Translations under genes and position numbers: made by a program | Notes under the pieces: generated by a model | Databases searched by the model: none | Told to the model about the DNA's origin: nothing | What the model saw: only the letters and a program-made list of their open reading frames with translations | Virus record (IMG/VR): IMGVR_UViG_3300037461_000142 | Span: 1 to 36,930 of that record | Direction: 5' to 3' (one strand) | Source of the DNA: a virus | Taxonomy: Duplodnaviria > Caudoviricetes | Length of the DNA: 36,930 nt | Part shown: in pieces, positions 1 to 36,930 of the stretch | How positions within the stretch are numbered: the stretch's first letter is position 1 | How the letters are laid out: each line of letters begins with the position of its first letter

Positions 1-127
1 CATGATCTGCAGGATCTCGGCGCCCACCTTGTCCAGCGACGTGCCGTCCTGGATCCAGCCGGCGACGGCCCGCTCGTCGATCTGGTTGGCCTTGCCGAAT
101 GCCACGATGGCGTCGACACGCTGGCGC
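1..127. repeat. Terminal direct repeat, identical to 36804-36930 (circular assembly overlap)
   Basis: Exact 127-bp match, and the capsid reading frame runs through the junction. Confidence 0.97.
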
Positions 128-807
128 TCGGCCTCGCGCGCGCTGATGCGTTGCGTGAAGTCCTCGGTGACTTCGACTCGGGTCGCGGGGGCCGCAGCTT
201 GTCCCGCGGCGACTTGGTTCTCGGCCATCTTTGGCTCTCCAGTGGATGCCGCAGTCGCGGCGGGATTGGATGCGGCGCGCACGATGCGCACCGGCTTGTC
301 TGTGGCGTCGGCCTGGCGGCCGATGCCGACGCTGGCGTCGGCCGGCACGGTGACGATCGACACCTCGAGCGGCGTCCACCGCGTGGCGGTGTAGGTGCCC
401 TTCTTGGCCTCCTCGGTGATCTCGTCGATCTCGTACCCGATGGAGACGTTGCGCAACCCGCCGTCGACCATCGCCGCGATCTCGGCGGCTCGCTGGGTGG
501 CGAACAGCTGCGCGTCGACCCACAGCCGGCCATCGCGCACGCTGGCGGCGGTGACCATGCCGACGGGGTCGGACCAGTCGTGGTTGAACAGCAGGGGCGC
601 GGCGCCGGCGTCCAGGCGCTCGGTGCGGATCGCCCCGGGCGCATGACTCAGCACCTCGGTGCCGAAGAAGCGCTCGACCGGCGCTTCACTCGACGCCGGG
701 AACGACAGGGTCACGCGCTGGCCTTCGGCGCGGCGCACCTCGATCTGCGCGGCCGACAGGTCGCGCGCCAGGCGGCCGAGGCGCAGCTCGTCGCGGGTGT
801 CAGTCAT
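1..807 (-). CDS. 5' part of fused prohead protease / HK97-fold major capsid protein (continues at 36803 to 35700; 636 aa total)
   Basis: GGAGGAG RBS and ATG at 807 overlapping the portal stop. Translates MTDTRDELR...PLLFNHDWSDPVG...LRNVSIGY...EVSIVTVPAD (prohead protease motifs), in frame with the capsid ORF. Not in the ORF track because it runs off the window edge. Confidence 0.92.
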   Translation of the reverse strand, partial: MTDTRDELRLGRLARDLSAAQIEVRRAEGQRVTLSFPASSEAPVERFFGTEVLSHAPGAIRTERLDAGAAPLLFNHDWSDPVGMVTAASVRDGRLWVDAQLFATQRAAEIAAMVDGGLRNVSIGYEIDEITEEAKKGTYTATRWTPLEVSIVTVPADASVGIGRQADATDKPVRIVRAASNPAATAASTGEPKMAENQVAAGQAAAPATRVEVTEDFTQRISAREAERQRVDAIVAFGKANQIDERAVAGWIQDGTSLDKVGAEILQIM

Positions 808-2414
808 GCACTCCTCCGAATTGGCACCAGGCTGGCCGCTCGCGCGCGGTCTTGCGACGCATCGGCAACTGCGGTTTGATCGGTGTCATCGTCTCCGGCG
901 TCCGCGGCCGGCTCGGTGCCCTGGGTAGCCGCAGGCTCTTGGGCCTCCGGCACAGTGGTGTCGACCTCGATCTCGGCGTCGTCGAGCATGGCCAACTCGC
1001 GCTTGCGGGTGGCCAGCACGTCCTCGAAGTCCAGGCCGTTGGCGGTCTGCGCGATCACGTCGGTGAGCGTCGTCAGGCCCGCCTTGATCGCCTCCTTGTA
1101 CGCGGTCACTTCCTTCGTCGGGTCCACCCACGACCAGCCGCGCGGCTTGAAACGAACTGCCTGGTAGCGCAGCGTGTCGGTCGCGTAGGCGCCGATTGGG
1201 ATGGCCTGGATCGCACCCGCCAGCACGGCCTGCTGCAGCCACACGCGATGCAGCGGCTCGCGGAAGCTGCGGATCCACCACTGCTGCAGCGCGCGATAGC
1301 CGTCGCGGTCGTCGAGCAGGCTCAGGCGCGAGCTGCTGTAGTTGCTCTGGCTGTAGTCGCGGCTGAGCGATTCGTAGCTCGTGCCCACACCGGCCGCGAT
1401 CTCGCGCAACAGCGCGCGCACAAAGCCGTCGAAGGCGCTGTTCGGCCGATTGGGCGAGTGGAAAGCCAGCTTCTCGCCCGGGGCGAGCGCCTGGATCGTC
1501 AGCGCCTCGATGTCCATCAGCGGCTTGCCATCGGCCTCCCGATCCGTCGTTAGCGGATTCGGCGATCCGTCCTCCGGCGTCTCGATCGTGGCGAAGTAGG
1601 CTGCCGACGCTCGCGCGGCGGTTATCTCGTGCTGGCTGTACTGGTCGAGGTCGTCGATCTTGCGCACGACGGTGTGCATCCACGGCTCGCCCCGCGTCTG
1701 CGGCCAGCGTGTGGTGAGCTTGAGGTGGAAGACTTGCTCGGCCGGCACCCGCTCGACCTCGTCGCTGTAGTCCGACATCCTGGTGCGGATGTCGCCCTGG
1801 TGGAATCTCCGTATCCAGTACGCGACCGGCCGATGGAACCTGTCGACCTCGACGCCCATGCGCAGCTCGTTGCCCTGCTCGACGCCGAAGGTGTCGATGT
1901 CGGCGGCCAGGCGCTCGGGCTCGATCAGCTCGATTGCGAGCGGCACGCGCGATCCACCGAACGCGCGGAAGTGCAGGCGCAGCAGCACCTCGCCGGCCTC
2001 GAACACCTCGCCCATCGCAGCGCGCTCGAGGTCGCCGAAGTGCAGCGTGCCGCCGGTGTGGCAGGCGGCGGCGCGGCACCATGCGTCCCACGCGCGCTCG
2101 ATGTCGACATTGACTCGGTCGGCCTGCTCGCCGCGGGTGTTCTCCACCTGCGCCTGCAGTCCAACGCCGGAGCCGATGACGTTGTTGACGATCACCGCCT
2201 TGGCGCGCTTGGCGTAGGCGCTGTCGCGCACCATCTGCCGCGAGCGGCTGCGCAGCACCGCCAGGCTGCTGTTGAGCTCGGCGTCGGCGCTGGCGTTGCT
2301 GGCGCCGAAGTACCCCGTGGTCCTGGTCGATCTCGCGCCGCCGTACATGCGCACGCCGGCCCGAGTGGGCGGGCCGGCAATCAGGCGGGCGAGACGTTGC
2401 CTCCAGGTTGGCAT
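804..2414 (-). CDS. Portal protein, lambda family
   Basis: LRSRSRQMVRD, GTSYESLSRDYSQSNYSSSR and WVDPTKE motifs. Start reassigned to MPTWRQRL. Confidence 0.95.
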   Translation of the reverse strand: MPTWRQRLARLIAGPPTRAGVRMYGGARSTRTTGYFGASNASADAELNSSLAVLRSRSRQMVRDSAYAKRAKAVIVNNVIGSGVGLQAQVENTRGEQADRVNVDIERAWDAWCRAAACHTGGTLHFGDLERAAMGEVFEAGEVLLRLHFRAFGGSRVPLAIELIEPERLAADIDTFGVEQGNELRMGVEVDRFHRPVAYWIRRFHQGDIRTRMSDYSDEVERVPAEQVFHLKLTTRWPQTRGEPWMHTVVRKIDDLDQYSQHEITAARASAAYFATIETPEDGSPNPLTTDREADGKPLMDIEALTIQALAPGEKLAFHSPNRPNSAFDGFVRALLREIAAGVGTSYESLSRDYSQSNYSSSRLSLLDDRDGYRALQQWWIRSFREPLHRVWLQQAVLAGAIQAIPIGAYATDTLRYQAVRFKPRGWSWVDPTKEVTAYKEAIKAGLTTLTDVIAQTANGLDFEDVLATRKRELAMLDDAEIEVDTTVPEAQEPAATQGTEPAADAGDDDTDQTAVADASQDRARAASLVPIRRSA

Positions 2415-2439
2415 GCGCGCATGTTGGCGCGCATTGGTG

Positions 2440-2462
2440 GACAGGTTAAGGCCGAAGCTGTC
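2440..2462 (-). promoter_or_regulatory. Putative activator-dependent late promoter site, copy 1
   Basis: GACAGGTTAAGGCCGAAGCTGTC, 22/23 identical to 10485-10507, with a GACAG/CTGTC dyad, just upstream of the portal gene. Confidence 0.7.
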
Positions 2463-3009
2463 ACGCGCGGCCCATGCGCACGTAGACCTTGCGTGCGCTG
2501 GGCCGGCCAGCCGCCAGCGCGGCGGCCGAGCGCTCGCGCTCGACATCGGTGGCGAGCTTCGTTTCCAGCGCCAGCAGCTCCTCGACGCCGTAGCGCCGGA
2601 GCTCGCGCCCGTTGATGGTGTAGCTGAGCACGCCCGTCGATGTGGTGCCGCGGATCGTGGCGCGCACATTGTCGAGCGCGATCTCGGCGGCGGTGCGCGT
2701 GTCGACGCCCGCGCTCATGGTGGCCGGGTCGGGCCGCACCGTGAGCTGGCCGCGATCGGCCGGGTAGCGCTCGGCTCCCTGCTCGACGTAGTAGTGCCAG
2801 GAGTATTCGCCTGGAGTCCACGACGCCGTGTCGGCCGCAGCCTTCTGCACCAGGTAGTCGTCGCCGTCTGGCGTGGCCGTGATCGTGATCGGCGTACCGG
2901 TGCCGCGCGGCACGAGGCGCAGCTTCAGCGTCCAGCCGGCGCTGGCCGGGTAGTCTGCCAGGACGGCCCGGTAGTTGAGGGTGTCCCCCGCGACGATGGT
3001 GGATTGCAT
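2461..3009 (-). CDS. Head completion / head-tail joining protein (gpW-like C-terminus)
   Basis: C-terminal SYTINGRELRRYGVEELLALE, located directly upstream of the portal. Confidence 0.75.
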   Translation of the reverse strand: MQSTIVAGDTLNYRAVLADYPASAGWTLKLRLVPRGTGTPITITATPDGDDYLVQKAAADTASWTPGEYSWHYYVEQGAERYPADRGQLTVRPDPATMSAGVDTRTAAEIALDNVRATIRGTTSTGVLSYTINGRELRRYGVEELLALETKLATDVERERSAAALAAGRPSARKVYVRMGRA

Positions 3010-3027
3010 GGTTGTGTGCTCCCGCTG

Positions 3028-3822
3028 TCACATTGCGCTGATGATGGGACGCCGTCTGGATACGTCTCCTGCCGCTGGCTGCACACGCAAGATCACGTCA
3101 CGCTGCGCCGACGACCACAGCAACGCGACAGCGTCTGTTGGCGGCATCGACGGCGGCAGTCCGTCGGTAGACACCGCCTCGGCCACAGTAGCGGTCTCGA
3201 TGCGCACCGCAGCGATGGAAAGTAAGATGCCGAGCAGCTCGCCTAGTGAGCCGGACTCCGTGGCCTGGCCAATGCACTGGCGCGCCGCGCTGCTGGACTC
3301 ATTGACAGAAACGGACTGGGCAATCGATACATCGAAGATGGTTCCGACCAGTGCGTAATCGTCAGAGATCGTCGCCGACTCGGCGACGCTGCTGGCCCAT
3401 ACCGCTGTTGCGGTACCGACCTCGCCTACGTTTAGTGATTCGGCGGCTGCGTGGCCGAACGAGCCTGTCGAAGCGTAGCTTTCGGAGACGGTCGCCGCTT
3501 CGCTGCAGGAGACCAGCACGGCGCCGTCCGTGGAGGAGCTTTCGGAGACCGTCGCCGACTCGGCGACGGCGTGGCCAAACGAGCCTGTCGAAGACTGGAT
3601 GTGTGAGACCGTCGCCGACTCGGCCTGCGCGGCGCCTGCGGCGAGCGACGTGATCTGGCTGTGGGAGACCGTCCCCGTCTCCGCGACGCCGTGCGCGAAT
3701 GTGCCAACAGCAACCTGGCTGTCGGCAACGGTCGCTGACTCCGATTGCGCGACATCAATAGCAGCCGCAGCCGCCGCAGCAGGCGGCGCAAACGGATACG
3801 GTAGCTGAAGAGGCAGCATCAC
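3028..3822 (-). CDS. Putative virion fibre protein with about 10 imperfect 20-aa repeats
   Basis: AESATVS-type motif every 20 aa, visible in the DNA as a 60-bp period. Confidence 0.6.
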   Translation of the reverse strand: MMLPLQLPYPFAPPAAAAAAAIDVAQSESATVADSQVAVGTFAHGVAETGTVSHSQITSLAAGAAQAESATVSHIQSSTGSFGHAVAESATVSESSSTDGAVLVSCSEAATVSESYASTGSFGHAAAESLNVGEVGTATAVWASSVAESATISDDYALVGTIFDVSIAQSVSVNESSSAARQCIGQATESGSLGELLGILLSIAAVRIETATVAEAVSTDGLPPSMPPTDAVALLWSSAQRDVILRVQPAAGDVSRRRPIISAM

Positions 3823-3832
3823 TCAGTCAGGC

Positions 3833-4039
3833 TCAGAAGAACCGCAGCGTCCGGCGCACGATGCGCACCAAGTCCTTGGTCCACCCGAATCGCGTCGCAT
3901 TGGTCGCTGCGTCCCATCCGTCGAGGATCGTCTGCAGGTCGGCGCGGTACTGGCGGATCTGCTGCCGCTCCTCGCGGTCGGCCTGCCGCTCCGCTTTGAT
4001 TGCCTGCGAACGCCGATCTGGTGAGTTGCTTCTGCTCAT
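3833..4039 (-). CDS. Hypothetical protein (68 aa)
   Basis: ATGA overlap with the upstream gene; MSRSNSPDRR...RTLRFF. Confidence 0.6.
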   Translation of the reverse strand: MSRSNSPDRRSQAIKAERQADREERQQIRQYRADLQTILDGWDAATNATRFGWTKDLVRIVRRTLRFF

Positions 4040-4434
4040 GTCAGCACAGGCCACGCAACAGTGACCGCCTCCACTTGTTCGACCGTCGTCGCCGCGTTGA
4101 TCAAGTCGCGGGCGGTATTGCTCGCGTCGATCGTTGCCTCGACGCCGGCCGCATGATTCGCCTGCGCCGTCGTGCCGTACAGGCCCGCTGCGCGGCTCAC
4201 CTGCTCCAGCGCGTCGCCGTACTGTGCAACGAGGAGCCTGCGGCACTCCTGGCGGTCGGCTTCGATGCGCATCGCCTTCGTGGCAGGCAGGCGAGCAGCT
4301 TCGATCTGCTCGGGGGTAGGCTGGGGCTGCGTGGATCGCCACGAGTCAATCGACTGTGCGCCCGCAATTTCGCCCACCGTAAAGTCAATCAGCGGCCGAA
4401 AGCCCAAGTATTGCAGCACCATTAAAACATTCAT
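4036..4434 (-). CDS. XkdW-like fibre assembly chaperone
   Basis: IDFTV...IDSW...PQPTPEQIEAA and C-terminal INAATTVEQVEAVTVAWP; directly follows the fibre gene. Confidence 0.65.
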   Translation of the reverse strand: MNVLMVLQYLGFRPLIDFTVGEIAGAQSIDSWRSTQPQPTPEQIEAARLPATKAMRIEADRQECRRLLVAQYGDALEQVSRAAGLYGTTAQANHAAGVEATIDASNTARDLINAATTVEQVEAVTVAWPVLT

Positions 4435-5483
4435 GTTCTCAACGCCTCCAGTACCGATAGAAACGCGACCGACACGTTAGCCGTGTATTCCATCGTCACG
4501 TTCCCGCCACCGACCTTATACCCATAAGATCGAAGTGTCAGCGCATCATCGGCAGATAGCGCCGATGGCAGGCTGTTTCCACCGCCGCCAGCGCCGCCGC
4601 TATCTGCACCGCCGCGGAACACTCTGCGGAACTCAGAGGAGCCTAGATAAACGCTGTGTATGATCGTTGCGGTAGCGTCTACTACGGTAAGAGTACCTCC
4701 GGCCATGATGCTGTAATGGCCCGTGCGCCTGATCGTTAGCGTGCTTGATCCCGTGGCTAGATTGGCATTGTCCCGCGCTGTCGTGCCGAGCGTGACCTTA
4801 ACAAAGGTACTGGCGGTCAAAGCTTCACTACTAGCCGCTTCAATTCTTGCGTAACACGGAATCCGACCGTCTATCTCCACGCGCCAAGCAGAATTCGCAA
4901 CCGTGCAAACGAATGTCAAGGTTTCGTTTTCAATGAACAGCCGCGACCACTCCGTCCCGCCAGACACGCCGTTGAGCGTGTCACCACTTGCCGCAGTGAA
5001 CAGCACCTCATAGGACGCGCTGCCCACTGTCACGATGACTTGGATTCGGTCGCCAACGGCGCAGGTCGCCGGCAGTGTGTAGGTCCGATCTGCCGTGAAC
5101 GCTGACAGGTCAATCAGATACCGCTTGCCGATCGCCATCGTTGTAGCGGCGTCGGGGCCGGCGATACTATCAAGCGCAAGCTGCTGTACCGTGCTGGCAC
5201 TCGCCGCTACCCGCACCACCGCCGCACTCGTCAGCGACAGCGCAGAACCCGTGCTGCTAGCCTCCAGCGTGCCGCGGGTAACGGTAGTGCCGCTGTTCGT
5301 GTAAGTGCAATCCCGCGCAACCTCCCACGCATTGCCGTCGGTGATGAACAAGTCGACCGTGGCATTGCCGGCGTAAGCCGATGCGAACGACTGCGCCCCC
5401 GTGACGGCGGCATTGAGCGTGATCGTGCCAGTGCCGGGCGTGCCCGACACGGTCATCGCTACGTTGTTGCGATATGTGCTCAT
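4431..5483 (-). CDS. Virion fibre / receptor-binding protein with C1q-like C-terminus
   Basis: N-terminal GTGTITL...WEV anchor, a TYTLPA...GDRI fibre repeat, and a beta-rich C-terminus (TIRRTGHYSI) with visibly lower GC. Confidence 0.7.
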   Translation of the reverse strand: MSTYRNNVAMTVSGTPGTGTITLNAAVTGAQSFASAYAGNATVDLFITDGNAWEVARDCTYTNSGTTVTRGTLEASSTGSALSLTSAAVVRVAASASTVQQLALDSIAGPDAATTMAIGKRYLIDLSAFTADRTYTLPATCAVGDRIQVIVTVGSASYEVLFTAASGDTLNGVSGGTEWSRLFIENETLTFVCTVANSAWRVEIDGRIPCYARIEAASSEALTASTFVKVTLGTTARDNANLATGSSTLTIRRTGHYSIMAGGTLTVVDATATIIHSVYLGSSEFRRVFRGGADSGGAGGGGNSLPSALSADDALTLRSYGYKVGGGNVTMEYTANVSVAFLSVLEALRT

Positions 5484-5791
5484 TTGTCCTCGTCATGCAT
5501 CAATACTGACCACCAGCTCGCGGTGTACTGACGCGGTGGCTCGCAGTGCGGGATTGGATCAGTGGGCGCCACGTGAGCCCGTTCGCGGAGATAGACGCGC
5601 GCAGCAAGCACAGCGCACGACACCTTGAGGTACGGATCGCGGATGTCGTGGCGCCGCCAGAGCGCCACGAGCATCTCATCCTTGATGTCCTGCTCATCGG
5701 CTCCCTCAAGATCCCCGGCCGTACGCAGGTCTTCGAGCGCGCACTTGATAGCCTCGGCGTCGGCCAGGTCGACCTTGATGCCTGAGCACAC
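5480..5791 (-). CDS. Hypothetical protein
   Basis: Fills the operon gap; its stop overlaps the next ATG. Confidence 0.55.
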   Translation of the reverse strand: MCSGIKVDLADAEAIKCALEDLRTAGDLEGADEQDIKDEMLVALWRRHDIRDPYLKVSCAVLAARVYLRERAHVAPTDPIPHCEPPRQYTASWWSVLMHDEDK

Positions 5792-5800
5792 CTCATGCCT

Positions 5801-6109
5801 TTACGGCTCCGGCGGCGCGTCGGGCACGATGTCGTCGACTCCCTGCACGACAGCCTTCAGCCCGTCGAACGCGGCGAGCACGCCAGGGTCGACCTCATCG
5901 GCCTCATCGATCGCGGCCTGAAGCTCGACGAGCTTGTCGAGGATCTCGCCCTTGGCCTTCTCGGCCTGGGCGGTCAGGGTTTCGATCTGCGATTGCAGTT
6001 CCGCTTGCGTAGTCATGATTGAATCCAGCCTTTCCAACAGTTTCGCCTGGAAACCGCCAGGCACGGTAGGGGTAACGTGGTGGAATACATCGATAGCGAA
6101 GAACGCCAT
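5801..6109 (-). CDS. Hypothetical coiled-coil protein
   Basis: Acidic heptad pattern, tightly packed with neighbours. Confidence 0.7.
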   Translation of the reverse strand: MAFFAIDVFHHVTPTVPGGFQAKLLERLDSIMTTQAELQSQIETLTAQAEKAKGEILDKLVELQAAIDEADEVDPGVLAAFDGLKAVVQGVDDIVPDAPPEP

Positions 6110-6110
6110 C

Positions 6111-6692
6111 TCACAAGCTCAGCGTGTAAGTGACGTTGATCACGTCGGTGCTGACCACCGTGCGGCTGCCGCCGCTGAAGTCTCCGGCCGAGAACAGCGT
6201 GCCGGTGGTGTTGTCCTGCGCCGTCGTGCCGCCGATGACGAGGAAGCACCCGGCGACCGTGCCGCCGCTCGTGAACGTGAACGATGCCGCCGCGCTGGTA
6301 GCCTTGCTGCGGTTGCCGGCGCCGCTGCTGCCGGCCGCCGCCGACCATGACGGCGTCTTGCGCGTGCTGCTGTAGGCCGGGGCATTGGTCCCGCCGACCT
6401 CTGACCAGGTGGCGTGAGACGACATGGTGTCGCCGACGGCGGCGGTGCCTGTGCCCTTGAGGCCCATGTACACCGCGCCTGCAGCCGTGTTGTCCAGGGC
6501 TGCGTTCAGCATCGCGCGGGCGCCCACGTCGGTCACGAGGTTGTCGATCGTGTCTTCCCAGCGCAGGTCGCCGTCCTTGTCGCGGCACTCGACGCGGTAC
6601 GTGCCAGCGAGCGCCTGGATGGCGTCACGGATGCGGCCGCCCATGATCATGCTGGCGCCAGTGGAGTCTGCGGTGTTAACTTGTTCGTCCAT
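6111..6692 (-). CDS. Putative virion structural protein
   Basis: YRVECRDKDG...WED.IDNLVT.VG and C-terminal DVINVTYTLSL beta-strands; G/S/T/A rich. Confidence 0.7.
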   Translation of the reverse strand: MDEQVNTADSTGASMIMGGRIRDAIQALAGTYRVECRDKDGDLRWEDTIDNLVTDVGARAMLNAALDNTAAGAVYMGLKGTGTAAVGDTMSSHATWSEVGGTNAPAYSSTRKTPSWSAAAGSSGAGNRSKATSAAASFTFTSGGTVAGCFLVIGGTTAQDNTTGTLFSAGDFSGGSRTVVSTDVINVTYTLSL

Positions 6693-6719
6693 TTCTGTTT
6701 CCTTTCGTTGATAACGTTT

Positions 6720-6872
6720 TCATCGCTTCTGCGGCGCGCAGAAGAACCAGCACGAAGCAGGCTGCACAGCCCGCTCGAACTTGCCGCCATTCGGTACCGA
6801 GGCGCCAGAATCGATTGCAACAAACATCGCAACTGCGCCGATAGCCATTGCGATTACAAAACGTCCAGTCAC
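6720..6872 (-). CDS. Small protein with N-terminal hydrophobic/signal segment (50 aa)
   Basis: GTGA overlap with the upstream stop; MTGRFVIAMAIGAVAMFVAIDSGAS...SCWFFCAPQKR. Confidence 0.5.
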   Translation of the reverse strand: MTGRFVIAMAIGAVAMFVAIDSGASVPNGGKFERAVQPASCWFFCAPQKR

Positions 6873-7321
6873 GTCAAGTCTCCAGGTTGAGTAGTTCCAG
6901 TCTTGAGCTTCAGCCGGCGCTCGGCGATCGCCAATGCCAGCGTAAGCAGTCGCGCCGCAGAAAAGCCGCCAAACACAAGATAGGCCGCGAGTTCCGCGGC
7001 GCCGATGCCATGCGTCCAGCCAGCGTAGTAGCCGATGACGCCGACACACGCCGCGGCAGCTCCGTCCTTCAGGAATTCCAGGCGGACATGGAATTCGGCT
7101 TCGCCAGCCTTGCTTGCAGCGTAGCGCATGAGGCTCGATGTCAAGCCGCCACCAAGCGCGATGGCGACGCCGAGAGCCGCCTGCGCCCATGGCAACGCAA
7201 TCAGGTCCGGTGCGGCATCGCGTGCCGCCTCGATCGCAGCCCAGGCCAGCGACCAGTGCGCAGCAAGCCAACAGACCACGATCAAGCGCAGCCGGCGACG
7301 GGTTGCAAGGCGCGGGCTCAC
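6869..7321 (-). CDS. Membrane protein, putative holin
   Basis: Three to four hydrophobic segments and a basic C-terminal tail. Confidence 0.55.
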   Translation of the reverse strand: MSPRLATRRRLRLIVVCWLAAHWSLAWAAIEAARDAAPDLIALPWAQAALGVAIALGGGLTSSLMRYAASKAGEAEFHVRLEFLKDGAAAACVGVIGYYAGWTHGIGAAELAAYLVFGGFSAARLLTLALAIAERRLKLKTGTTQPGDLT

Positions 7322-7776
7322 GCATGGCCTTTCGACGCGAGATCCTCGCGCGCAATCGCGCCGGCCTCTGCCATCGCGAACAAGCTCACGAGCACGTAGT
7401 ACGTGCCGACCTGCACGACAAGCGACTGCTCACCAGCCGCCACGAACGCGCGCACGCCTGACGCGAGGCCGATCGATGCGTAGAGCGCGACGCATATCTG
7501 GTGCCTCCAGTGCATCGGGATGGACGGCAGCAGCAGCCGTCCGCCCAGGTCGTGCACGATCACGTCGAGCCAGCCGATCAAGCAGAGCGCCAGGACGAGC
7601 AGGTTCATCGCGTCCAACAGCCCGCTGTTGCCAGCGGCTCGAGCCGCGAGGCTGGTCGCGCTCCAGAGCTGCAGCGCCGCCGTCCAGGTCGAGACCGTGA
7701 GCAGCAGCCCACGCGCGACGAGCGCGTGCAGGTTGACACCCGAACGGATTCGCGCACCGACGAAGTAGCGGACCAC
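7318..7776 (-). CDS. Membrane protein (about 4 TM)
   Basis: Four hydrophobic stretches; ATGA-coupled to the next gene. Confidence 0.65.
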   Translation of the reverse strand: MVRYFVGARIRSGVNLHALVARGLLLTVSTWTAALQLWSATSLAARAAGNSGLLDAMNLLVLALCLIGWLDVIVHDLGGRLLLPSIPMHWRHQICVALYASIGLASGVRAFVAAGEQSLVVQVGTYYVLVSLFAMAEAGAIAREDLASKGHA

Positions 7777-7780
7777 GCGG

Positions 7781-7936
7781 CTACTCCATGCCGAGCTGGC
7801 GCGACGGGATCGACAGCACCGCCAGCACCAGCGCCGGCCACGCGAGCAGCAGCGCCGCCTCGTTGCTCAGCACGGCCCACGCGCCGACCGCCAGCGCGGC
7901 GAAGTGGACGGCGATCCAGAGCAGCATCGTGCGCAT
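7781..7936 (-). CDS. Small 2-TM membrane protein (51 aa)
   Basis: MRTMLLWIAVHFAALAVGAWAVLSNEAALLLAWPALVLAVLSIPSRQLGME; fills the gap between neighbours. Confidence 0.55.
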   Translation of the reverse strand: MRTMLLWIAVHFAALAVGAWAVLSNEAALLLAWPALVLAVLSIPSRQLGME

Positions 7937-7937
7937 G

Positions 7938-8207
7938 TCAGGCCCCGCTCAGAAACTGACGCATGGTGTGCCCCTTGTCAGCGCCGCGCCACGGCACCGC
8001 GTCGCGCCAGCGCTCCGTCGTGCGCCACCGGGCGACGCGCTCAGAACACTCGGCCAACTCGACATCGCCAGCCGCCTGCAGCGACATGAGTACGTCGTCG
8101 ATGTTGTTGCGCCCGTATCCTGTCAGCAGGTCGATGTCCGCGGCCGAGATCGGCTCACGCGCAAACAGCACGCAGCGGATGATGGTGGCGATCTCGGAGG
8201 TCAGCAT
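7938..8207 (-). CDS. Putative winged-helix protein
   Basis: PISAADIDLLTGYGRNNIDDVLMSLQAAGDVE resembles a wHTH pattern. Confidence 0.55.
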   Translation of the reverse strand: MLTSEIATIIRCVLFAREPISAADIDLLTGYGRNNIDDVLMSLQAAGDVELAECSERVARWRTTERWRDAVPWRGADKGHTMRQFLSGA

Positions 8208-8410
8208 GGCCCGATACCAGCCCAGATGTCGGCGGCGTGCTGCTGCGCCTTGCTCGGCGCGCCTCCAGAATCGATCTGCTGCTCCGCAGACAGTCGATCA
8301 AGCTCGGCCGCAGCCTCGCGCAGCAGGAGCGCGGTGGCTCGATCCCGCTGATGCGGGGCCAGCATCGCCAAGTGGAGGGCAATGCGCTTGCGCAGTGGCG
8401 TATCGCTCAT
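8201..8410 (-). CDS. Hypothetical protein
   Basis: ATGA-coupled to the upstream gene. Confidence 0.55.
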   Translation of the reverse strand: MSDTPLRKRIALHLAMLAPHQRDRATALLLREAAAELDRLSAEQQIDSGGAPSKAQQHAADIWAGIGPC

Positions 8411-8622
8411 CGGCCAGCTTCAAGAATGCGGATGTCGGTGACGACAGCGAACGGTGACGATGCAGCAGCGGCCATCGTGAACGGCAAGCGTTCAGCGAAC
8501 TCGCCCTTCTTGCCGGTGTTGAACGAGGCCACGGGACGGTGGTAGCCCATCACGCGCGTCCACACCTCGACGCGCTGCCGCTCGTCGTCGGTCAAGGTAA
8601 CTTCTTCGGGCTTCGTGCTCAT
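8407..8622 (-). CDS. Stand-alone C-terminal glycyl-radical domain of class III (anaerobic) ribonucleotide reductase, NrdD-like (71 aa)
   Basis: EVWTRVMGYHRPVASFNTGKKGEFAER matches the NrdD RVxGY motif and downstream FNxGKxxE. GAGG RBS before the ATG at 8622. Confidence 0.85.
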   Translation of the reverse strand: MSTKPEEVTLTDDERQRVEVWTRVMGYHRPVASFNTGKKGEFAERLPFTMAAAASSPFAVVTDIRILEAGR

Positions 8623-8623
8623 G

Positions 8624-8857
8624 TCAGAACCTCGCATCCGCCACGCCCGTGTGCGCGGTGTAGCCTGTGGTCTCGCATGTCGCCGGCCGAAGCCAGTTGC
8701 GATACGCGTTGCAAGTGGTAGACGCACTCGTGATGAGCAGCCACTTCCGGCTCTCGATGTTGCCACACGGCGCTCGCCGAATGACGCCGGCCGTGCCTGC
8801 AACAGCATCCACGTGCTTTCGCAACCACTCGCTGCAATCCTTGCAGCGCCCGATCAT
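8624..8857 (-). CDS. Small Cys-rich protein
   Basis: RCKDCSEW...C...C; ATGA-coupled. Confidence 0.55.
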   Translation of the reverse strand: MIGRCKDCSEWLRKHVDAVAGTAGVIRRAPCGNIESRKWLLITSASTTCNAYRNWLRPATCETTGYTAHTGVADARF

Positions 8858-9054
8858 GCCGCCTCCTTATTGTGCGGGCGCAATTCTGGCGCGAACTTGG
8901 CGCATGAATGCCACCACCAACACAGCGGCGGTGATGCGAGCGACGGGTCTTCGAGGCATCTGGCCTGCCAATCCAAGCTCCCATGCACCGTCAGGCCACG
9001 CACTCGCTCGGCGTCCCAGTAACGGCACCGCTCGCACCTCGGCTTGTCGCTCAC
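8854..9054 (-). CDS. Small Cys-rich protein
   Basis: RCERCRYW...C...C...C; AGGAG RBS and GTG start. Confidence 0.6.
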   Translation of the reverse strand: MSDKPRCERCRYWDAERVRGLTVHGSLDWQARCLEDPSLASPPLCWWWHSCAKFAPELRPHNKEAA

Positions 9055-9581
9055 GTCTGCTCCTGATTGGTTGCGAGGGCGGGGCTCGAACCCGCGCCTT
9101 GCGGCTTATGAGGCCGCTGCTCTGCCGACTGAGCTACCTCGCTGCAAATCTGTTCCACTACCGCCATCCGCACGGCACGGTGCGGCCGGTGGCCTGGGAA
9201 TAGCCGATCATGCTCGGCCGCGATGCGGATTGCCTCTGCCTGATCGACGCATACGGTAGCGTCGCCGTGCACACCGAGGACGTACCAGCGGCCCGACATG
9301 CGCGGGTCTTCCATCACCGTCACCACGTCTCCGCGGTATAGATCGGCAGCGACATGCACATGCTGCCTGCGTCCATCGTCGCGCGTGTACTCTGCGAGGA
9401 TGTCCGGCTCAAGCGTGACTGCAGGTTGTGCCGGCGCATGAATGAACAACGGCACAGGTCGCCGACCAGCCGCGCGCCCCTCGTCGCTGCTGCACCACCA
9501 TTCGACCTGGCGTTGCGGACCGACCAGCTCGTAGTCGATCCTGCCGTCCGTGAGCTGCACGGCCCAGGCGGCGGGTGTCAT
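9051..9581 (-). CDS. Hypothetical protein whose 3' end reads through the tRNA
   Basis: GGAGG RBS, ATGA overlap at the start and GTGA overlap at the stop. Confidence 0.6.
   Translation of the reverse strand: MTPAAWAVQLTDGRIDYELVGPQRQVEWWCSSDEGRAAGRRPVPLFIHAPAQPAVTLEPDILAEYTRDDGRRQHVHVAADLYRGDVVTVMEDPRMSGRWYVLGVHGDATVCVDQAEAIRIAAEHDRLFPGHRPHRAVRMAVVEQICSEVAQSAEQRPHKPQGAGSSPALATNQEQT
9068..9143 (-). tRNA. tRNA with CAT anticodon (Met/fMet/Ile2 identity unresolved), 76 nt, CCA encoded
   Basis: AGCGAGG-TA-GCTC-AGTCGGCA-GAGC-A-GCGGC-CTCATAA-GCCGC-AAGGC-GCGGG-TTCGAGC-CCCGC-CCTCGCA-A-CCA folds into a full cloverleaf. Confidence 0.92.
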
Positions 9582-9790
9582 GGCGCCACCTCCATGGCCG
9601 TGTATCGCATAGCAGGCGCGTTGACGGGAGCGTGTCGAAAAGCCCCGCACACCGAGCACTTCTCTTCGCGCACCATCGGCGCGTTGGTCGGCCTGGAAGA
9701 CGTGCTGGTATCAGCCGACGCCCACATGGCCCACTGGCGCCTCGTTGGCTGCCAGGTGTGCTGCATGCCGTTGACGCAGAGGTACATCAT
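9578..9790 (-). CDS. Hypothetical protein with possible Zn ligands
   Basis: C...H.W and CSVCG motifs; packed within the operon. Confidence 0.5.
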   Translation of the reverse strand: MMYLCVNGMQHTWQPTRRQWAMWASADTSTSSRPTNAPMVREEKCSVCGAFRHAPVNAPAMRYTAMEVAP

Positions 9791-9795
9791 CCCGC

Positions 9796-10191
9796 TTACT
9801 TTCGCTTGAGCGCGTCAGTCACGGATGGGACGATCTTCTCGACCGACCTCCCGACAACATATCCGCCAAGCCCGAACTCGACGATTGACCATAGCTTGAG
9901 GTATTCTGCTTCGCTCAATTCCGGCGCTGCCCACCCGAACCAGCGCGCTACGATAAGCGCCACGAACGTCAGCATCGTGACCGGACGCCAGACCGCTGCC
10001 AGCCAATGATCGCTTGATGCCTCTGCCTGCACGATGCCGGCCGATGCGGTCAGCCCAGCCAACTCGCCCTTCTGCGCCAGTTCGAGCATCGCGAGGCGCG
10101 CCTGATCGCGCTGTGTCGGATCGGGCCACAGCCGATCAATCAGCTTGCCGCCAACATCCAGTGCTGCGGTCAACGGGTCGAGCGCCATCAT
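9796..10191 (-). CDS. Holin, 3TM gene-transfer-agent-release family
   Basis: GGKLIDRLWPDP, AEASS..W...WRP and LGGY..GRS.EK motifs. Confidence 0.88.
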   Translation of the reverse strand: MMALDPLTAALDVGGKLIDRLWPDPTQRDQARLAMLELAQKGELAGLTASAGIVQAEASSDHWLAAVWRPVTMLTFVALIVARWFGWAAPELSEAEYLKLWSIVEFGLGGYVVGRSVEKIVPSVTDALKRK

Positions 10192-10457
10192 GGCGTCTCC
10201 AATTCCGGCCCGTCGTGCAGCTGCGCCCCGGCCGCGCACAGCAGCACCGTGAGCCGATCGATCTGCGAGCGCGCGCAGTCCAAATCCTGCTGCAGCCGCG
10301 CGATGATCTGCGCCTGTCGCGCGATCTCATGCGCCCGCTGCGCCAGTTCGTGCGCGTGCACGGCTTCCATCCGCGTCGTCGCCTCCAGCGGGGCACGAGG
10401 CCCGCACTGGTCGAGCATGACCGGGCGGGCACAGCTATTCCACGGCACGGCATCCAT
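10188..10457 (-). CDS. Hypothetical coiled-coil protein
   Basis: First gene after the repeated promoter motif; stop overlaps the holin ATG. Confidence 0.55.
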   Translation of the reverse strand: MDAVPWNSCARPVMLDQCGPRAPLEATTRMEAVHAHELAQRAHEIARQAQIIARLQQDLDCARSQIDRLTVLLCAAGAQLHDGPELETP

Positions 10458-10484
10458 CGTGGGCGATGGTGCACTGACCCGAGT

Positions 10485-10507
10485 GACAGGTTAAGGCCGA
10501 ATCTGTC
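10485..10507 (-). promoter_or_regulatory. Putative activator-dependent late promoter site, copy 2
   Basis: GACAGGTTAAGGCCGAATCTGTC overlapping the stop of the Mor-like gene. Confidence 0.7.
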
Positions 10508-10811
10508 CGCGCAGCCGCCGGTAGACGGTACGCACGCTCACGCGCTCGGATCTGGCAACGTCGTGGATCTTGGCGCCATCTTTGATGGCCTGGATCGTGC
10601 GCTGCCGCGCCTGCTCGGCAGCCGCGGGCGAGCACTGCGGCGCGTAGACGCGCTCGCCACCCAGCACGCTGGCGGCGCGCTCGAAGAGGATGTGCTCGGC
10701 GGCGTCGCGGAACGCCTGGCGCTGTAGCTCCGGCAGCCGGGCGGCGAGCCGGCTTGTGAGCGCAACAGCGGCGTCGCGCACGAAGGTGGCGAAGAGCGAC
10801 TCGCCACGCAT
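10491..10811 (-). CDS. Mor/C-family transcription activator
   Basis: LGGERVYAP strand followed by a C-terminal HTH (IHDVARSERVSVRTVYRRL). Confidence 0.8.
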   Translation of the reverse strand: MRGESLFATFVRDAAVALTSRLAARLPELQRQAFRDAAEHILFERAASVLGGERVYAPQCSPAAAEQARQRTIQAIKDGAKIHDVARSERVSVRTVYRRLRGQIRP

Positions 10812-10817
10812 GGGGCG

Positions 10818-12809
10818 CTACCAAATCCGGCCCACGCGCCGCATGCGCGGCCGGCCGGCTGGCTGGGGTGGCGCCTGGTCGGCTGGCGGCGGCGACCATG
10901 CATCCGGCCTGGCTGCCTTGGCCTGGGCCCGCAGGTGCGCCTCCCACCGGTCCCAGTCGGCGCCGGTCATGCGGTGCAGGCGCAGCTCTGGGTGGTGCGC
11001 CGCGGCGTAGGCGTGCACCCATGTGTCAAGCGGCTCGTTGCGCACGCTGCCGCGGCGCTTCTCGAAGCGGTTCTTGCTCGGGTTGAACACCTCGGAGATC
11101 AGGCCGCGGAAGAAGTCGTCGCCGAGCTGGTCGCTGAAGTGGCACATGCGGTCTGGAGCGTCGGGGCGCGTCGCCTCCGGCATCGAGGCCCACCGCGCCT
11201 GCGCGTCGGCGTCGGCGGCCAGCCTGGAGTACAGGACATGCTTGGCGTTGACCGTGCCGACCTGGTACAGGTGCACGCCGCGCTTGTCGTACTGGCCGCG
11301 CCATGTCACGTCGTGCAGCTTGCCCTTGCTAAGGATGGGGGCGGTGTTGGGCTTGGCGCCGAAGCTGGCCATGGGCCGGCGCACGGTGCGCTGGCGCACC
11401 CAGTGCTTCACCGCCTCTGTGCGGTGCCCGAATATGTCGACGCTGACTGCCTCGATCGGCATCGACGCGCCGCTGACGTGCTGCACGGGGCGGTTGAGCA
11501 GCTCGGTGAGCGCGGCGCGCGCGGCGTCGCTGTCCGGGTCGCCGTTGATGACGACGTAGTCGAGCACCCAGAAGGCCAGGCCGCGCCCCCAGCCGACGAT
11601 GTGGACCTCGAACCGGTCGTCCTGCGTGTCGACGCCGGCTGTGATGCGCAGCACGCCCTCTGGAGCCACGCGCAGCGGGTAGGGCTCGGCCCGCTCGGCC
11701 ACGATGTTGTGGCGCACGTTTGCGGTGGACTGGTCCTCCCACGGCTCGGCCAGGCGGTCGTTGACGAAGGTCTTGAGGCGCGCCGGGTCGCCCTGCGCCT
11801 CGAGGAACATCTCCGCGAGCTCGTGCCACCTCGGGCCCAGGCCGAACTGGTAGTACAGGCCGTTGATGTGGTAGCCGCGGCGCGGCTCGTCGGGCTGGCC
11901 TGGCACCCAGCGGCCGGCGGCGATCATGTCCGTCTTGTGGGCCTCCTCGATCTCGGCGCCGCATGCGCTGCACACCAGCCAGGCGTGACGGTGCCGGCCT
12001 ATAGGGCGGTGCGTCTCCCAGTGCAGCGCGGCCCATGTCATGGGCTCGGCGTGGCCGCAGTGCGGGCACGGAACGTGGTAGCGCCGCTGATCGCTCCGCT
12101 CCCACAGCCACCAGATGCGGCTGGTGCTGCGCATCTGCGGGCTGCTGATGTACAGGCGCTTGCTGGTGCCTGGGAAGGCGCTGGTTCGCCCCTCGAGCAT
12201 CGCCACCGGGTCGTCGCCGCTGAGCAGGTTGGCGGCGAACTCGTCCAGCTCGTCGGCGATCACCGTGCGGACGGTGGTCATCTTCAGGCGCGCGGCGGTG
12301 CCGGCGTGCTCCATGAACAACTGGCCGCCGGTGAAGTCCTTGAAGGTGCGCGTGTTCGCCGCCTCGCGGCTGGCCGTGCTGGTGAGCGCGCGCTGGACGG
12401 CAGGCGTCTCCTCGATCATGGGGTGCAACTTCTGCGCCACCCACTTGTTGAGGCTCACTTCGCCCGGCAGGCACACCATGATCGGGCCTGGCGCATGGTC
12501 CATCGTGTAGCCGACGACGTTGATGGCAACCTCCGTCTTTGCGAACTGGATGGGCCACATGAGGACGACCTCGCGCGCCGGGTCGCGCACGCTCATCGTG
12601 TCCATCGGCTCGCGCGTGGGCGGGTTGCGGTCGGTGCGCCACCGCCCGGCCTCGGCGCTTCCCTTGGTGCTCAGCCGGCGCTCCCGGTCGGCCCAGTCGC
12701 TGACGCGCAGCACCTCGCGCGGCTCGAGCGCGCGCACCAGGCGCAACCGGACGGCCGGCCGCGCGGGCGGGGGCTCCATGTTGGCGGAGGCGGATTGGGC
12801 ATTCGTCAC
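10818..12809 (-). CDS. Terminase large subunit, lambda gpA family
   Basis: GRWRTDRNP, QFAKTE (variant Walker A), VIADELD, PCPHCG...CSACG, TAGVDTQDDR and RNEPLD motifs. GTG start overlaps the upstream stop. Confidence 0.96.
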   Translation of the reverse strand: MTNAQSASANMEPPPARPAVRLRLVRALEPREVLRVSDWADRERRLSTKGSAEAGRWRTDRNPPTREPMDTMSVRDPAREVVLMWPIQFAKTEVAINVVGYTMDHAPGPIMVCLPGEVSLNKWVAQKLHPMIEETPAVQRALTSTASREAANTRTFKDFTGGQLFMEHAGTAARLKMTTVRTVIADELDEFAANLLSGDDPVAMLEGRTSAFPGTSKRLYISSPQMRSTSRIWWLWERSDQRRYHVPCPHCGHAEPMTWAALHWETHRPIGRHRHAWLVCSACGAEIEEAHKTDMIAAGRWVPGQPDEPRRGYHINGLYYQFGLGPRWHELAEMFLEAQGDPARLKTFVNDRLAEPWEDQSTANVRHNIVAERAEPYPLRVAPEGVLRITAGVDTQDDRFEVHIVGWGRGLAFWVLDYVVINGDPDSDAARAALTELLNRPVQHVSGASMPIEAVSVDIFGHRTEAVKHWVRQRTVRRPMASFGAKPNTAPILSKGKLHDVTWRGQYDKRGVHLYQVGTVNAKHVLYSRLAADADAQARWASMPEATRPDAPDRMCHFSDQLGDDFFRGLISEVFNPSKNRFEKRRGSVRNEPLDTWVHAYAAAHHPELRLHRMTGADWDRWEAHLRAQAKAARPDAWSPPPADQAPPQPAGRPRMRRVGRIW

Positions 12810-13270
12810 GGCAGCCGTGCCTCCCATGCCAGCTTTGTCTGCGTTGGCGCTGTATCCACGCGCGGCCGGCTCGTACGGTTCCAACTTCCGCCGCCAGCCT
12901 CGCCAAGCAGTACAAAGCCAGCAGCGCGCAGACTGGCGCCCCCCTCCTCTGGCAACGTGTACGTCACAAGCCGGCGATACCCCATCGCACGAGCCGCCCG
13001 CCACGCGGCTCCGTACAGCATCGAGCACGCATTTCTCGCGCCATCCGTGCAGCAGCGGTTGACCTCCAGGGTCCATCCGTTGTCGATCATGCGAGCCACC
13101 GGCCGCCCCACGATTGCCACGCCACGCACAGTGCCGCACTCGTCGCTCACGCTTAGTGAGAATTTCGCGCCTGGCACCGGCTTGTGGTGGCGGTGATGCA
13201 TTGCGACGAATGCGTTCGCTTCGGCCAGGCTGATTGGCGTCACAGCCAGCTTGAATCTGCGCTCTGTCAC
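12806..13270 (-). CDS. XF1762-family protein (Mom-related GNAT-like fold)
   Basis: ANAFVAMHHRHH, GVAIVGRPVAR, LEVNR, GYRRLVTYT..EEGGASLRAAGF. Confidence 0.8.
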   Translation of the reverse strand: MTERRFKLAVTPISLAEANAFVAMHHRHHKPVPGAKFSLSVSDECGTVRGVAIVGRPVARMIDNGWTLEVNRCCTDGARNACSMLYGAAWRAARAMGYRRLVTYTLPEEGGASLRAAGFVLLGEAGGGSWNRTSRPRVDTAPTQTKLAWEARLP

Positions 13271-13770
13271 GGCATCACCGCCTTCAACCTCGCCACCATG
13301 TCGCGCCGCACGCTGTCGATGGCGTCTGCCAGCACGGCACGGATGCGGCCCTCGTCTGCGGCCATGGATGCGATCTGCGGTGCCAGCCGGTCTGGCAGCG
13401 CGTCGAGCTGGCCGGCGAACAGCGCTGCCGCGTCGCTGACGGCGTCGAGCACCTGGTCGGCGCGGAGCAGCTTGCCCAGGCGCTCCTCGAGGTCAATGCG
13501 GGCGTTCTCGGCATCGTAGAACTCCTTGCGGTCACGGTGCGCGCGCAGCGGGGGCGGCAGCGCCGGCTCGCTGGCCTGGCTGACGCGCTGCGTGGTGGCC
13601 TGGATGCGCTCGAGGCTGGCCGCCACGTCCACCAGGCCCGCCGAATCAACGACGAGCCGGCCCGCGTGCTTGAGCGCGGTGACGTAGCTCTTGCTCCATC
13701 CGTGCCGGCGCGCAAACTCGGCCTGCGTGCAGGCGGCCGGCGCGTCGGTGGTGGTGGCGGAGTCTCCCAT
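13267..13770 (-). CDS. Terminase small subunit (Nu1-like)
   Basis: N-terminal wHTH TQAEFARRHGWSKSYVT, coiled coil, and LDALPDRLAP. Confidence 0.85.
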   Translation of the reverse strand: MGDSATTTDAPAACTQAEFARRHGWSKSYVTALKHAGRLVVDSAGLVDVAASLERIQATTQRVSQASEPALPPPLRAHRDRKEFYDAENARIDLEERLGKLLRADQVLDAVSDAAALFAGQLDALPDRLAPQIASMAADEGRIRAVLADAIDSVRRDMVARLKAVMP

Positions 13771-13783
13771 CGTCCTGCCTCGA

Positions 13784-14623
13784 TCAACCAGCCACGCTCA
13801 CGCGCACGCCGGGCCCGGCCTGCTTGGCCAGCACGGCGCGGGCGAGCTGGCCGGTGAGGTGGCCTGGCAGGTTGCGCTGGATGGCGAGCTCGGCGACGTA
13901 GGAGAAGTCGAAGCGGCGCGCCTCGTACTGCGCCTTGCTGACAAAGATCAGCACGGGCAGGATCTCCTGCCGGTTGAAGCGGTCGACCAGGTAGATGCCC
14001 GGCAGCAGCTTGCCGCGCGCGCTGCCGTTGGGCAGCGCCAGGTACTGCCCGCCGGCCCGCTTGTACGCCGCGCGGATGCTGCGCAGCTTGCGGTTGCGGT
14101 CGATCTTGCGGTCGTTGAAGTCGAGCCGCGGCAGCGAGCGCGTGCTGCCGAGCATCGTGCTGTCGATGCGCAGCTGGCTAAGGATCTGCACCAGCTGGCC
14201 GCGTCTGACGTTGCCGAATGCGTCGAGCTTGGCGTACCGGCCCGGGACCATCCGGTCCCCGTCGCGCATGGCGCCCACGGAAATCAGATTGCGCTCGAAG
14301 GCGGTGTTGGTGCGCATCCCGCCCAGAACCTGCCAGCGCAGCCACGACCAGGCCGAGCGCGCGCCACCCACGTTGTCCTTGATGCCGACGCGCGCCTCTG
14401 GCACCGCCTGGTCGCCGCTGGCGGGCTGCACGTACAGGCTGCCAATGGTGAACGGCGTGGGCCTGTCGAACGAGTCGCGCATTTCTGCGCGCTCTGCCTC
14501 GCGGACGGCGATTGCGGTGCGCGTCAGCGCCGTGGCGACGGCGTTGCGCAGCCGCTGCGGGCTGCCGAGCAGCGGGTCGATCAGCTGGCGTTGGATCGCC
14601 GAGGTGTCGAAGGTCAGACGCAT
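13784..14623 (-). CDS. Putative neck / tail-completion protein (gpZ-like)
   Basis: AVATALTRTA...FDRPTPFT motif in a basic protein. Confidence 0.6.
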   Translation of the reverse strand: MRLTFDTSAIQRQLIDPLLGSPQRLRNAVATALTRTAIAVREAERAEMRDSFDRPTPFTIGSLYVQPASGDQAVPEARVGIKDNVGGARSAWSWLRWQVLGGMRTNTAFERNLISVGAMRDGDRMVPGRYAKLDAFGNVRRGQLVQILSQLRIDSTMLGSTRSLPRLDFNDRKIDRNRKLRSIRAAYKRAGGQYLALPNGSARGKLLPGIYLVDRFNRQEILPVLIFVSKAQYEARRFDFSYVAELAIQRNLPGHLTGQLARAVLAKQAGPGVRVSVAG

Positions 14624-14645
14624 GTCGAAGCTCCTGTTCCGTGGC

Positions 14646-14954
14646 TCTGTGCAGGCTGTGCAGGCTGTGCAGGCACTTGTGCAGGCACTTTGCCGACCGC
14701 CTGCACGACGTAACCCGTTGACTCCTCACACCTTTTCCCAGGTGTGCAGGGGTGGGAGTGGGCCCGCGCGCGTGCGCGCCCGTACGCCTGCGCGCCGGCC
14801 CGCCTGCGCACGCGCGCCTGCGCACGCACGCATGTACGTGCGCGAGGCGCCTGCACAACCTGCACAAACGCGAAAACGTCAATGCCGACAATGGCTTGCG
14901 TTGTGCAGGCACCCCTTTCGAGTGCCTGCACAGTGCAGGGGTACCCCTGCACAG
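14646..14954. repeat. Putative replication origin with TGTGCAGG/CCTGCACA iterons
   Basis: About 12 exact or near copies in both orientations in a non-coding gap just downstream of the primase-helicase. Confidence 0.8.
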
Positions 14955-14962
14955 ACCGGGCG

Positions 14963-17461
14963 TCAGATCGGGCCATCGTCGTCCGCTCCAGCCATCGCGG
15001 GGGCCTGCGAGTGATGCGATGCGCCGCTTGGCGCGCTCTTGTTGCCGCTACCGTGCTGCGCGAAGGGCGATGTCATCTCGGCCCACTCCTTGAGCGCGGC
15101 GGTGAAGTCGTTGATCGCCTTGCTGAGGTCGGCCTTGCTGGCCGGCGCATCGACGCCGGTTGGGTGCAGCACCTGGCTCTGCACTTCGCGCGTCATGCTG
15201 TGGTGCAGGAAGTGACGCTCGCGCGCCTTGCGCACGCCTGGGCGCTTGACCCAAGACCCGATGCAGGTGTTCAGCTGCGCTGGCTTGCTCACGCCCTGCA
15301 GGCGGCACCAGTGGGCATAGGCGCGGTACAGGTCCTCTGTGCGCACGCTGCACACCGGCAGCAGCAGGTGCTTGCCGGTCCACTCCAGCCAGAAGCGGTC
15401 GGAGCTGTCGGCGCCGAGCTCGATCAGCTCAGTCTTGGCCGCCGTCATGGGCGGCAGCGTGGCCGGGCCGAATTCTCCGAGGTCAATCTCCAGCAGGTGC
15501 TGGTGCAGCGCCGCGGCGCCGCCGGCGCGCACCTCGGCGATCACCGCGTTGTACATGGCCGCGTCCCACTTGGGCGGGGTCCAGATGACCGCGTATCGCC
15601 GATCGTCGCGCTCGAGCGCCATCGGCTGCGTCTCGTTGCTCAGGAAGACCAGGTTGATGTGGTTGCGCTCGTGGTAGCGCGCCATGAACTTCGCATTGAT
15701 CGGGATGCTGTCGCCGGTCACCAGCCCCTTGAGCTTGTTCTTTTGGTGGAACATCTCCTGCCGCGCCACCACCTCGTCGGCGATGATGAAGAGCTTGCGG
15801 CTCGCCCAGTCGTTGTACTTGTCCTCGACGGTGTCCTGGTCCACCACCTTGCCGTAGGGGCCGAAGACCTGGAGGTGCGTCTCCCAGAAGAGGTTCTTGC
15901 CGGTGCCCTGGGGGCCGTGCATGATCACGGCCGTCTTCATCTTCGCGCCCGGGTGCTGCACTGGATAGGCCATCCAGCAGCGCAGCCAGCGCCACAGCTC
16001 GGCCGCCTTCGGCTCGAGGCTGCACAGGTACTCGCCCAGCTCGAGGATACGATCGCAGCGCCCCGGCCGCGGCCTGGTGGGCCAGCCTGACCACATGTTG
16101 CAGCGGATGCTGGTGTCGGTTCCGGCGGGGTCGAAGCCCACCTCATCGATGCGCACGATGCGCTTGTCGGGCGACTCCATCCAACGCCTGTGGATCTGCC
16201 GGCTCACGCACAAGTTGCGCATGCTCGCCAGCGGCACCATGCGGTGCTCCTGGCCGTCGAAGACCGTCTCCGCAGCCTCGTACACCAGCCAGAAGCGCTC
16301 GTGCAGCTCGCTCTCGTGCATGATGCTGCGCAGGCATGGTCGGCCGCCTTCGTCGCCCTCCCCTTCCCCGCTCGAGGAGGAGGCCGGCGCGCGCTGGCGC
16401 GGCAGGGTCTTCAGCACCGGCTCCAGGGCTCGCTCGATCTGGGCGCGCACGACGTGCAGCCCCTCGGCCAGGTGCAGGTCGTTAAAGTCGGTCGGGCCCT
16501 TCTTGTCGACGGGCCTGGCGCCCGCGAACCGCGGCAGCACCCACGTGATGCCATCGGCCAGCACCGACGTTGCCTGAGCCGCCGCCACTCCGGCGTTGCC
16601 GGCCTGGTGCGGCTGCCCGCAGTGCGCGCAGGTGGCCGCCTCGGTTGGCGTGAGCTCGCCGCAGGCGCGGCACTTGCCAAGGTAGTCGTCGTCGGCCAGC
16701 ACCAGCAGGCGGAGCTTGGGCCAGCGCGCGCGCAGCGCCGTCGCCACGTGCATCAGGTTGCCGGCGTCGAAGGCCACCGCCACGGGCAGCCCAACGGCCT
16801 CGAACGCGCTGGCCGCGGTGGCGTAGCCCTCGGCAAGCATGCAGACGCCGGAGCTCGCCGGCGAGCCGATCGGGAAAAAGTGGCCCTGCTTCGCGATGCC
16901 TGGCGGCCAGAAGTCCTTGTCGCGCCCGGTGCGCTTGACCTTGGGGTGTCCCCGCGGGTAGATGGCCTGCAGGCCCCAGACCTTGGCGTGCGCGTCGAGC
17001 AACGGCAGGATCATCGCGCCGCTGGGCGCGAATCGCACGCCGTGCGGGGCGACGCCCTTGCGCTGCAGGTACTCGCTCTCGCCGTCGGGCGACAGGCGCT
17101 GCCACATGGCCTGGGCCCGGGCCGCCGCGCGCTCGATCTCGCCGCGACGCTGGGCCTCGGCCGCCTTGCGGTCTGCCTTGATGCGCGCCGCCAGTGCGGT
17201 TTGCTGCTCCGTGCTGAGCGACTCGCTCCGCTCGAGCTTGATCTTCTGCGCCCCGTTGTCGTTCCCGCGCCAGACGCCGTAGCTGCCGACGAGCAGGGAG
17301 CCGCCGGAGGTGCGCGGCATCTCGTGCAGGTGGTACCACCCCCGGCGCTCGCGATCGTCCGCCACCCGGCACCGCACGAGGCGGCCGACGACCAGGCCCT
17401 CGACCAGCAGCCCCTCGGCCCGCAGCTGGCCGAGCACCTGGTCGTAGTTGGACTGGTTCAC
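14963..17461 (-). CDS. Primase-helicase (TOPRIM + SF3 helicase, P4 alpha-like)
   Basis: AEGYATA, AFDAGNL, ADDD, TDFNDL; Walker A GPQGTGKN; Walker B IIADE; DDRRY. Confidence 0.93.
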   Translation of the reverse strand: MNQSNYDQVLGQLRAEGLLVEGLVVGRLVRCRVADDRERRGWYHLHEMPRTSGGSLLVGSYGVWRGNDNGAQKIKLERSESLSTEQQTALAARIKADRKAAEAQRRGEIERAAARAQAMWQRLSPDGESEYLQRKGVAPHGVRFAPSGAMILPLLDAHAKVWGLQAIYPRGHPKVKRTGRDKDFWPPGIAKQGHFFPIGSPASSGVCMLAEGYATAASAFEAVGLPVAVAFDAGNLMHVATALRARWPKLRLLVLADDDYLGKCRACGELTPTEAATCAHCGQPHQAGNAGVAAAQATSVLADGITWVLPRFAGARPVDKKGPTDFNDLHLAEGLHVVRAQIERALEPVLKTLPRQRAPASSSSGEGEGDEGGRPCLRSIMHESELHERFWLVYEAAETVFDGQEHRMVPLASMRNLCVSRQIHRRWMESPDKRIVRIDEVGFDPAGTDTSIRCNMWSGWPTRPRPGRCDRILELGEYLCSLEPKAAELWRWLRCWMAYPVQHPGAKMKTAVIMHGPQGTGKNLFWETHLQVFGPYGKVVDQDTVEDKYNDWASRKLFIIADEVVARQEMFHQKNKLKGLVTGDSIPINAKFMARYHERNHINLVFLSNETQPMALERDDRRYAVIWTPPKWDAAMYNAVIAEVRAGGAAALHQHLLEIDLGEFGPATLPPMTAAKTELIELGADSSDRFWLEWTGKHLLLPVCSVRTEDLYRAYAHWCRLQGVSKPAQLNTCIGSWVKRPGVRKARERHFLHHSMTREVQSQVLHPTGVDAPASKADLSKAINDFTAALKEWAEMTSPFAQHGSGNKSAPSGASHHSQAPAMAGADDDGPI

Positions 17462-17859
17462 CCGGCTGAACCCCCACTGACTACAGACTGCTCGGGGGCC
17501 GAATCACCCGCGTCTGCAGGGGCCAGGAAGGACCCATCGACCGGCGCTCCATCGTTCACCGCGTGCAGTGAACGCGATGCGGCAGCGCCCGCGATCTCCA
17601 ATTCTGCAGGGGAACGGGGCCAGGCTGCGCCGGCTTGGCGCTGCTGCCATGCGGCACGCACGTCGTGGATCAGCTTGTCGGCGGCCACGTCACCTCTGTG
17701 CTGGCGCACGCCCTTGACGCTTCGGCCATCGACGAGCCCGCCCTCGATGTAGGCCCGGCGCGCCTCACGCGACGGCAGGGCCAAGACCCAGCGAACCTCG
17801 CACTCATGGCGATGCTCTTCGCTGTAGGTGTAGCCGAGCCACTGCCGAAGCGGCTTCAC
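17458..17859 (-). CDS. Hypothetical protein
   Basis: GTGA overlaps at both ends; SEEHRHECEVRWVL. Confidence 0.6.
   Translation of the reverse strand: MKPLRQWLGYTYSEEHRHECEVRWVLALPSREARRAYIEGGLVDGRSVKGVRQHRGDVAADKLIHDVRAAWQQRQAGAAWPRSPAELEIAGAAASRSLHAVNDGAPVDGSFLAPADAGDSAPEQSVVSGGSAG
17493..17535 (-). other. Putative cos site (cosQ-like GGGTCCT plus CGGG-N10-CCCG dyad)
   Basis: Minus strand reads GGGTCCT-18 nt-CGGGTGATTCGGCCCCCG. Lambda cosQ is GGGTCCT about 17 bp before cosN, and the terminase is lambda-type. Confidence 0.55.
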
Positions 17860-18122
17860 TCGGCGCGGCTGACGCCAGGAGGCCTGCCGCAGACCAGACT
17901 CCCGGCCGCTCCCCGGCAATCCCGGCTGCTCCCGTCGATTCCCAGGCGCCGCGCTTCGTCGGCCAGCATCATGGCCGCATGCAACTCACGCCGCACCTCA
18001 CGCACCAGCACGGCCTCGGCCCACTCGCACAGATCCAGGCCCATGACGTCGGTGAGCAGCCTCATGGCGGCGTGGTCGTCCGGGTTGACCTTGAGCCGAA
18101 GGTCCTTCCTCTCGAGCGTCAT
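17856..18122 (-). CDS. Hypothetical protein, possible ribbon-helix-helix regulator in the cII position
   Basis: RKDLRLKV strand followed by two helices; downstream of cro. Confidence 0.55.
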   Translation of the reverse strand: MTLERKDLRLKVNPDDHAAMRLLTDVMGLDLCEWAEAVLVREVRRELHAAMMLADEARRLGIDGSSRDCRGAAGSLVCGRPPGVSRAE

Positions 18123-18328
18123 CTCCGCACCTCGCGGTTGCCGTACTCCCGCAGCCACTCGCCCAACGTGCGGGCTGCTGCCGCCGCCTGCACGTCGCAG
18201 CGCCGGCCGCCGAGCTGCTCGGCCAGGTCGCGCTCCACGCGCCAGATGCCACGGCTCGACGACGCCTCGGAGAAGCGCCTGATCACCCCGGCGATAGCTG
18301 TCGCTTCACGCTGCACGCTGTGCCCCAT
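18119..18328 (-). CDS. Hypothetical protein (start uncertain)
   Basis: Fills the gap; stop overlaps the next ATG. Confidence 0.35.
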   Translation of the reverse strand: MGHSVQREATAIAGVIRRFSEASSSRGIWRVERDLAEQLGGRRCDVQAAAAARTLGEWLREYGNREVRR

Positions 18329-18533
18329 CCTGCAGTGGTTCTGGCGCCTGGATGATCTGGAGCGCGATCGCGAGAGCGCGCACCTTGCTGTAGCCGGGAT
18401 CGTTCTCGCGCGATCGGATGCGCAGGACCGTGTCGTAGCTGATCCCGGCCTTTCGCGCGATGCGCGACAGCTCGCCTCGGCGCGCTTGCAACTCATCGAC
18501 GACGGCGTCGAGCAGGTCTGTCTGTGGGGCCAT
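18306..18533 (-). CDS. Cro-like HTH regulator
   Basis: LSRIARKAGISYDTVLRI...NDPG; divergent from the repressor. Confidence 0.85.
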   Translation of the reverse strand: MAPQTDLLDAVVDELQARRGELSRIARKAGISYDTVLRIRSRENDPGYSKVRALAIALQIIQAPEPLQDGAQRAA

Positions 18534-18541
18534 CGGCGCGC

Positions 18542-18583
18542 ATCATAGGCACATCTGCCTCAACGCGCAAGGCACGAATGCCG
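18542..18583 (-). promoter_or_regulatory. PR-like promoter with two repressor operators
   Basis: TTGCGC-17-TATGAT on the minus strand; GGCA-N4-TGCC dyads at 18547-18560 and 18570-18583. Confidence 0.8.
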
Positions 18584-18625
18584 CACCCGGTCGGTCACGA
18601 TCGAGAGGTGCCTCCTCCACCAGTC

Positions 18626-18946
18626 ATGCAGACCTTGGCGCGGAACCTGTCCGCCTTGATGCAGGCCCACCCGACGCTGCGCACGCAAGCCGGCGTGGCC
18701 CGGGCCGCCGGCGTCGATCAGCGCACCGTCGGCCGCGTCCTCAACATGGAGCACGCGCCGAGCGTCGCACAGCTTGAGAAGCTGGCCGGCGCCTTCCATG
18801 TCGAGGCGTGGCTCCTACTCCTGCCAGAGCTCGATCCTGCCGACCTCCCGGCACAGGTGCTGACACGCTCGCAGGCCGGCGCGTGGACAAGCCTGCGGAT
18901 CGCCGCGGAGTCGATCGCCAAGTACGGTAAGGATGGGCGGGGCTAG
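18626..18946 (+). CDS. CI-like XRE repressor without an S24 autopeptidase domain (alternative start 18578)
   Basis: LARNLSALM...TQAGVARAAGVDQRTVGRVL...PSVAQLEKLAGAF. Confidence 0.85.
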   Translation: MQTLARNLSALMQAHPTLRTQAGVARAAGVDQRTVGRVLNMEHAPSVAQLEKLAGAFHVEAWLLLLPELDPADLPAQVLTRSQAGAWTSLRIAAESIAKYGKDGRG

Positions 18947-19245
18947 CGTGGCGTTCTCACGTCAAGCTCGACACCTACCAGGTTGCGAACCTCGAGTGGC
19001 AGCCAAGGCCGTAGAAGCACAGCCGGCGCGCCGAGCAGGATCAGGCACACACACAGCATGCCGGACACAGACAGAGGGATTGCCCGGTCGCCGGCCAGAT
19101 ACTGGCGCATGGTACGCGGCGCCACTCCAGCGAGCTCGGCAGCGCGGGCCTGTGTGATGCCGCCGCGCTCGATGATGTCGCGCAGCTGGGCCGGAGTCAT
19201 GCGCTGCTGCGCAGACCCCGGTTTGCGGCCGGGGTGGTTGGTCAT
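18943..19245 (-). CDS. HTH regulator, Aca1-like (100 aa)
   Basis: PAQLRDIIERGGITQARAAELAGVAPRTMRQYLAGD; second gene of a two-gene operon with a palindromic operator. Confidence 0.8.
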   Translation of the reverse strand: MTNHPGRKPGSAQQRMTPAQLRDIIERGGITQARAAELAGVAPRTMRQYLAGDRAIPLSVSGMLCVCLILLGAPAVLLRPWLPLEVRNLVGVELDVRTPR

Positions 19246-19246
19246 G

Positions 19247-19486
19247 TCAGTCAATCCAGCGGATCGACTTGCCCGCGCTGCCCCCAACCTGCGCAAGCAC
19301 CTTGCGGCCCTTGCGGATTCGGAGGTCGATTCGCATTCCGTCGGACAGTACACGCTCTTGATCCGCCGCGAAGCCCTCGAAATACTCGCGCGCGCCCGCG
19401 AGGTCGGCGAACCGGCGTGCGCCGAAACCGAACCAATGGCCTTGCGCGCCGCGCCCGAACTTCTCGACTTCGTACTGGGTGCTCAT
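19247..19486 (-). CDS. Unknown 79-aa protein, candidate anti-CRISPR / anti-defence factor
   Basis: AGGAG RBS, own strong promoter, 1 bp upstream of the Aca1-like gene. The function is inferred from context only. Confidence 0.7.
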   Translation of the reverse strand: MSTQYEVEKFGRGAQGHWFGFGARRFADLAGAREYFEGFAADQERVLSDGMRIDLRIRKGRKVLAQVGGSAGKSIRWID

Positions 19487-19545
19487 TTCACTTCTCCTGC
19501 CCACTGCCCGGGGCCCGGGTCGCAGCACCTTGCTGCGATGGGTGT

Positions 19546-19574
19546 ACTATAGGCGCATTGCGCCTATTCGTCAA
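19546..19574 (-). promoter_or_regulatory. Strong sigma70 promoter with a palindromic operator in the spacer
   Basis: TTGACG-17-TATAGT; perfect dyad ATAGGCGCA-T-TGCGCCTAT at 19549-19567. Confidence 0.88.
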
Positions 19575-19610
19575 GCATGTCGATACTAGGGAAAACCCTA
19601 ATACCTAGTC

Positions 19611-19652
19611 TGGCAGATTTGCCTTGACGTGATAGGCATTCGTGCCTAGACT
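19611..19652 (+). promoter_or_regulatory. PL-like promoter with two repressor operators
   Basis: TTGACG(19624)-17-TAGACT(19647); GGCA-N4-TGCC dyads at 19611-19624 and 19634-19647. Confidence 0.85.
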
Positions 19653-19690
19653 GCTCTCCACGCGCTGCCCCACGGCGCGAGGAGACGCAG

Positions 19691-19945
19691 GTGAGCCGAC
19701 TTCTTGACTCAGCGCTGGACGCCGAGCGGCTGCTCGACGTGCTGGCGCACGATGCGCGCCCCGCTGCGCTGCTGCATCCGGCGGCCTTGCACTTCGACTC
19801 AGCCGAGGCCGCGCTACGAGCCGGCCGGCGCGCCTTTGCGCACGGCTGGATGCTCGATGCGCAGGACTACGTAGAGCTCGCGCGCAGCTACTTGGCCGAT
19901 GCGCTGACGGCCATCGCGTTGCCGGCCATCGGGAGCCCGGCATGA
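19691..19945 (+). CDS. Hypothetical early protein
   Basis: GAGGAG RBS; first gene after the PL-like promoter. Confidence 0.7.
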   Translation: MSRLLDSALDAERLLDVLAHDARPAALLHPAALHFDSAEAALRAGRRAFAHGWMLDAQDYVELARSYLADALTAIALPAIGSPA

Positions 19946-20178
19946 CGCAGCAGCTCATGTTGGCGTTGACGGAATCCGACGGCCCGGCAGACGCTGGCGG
20001 CCCGCGCGCGTGGGCCCTGTACAGCGGCACGCCACGGCACCCCCACCGCTGGCTCGCCATGGTCGCGCCGGCGGAGTTCCAGCGCGATGCGGTGTGGACA
20101 GGCACCACGGTGCACCGCGACACATCCTCGGCGATCGCCGAGGCAGCAGCGCAGCTTGCGCGCCGGGAGGCCGCATGA
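19942..20178 (+). CDS. Hypothetical early protein
   Basis: ATGA coupling at both ends. Confidence 0.65.
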   Translation: MTQQLMLALTESDGPADAGGPRAWALYSGTPRHPHRWLAMVAPAEFQRDAVWTGTTVHRDTSSAIAEAAAQLARREAA

Positions 20179-20342
20179 CGCCGCGCACCTTGGCGGAGTG
20201 CAGGTTCGAGGTCGGCTACTCCGCGGCCGACCACCCCAGGCGCCCAGTGCCGCTTGGCGAGCGAGTCGCCGGCGTGGTGCTGGCCACGGTGATCGGCATC
20301 CTCCTGGCGGCCGCCGCCGTCCACTGGTGGAGCGCGACGTGA
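20175..20342 (+). CDS. Small membrane protein
   Basis: GGAGG RBS; C-terminal TM segment VAGVVLATVIGILLAAAAVHWW. Confidence 0.65.
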   Translation: MTPRTLAECRFEVGYSAADHPRRPVPLGERVAGVVLATVIGILLAAAAVHWWSAT

Positions 20343-20566
20343 TGGACCGCCACTACGTCGCCCCCTCGATCTCGCGCACCGGCTGCGTCTACCAGCAGCC
20401 GCGCGACGAGCAGCTCGTCGACGGATTCGACATCGACGCGAACGGCCGGTGGACGCCCGCCAGCGGCGCACTCGACGCGCCCGAGTGGATCGGCACCGGC
20501 TCGATCCGTGGCGAGCAGCTCGCCGGGATCGTCCTGGGAATCGCCAACAGGAGGAGAGGCACATGA
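20342..20566 (+). CDS. Hypothetical early protein
   Basis: TGATG coupling; MDRHYVAPS... Confidence 0.55.
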   Translation: MDRHYVAPSISRTGCVYQQPRDEQLVDGFDIDANGRWTPASGALDAPEWIGTGSIRGEQLAGIVLGIANRRRGT

Positions 20567-20877
20567 CCAAACTCGACCTCGGGCCGCCCGCCGAGCCCTA
20601 CAGCTTCGCCGAACTGTGCCGTCGCAATCCAGGATGGATGGGCGACTTCGCCGACACCATCCCGACAGCACCCGGCCATCTCGACGACAAGCCGACCACC
20701 TGGCCCGCATGCGGCGGCGCGTGCGCCGAGCGTGCGCGCCCGTGCCCGACGCCGCGCCAGTGCTGGCTGGTCGAGCGCGAGGACGACGGCATCGAAGTCG
20801 TCCGGGGCCTGCTGTGGACCCTGGGGCTGACCGCTGCCGTCGCTGCGGCCGGGCTGCTGGTGGCGTACCTGATCTGA
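20563..20877 (+). CDS. Membrane-anchored protein with Cys cluster
   Basis: AGGAGG RBS; CGGACAERARPCPTPRQC followed by a C-terminal TM segment. Confidence 0.65.
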   Translation: MTKLDLGPPAEPYSFAELCRRNPGWMGDFADTIPTAPGHLDDKPTTWPACGGACAERARPCPTPRQCWLVEREDDGIEVVRGLLWTLGLTAAVAAAGLLVAYLI

Positions 20878-20936
20878 TCGAAGCGAAATGACAGTGGCAC
20901 GCCGACCGCCATTCAGGACCCCAACAGGAGATTGCG

Positions 20937-21773
20937 ATGCAAGAGCGTAACCAGGAAGTGCATGGCGGCAGGGACAAGATCGATCGCCACGACTGGAAGG
21001 TGCTGGACCAGCCAGGCGTACTGCGCATGCTGAACAAGAAGGTGCTGCGCGTTGATGATCAGTACCAGCGCGAGGCCACTGAGCCGAAGGTGAAGGAGAT
21101 TGCGCGGGCGTGGAGCTGGCTGGCGTGCGGCGCGCTGCTGGTGGCCGAACGCGAAGGCGTGTACTTCGTGTTCGACGGCCAACACCGCGCGCTGGCGGCC
21201 CTGCGGCGCAGCGACATCACGTATCTGCCATGCGTGGTGTTCAGCACCGCGGGCTCGAAGGAAGAAGCGGAGGCGTTTCTGCGCGCCAACACGAACCGCA
21301 AGCCGCTGAACAGCCTGGCCAAGTTTCGCGCGGCCACGACTGCTGAGCAGCCGGCGGCAGTACTGGTTCGGCAACTGATCGACGCGGTGGGGCGCACTGC
21401 TTCAGACTCCGCGAAGGGCACTACGGTCAGATGCCTGTCACTGATGATGACCCACGCGCAAAAACAGCCTGAGATTCTGAAGCGGGTGTGGCCGCTGATC
21501 GCCGAGGTGTGCATCGGCAGGCCAGTGCACGAGCGCATTCTGGACGGGTTGATCTACATCGAGAACAACCTGCCGGAAGGCGAAAGCCTGCAGGACAAGG
21601 AATGGCGGAAGCGTGTGCTGCGCGTCAGCTACGACGGCCTGCTTGGCGCTGCAAACCGCTTCGCCGTTACCTACGTCAAGGGCGGCGCGAAGATCTGGGC
21701 ACTTGGCATGGTGGATGCGATGAACAAGGGATGCCGCATTCACATGAAGCTGGCGGGCCAGAAAGAGGACTAA
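20937..21773 (+). CDS. ParB/Srx-superfamily protein (DGQHR motif, DUF6551-like)
   Basis: LRVDDQYQR...YFVFDGQHRALAA...LPCVVF...EAEAF..AN. Confidence 0.8.
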   Translation: MQERNQEVHGGRDKIDRHDWKVLDQPGVLRMLNKKVLRVDDQYQREATEPKVKEIARAWSWLACGALLVAEREGVYFVFDGQHRALAALRRSDITYLPCVVFSTAGSKEEAEAFLRANTNRKPLNSLAKFRAATTAEQPAAVLVRQLIDAVGRTASDSAKGTTVRCLSLMMTHAQKQPEILKRVWPLIAEVCIGRPVHERILDGLIYIENNLPEGESLQDKEWRKRVLRVSYDGLLGAANRFAVTYVKGGAKIWALGMVDAMNKGCRIHMKLAGQKED

Positions 21774-21779
21774 CTGCAC

Positions 21780-22343
21780 ATGACCCGCCCCTACCTCATC
21801 GGCCTCACCGGCCGCGCCGGCGCCGGCAAGTCCACCGTGGCCGCGTACCTCGAGGACGAGCATGCGTTCGAGCACCGCGCGTTCGCCGACCCGATCCTCG
21901 AGATGATCTGCACGCTCTTCGCGCACTGCGGCATCGACGGCGCCCACGCCATTGAGCGCAACCTGAAGGAGCTGCCGACGGCGCTGGGCTTCAGCTACCG
22001 AGAGCTCGCCCAGGAGCTCGGCACGGGCTGGGGCCGCCGGCTCTCGGAATCGTTCTGGCTGCGCGCCGCAGAGCTGGCGCTCGACGGCGCCATGGAGCGC
22101 GGCGACGACATCGTGATCAGCGACGTGCGCTTCCCCAACGAGGCCGACTGGATCCGGCAGCGCGGCGGCGTGATCGTGCGCGTGTTCCGCAACGATCTGC
22201 CGCCGGTGCGCGCGCACGAGAGCGAGGCGCACGTCGACACGATCGGTTCCACCTGGGCGCTGTACAACTTCGGCAGCTTGGAGACCCTGTGCGACCAGGT
22301 CGACCGGATGCTCGACGAGCTGCAGAAGGACGACGGCAGATGA
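21780..22343 (+). CDS. Deoxynucleoside monophosphate kinase
   Basis: IGLTGRAGAGKST, FADP, QELGT.WGR, VISDVRFPNEA, H.SE. Confidence 0.9.
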   Translation: MTRPYLIGLTGRAGAGKSTVAAYLEDEHAFEHRAFADPILEMICTLFAHCGIDGAHAIERNLKELPTALGFSYRELAQELGTGWGRRLSESFWLRAAELALDGAMERGDDIVISDVRFPNEADWIRQRGGVIVRVFRNDLPPVRAHESEAHVDTIGSTWALYNFGSLETLCDQVDRMLDELQKDDGR

Positions 22344-23035
22344 CACGGCATCGTCCACGCCACCAGCGCCACCAGTGGACCACGTACGAAGAGCAGTTCC
22401 TGCGCGACTGGTATCCGCATGTGATGACTGCCACGCTGGCCGACGCGCTCGGCCTGGCCGCCAAGCGTGTCCACTCCAGAGCCTTCCAGCTGGGCCTGCG
22501 CAAGAGCCGCGACCTAGTGGTTGAGATGGCGCTGGAGAACGCCCGCCGCCCAGATCACGGCGGCATCGCCACGCGGTTCAAGCCCGGGATGGTGCCGTGG
22601 AACAAGGGACACAGCTACGTCGCCGGCGGCCGCAGCGCCGAGACTCGCTTCGAGGCTGGCCGGCAGCCGCACGAGGCCCGCAACTACTGCCCCATCGGCA
22701 GCCTGCGCATCACCACCAATGGAGTGCTTGAGCGCAAGGTCACCGACGACCAGCGCATCGTGCCGGCCCGTCGCTGGGTGGCGGTGGCGCGCCTGGTCTG
22801 GGAGGCCACGCACGGGCCGGTGCCAGCCGGGCATGCCGTGGTCTTCCGCCCAGGCATGAAGACGACAGAGGTCGAGCGCATCACACCGGACGCGCTCGAG
22901 CTCGTCACCCGCGCCGAGCTGCTGGCCCGCAACAGCGTGCACCGCTACCCGCCTGAGTTGGCGCGCCTGGTGCAGCTGCGCGGCGCGCTCAACAGGCGCA
23001 TCAACGATCAGATCAGGAAGAGAGGACAGTCATGA
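22340..23035 (+). CDS. HNH-family protein, possibly catalytically degenerate
   Basis: N-terminal WT..EE.FL HTH, RFKPGMVPWNKG, and RLVWEATHGPVPAGH...LELVTRAELLARNS. Confidence 0.75.
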   Translation: MTRHRPRHQRHQWTTYEEQFLRDWYPHVMTATLADALGLAAKRVHSRAFQLGLRKSRDLVVEMALENARRPDHGGIATRFKPGMVPWNKGHSYVAGGRSAETRFEAGRQPHEARNYCPIGSLRITTNGVLERKVTDDQRIVPARRWVAVARLVWEATHGPVPAGHAVVFRPGMKTTEVERITPDALELVTRAELLARNSVHRYPPELARLVQLRGALNRRINDQIRKRGQS

Positions 23036-23292
23036 ATCACACCATCGACGGGCTGCGCGCGCGTCTCTTCGCCGCCATCGACGGGCTGCGCGACGGCACG
23101 CTCGACATCGAGCGCGCGAAGACGATCAGCGACACCGCACAGGTCATCGTCAACAGCGCGAAGGTCGAGGTCGACTTCCTGCGCGCCACCGGTCGGCACG
23201 AGTCCAGGTTCGTCACTGGCGACGAAGAGAAGGCGCTGCCGCCACCCAACGGCGTGATCGCCATCCGCCGGCACCTGCTGAAGGACGACTGA
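23032..23292 (+). CDS. Hypothetical protein (type often following this HNH family)
   Basis: LRARLFAAIDGL...ERAKTI...IVNSAKVEVDF. Confidence 0.75.
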   Translation: MNHTIDGLRARLFAAIDGLRDGTLDIERAKTISDTAQVIVNSAKVEVDFLRATGRHESRFVTGDEEKALPPPNGVIAIRRHLLKDD

Positions 23293-23294
23293 GG

Positions 23295-24014
23295 ATGCCA
23301 TACACCTCAGGCAAGAAAGGCTCGCGCCTGATGGGGCTCGGATACTGCGACATCCTTGCGCGCATCCATCGCGGCGGTGCGTCATGGATCGATGTAGCCG
23401 CAGAGGTTGGATGCGCGAGGATGTCAGCGCAGTCAATCCTGTACGGCATGGAGCAGCTTCGCCTCATCCACGTCGCCGAATGGCGCCGCGTGCCGCGCGG
23501 CAAGCACTGGACGCAAGCTGTGCGGGTGTATGCACTGGGCCCAGGCGATCCCGCGCCATGGCCAGGCCAAGGGGCTCCGAAGGCCAGGAAGTGGAAACGT
23601 CCTGCCGCCGAGCTTGTCGCATTCGCGTCTTTGGTGCGTGCGCTCGAATTCCAGCCGCTACACAAGGGGGCTGCAGCCGCAGAAACCGGGATGTCTCGGC
23701 GGTCCGCGCAGCAGATCGTCAGCAAGATGCACAAGCTCAGATTGGTGCGCATCGCCGAGTACGACCTCATGCCTGGCGGCGGGTATGGCTACCCGATGTT
23801 TCAGTGGGACCCTGGAGGCGGCAAGCCGGACGCCAAGAAGCCGAAGGCGATGACCAAACGGCAGTGCTGGGACAAACACAACGCCCAGCGCAAAGCGCGC
23901 GACGCTCAGGCGAAACTGATGCGTCAGATGGTCCTTGGGCGGTCGCGGAGGCCGGCTCAAGAAGCAAAGAGGAACAACGCATGGACATCACAAGAGAGCG
24001 CATCGAGCGCTTGA
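23295..24014 (+). CDS. Tandem winged-helix DNA-binding protein
   Basis: Two internal repeats of AAE.G..R.SAQ.I...M..LRL..[VI]AE. Confidence 0.65.
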   Translation: MPYTSGKKGSRLMGLGYCDILARIHRGGASWIDVAAEVGCARMSAQSILYGMEQLRLIHVAEWRRVPRGKHWTQAVRVYALGPGDPAPWPGQGAPKARKWKRPAAELVAFASLVRALEFQPLHKGAAAAETGMSRRSAQQIVSKMHKLRLVRIAEYDLMPGGGYGYPMFQWDPGGGKPDAKKPKAMTKRQCWDKHNAQRKARDAQAKLMRQMVLGRSRRPAQEAKRNNAWTSQESASSA

Positions 24015-24469
24015 TGAAGCGCTGCCAGGTCGGCGTCGGCGGCAGACATGCGCTCGACGATGCGCACGACATCCTCGCCGAGTGCTACGGCGCGCTTGGC
24101 GCGATGATGATTGAGATCGAGCGGCTGCAGTCCGAACTGGCAATCTGCCGCGACGCCATCGAAGTGTGCTACGACGTGGTCAGCGACTGGAAGCCAGACG
24201 ATGACGGCGATAACGCCGTGCGCCGGACGACTATGCGCCGGCTCAACGAGGCAGTCTGCAAAGCGACACCGAGGCTGCTGTATGAGAGGCCAGAGGGGCA
24301 ACAACTGTATGGGCTGCACTACCGCGAGCAGCGCGACGAGATACAGCGACTGCGGCTGCAGGTGGAGCACATGCGCGAGACTGCATCGCGGAGCGTGAGC
24401 GCGGCGCTGTACGAAGCGCATGTGGCAGAACTCAAGGGCGCGCTTGATCTAGCGGAGAAGCGCGCATGA
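23981..24469 (+). CDS. Hypothetical protein
   Basis: GAGG RBS; MDITRERIERLMKRCQ... Confidence 0.65.
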   Translation: MDITRERIERLMKRCQVGVGGRHALDDAHDILAECYGALGAMMIEIERLQSELAICRDAIEVCYDVVSDWKPDDDGDNAVRRTTMRRLNEAVCKATPRLLYERPEGQQLYGLHYREQRDEIQRLRLQVEHMRETASRSVSAALYEAHVAELKGALDLAEKRA

Positions 24470-24672
24470 AAAGCGCGTTTGGCGAGTGGTTTGAGGCGCA
24501 GCACGGAAAACGTGTCAACGAGCTGCCAGACTCGTCAGACGATCAGTTGCGCTCCCTGATCAAACTGTGTGAGGCCGCTGGCCGAGAGCTGGCATACCGC
24601 AAGCTATGGGACCGGCAACGCACATCTGCGCTGTACGCATGGAAGGCTCGCGAGAGGACGCCTGACGCATGA
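24466..24672 (+). CDS. Hypothetical protein
   Basis: ATGA coupling; GGAG RBS. Confidence 0.65.
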   Translation: MKSAFGEWFEAQHGKRVNELPDSSDDQLRSLIKLCEAAGRELAYRKLWDRQRTSALYAWKARERTPDA

Positions 24673-25120
24673 TCACCGCCAAGGCTGCCGCCGCGGCGAG
24701 GTGCTTGCGCTCCGCCCGTCCATGATCGGACGCGACACGATCACGCTGCCGGCCGGCGCGGTGAAGACGCAGCGCACGCGCACCGTGCCGATCATCGCCC
24801 CGCTGCGCCCCTGGATGCGGCATGTGGGGCCCGACGGCCTGGGCATCACCGCCGAGGGCCTGAAGACCGGATTCCGCCGCGCGCGCGAGGCTGCCGGCAT
24901 GCCGCACGTCACCTTCCACGACCTGCGCCGCAGCTGCGGCACGCTCCTCGTGCAGCGCGGCGTGCCGTTGCAGGTCGTGTCCCGCATCCTCGGGCACACC
25001 AGCACGGCAGTGACCGAGCGGGTCTACGCGCACCTCGACGTGCGCCAACTCAAGGAAGGGCTCGACGTGCTGTCCGATCTACACCGGCGTTTACACCGGG
25101 CCCGGAAGCCGCGCCCGTAG
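24669..25120 (+). pseudogene. int: 5'-truncated tyrosine integrase joined out of frame to a probable excisionase start
   Basis: Catalytic R (GCRRGE), K (VKT), HDLRR, LGH and Y are present from 24683. There is no arm-binding or core-binding domain. The coupled ATG at 24669 reads MITAKAAAA in another frame. Confidence 0.82.
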
Positions 25121-25284
25121 TCGCGCGCAAGTCCTTGATTTCATTGGTGGGCGGTACTGGTTTCGAACCAGTGACCCCTGCCGTGTGAAGGCAGTCTGGC
25201 GGACAGCGGCTGCCGATCTTCCATAGGAAGATATGGCATGCAGGCCACGTCTGGCTGACGGTGGTTTACACCAATTCTTACACC
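25080..25284. other. attP with arm-type repeats and IHF site
   Basis: TACACC pairs 12 bp apart at 25080/25092 and 25267/25279; IHF consensus AATCAAGGACTTG on the minus strand at 25128-25140. Confidence 0.75.
25145..25195 (-). other. attP core: 3' half of tRNA-Val(CAC)
   Basis: ACTGCC-TTCACAC-GGCAG-GGGTC-ACTGG-TTCGAAA-CCAGT-ACCGCCC-A-CCA. The D-arm and 5' acceptor strand are absent, and it is adjacent to int. Confidence 0.9.
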
Positions 25285-25296
25285 ACCCCGTGGGAG

Positions 25297-27798
25297 TTAC
25301 CGTTTGATTTCTTCGACGCGCCAGATCAGACGATTCGCCGTTACGGTTCCCTCTAGGCGTTTGCCGTACATATTCCATGTGTATGATTGTCCGGCCGTCA
25401 CAGAGATATGGCCAGTGTATGTAACGGTACGCGTTGTTGTTACTGGATTAGATGCGCCATACGCCTTGAAGAATTCGTAGATTAGCTGGTCTCCGGTGTC
25501 TACCACGTTATCGCCGTCGAAGTCGATGTTTACCCACACCTCACACCATAAATAGTTTGTCTCAATGCTTGGTGTACCGCTCCACGCCAACTCTGCGGCG
25601 ATGGTTAACAGAACTGTACCGGTTGTCGCCGCGGTGAATGAAATGGTGTCGAGCAGATTCCATTTTGCGGTGTCATAACCTTGCGGGCCTGTGCCCGATG
25701 TGCCTGTAATACCCACCGAAGTCAGCGAATCCGCGTAAACGGCTGTCGCGGCGGCTGTTGCGAGCCCATTGGTAGACACAAGCGGCACATCTGCGACGAT
25801 TTCGGCCACCTGCTCTGACCAATCGCCGCGCACGTAAGGCACCAGCTGCACCGCGCGCACGCGCACCACATACGGGCGGCCGGCAAGGACGCCAGGGATT
25901 ACGGCTTGTATGCTTGCTCCTTGTTCCATCCAAGACTGCCAATCCTCGCCCAGGACGCAATATTGCACCTCGATCTGCCCGCCGGACAGGATGCTTGATG
26001 TTGCGGCCTGGTCCCACGTCACGACAAGCCGGGTGACGATGGAGCCGTCAGCCATGGCGGCCACGTTGCTGTCGACGGCCAGGCCAGTGATGTCCTCCAC
26101 GTCCCATGGCGCAGGCAGGTTGCTGTTGGGCGCCGGGTCGCGACCGGTGAGCTCGGCAAGCGGCTCGAACATAGCGTCGGTGATCTCTGCGAGCATCAGT
26201 CGCGCGCCCTCTGTCGGGTGCCAGCGCCAGCCCACCACCTCAAACGTCTTGGCCGTCATGCCGTACCGTGGAAGCGTGACCTCGAGGACATCGAACAACT
26301 CGCACCGGTAGCCGGCCAGGCCGCATTGCACCTCCATCCTCAACCCGGCCTGGCTCTGGCGGATCATGATGCTTGCTAGGTGCTGGGCGTGGGCGACGTG
26401 GTTCACGGCCAATAACTCGACCTCCTCCGGGTACTCGCCCTCTGCTGCGATCAGTACAGAGTCACGGATCGGCGGGAACGGCAGTACCTGGTAGCGCTGG
26501 TCGGGATCAACGCAGAGTCCGCTGATAGCGTTGCGCTTGGCTTCGCGCGGCACGCCGTTCGTGATGCGCACATCTGGCTCCGAACGACCACCGGATGACC
26601 GCCATATCCATCCCTGGTCCAGCGTGCCGACGGCTGCTGCCATCGTCGCGGCACGCATGCGTAGTTTGCCGCCGGCCCAGCCCCATTGCCCGCCCATCGA
26701 CTCGACGATCTCTGAGAACATCGCGCGCGGGTCCGCATCGGTGGGAACCACGATGGCGGCTCGGTGCCTTGGCAGCGTCACGATGTCGGTGCTTGTGTCC
26801 GGCAACCGAAGCGTGAAGTTGGTTGAGACATCGCATGCGTCAGCAGCTGCCTCCACGTCGTCCGTGTCGATCATGTCAACAGGCAAGCCTAGCCCGTTGA
26901 CGTGCCTGGCATAGTGATACGCCAGCAGCGCTGGATTCTGGCTCCATGCTGTAACTGAGGTGCGCGGGTCCAGGACCTTTGCGCCGCGCACCAGCGCGCT
27001 GATGCTGGGCGCGCCTGTGGTGAACACGTCCTGATCGTAGAGCACGTCGACCACAGCCAGCGCAATGCCTCGGTAATGATCTGTGGATCGCATGTCGCCT
27101 GTGTACTCGGCGGACAGGTCAGTGCCGACGCTTTGGCTCGCCGTACCAAGGTACGGCCGGATGCGCATCAGGCTGGTGCCTGCTGTGTACTGGTAGGTCA
27201 GTCCGTATGTCGCACCAGATGGCCCGCCGCTCAGCGTAGCCGTGCTGCCTACGACGGAGACCGTGAGCGCGCCGTGGTCTGAGCTATCGCCAGAGCCAGT
27301 CGACCATGATGCCAACACGGAGCCGACAGGGGTGTAGGTGAGCGACACGCTGGCCCCGCCACTTCCGTCGAGGTTGCCGACCTGGACCCAGCTCTCGGTG
27401 CGCGCTTTGTACCACGGCGCGGTCTGTACCCACCCATTGCTGTCGAGCGTCAGCGCGGTGTCGTCGGCGTACCAGGTTTCGTAGGCGTCGATCTCGTGGC
27501 CGGCGAACTCGAGCAGCATCGTGAGCCGCTCCTTGTTTGTGCCGGTGGAGAATGGCCTGCGCAGTGCATTGCCTGCAAGTCGGCATCGCCCCAGGACGAT
27601 TCGACGCGCCGTGTTGGGTGACGCATCGAGCATCACCAGGCGGTCTTTCAGCGATGCGTTGTAGGCTGCTCGCTCTCTGGCATTGCGCTTGTCTCGCTTG
27701 ATCCGTTGGGACTCGGACATCAATTGGGCGGCGGCGAACTGGAAGCCTCCAATCAAGAACGCGCCAGCAACGCGGAGCAGTGAACCAATGCGCGACAC
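25297..27798 (-). CDS. Tail tip / host-specificity protein (gpJ-like) with FN3-like and variable C-terminal domains
   Basis: RRIVLGR, VRGAKVLDPR...WSQNPAL...Y, PYVVRVRAV. GTG start after the upstream stop; lower-GC 3' end. Confidence 0.88.
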   Translation of the reverse strand: MSRIGSLLRVAGAFLIGGFQFAAAQLMSESQRIKRDKRNARERAAYNASLKDRLVMLDASPNTARRIVLGRCRLAGNALRRPFSTGTNKERLTMLLEFAGHEIDAYETWYADDTALTLDSNGWVQTAPWYKARTESWVQVGNLDGSGGASVSLTYTPVGSVLASWSTGSGDSSDHGALTVSVVGSTATLSGGPSGATYGLTYQYTAGTSLMRIRPYLGTASQSVGTDLSAEYTGDMRSTDHYRGIALAVVDVLYDQDVFTTGAPSISALVRGAKVLDPRTSVTAWSQNPALLAYHYARHVNGLGLPVDMIDTDDVEAAADACDVSTNFTLRLPDTSTDIVTLPRHRAAIVVPTDADPRAMFSEIVESMGGQWGWAGGKLRMRAATMAAAVGTLDQGWIWRSSGGRSEPDVRITNGVPREAKRNAISGLCVDPDQRYQVLPFPPIRDSVLIAAEGEYPEEVELLAVNHVAHAQHLASIMIRQSQAGLRMEVQCGLAGYRCELFDVLEVTLPRYGMTAKTFEVVGWRWHPTEGARLMLAEITDAMFEPLAELTGRDPAPNSNLPAPWDVEDITGLAVDSNVAAMADGSIVTRLVVTWDQAATSSILSGGQIEVQYCVLGEDWQSWMEQGASIQAVIPGVLAGRPYVVRVRAVQLVPYVRGDWSEQVAEIVADVPLVSTNGLATAAATAVYADSLTSVGITGTSGTGPQGYDTAKWNLLDTISFTAATTGTVLLTIAAELAWSGTPSIETNYLWCEVWVNIDFDGDNVVDTGDQLIYEFFKAYGASNPVTTTRTVTYTGHISVTAGQSYTWNMYGKRLEGTVTANRLIWRVEEIKR

Positions 27799-27799
27799 G

Positions 27800-28372
27800 T
27801 CAGACCTTGAAGAAGCTGGCCGCCGGCCAGACGACGGGGCCACCGTCAGTGGCGGGATCGTAGTCGAGCCCCGTGTCGCCGGTGTGCATCGCAAGCTGCT
27901 CGGCGTTGGTGTAGCGTGCCGGTTTGGTGCGGTATGCCTGTGCCGAGCGGTCCTCGCACATGATGCCGATGACCGCCTCATCGCCGTCTTCGAGGCCCGG
28001 CACGTTGGCCGTGCAGACGCGCACCAGCTCGGCATGTTCCACCGCGCCCGTGGTCGGCTCGATCCAGGCGTCGTAGATGTAGACGGCCTTGCCCTCCACA
28101 GGCTCGGTCAGCACCAGCGCGAGCTGTGCTTCGGTCACTCCGGGCAGGGTGATGAGCACCGTGCCAGGGTCGGCGCCGGCCTGGTCCTCAATGGCATCGA
28201 CCGTCACACCCACAGGCTGCCACGTCTTGCTGTCCCATGTGATCGAATACCCAGCGTTGCTGAAGTACTGCGGCACCTCCAGGTCGATGCGCACCAGCTG
28301 CACCAGCACGCCCTGCTCGCCGGCCATGATGCGGGCCAGCAGCGCGAGTGCGCCAGCGGTCAGGGCGCGCAT
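27800..28372 (-). CDS. Minor tail / baseplate hub protein
   Basis: RYTNAEQ...H.GD.G motif; lies between the distal tail and tail tip genes. Confidence 0.75.
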   Translation of the reverse strand: MRALTAGALALLARIMAGEQGVLVQLVRIDLEVPQYFSNAGYSITWDSKTWQPVGVTVDAIEDQAGADPGTVLITLPGVTEAQLALVLTEPVEGKAVYIYDAWIEPTTGAVEHAELVRVCTANVPGLEDGDEAVIGIMCEDRSAQAYRTKPARYTNAEQLAMHTGDTGLDYDPATDGGPVVWPAASFFKV

Positions 28373-28375
28373 CGG

Positions 28376-28981
28376 CTACACCACCTCGAGCAGCTGCAGC
28401 TCGAACCCGTCCTGGTACCGGCCCGCACGGTAGGCCAAGTCGCCGGCTGACTCAAGCTGCCAGGTGCTGGTAGGCTTGTCCCACGTCACCGCGTCGTTCG
28501 CGGCGATGGCGGCGCGCAACGGCAGCGCCAGAGGCACGGTCATCAGGCCGCCTCCGGACTCCGTTGATCCAGCGTACGCCACCATGACGAGGCGGCCCCC
28601 GATGCCCAGCATGTCGCCGCCAACAAGCGTCGCGCCAGTCGCGCAACCCTTCAGTACTAGGCTGAGCGCGCCGGCTGCGGCATTGGCGTTGACCTGGGGC
28701 GATCCACGCAGCGTGCCGATGGGCGCCGGGCGGCCGAAGTGATGCATCTTCAGCCAGTCGGAGTTCTGCCACGCCGCGGAAAAGAACGCCTCGCGCCGGC
28801 CGGCGTCAGCGGCCGGGCATGGAGCGAACGAGACTGTCGCCGAGAGGCGATCCGCAAACAGGCTTACCGCGGTGCGCTGGCGGGTGTAGACAGCCTGCCA
28901 TGCACTGCGCGCCGGCCGCACGCCCAGCGAGAACGTGGCGGGGTCGAATGGGCGGGTGCTAGGCCAGTCAAGCGTTGCCAT
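28376..28981 (-). CDS. Distal tail protein
   Basis: Position, size and GTLRGSPQV...GDML...PLR..IAAN.AV.WD.P pattern. Confidence 0.72.
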   Translation of the reverse strand: MATLDWPSTRPFDPATFSLGVRPARSAWQAVYTRQRTAVSLFADRLSATVSFAPCPAADAGRREAFFSAAWQNSDWLKMHHFGRPAPIGTLRGSPQVNANAAAGALSLVLKGCATGATLVGGDMLGIGGRLVMVAYAGSTESGGGLMTVPLALPLRAAIAANDAVTWDKPTSTWQLESAGDLAYRAGRYQDGFELQLLEVV

Positions 28982-29019
28982 GTCTGCTACACCTCAAGCC
29001 ACCAGATCGGCAACAGCAG

Positions 29020-30789
29020 TCACTTTGCCGCCCATCCCGTCTCGTCAAAATTCGCCTCTTTGACGTAGAGAGTGTTTCCAGTCCCGCCCGCCGTATCGAG
29101 ATACAGGCTGCCAGGTGACGCCACTACACTCGGCGCCCCAGATCCGTAGTAGATGTCGAGACCGTTTGTGATCCTGATCCTGCGCCCAACGCCAGCATTT
29201 AGGTTGGCCACCTCTGCGCGGATGCCGGTCACACTGGCATCTAGCCCGTTGTCGAAGTAATTTTCCGCGAATATCAGGTTTGGGGTTCCTAGTACCTGCA
29301 CGCCGACAGATGATTCGGACGCAATTTTGCCGGTGTAGTTGCCGGTTACGATTACGGGTTGTCCAGACGACGCAGATATTGCGAGCGAGTATGTTGACGC
29401 CCCAATTACTGTGTTGCCACAGATACGATACGCGCCTGTGCCAGATCCTGTCGCAATCCCAGATGTCTGCGAGTCGCCTGCATCGCTAAAGTAAATCGAG
29501 TTGCCTTGAATGTTTATGGAACCGAACGAGCCGGCCGGGGAGCCCCCGAATGTTGACATACGGATACGGGAGTTGTTGATCACATTGCCGACAATGTTGA
29601 TTCGATCCGTTACCCAGTCGGTATTGCCGCCGGCGCTGAATCCTTGACGCGTGATGAAGATCCCTTCCCTGGCGGTACTGCTGTCAGGCAACGTTTTTTC
29701 AACGATTGTCAGGTTGTTGCCGGTCACGGTAATATCGGCCGAATCATCGATAAACACGCCCCGGCCGCAGTCAATTGCTGTGTTTCCGCTGATCGCAATG
29801 CGGCGCGCTCCATTCTCTGTCTGAATCGCCCCGTAGTGGCAGTCCTTCAGCACGTTTGCACTTACCGTACCGTCTTGGCAGCCCAGAATGTTGATGCCGC
29901 TAGAACCTTTCGCTCCTTCTCCATAGTTGCCAATTACACGCAGCCGACGAATTGCTCCAGGAAAGCGCGAATAAAAGTTGTAGCCACCCGACGTTGTTGA
30001 CGCGGCCGCCGCCACAAATCTGCAGCCGTTTACCAGAACGCCATCAATGGCGAGCGTCTCAGTTGCCTCCAACGTGGCAACCGAGACGGCGTAAAACTGG
30101 TCGTTGAACGTGCAATTTGTCACTTGCACGTTCTCCATGGGCACAGCATCAGGGTCCAGGCCGTCGCCGCACCCGACGGCGACGCTGCGCCACGAGTTTG
30201 ACCCGTTGTAGAGATTCTCGAACGTAACGCCGTCGATTGCCGTGTCCGATCCGATGACAGACACCATGACAAGGATGTCCGGGTCGACATCAGATCCGGC
30301 GTTACAGACTAACGTGCCGCCGCGCAGCTTTACGCCAGTCTTGAGCCGCAGCGCGATACGGTATCCGGTCGCGCCGTCTTCGACGGAGTCGACCAGGAAA
30401 CGTCCAGCGAGTGACACGACGCCTCCACCAGCGGCGTGTGCGTCGTCAATAGCGTCCTGAATCTGCGCCGTGCTGACCTGGGTCGCAGTTGGATCTGCCC
30501 CCCACTCTGTAGCGTACCGATCTTCATCATCTACTGGGTCCAGCATCACGATGTCGCGCACATAAGCGACAAACCCAGCGGCGAAAATCGTCAGCGTGTA
30601 CCTGCCATTTGAGGCGAAGAACCCATAGCGCCCAGCGGCGTCTGTGGTCAGCACGTTGCCCGAGATCGGGTCGCTACCATTGCTGGCGTAAAGCGTCGCC
30701 TGCGCGCCTGCCGCCGTGGTGACGACCACGGTGGCGCCGACGATCGCGTCGCCGTTCGTGCTGATGACTGCGTCCTGGAACTTCTGCAT
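29020..30789 (-). CDS. Tailspike with right-handed beta-helix (putative polysaccharide depolymerase)
   Basis: N-terminal anchor (LTTDAAGRYGFFA.NGRY), WGADPT...IQDAID...GGGVV pectate-lyase-3-like start, and many I.GN repeats. Confidence 0.85.
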   Translation of the reverse strand: MQKFQDAVISTNGDAIVGATVVVTTAAGAQATLYASNGSDPISGNVLTTDAAGRYGFFASNGRYTLTIFAAGFVAYVRDIVMLDPVDDEDRYATEWGADPTATQVSTAQIQDAIDDAHAAGGGVVSLAGRFLVDSVEDGATGYRIALRLKTGVKLRGGTLVCNAGSDVDPDILVMVSVIGSDTAIDGVTFENLYNGSNSWRSVAVGCGDGLDPDAVPMENVQVTNCTFNDQFYAVSVATLEATETLAIDGVLVNGCRFVAAAASTTSGGYNFYSRFPGAIRRLRVIGNYGEGAKGSSGINILGCQDGTVSANVLKDCHYGAIQTENGARRIAISGNTAIDCGRGVFIDDSADITVTGNNLTIVEKTLPDSSTAREGIFITRQGFSAGGNTDWVTDRINIVGNVINNSRIRMSTFGGSPAGSFGSINIQGNSIYFSDAGDSQTSGIATGSGTGAYRICGNTVIGASTYSLAISASSGQPVIVTGNYTGKIASESSVGVQVLGTPNLIFAENYFDNGLDASVTGIRAEVANLNAGVGRRIRITNGLDIYYGSGAPSVVASPGSLYLDTAGGTGNTLYVKEANFDETGWAAK

Positions 30790-30793
30790 GGCG

Positions 30794-32620
30794 TCAGGCC
30801 TGAAAGCGGCGCGCGAACTGGTACTGCTGGCGCGAAAGCATGGCCTCTAGCTCTTGCACGCCCATGGCGCCGTTGACGTTGATGACGGGCGCGAAGTTGA
30901 CGGTGCGGCCACCTGCCGCGCCTCCAGCGTCGGGGTTGTAGCGGGCGGGCACGATGGCCTCCCCTCGGTGCACCTTGACGATCATGTCGCGCGGAACGTA
31001 GTTGGTTCCGGTAGCCATGCCGCCGCGGGTGGGCAGGCCGATAAGGCCATCCGTGCGGCCGGCCCCCATGCCGAGGCCAGACGAGTCGACCGACATGCCG
31101 CCGCCAACGATGCCGCCAACCAGGCCGATCAGACCGCCGAGCAGGCCACCGCCGCCGCCTTCCTTGCCGACGAGCGTCGTCGTGAGAGCATCTGCAACGC
31201 TGTCGGTGAGCTGCGAGTAGACCGCAGCCCCCAGCGCACGCGCGAACGCCTTGGCCGGGTCCTTGCTGTCTCGCAGCGCTGCTCTGAGCGCGTTGCGCGT
31301 GTCGTTGTAGAGCGCGTCGCGGAACCCGCCTTCGCCGCGCTCGCCGCGCGAAAGCTCCCGCAGCTCGCGCAGGCGCAACCGTTCATCGCGCCGGTCCTGC
31401 GCGTTGACCTGGTCGACGATGAAGTCGCCCAGCGGGTCCTTCTTCCACTCCTTGAGCATGCGCTCGTATTCGTCGACGTGCGCGTCGAAAAGCCGACTGG
31501 ATGCGGCAGGGGCGGCACGGTCTCTACCACGTCGCGGGCTACGTTCTCGCTCGCGCTCGCGTTCTTCTGCGATCTCGCGCCGGTTGATCGACGCGCTGCG
31601 GCTTTGAGCGTCGGCCGCCTGGTTCTCGAGCCGCAGCTGTTCCTTCAGCAGCTGCACGCGCTGCTCGGCGGCTTCGCGTGCGCGGCCGGTCAGCGGCAGC
31701 GAATTCAGCCGCTCCATGGCGATGTCGAGCTGCTGGCGCGTCGTCGACGGGCGCCCGATCGACAGCATCGCGTCCCACGCTCCGCTGGCCGCGCGACGCA
31801 CGCTGTCCCATGCTGACTCCAGCAGTCCGAGCTCGCGCCGCTGGCCCTCCAGCCTGGCCGTGAGACGCTCGTTGACGAACATCACGGCCTTCTCAGCCTC
31901 GCCCTGCTCCTCGAGGCGCCGGATGTACTTGTACTGCTCGACGCTGATGAAGTTCCACGCCTTGTTGTGCTGCGCGGCCCAATCGGCAACCCCTGATGTC
32001 ATCCGCGCGAAGTCCTTGGCCACTGTGTCGGCGGATTGCCCGCTGACATCTGCCACTCGAGCCACGGCCGTCGCCATGGACCCAAGCACCTCGGAGCTCA
32101 CCTCTCCGGTCTTGGCCAGCGCCAGAACGATGTCGCGGCTTGCGCCCACGGTCTGTTGGCTGTTCTCTGACACGCTGATGCTCAGGGCCTCGAGCCGGCC
32201 GGCGGTGAGCCCGGCGGCGTTGCCCGTGAGCGCGATCGTGTCGCGCAGCGCGGCGCCCTCCTTGGCAGCCTGCCAGGCTGCCGCACCGAAGGTGCCGACC
32301 ACGGCCGCCACCGCGCCCACCGCAATGGTGACCGGGTTGATGGCCGAACCGATGCCGCGGATGGCCTCGCCCACTCCGCCGAACTGGTCCTTGATCTGGC
32401 CGCCCTGCTGCAGCAAGATCATCAGCGGGTTCTGGCCGCCAGCCAGCTGCGTGGCGATGTCGGTCAGCTGCGCTGGCAGCATGCGCATCGCCGCCGCGGT
32501 CTGCCGCGCGCTCGTCTCGCCTGCCTGGCCGATCTTGGCCAGCGACTGGGCCGCCTGCTGGCTCTTGGCCTGCAGGTCGGCTCCATCGAGGCGCAGGACG
32601 ACGACGGCCTCTTCTCTCAC
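30794..32620 (-). CDS. Tail tape measure protein
   Basis: LPAQLTDIATQLAGGQNPLMILLQQGGQIKD (lambda-type TMP N-domain); C-terminal ATGTNYVP...VHRGEAIVP. Confidence 0.93.
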   Translation of the reverse strand: MREEAVVVLRLDGADLQAKSQQAAQSLAKIGQAGETSARQTAAAMRMLPAQLTDIATQLAGGQNPLMILLQQGGQIKDQFGGVGEAIRGIGSAINPVTIAVGAVAAVVGTFGAAAWQAAKEGAALRDTIALTGNAAGLTAGRLEALSISVSENSQQTVGASRDIVLALAKTGEVSSEVLGSMATAVARVADVSGQSADTVAKDFARMTSGVADWAAQHNKAWNFISVEQYKYIRRLEEQGEAEKAVMFVNERLTARLEGQRRELGLLESAWDSVRRAASGAWDAMLSIGRPSTTRQQLDIAMERLNSLPLTGRAREAAEQRVQLLKEQLRLENQAADAQSRSASINRREIAEERERERERSPRRGRDRAAPAASSRLFDAHVDEYERMLKEWKKDPLGDFIVDQVNAQDRRDERLRLRELRELSRGERGEGGFRDALYNDTRNALRAALRDSKDPAKAFARALGAAVYSQLTDSVADALTTTLVGKEGGGGGLLGGLIGLVGGIVGGGMSVDSSGLGMGAGRTDGLIGLPTRGGMATGTNYVPRDMIVKVHRGEAIVPARYNPDAGGAAGGRTVNFAPVINVNGAMGVQELEAMLSRQQYQFARRFQA

Positions 32621-32639
32621 CGCGTGTCTCCTGAGCCGG

Positions 32640-32966
32640 CTACGTGCGCTCGCGCATCAGGCGCAGCGCCTCGGCTTCCATCAACCGCAGGTGGTCGAAT
32701 GCCAGTTGCGCACGCCGGCCGCGAATGCCGAGCCGCCGCTCCACCACCGGCAGTGCCGAATAGTCCAGCCCGGTGGGGCCAGACATGTCGCGGCGCCACT
32801 GCGTCTGCATGGCGCCGAACAGGCGCACCGCAGGCCAGTGATCGGCCCACACCTCGAGCAGCTGCGGCTCGTGCCCGCCCTCGATCACCAGCCCGAAGGC
32901 GGCTGCGGCGCGCTGAATCTCGGCTGCGTCGGGCGGTACGTCGAGCACCGCCCGCGCAGCCGCCAT
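32640..32966 (-). CDS. Tail assembly chaperone, frameshift extension (DUF1799-like)
   Basis: VWADHWPAVRLF..MQTQWR...TGLDYSAL...LRLMEAEAL. Confidence 0.85.
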   Translation of the reverse strand: MAAARAVLDVPPDAAEIQRAAAAFGLVIEGGHEPQLLEVWADHWPAVRLFGAMQTQWRRDMSGPTGLDYSALPVVERRLGIRGRRAQLAFDHLRLMEAEALRLMRERT

Positions 32967-33298
32967 CAGTTTTTTGCGCGTGCATCCGTCAGCCGCCGGT
33001 AGTACGCCTGCACCAGTTCCTTGCCGGCGCTGGGGAAGTTGGCCAGCAGGACCGACAGGGCATCGCGGCTGTACTCCACTGGTTTGCCGTCCTCGTCGAC
33101 CACGCGGCCCCAGCTGACGATGACCTGGTCGAGGTATTCGTCATCACCGCCCGCCGCGCCGGCCGAGTCGAGCCAGTCCGCGAGCTCGCGCGTGCCCTTG
33201 TGCCGCCACGTCACCTGCACGGTGATTGGCGCGTCGGCGTCGGGCCGGCTGAGCTGGACCGAGGACTCGAACGTGGGGTTGGCTACGATCTTGAACAT
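32966..33298 (-). CDS. Tail assembly chaperone
   Basis: MFKIVANPTF...ARAKN, between the tail tube and TMP genes. Confidence 0.85.
   Translation of the reverse strand: MFKIVANPTFESSVQLSRPDADAPITVQVTWRHKGTRELADWLDSAGAAGGDDEYLDQVIVSWGRVVDEDGKPVEYSRDALSVLLANFPSAGKELVQAYYRRLTDARAKN
32969..32975 (-). other. -1 programmed frameshift heptamer A-AAA-AAC
   Basis: GCA AAA AAC TGA; the -1 frame continues into the DUF1799-like ORF, as in lambda G/GT. Confidence 0.85.
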
Positions 33299-33321
33299 GG
33301 ACATCACCAGCGCAATGCAGA

Positions 33322-34284
33322 TCACTGCGTCACGATGCGAATTTCGTCGTTGCCGCCGTAGGGCAGCGCCCGGATTTGATACGTCAACATGCGACGCCCG
33401 TTGACTTCGGTTTTTGTTGGGTTGAGGATTTGCGCGGTAACTAGACGCACGATGATCTTGTTGCCTGCGACTGTTCCGATGGTCATGTTATAGCTTTGCA
33501 GCGTGTTTGCCTTGACCACCGCCATGAACGAGACCTCGTTAGCGGCGGTGAGATCGAGCTGCACGGAACCAGTAGTTGTTCGATCTGTAATATCGATGTT
33601 CTCGTAGTTGAGGGTTGGGACGAACTGAACAGAGTTGCCGAGATCGATGTCAAACCCAGTGCTCGCGTACACCGTCCCGCCACTCAGCGCGCCAGCGCTG
33701 TACGTTGCTCCCACAGTCAGGTCCACCACGTTGGCGTCGGTCATCGCCACCGGTGTTTTCCAGGCCGCATAGCTGACGCCGGATGGCGTTGCCGCCGCAA
33801 TTCCACCGTCGACGCCGACAAAGTCGAAAAGTAGCTTAGGTCGATCACCGACGCGCGCCTCGATGCGCACGTTCCCCATTGCCCCCAGCAGCTTGTGCCG
33901 CACCCCGTCGTCGAACCAGTAGATTGTGACGCTTTTCAGCGAAGTACTGATTGGCGTGTATTCGACGCGATCCGGTAAGGTATAGATGTTCTCGGCCATA
34001 CCGCACGCAAGCAGCAGGTCTCCCCACTGTGGCGGCGTCGCGGCAGTGCCGCTGCCTGCCAGCTCGACGGTGAAGCTGCAGCGCACCGTAGCCGGACCGA
34101 CAAGCTGCTCACTGGCGCCGAAGTACTCGCGCACGAGCGAGCGGTCGACGTTCTGCGCTGCGAGCGGGTTGATCGTCAGGTCGCTGACGAGCACGGCATC
34201 GGCCGCACCGGTCGGCGAGGCGTCGGTGCCAACGGGCGATTCGACCTTGGCCAGGATGACGGTGTTGCGGATGTAGCGCGGCAT
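33322..34284 (-). CDS. Major tail tube protein
   Basis: ILAKVE...GTDA.P, VELAGSGTA..PPQWG.LL.ACG; position in the tail module. Confidence 0.88.
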   Translation of the reverse strand: MPRYIRNTVILAKVESPVGTDASPTGAADAVLVSDLTINPLAAQNVDRSLVREYFGASEQLVGPATVRCSFTVELAGSGTAATPPQWGDLLLACGMAENIYTLPDRVEYTPISTSLKSVTIYWFDDGVRHKLLGAMGNVRIEARVGDRPKLLFDFVGVDGGIAAATPSGVSYAAWKTPVAMTDANVVDLTVGATYSAGALSGGTVYASTGFDIDLGNSVQFVPTLNYENIDITDRTTTGSVQLDLTAANEVSFMAVVKANTLQSYNMTIGTVAGNKIIVRLVTAQILNPTKTEVNGRRMLTYQIRALPYGGNDEIRIVTQ

Positions 34285-34311
34285 GGTGTGTTCCGGTCGG
34301 TGTCTGTGGGT

Positions 34312-34755
34312 TCAGTCGGCGGCGTCGAGGTCTGCCGATGCGGTGCGGTGCTGCAGCCGCAGCCGCAGCTCGACCTGGCCGATGGTCTGGTCGGCCTCGT
34401 CCACGTCGTAGACGATGGCGGTCTGGATCAGCCAGCCGTCGGCGTTTCCGGGCGCTGGCGTAGCTGCCAAGCGGGCGTAGACGGCTGCCAGCAGCGAATC
34501 GACGGCGGTCTCTCCGTTGCCACCGGCGGGGGCTCGCGCCATCAGGTGCAGGATCAGAGAGCTCTCCCAGTCCACTCGGCCGTCGCCGGCGAATGGCGCG
34601 ATGCCGGAGTGCGCGCCCAGGCGGACGAACACCCCCTCGGGCCGCTCGGCCGGCAGCGGCACCGCGCGCCCTGCCCGAACGAAGCCGCTGGCCACGGCGG
34701 GCGCGACCAGCAGGGCGGCCACTGCGGCGTCGCGCAGAGCGAGGAATGCGCTCAC
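34312..34755 (-). CDS. Tail terminator protein
   Basis: Position upstream of the tail tube gene; DSLLAAVYARL. Confidence 0.72.
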   Translation of the reverse strand: MSAFLALRDAAVAALLVAPAVASGFVRAGRAVPLPAERPEGVFVRLGAHSGIAPFAGDGRVDWESSLILHLMARAPAGGNGETAVDSLLAAVYARLAATPAPGNADGWLIQTAIVYDVDEADQTIGQVELRLRLQHRTASADLDAAD

Positions 34756-34770
34756 GCTGGCCTCCGACAG

Positions 34771-35091
34771 TCAGGCACGGGTGAGCAGCAGCAGGCTCAC
34801 GCCCGTGCCGTCGGGCTGGTGCTCGCGCACGGAGAACGTGCCAGCAGGCACCACCAGCGCCTTGCCGTGTGGCGAACCAGGTACGTGCACGGTGGGCAGC
34901 ATGAACTGCGGCTCGGTAGCCGCCACCGCGCCATTGCCACCAAAGGCGAGCTCGGCCGGCGCGTCGTAGATACCGCGCACGGCCTGGCCATCCAGCGTGC
35001 CGTCGACGCCAAAGTCGCGCCAGAACACGCTCAGGTCCTCGGACCAGGTCGTGCCAGACGTGCCGGCAAGTGGCAGCAGGACGGTGGCCAT
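34771..35091 (-). CDS. Head-tail joining / head closure protein
   Basis: EDLSVF..DFG, VRGIYD, and C-terminal PDGTGVSLLLL. Confidence 0.8.
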   Translation of the reverse strand: MATVLLPLAGTSGTTWSEDLSVFWRDFGVDGTLDGQAVRGIYDAPAELAFGGNGAVAATEPQFMLPTVHVPGSPHGKALVVPAGTFSVREHQPDGTGVSLLLLTRA

Positions 35092-35106
35092 GGCGGGCCG
35101 GTGGCG

Positions 35107-35487
35107 TCAGACGATCTTCTTCTTCCCGCTGGCGACGACGGAGACCAGCGACGGGCCGGTCACGATCGTGCCGACGTAGCCGAGGAATCCGCCGACCACC
35201 TTCTTCGGGTCGACGGCGATGGTGCTGGTCGAGTTGGCGGTGTTGGTGCCGAACGTGTAGCCCGTGATGTCGGCCGCGTCGGTGCCGTTGGCGTCGCTGG
35301 CCGACTGGAGCTTGCCGGCGATCGTGCCGGTGACGGCGCCGAGCTGTTGCGTGACGAGGATCTCGCCGTCGTAGACGCGCACGTCGAGCCACTTGCCACT
35401 GCCGCTGGTGGCGTTGGCGGTGGCGGCGGCCGAGATTGCATTGAGCAGAGAGGTGGCGGTGGCGGCGCTGGCTTGGTTGAGCAGCAT
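35107..35487 (-). CDS. Putative capsid decoration protein
   Basis: Follows the capsid gene; GKLQSASDANG...DI.G..F motif. Confidence 0.6.
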   Translation of the reverse strand: MLLNQASAATATSLLNAISAAATANATSGSGKWLDVRVYDGEILVTQQLGAVTGTIAGKLQSASDANGTDAADITGYTFGTNTANSTSTIAVDPKKVVGGFLGYVGTIVTGPSLVSVVASGKKKIV

Positions 35488-35488
35488 G

Positions 35489-35686
35489 TCAGGACTCCTT
35501 CTTCGCCGGCCTGGCCGGCGGCTGGACGGTGGGGGTGGATTGCGGGTCGGCGTCGGCAGGCGCCGCAGCGACGGCGCCAATGCTCACGAGGTAGCGGGCG
35601 GTGCCGTCGTCGATGTCTGCAGCCTCGCCCGGCAGGAGGTGCTTGCCGGGCCCGATGCAGACGCCGCGCTGGGCGATGACCTTCAT
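35489..35686 (-). CDS. Small virion-associated protein
   Basis: PGE.ADID...ARYLVSIGA with a Pro/Lys tail; directly after the capsid gene. Confidence 0.65.
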   Translation of the reverse strand: MKVIAQRGVCIGPGKHLLPGEAADIDDGTARYLVSIGAVAAAPADADPQSTPTVQPPARPAKKES

Positions 35687-35699
35687 GGGCGGCCGAGGC

Positions 35700-36930
35700 T
35701 CAGGCGCTGAGGCTGGTCGAGACCACGAAGGCTTGCGGGTAGCGCAGCAGCACGTCGACCATCCACATCGCGCGGATGCCGACCTGCGCGGTGTTGAACC
35801 GGGTGCCGCCGCTGTCCATCGCGAGCTCGAGCACGCCCCATTCGCCGATCACGACCTCGTCGAACGAGCCGAAGATCAGGTTGCCGCTCGCGAGTTGCTC
35901 CGACGCCATGGCCCTGAAGCCGACGACGGTGCCGTCCATGAGGTTGCCCTCCCACAGCGGCGTGTCGGTGCTCGAGAAGCGCTGCTTCTGCATCAGGACC
36001 GCAGCGCCGGCGGCGTTGGTGACCCAGCCGGGGTTGCCGCGGATGGCGTTGCTGCTGGCCGCTGTGGACGGAAACGCCAGGATCTTGGCGTAGGTGGCGC
36101 TGGACGCATCCTGGCCGGTGGTGACGCCGGTCGTGTTCTTGATGCCAAGCGGCTGCGCGCCGCCGGTGCCGTTGATCACCGCGTTGTCGACGCCGTCGAT
36201 GGCGATGTTGGCTGCCAGGTCGGCCATGACGAACTGCTCGGCGCTGGGCGTCGACTGGCGCAGCAGCTGCTCGCTCACGTCGGTGATGCAGATCGCCGTC
36301 TTCGGCGTCATGCTGAGCTGGCCGAGCGTCTGGTCGGCTGCGGTGACGCTGACGCCTTCGCCGGCCTGCCAGGTGATCGACGGCTTGCCGGTCTGCCGCG
36401 GGATCTGCACGTTGCCGACCAGGCCGGACATGACCCTGGCGCCCATGGCCATCGAGACCGAGCGGTTGCGCAGGATGTCGATGAAGCCCATGTTCTCGAC
36501 GTTGACCAGGTAGCCGCCCTTGCTGCCCGGCGTGGTGGCCATCGCACGGATGGCTGGCTCGGCACCCACCGGGCGCTGCAGGATCTCGCCAGGCACCAGG
36601 ATGCTGCCTTCGCCTTGGCGGCCGAGCTTCTTCTGCAGCTCGCGCGTGCACTCGAGCTCGAACGCCGCATCGGCGATGAAGCGCTGATCGAGATGGCCGC
36701 GCGCCATGGCGCGGATGGCGCGGAACAGGCTGTAGCGCTGCGTCTCGCGCGCGCTCAGGCCGACGGACGAACTCGCGGTGCGGTTCTTCTCGCCGCGCTC
36801 CTGCATGATCTGCAGGATCTCGGCGCCCACCTTGTCCAGCGACGTGCCGTCCTGGATCCAGCCGGCGACGGCCCGCTCGTCGATCTGGTTGGCCTTGCCG
36901 AATGCCACGATGGCGTCGACACGCTGGCGC
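35700..36930 (-). CDS. 3' part of fused protease / major capsid protein (HK97 fold)
   Basis: YSLFRAIRA, GGYLV, FIDILRN, INGTG...P.GI, RYPQAF; in frame with 1-807 across the junction. Confidence 0.95.
   Translation of the reverse strand, partial: RQRVDAIVAFGKANQIDERAVAGWIQDGTSLDKVGAEILQIMQERGEKNRTASSSVGLSARETQRYSLFRAIRAMARGHLDQRFIADAAFELECTRELQKKLGRQGEGSILVPGEILQRPVGAEPAIRAMATTPGSKGGYLVNVENMGFIDILRNRSVSMAMGARVMSGLVGNVQIPRQTGKPSITWQAGEGVSVTAADQTLGQLSMTPKTAICITDVSEQLLRQSTPSAEQFVMADLAANIAIDGVDNAVINGTGGAQPLGIKNTTGVTTGQDASSATYAKILAFPSTAASSNAIRGNPGWVTNAAGAAVLMQKQRFSSTDTPLWEGNLMDGTVVGFRAMASEQLASGNLIFGSFDEVVIGEWGVLELAMDSGGTRFNTAQVGIRAMWMVDVLLRYPQAFVVSTSLSA
36804..36930. repeat. Terminal direct repeat (copy of 1-127)
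   Basis: Exact match to the window start. Confidence 0.97.

Follow-up and report, generated by a model that had tools for sequence, protein, structure and literature searches.

An Aca-like, putatively autorepressed cassette with exchangeable cargo in a phage immunity region encodes a candidate anti-CRISPR protein of predicted AcrIF9-like fold

Altogether, our comparisons indicate that the immunity region of a temperate-type phage carries a swappable two-gene cassette, in which a gene for a 79-residue cargo protein (P0001) is followed by one for a helix-turn-helix (HTH) regulator (P0002) that very probably represses its own operon. The original prediction had described an acr-aca-like architecture, and this is now well supported by the exchange of cargo between sister cassettes, by an AcrIE4 domain in two of them and by covariation between operator and recognition helix. 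An anti-defence role for P0001, suggested by its cargo slot and by a predicted fold resembling that of AcrIF9, is likely; the chance that CRISPR is its target falls somewhat short of even, and we put forward with the same reserve the composite reading of an autorepressed cassette whose cargo is an anti-CRISPR protein of predicted AcrIF9-like fold. The layout of the cassette is already known, and we found no description of the HTH family or the cargo in the literature searched.

The window, by which we mean the whole 36,930-bp stretch of DNA analysed, is a complete virus record with direct terminal repeats. The phage was found in wetland metagenomes (four DNA runs, each possibly its source), and its predicted genes, which include cro, a cI-like gene, a primase, a short integrase and head and tail genes of lambda type, mark it as temperate in type. 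Those neighbours of the HTH family that bear a name are a Rubrivivax MAG, a MAG labelled Methylococcus and Aquabacterium. The cassette (Table 1) converges on the cI-like gene; the two stop codons overlap by 4 nt, and a scan of the interval from the HTH stop to cI found no terminator-like site. In the cro promoter (18546-18561) and the divergent PL-like promoter lie 16-bp look-alikes of the cassette operator, the only such sites genome-wide, which share its promoter register, have a spacing 1 bp shorter and are probably CI/Cro operators. Neither these sites nor the leader hairpin had figured in the original prediction. A single contig from RNA run X5 (18322-18526) covers cro only, and the zero coverage of the cassette is neutral as to its expression. 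Several other features of the genome merit mention. The cro gene is seemingly leaderless, its ATG lying 8 nt past the -10 box. A palindrome, TAGGG-N4-CCCTA, occupies 19587-19600 between the divergent promoters, and related motifs occur upstream of the -35 box in the related loci L015, L017, L033 and L042. In the region 24569-25200 the integrase consists of the C-terminal catalytic part only, and next to it comes a tRNA-like stretch, likely attP, where ARAGORN makes no tRNA call; a tRNA-Met (CAT) gene lies on the minus strand at 9068-9143. A Mom-like DNA modification gene adjoining the terminase (12806-13270; phrog_1384, E 2e-38) is a second likely anti-restriction function.

Table 1. Positions of the cassette elements and flanking features in the window
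Feature	Position	Strand	Remarks
cro	18533-18306	-	gene of temperate-type phage
cI-like repressor gene	18563..18946	+	convergent with cassette; flanking context, outside the unit
XRE-type HTH repressor gene (P0002)	18943..19245	-	100 aa; Aca1/Aca10-related; family-specific C-terminal extension
Cargo gene (P0001)	19247..19486	-	79 aa; candidate anti-defence/anti-CRISPR; AcrIF9-like predicted fold
Ribosome-binding site AGGAG	19494..19498	-	7 nt ahead of ATG
Second short leader hairpin	19507..19519	-	conserved; 5 pairs, one with two-sided changes in 2/12
Leader hairpin	19520..19538	-	8 bp, 3-nt loop; at predicted transcript start; kept in sister cassettes
Sigma-70-type promoter TTGACG-17-TATAGT	19546..19574	-	-35 at 19574-19569, -10 at 19551-19546; equal spacing in sister cassettes
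19-bp palindromic operator, core GGCGC-AAT-GCGCC	19549..19567	.	predicted HTH-dimer site, from covariation and the Aca1 and Aca10 operators
PL-like promoter	19624..19652	+	divergent from cassette; holds operator look-alike 19633-19648; context

The cargo gene, the HTH gene 1 bp behind it, the AGGAG site and the minus-strand promoter had all been predicted and are located as claimed. With its 17-nt spacer the promoter agrees with consensus at 10 of 12 positions, and two promoter-like sites were observed between 17000 and 22000 against 0.2 expected. The perfect 19-bp palindrome is also real, with 9-bp arms flanking one base, and such arms occur in just 68 of 36,901 29-nt windows genome-wide; rather than lying within the spacer, as had been claimed, it spans 16 spacer bases plus the first 3 of the -10 box. 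An alignment of 12 leaders contains 11 pairs, 2 of them with two-sided changes; taken by itself, the leader has an ordinary folding energy (z -0.75). According to the available text of PMC13551039, Aca1 binds a hairpin immediately 3' of the transcript start; the window hairpin has this layout, yet is also found at promoters without the cassette HTH. Because the leader opening, 5 nt past the -10 box, recurs at PL-type phage promoters lacking the HTH family (L088, L093, L105, L133, L134) and resembles the lambda PL leader, the leader is no more than a candidate RNA ligand of the HTH, by analogy with Aca1.

The family of P0002 is distinct from both Aca1 and Aca10 and lies between them. Among 91 candidates, 70 are relatives at E<=1e-4, and 58 members were aligned. 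Aca1 is the top PDB sequence match (E 2e-6), and the family profile ranked Aca1, Aca10 and Aca3 first, with Aca10 at E 1.7e-4. The Aca1 segment cited in the original prediction is genuine (22 of 50 residues identical to P0002), and the proposed kinship with Aca proteins holds, although P0002 is not Aca1 itself: the match is confined to residues 5-60, the C-terminal third differs and no full-length similarity was found. Foldseek returned nothing at E<=0.001 for the P0002 model (pLDDT 86); of the weaker matches the one with the lowest rmsd is Aca10 (0.9 Å over 53 residues, TM by target 0.87), and controller proteins and HigA outrank it by E-value. A tree of 14 HTHs had no well-supported branch and did not place P0002 (long branch). 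The available text of PMC8633003 describes R47 and R44 of Aca1 as reading two guanines and Y48 as reading a cytosine; at the fourth pair the thymine methyl is read by V45 together with Y48, and the fifth pair is read by R59. P0002, which is numbered as Aca1, keeps R44, R47 and R59 (here R54) and has T for V45 and Q for Y48, and the fourth pair of the operator (A:T for Aca1) is the one that changed. Phosphate contacts are lost relative to Aca1 at A33 and A42; in Aca1, S42A is reported in the part of the source available to have almost abolished binding, and position 42 varies freely in the P0002 family. The window thus departs from the strict Aca1 set (R44, V45, R47, Y48 and R59 with half-site GGCAC) in T45, Q48 and half-site GGCGC, and from the Aca10 combination of an R-x-x-Q-Q helix with a CGCTC operator, found in sisters L004, L013 and L027, in R47 and GGCGC. 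The N-terminal signature of the family is absent from the supplement text of PMC9410906 and PMC13551039, the operon lists and figures of the latter lying outside that text, and a small Burkholderiaceae Aca1 cluster (6 motifs) of PMC13551039, as described in its available text, may overlap with the P0002 family. Three proteins (P0063, P0065, P0068) are 167-aa fusions of a P0002-type HTH to a second HTH.

Operator and helix were compared in 11 cassettes (the window, L003, L004, L007, L013, L015, L023, L025, L027, L031 and L033), leaving aside near-duplicate or broken loci (L010, L017, L034), those with the promoter off the contig or absent (L012, L014, L016, L024), one missing the palindrome (L035) and two with distant HTHs (L009, L018). 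The operator core tracks helix residues 47 and 48 and not overall identity: GGCGC accompanies R47-Q48 (3/11), CGCTC Q47-Q48 (3/11), CGACC or CGGCC E47-R48 (2/11), CACGC D48 (2/11) and ATCCC Q44-R47-N48 (1/11). CGCTC is common to HTHs merely 31-56% identical, and L015 and L003, 80% identical over 61 columns, have different cores. Permutation values of 0.003 to 0.0003 are descriptive only, since positions were picked post hoc and rows are related; exceptions are L031 and L033, in which R44 accompanies A at core position 2, and L007, with an imperfect site. The helix of Aca10 reads R-T-W-Q-Q, and Aca10 has been shown, in the accessible portion of PMC9410881, to bind the exact 19-mer present in L013. 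In other phages a different cassette HTH comes with a different operator, and in L015 and L017 the operator is constant despite a different gene context. Calibrated in this way on Aca1 and Aca10, the comparison lends strong support to the original reading of autorepression, and we consider it very probable that the HTH binds the 19-bp operator and represses its own promoter.

Searches with the HTH gathered loci from viral contigs, metagenomes and genomes, and a search with leader DNA alone returned 12 stretches on 11 contigs, 10 of which, the window's twin among them, have the HTH downstream. A loose leader pattern gave 99 distinct sites, mostly chance; 12 passed a promoter filter that missed true ones. 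We dropped L019-L022 as unrelated HTHs or chance matches and L032 as a chance leader match. Common to the sister cassettes are the HTH, the leader, the spacing of the promoter and a palindrome with one and the same triplet at its centre, and they have the Aca-class layout of a small HTH gene last in the operon, after small cargo genes; an inverted repeat overlaps the core promoter in 11 cassettes including the window and is absent in L035. Their cargo varies: among 17 ORFs in 13 loci only those of L010 and L023 are alike, none is a clear P0001 homologue, and the HTH family adjoins at least 16 unrelated cargos. In L010 and L023 the HTH (67-70% identical) lies directly downstream of a known acr, recognised by its AcrIE4 domain (E 1.5e-13 to residues 2-51 of 7VZM; Pfam PF25703 above cut-off); the two loci represent about one independent event. 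The other 15 of the 17 match no Acr or toxin family, and PDB searches with the cargos of L013 and L004:472-1059 gave no matches. A tblastn search of annotated phages and plasmids with the HTH and one cargo homologue found no match, and in the family of G001 the HTH occurs in 2 and the cargo in 0 of 401 genomes. A second contig from run X2 passes from leader to HTH without the cargo in between, which fits the presence of a sister cassette in that sample; L166 has an HTH apparently without obvious cargo. Three arrangements stand apart. L004:360-3341 holds two tandem cassettes (three cargo ORFs and a 76-aa HTH, then one cargo and a P0002-family HTH) and is a candidate anti-defence island, L027:2435-3695 a head-to-tail cassette duplication of 666-bp period, and in L010:2335-2727 and L023:4694-4999 the AcrIE4 domain is joined in each protein to a different C-terminal domain without known family, making them candidate dual Acrs by analogy with AcrIE4-F7.

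P0001 is basic, with a predicted beta-beta-alpha-beta-beta topology (pLDDT 94), and its family comprises 72 clusters. A Foldseek search of the PDB with the model gave nothing at E<=0.001, and in a structure comparison with 48,161 chains AcrIF9 took ranks 1 and 2 (65-66 residues aligned, 11-15% identity). Searches with the protein and three profiles found no sequence similarity to AcrIF9 at E<=10; AcrIF9 members are 33-72% identical. The predicted fold has the antiparallel sheet cradling one helix that is typical of AcrIF9. In the inferred register position 5, aromatic in 68/68 members, may correspond to Y5 of AcrIF9 and the invariant Q43 to Q38. The family lacks the basic helix face K31/R32/K36, helix 29-42 having one partly conserved basic position (R33, K/R in 56% of 68) and being otherwise neutral or acidic, and it lacks the aromatic clamp after Q38, no more than 7% of 68 having an aromatic residue at any of positions 44-47 in the same register. 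A complex prediction of P0001 with two copies of P. aeruginosa Csy3 scored 0.00, which is neutral either way. We did not adopt DUF2188, which 12 of 68 members match weakly (8e-4 being the best E), and dropped five long TPR proteins among 16 matches as chance helix matches. P0001 homologues are the first genes after promoters of a similar kind, and the regulators that follow them are others: an unrelated 61-aa HTH in L042 and an RHH gene in L043. A second cargo subfamily has no viral locus.

How the cassette would operate can be sketched from these data. On DNA entry the unrepressed promoter would drive a burst of cargo and HTH, as the Aca literature leads one to infer. Bound by the cargo, a type I CRISPR surveillance complex would be unable to recognise its target; the Cas7 backbone, suggested by analogy with AcrIF9, is an improbable binding site. 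An HTH dimer would then occupy the palindrome through R44, R47, Q48 and R54 and exclude RNA polymerase, so that neither production of the cargo nor read-through to cI and cro would continue. The position of the cassette suggests a reason for tight shut-off: read-through would traverse cI antisense and enter cro in the sense direction. A bolder version, which we regard as doubtful, is that P0001 represents a new anti-CRISPR family reusing the AcrIF9 fold with a different binding surface, its target probably being some other type I system, that the HTH is a new Aca family in which one scaffold changes operator through two helix residues, bridging Aca1 and Aca10, and that the 15 other unannotated cargos of the slot form a library of new anti-defence proteins.

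The same cassette could serve ends other than an anti-CRISPR one. The least improbable of the alternatives, still an unlikely one, is that the cargo has another early function unrelated to immunity (host takeover, exclusion of competing phages or lysis-lysogeny bias): PL-type early promoters have the same leader, 15 of 17 sister cargos lack a family and small phage proteins often have this fold, points to be weighed against a soluble model without membrane segment, the Aca-type regulation and the occurrence of AcrIE4 in the slot. A cargo that counters restriction-modification, nucleotide signalling or abortive infection, its conserved basic sheet binding nucleic acid or an acidic defence protein, is also unlikely, given that the sole identified sister cargo is an anti-CRISPR domain and that the best fold matches are AcrIF9.

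Other readings alter the role of the HTH. A type II toxin-antitoxin pair of HigBA layout, with the 79-aa protein a toxin neutralised by the HTH, would account for the toxin-first gene order, the basic cargo, the HigA antitoxins among the Foldseek rows and an MqsA-type NCBIfam match (E 7.5e-4, far below cut-off). A fixed pairing with a known toxin, RelE-type or otherwise, was not observed: one HTH family stands beside many unrelated cargos, the cargo family stands beside other regulators, and neither a toxin family nor a RelE fold appears among the matches, all of which makes this explanation highly improbable. Least credible of all is that the palindrome is a third CI or Cro operator on which the HTH is inactive; the look-alikes at the cro and PL promoters and a CI recognition helix that likewise starts R-T fit this idea, and their shorter spacing and the way the cassette operator follows the cassette HTH, and not the gene context, speak against it. 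Some cross-binding of CI or Cro at the cassette operator is possible.

The preferred reading, an autorepressed cassette with an anti-CRISPR cargo, matters since new Aca families are a route to new anti-CRISPRs. The cassette has a searchable DNA signature, and a slot with one known Acr domain beside 16 unannotated proteins yields a short, testable candidate list. The helix-operator pairs offer a natural recognition code linking two characterised repressors and, if the cargo is active, the AcrIF9 fold would work without the residues thought to define AcrIF9.

Known systems resemble the cassette in different parts. HigBA operons likewise place a small gene ahead of an XRE HTH autorepressor, but here partners exchange in both directions and the cargo is not RelE-like. 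AcrIF9 (7BB5, 7CHR; available text of PMC7264359, PMC8034650 and PMC9478129) shares with P0001 its small size, basic character, predicted sheet around one helix and, possibly, in the inferred register, aromatic residue 5 and an invariant Gln after the helix, whereas its functional residues are not kept; AcrIE4, which occupies the slot in L010 and L023, is unrelated to P0001. In the acrIF1-aca1 unit of Pseudomonas phage JBD30 (NC_020198), as given in the available text of PMC8633003, gene order and operator register in the promoter are alike, and the operators agree at 15 of 17 bases, confirming the two symmetric substitutions originally described. JBD30 Aca1 is 44% identical to P0002 over HTH residues 5-53, with R22, Q32, R44, R47, Y49 and R59 kept, and a hairpin likewise directly follows the predicted start (PMC13551039, available text). 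JBD30 has two operators and the window one; the window differs in its unrelated cargo and in the insertion of the cassette in the immunity region, and P0002 in T45, Q48, A33, A42, a loop shorter by five residues and a C-terminal extension of ~30 residues. Aca10, from acrIC7-acrIC6-aca10 of Pseudomonas citronellolis (7XI5; PMC9410881, available text), differs from the window HTH in R47, the G-starting core, 26% identity and greater length of P0002 at both ends, yet it gives the best superposition with the P0002 model and has the same loop after the recognition helix; its R-T-x-Q-Q helix type is carried by 23 of 58 family members, and the L013 operator is exactly its own 19-bp operator.
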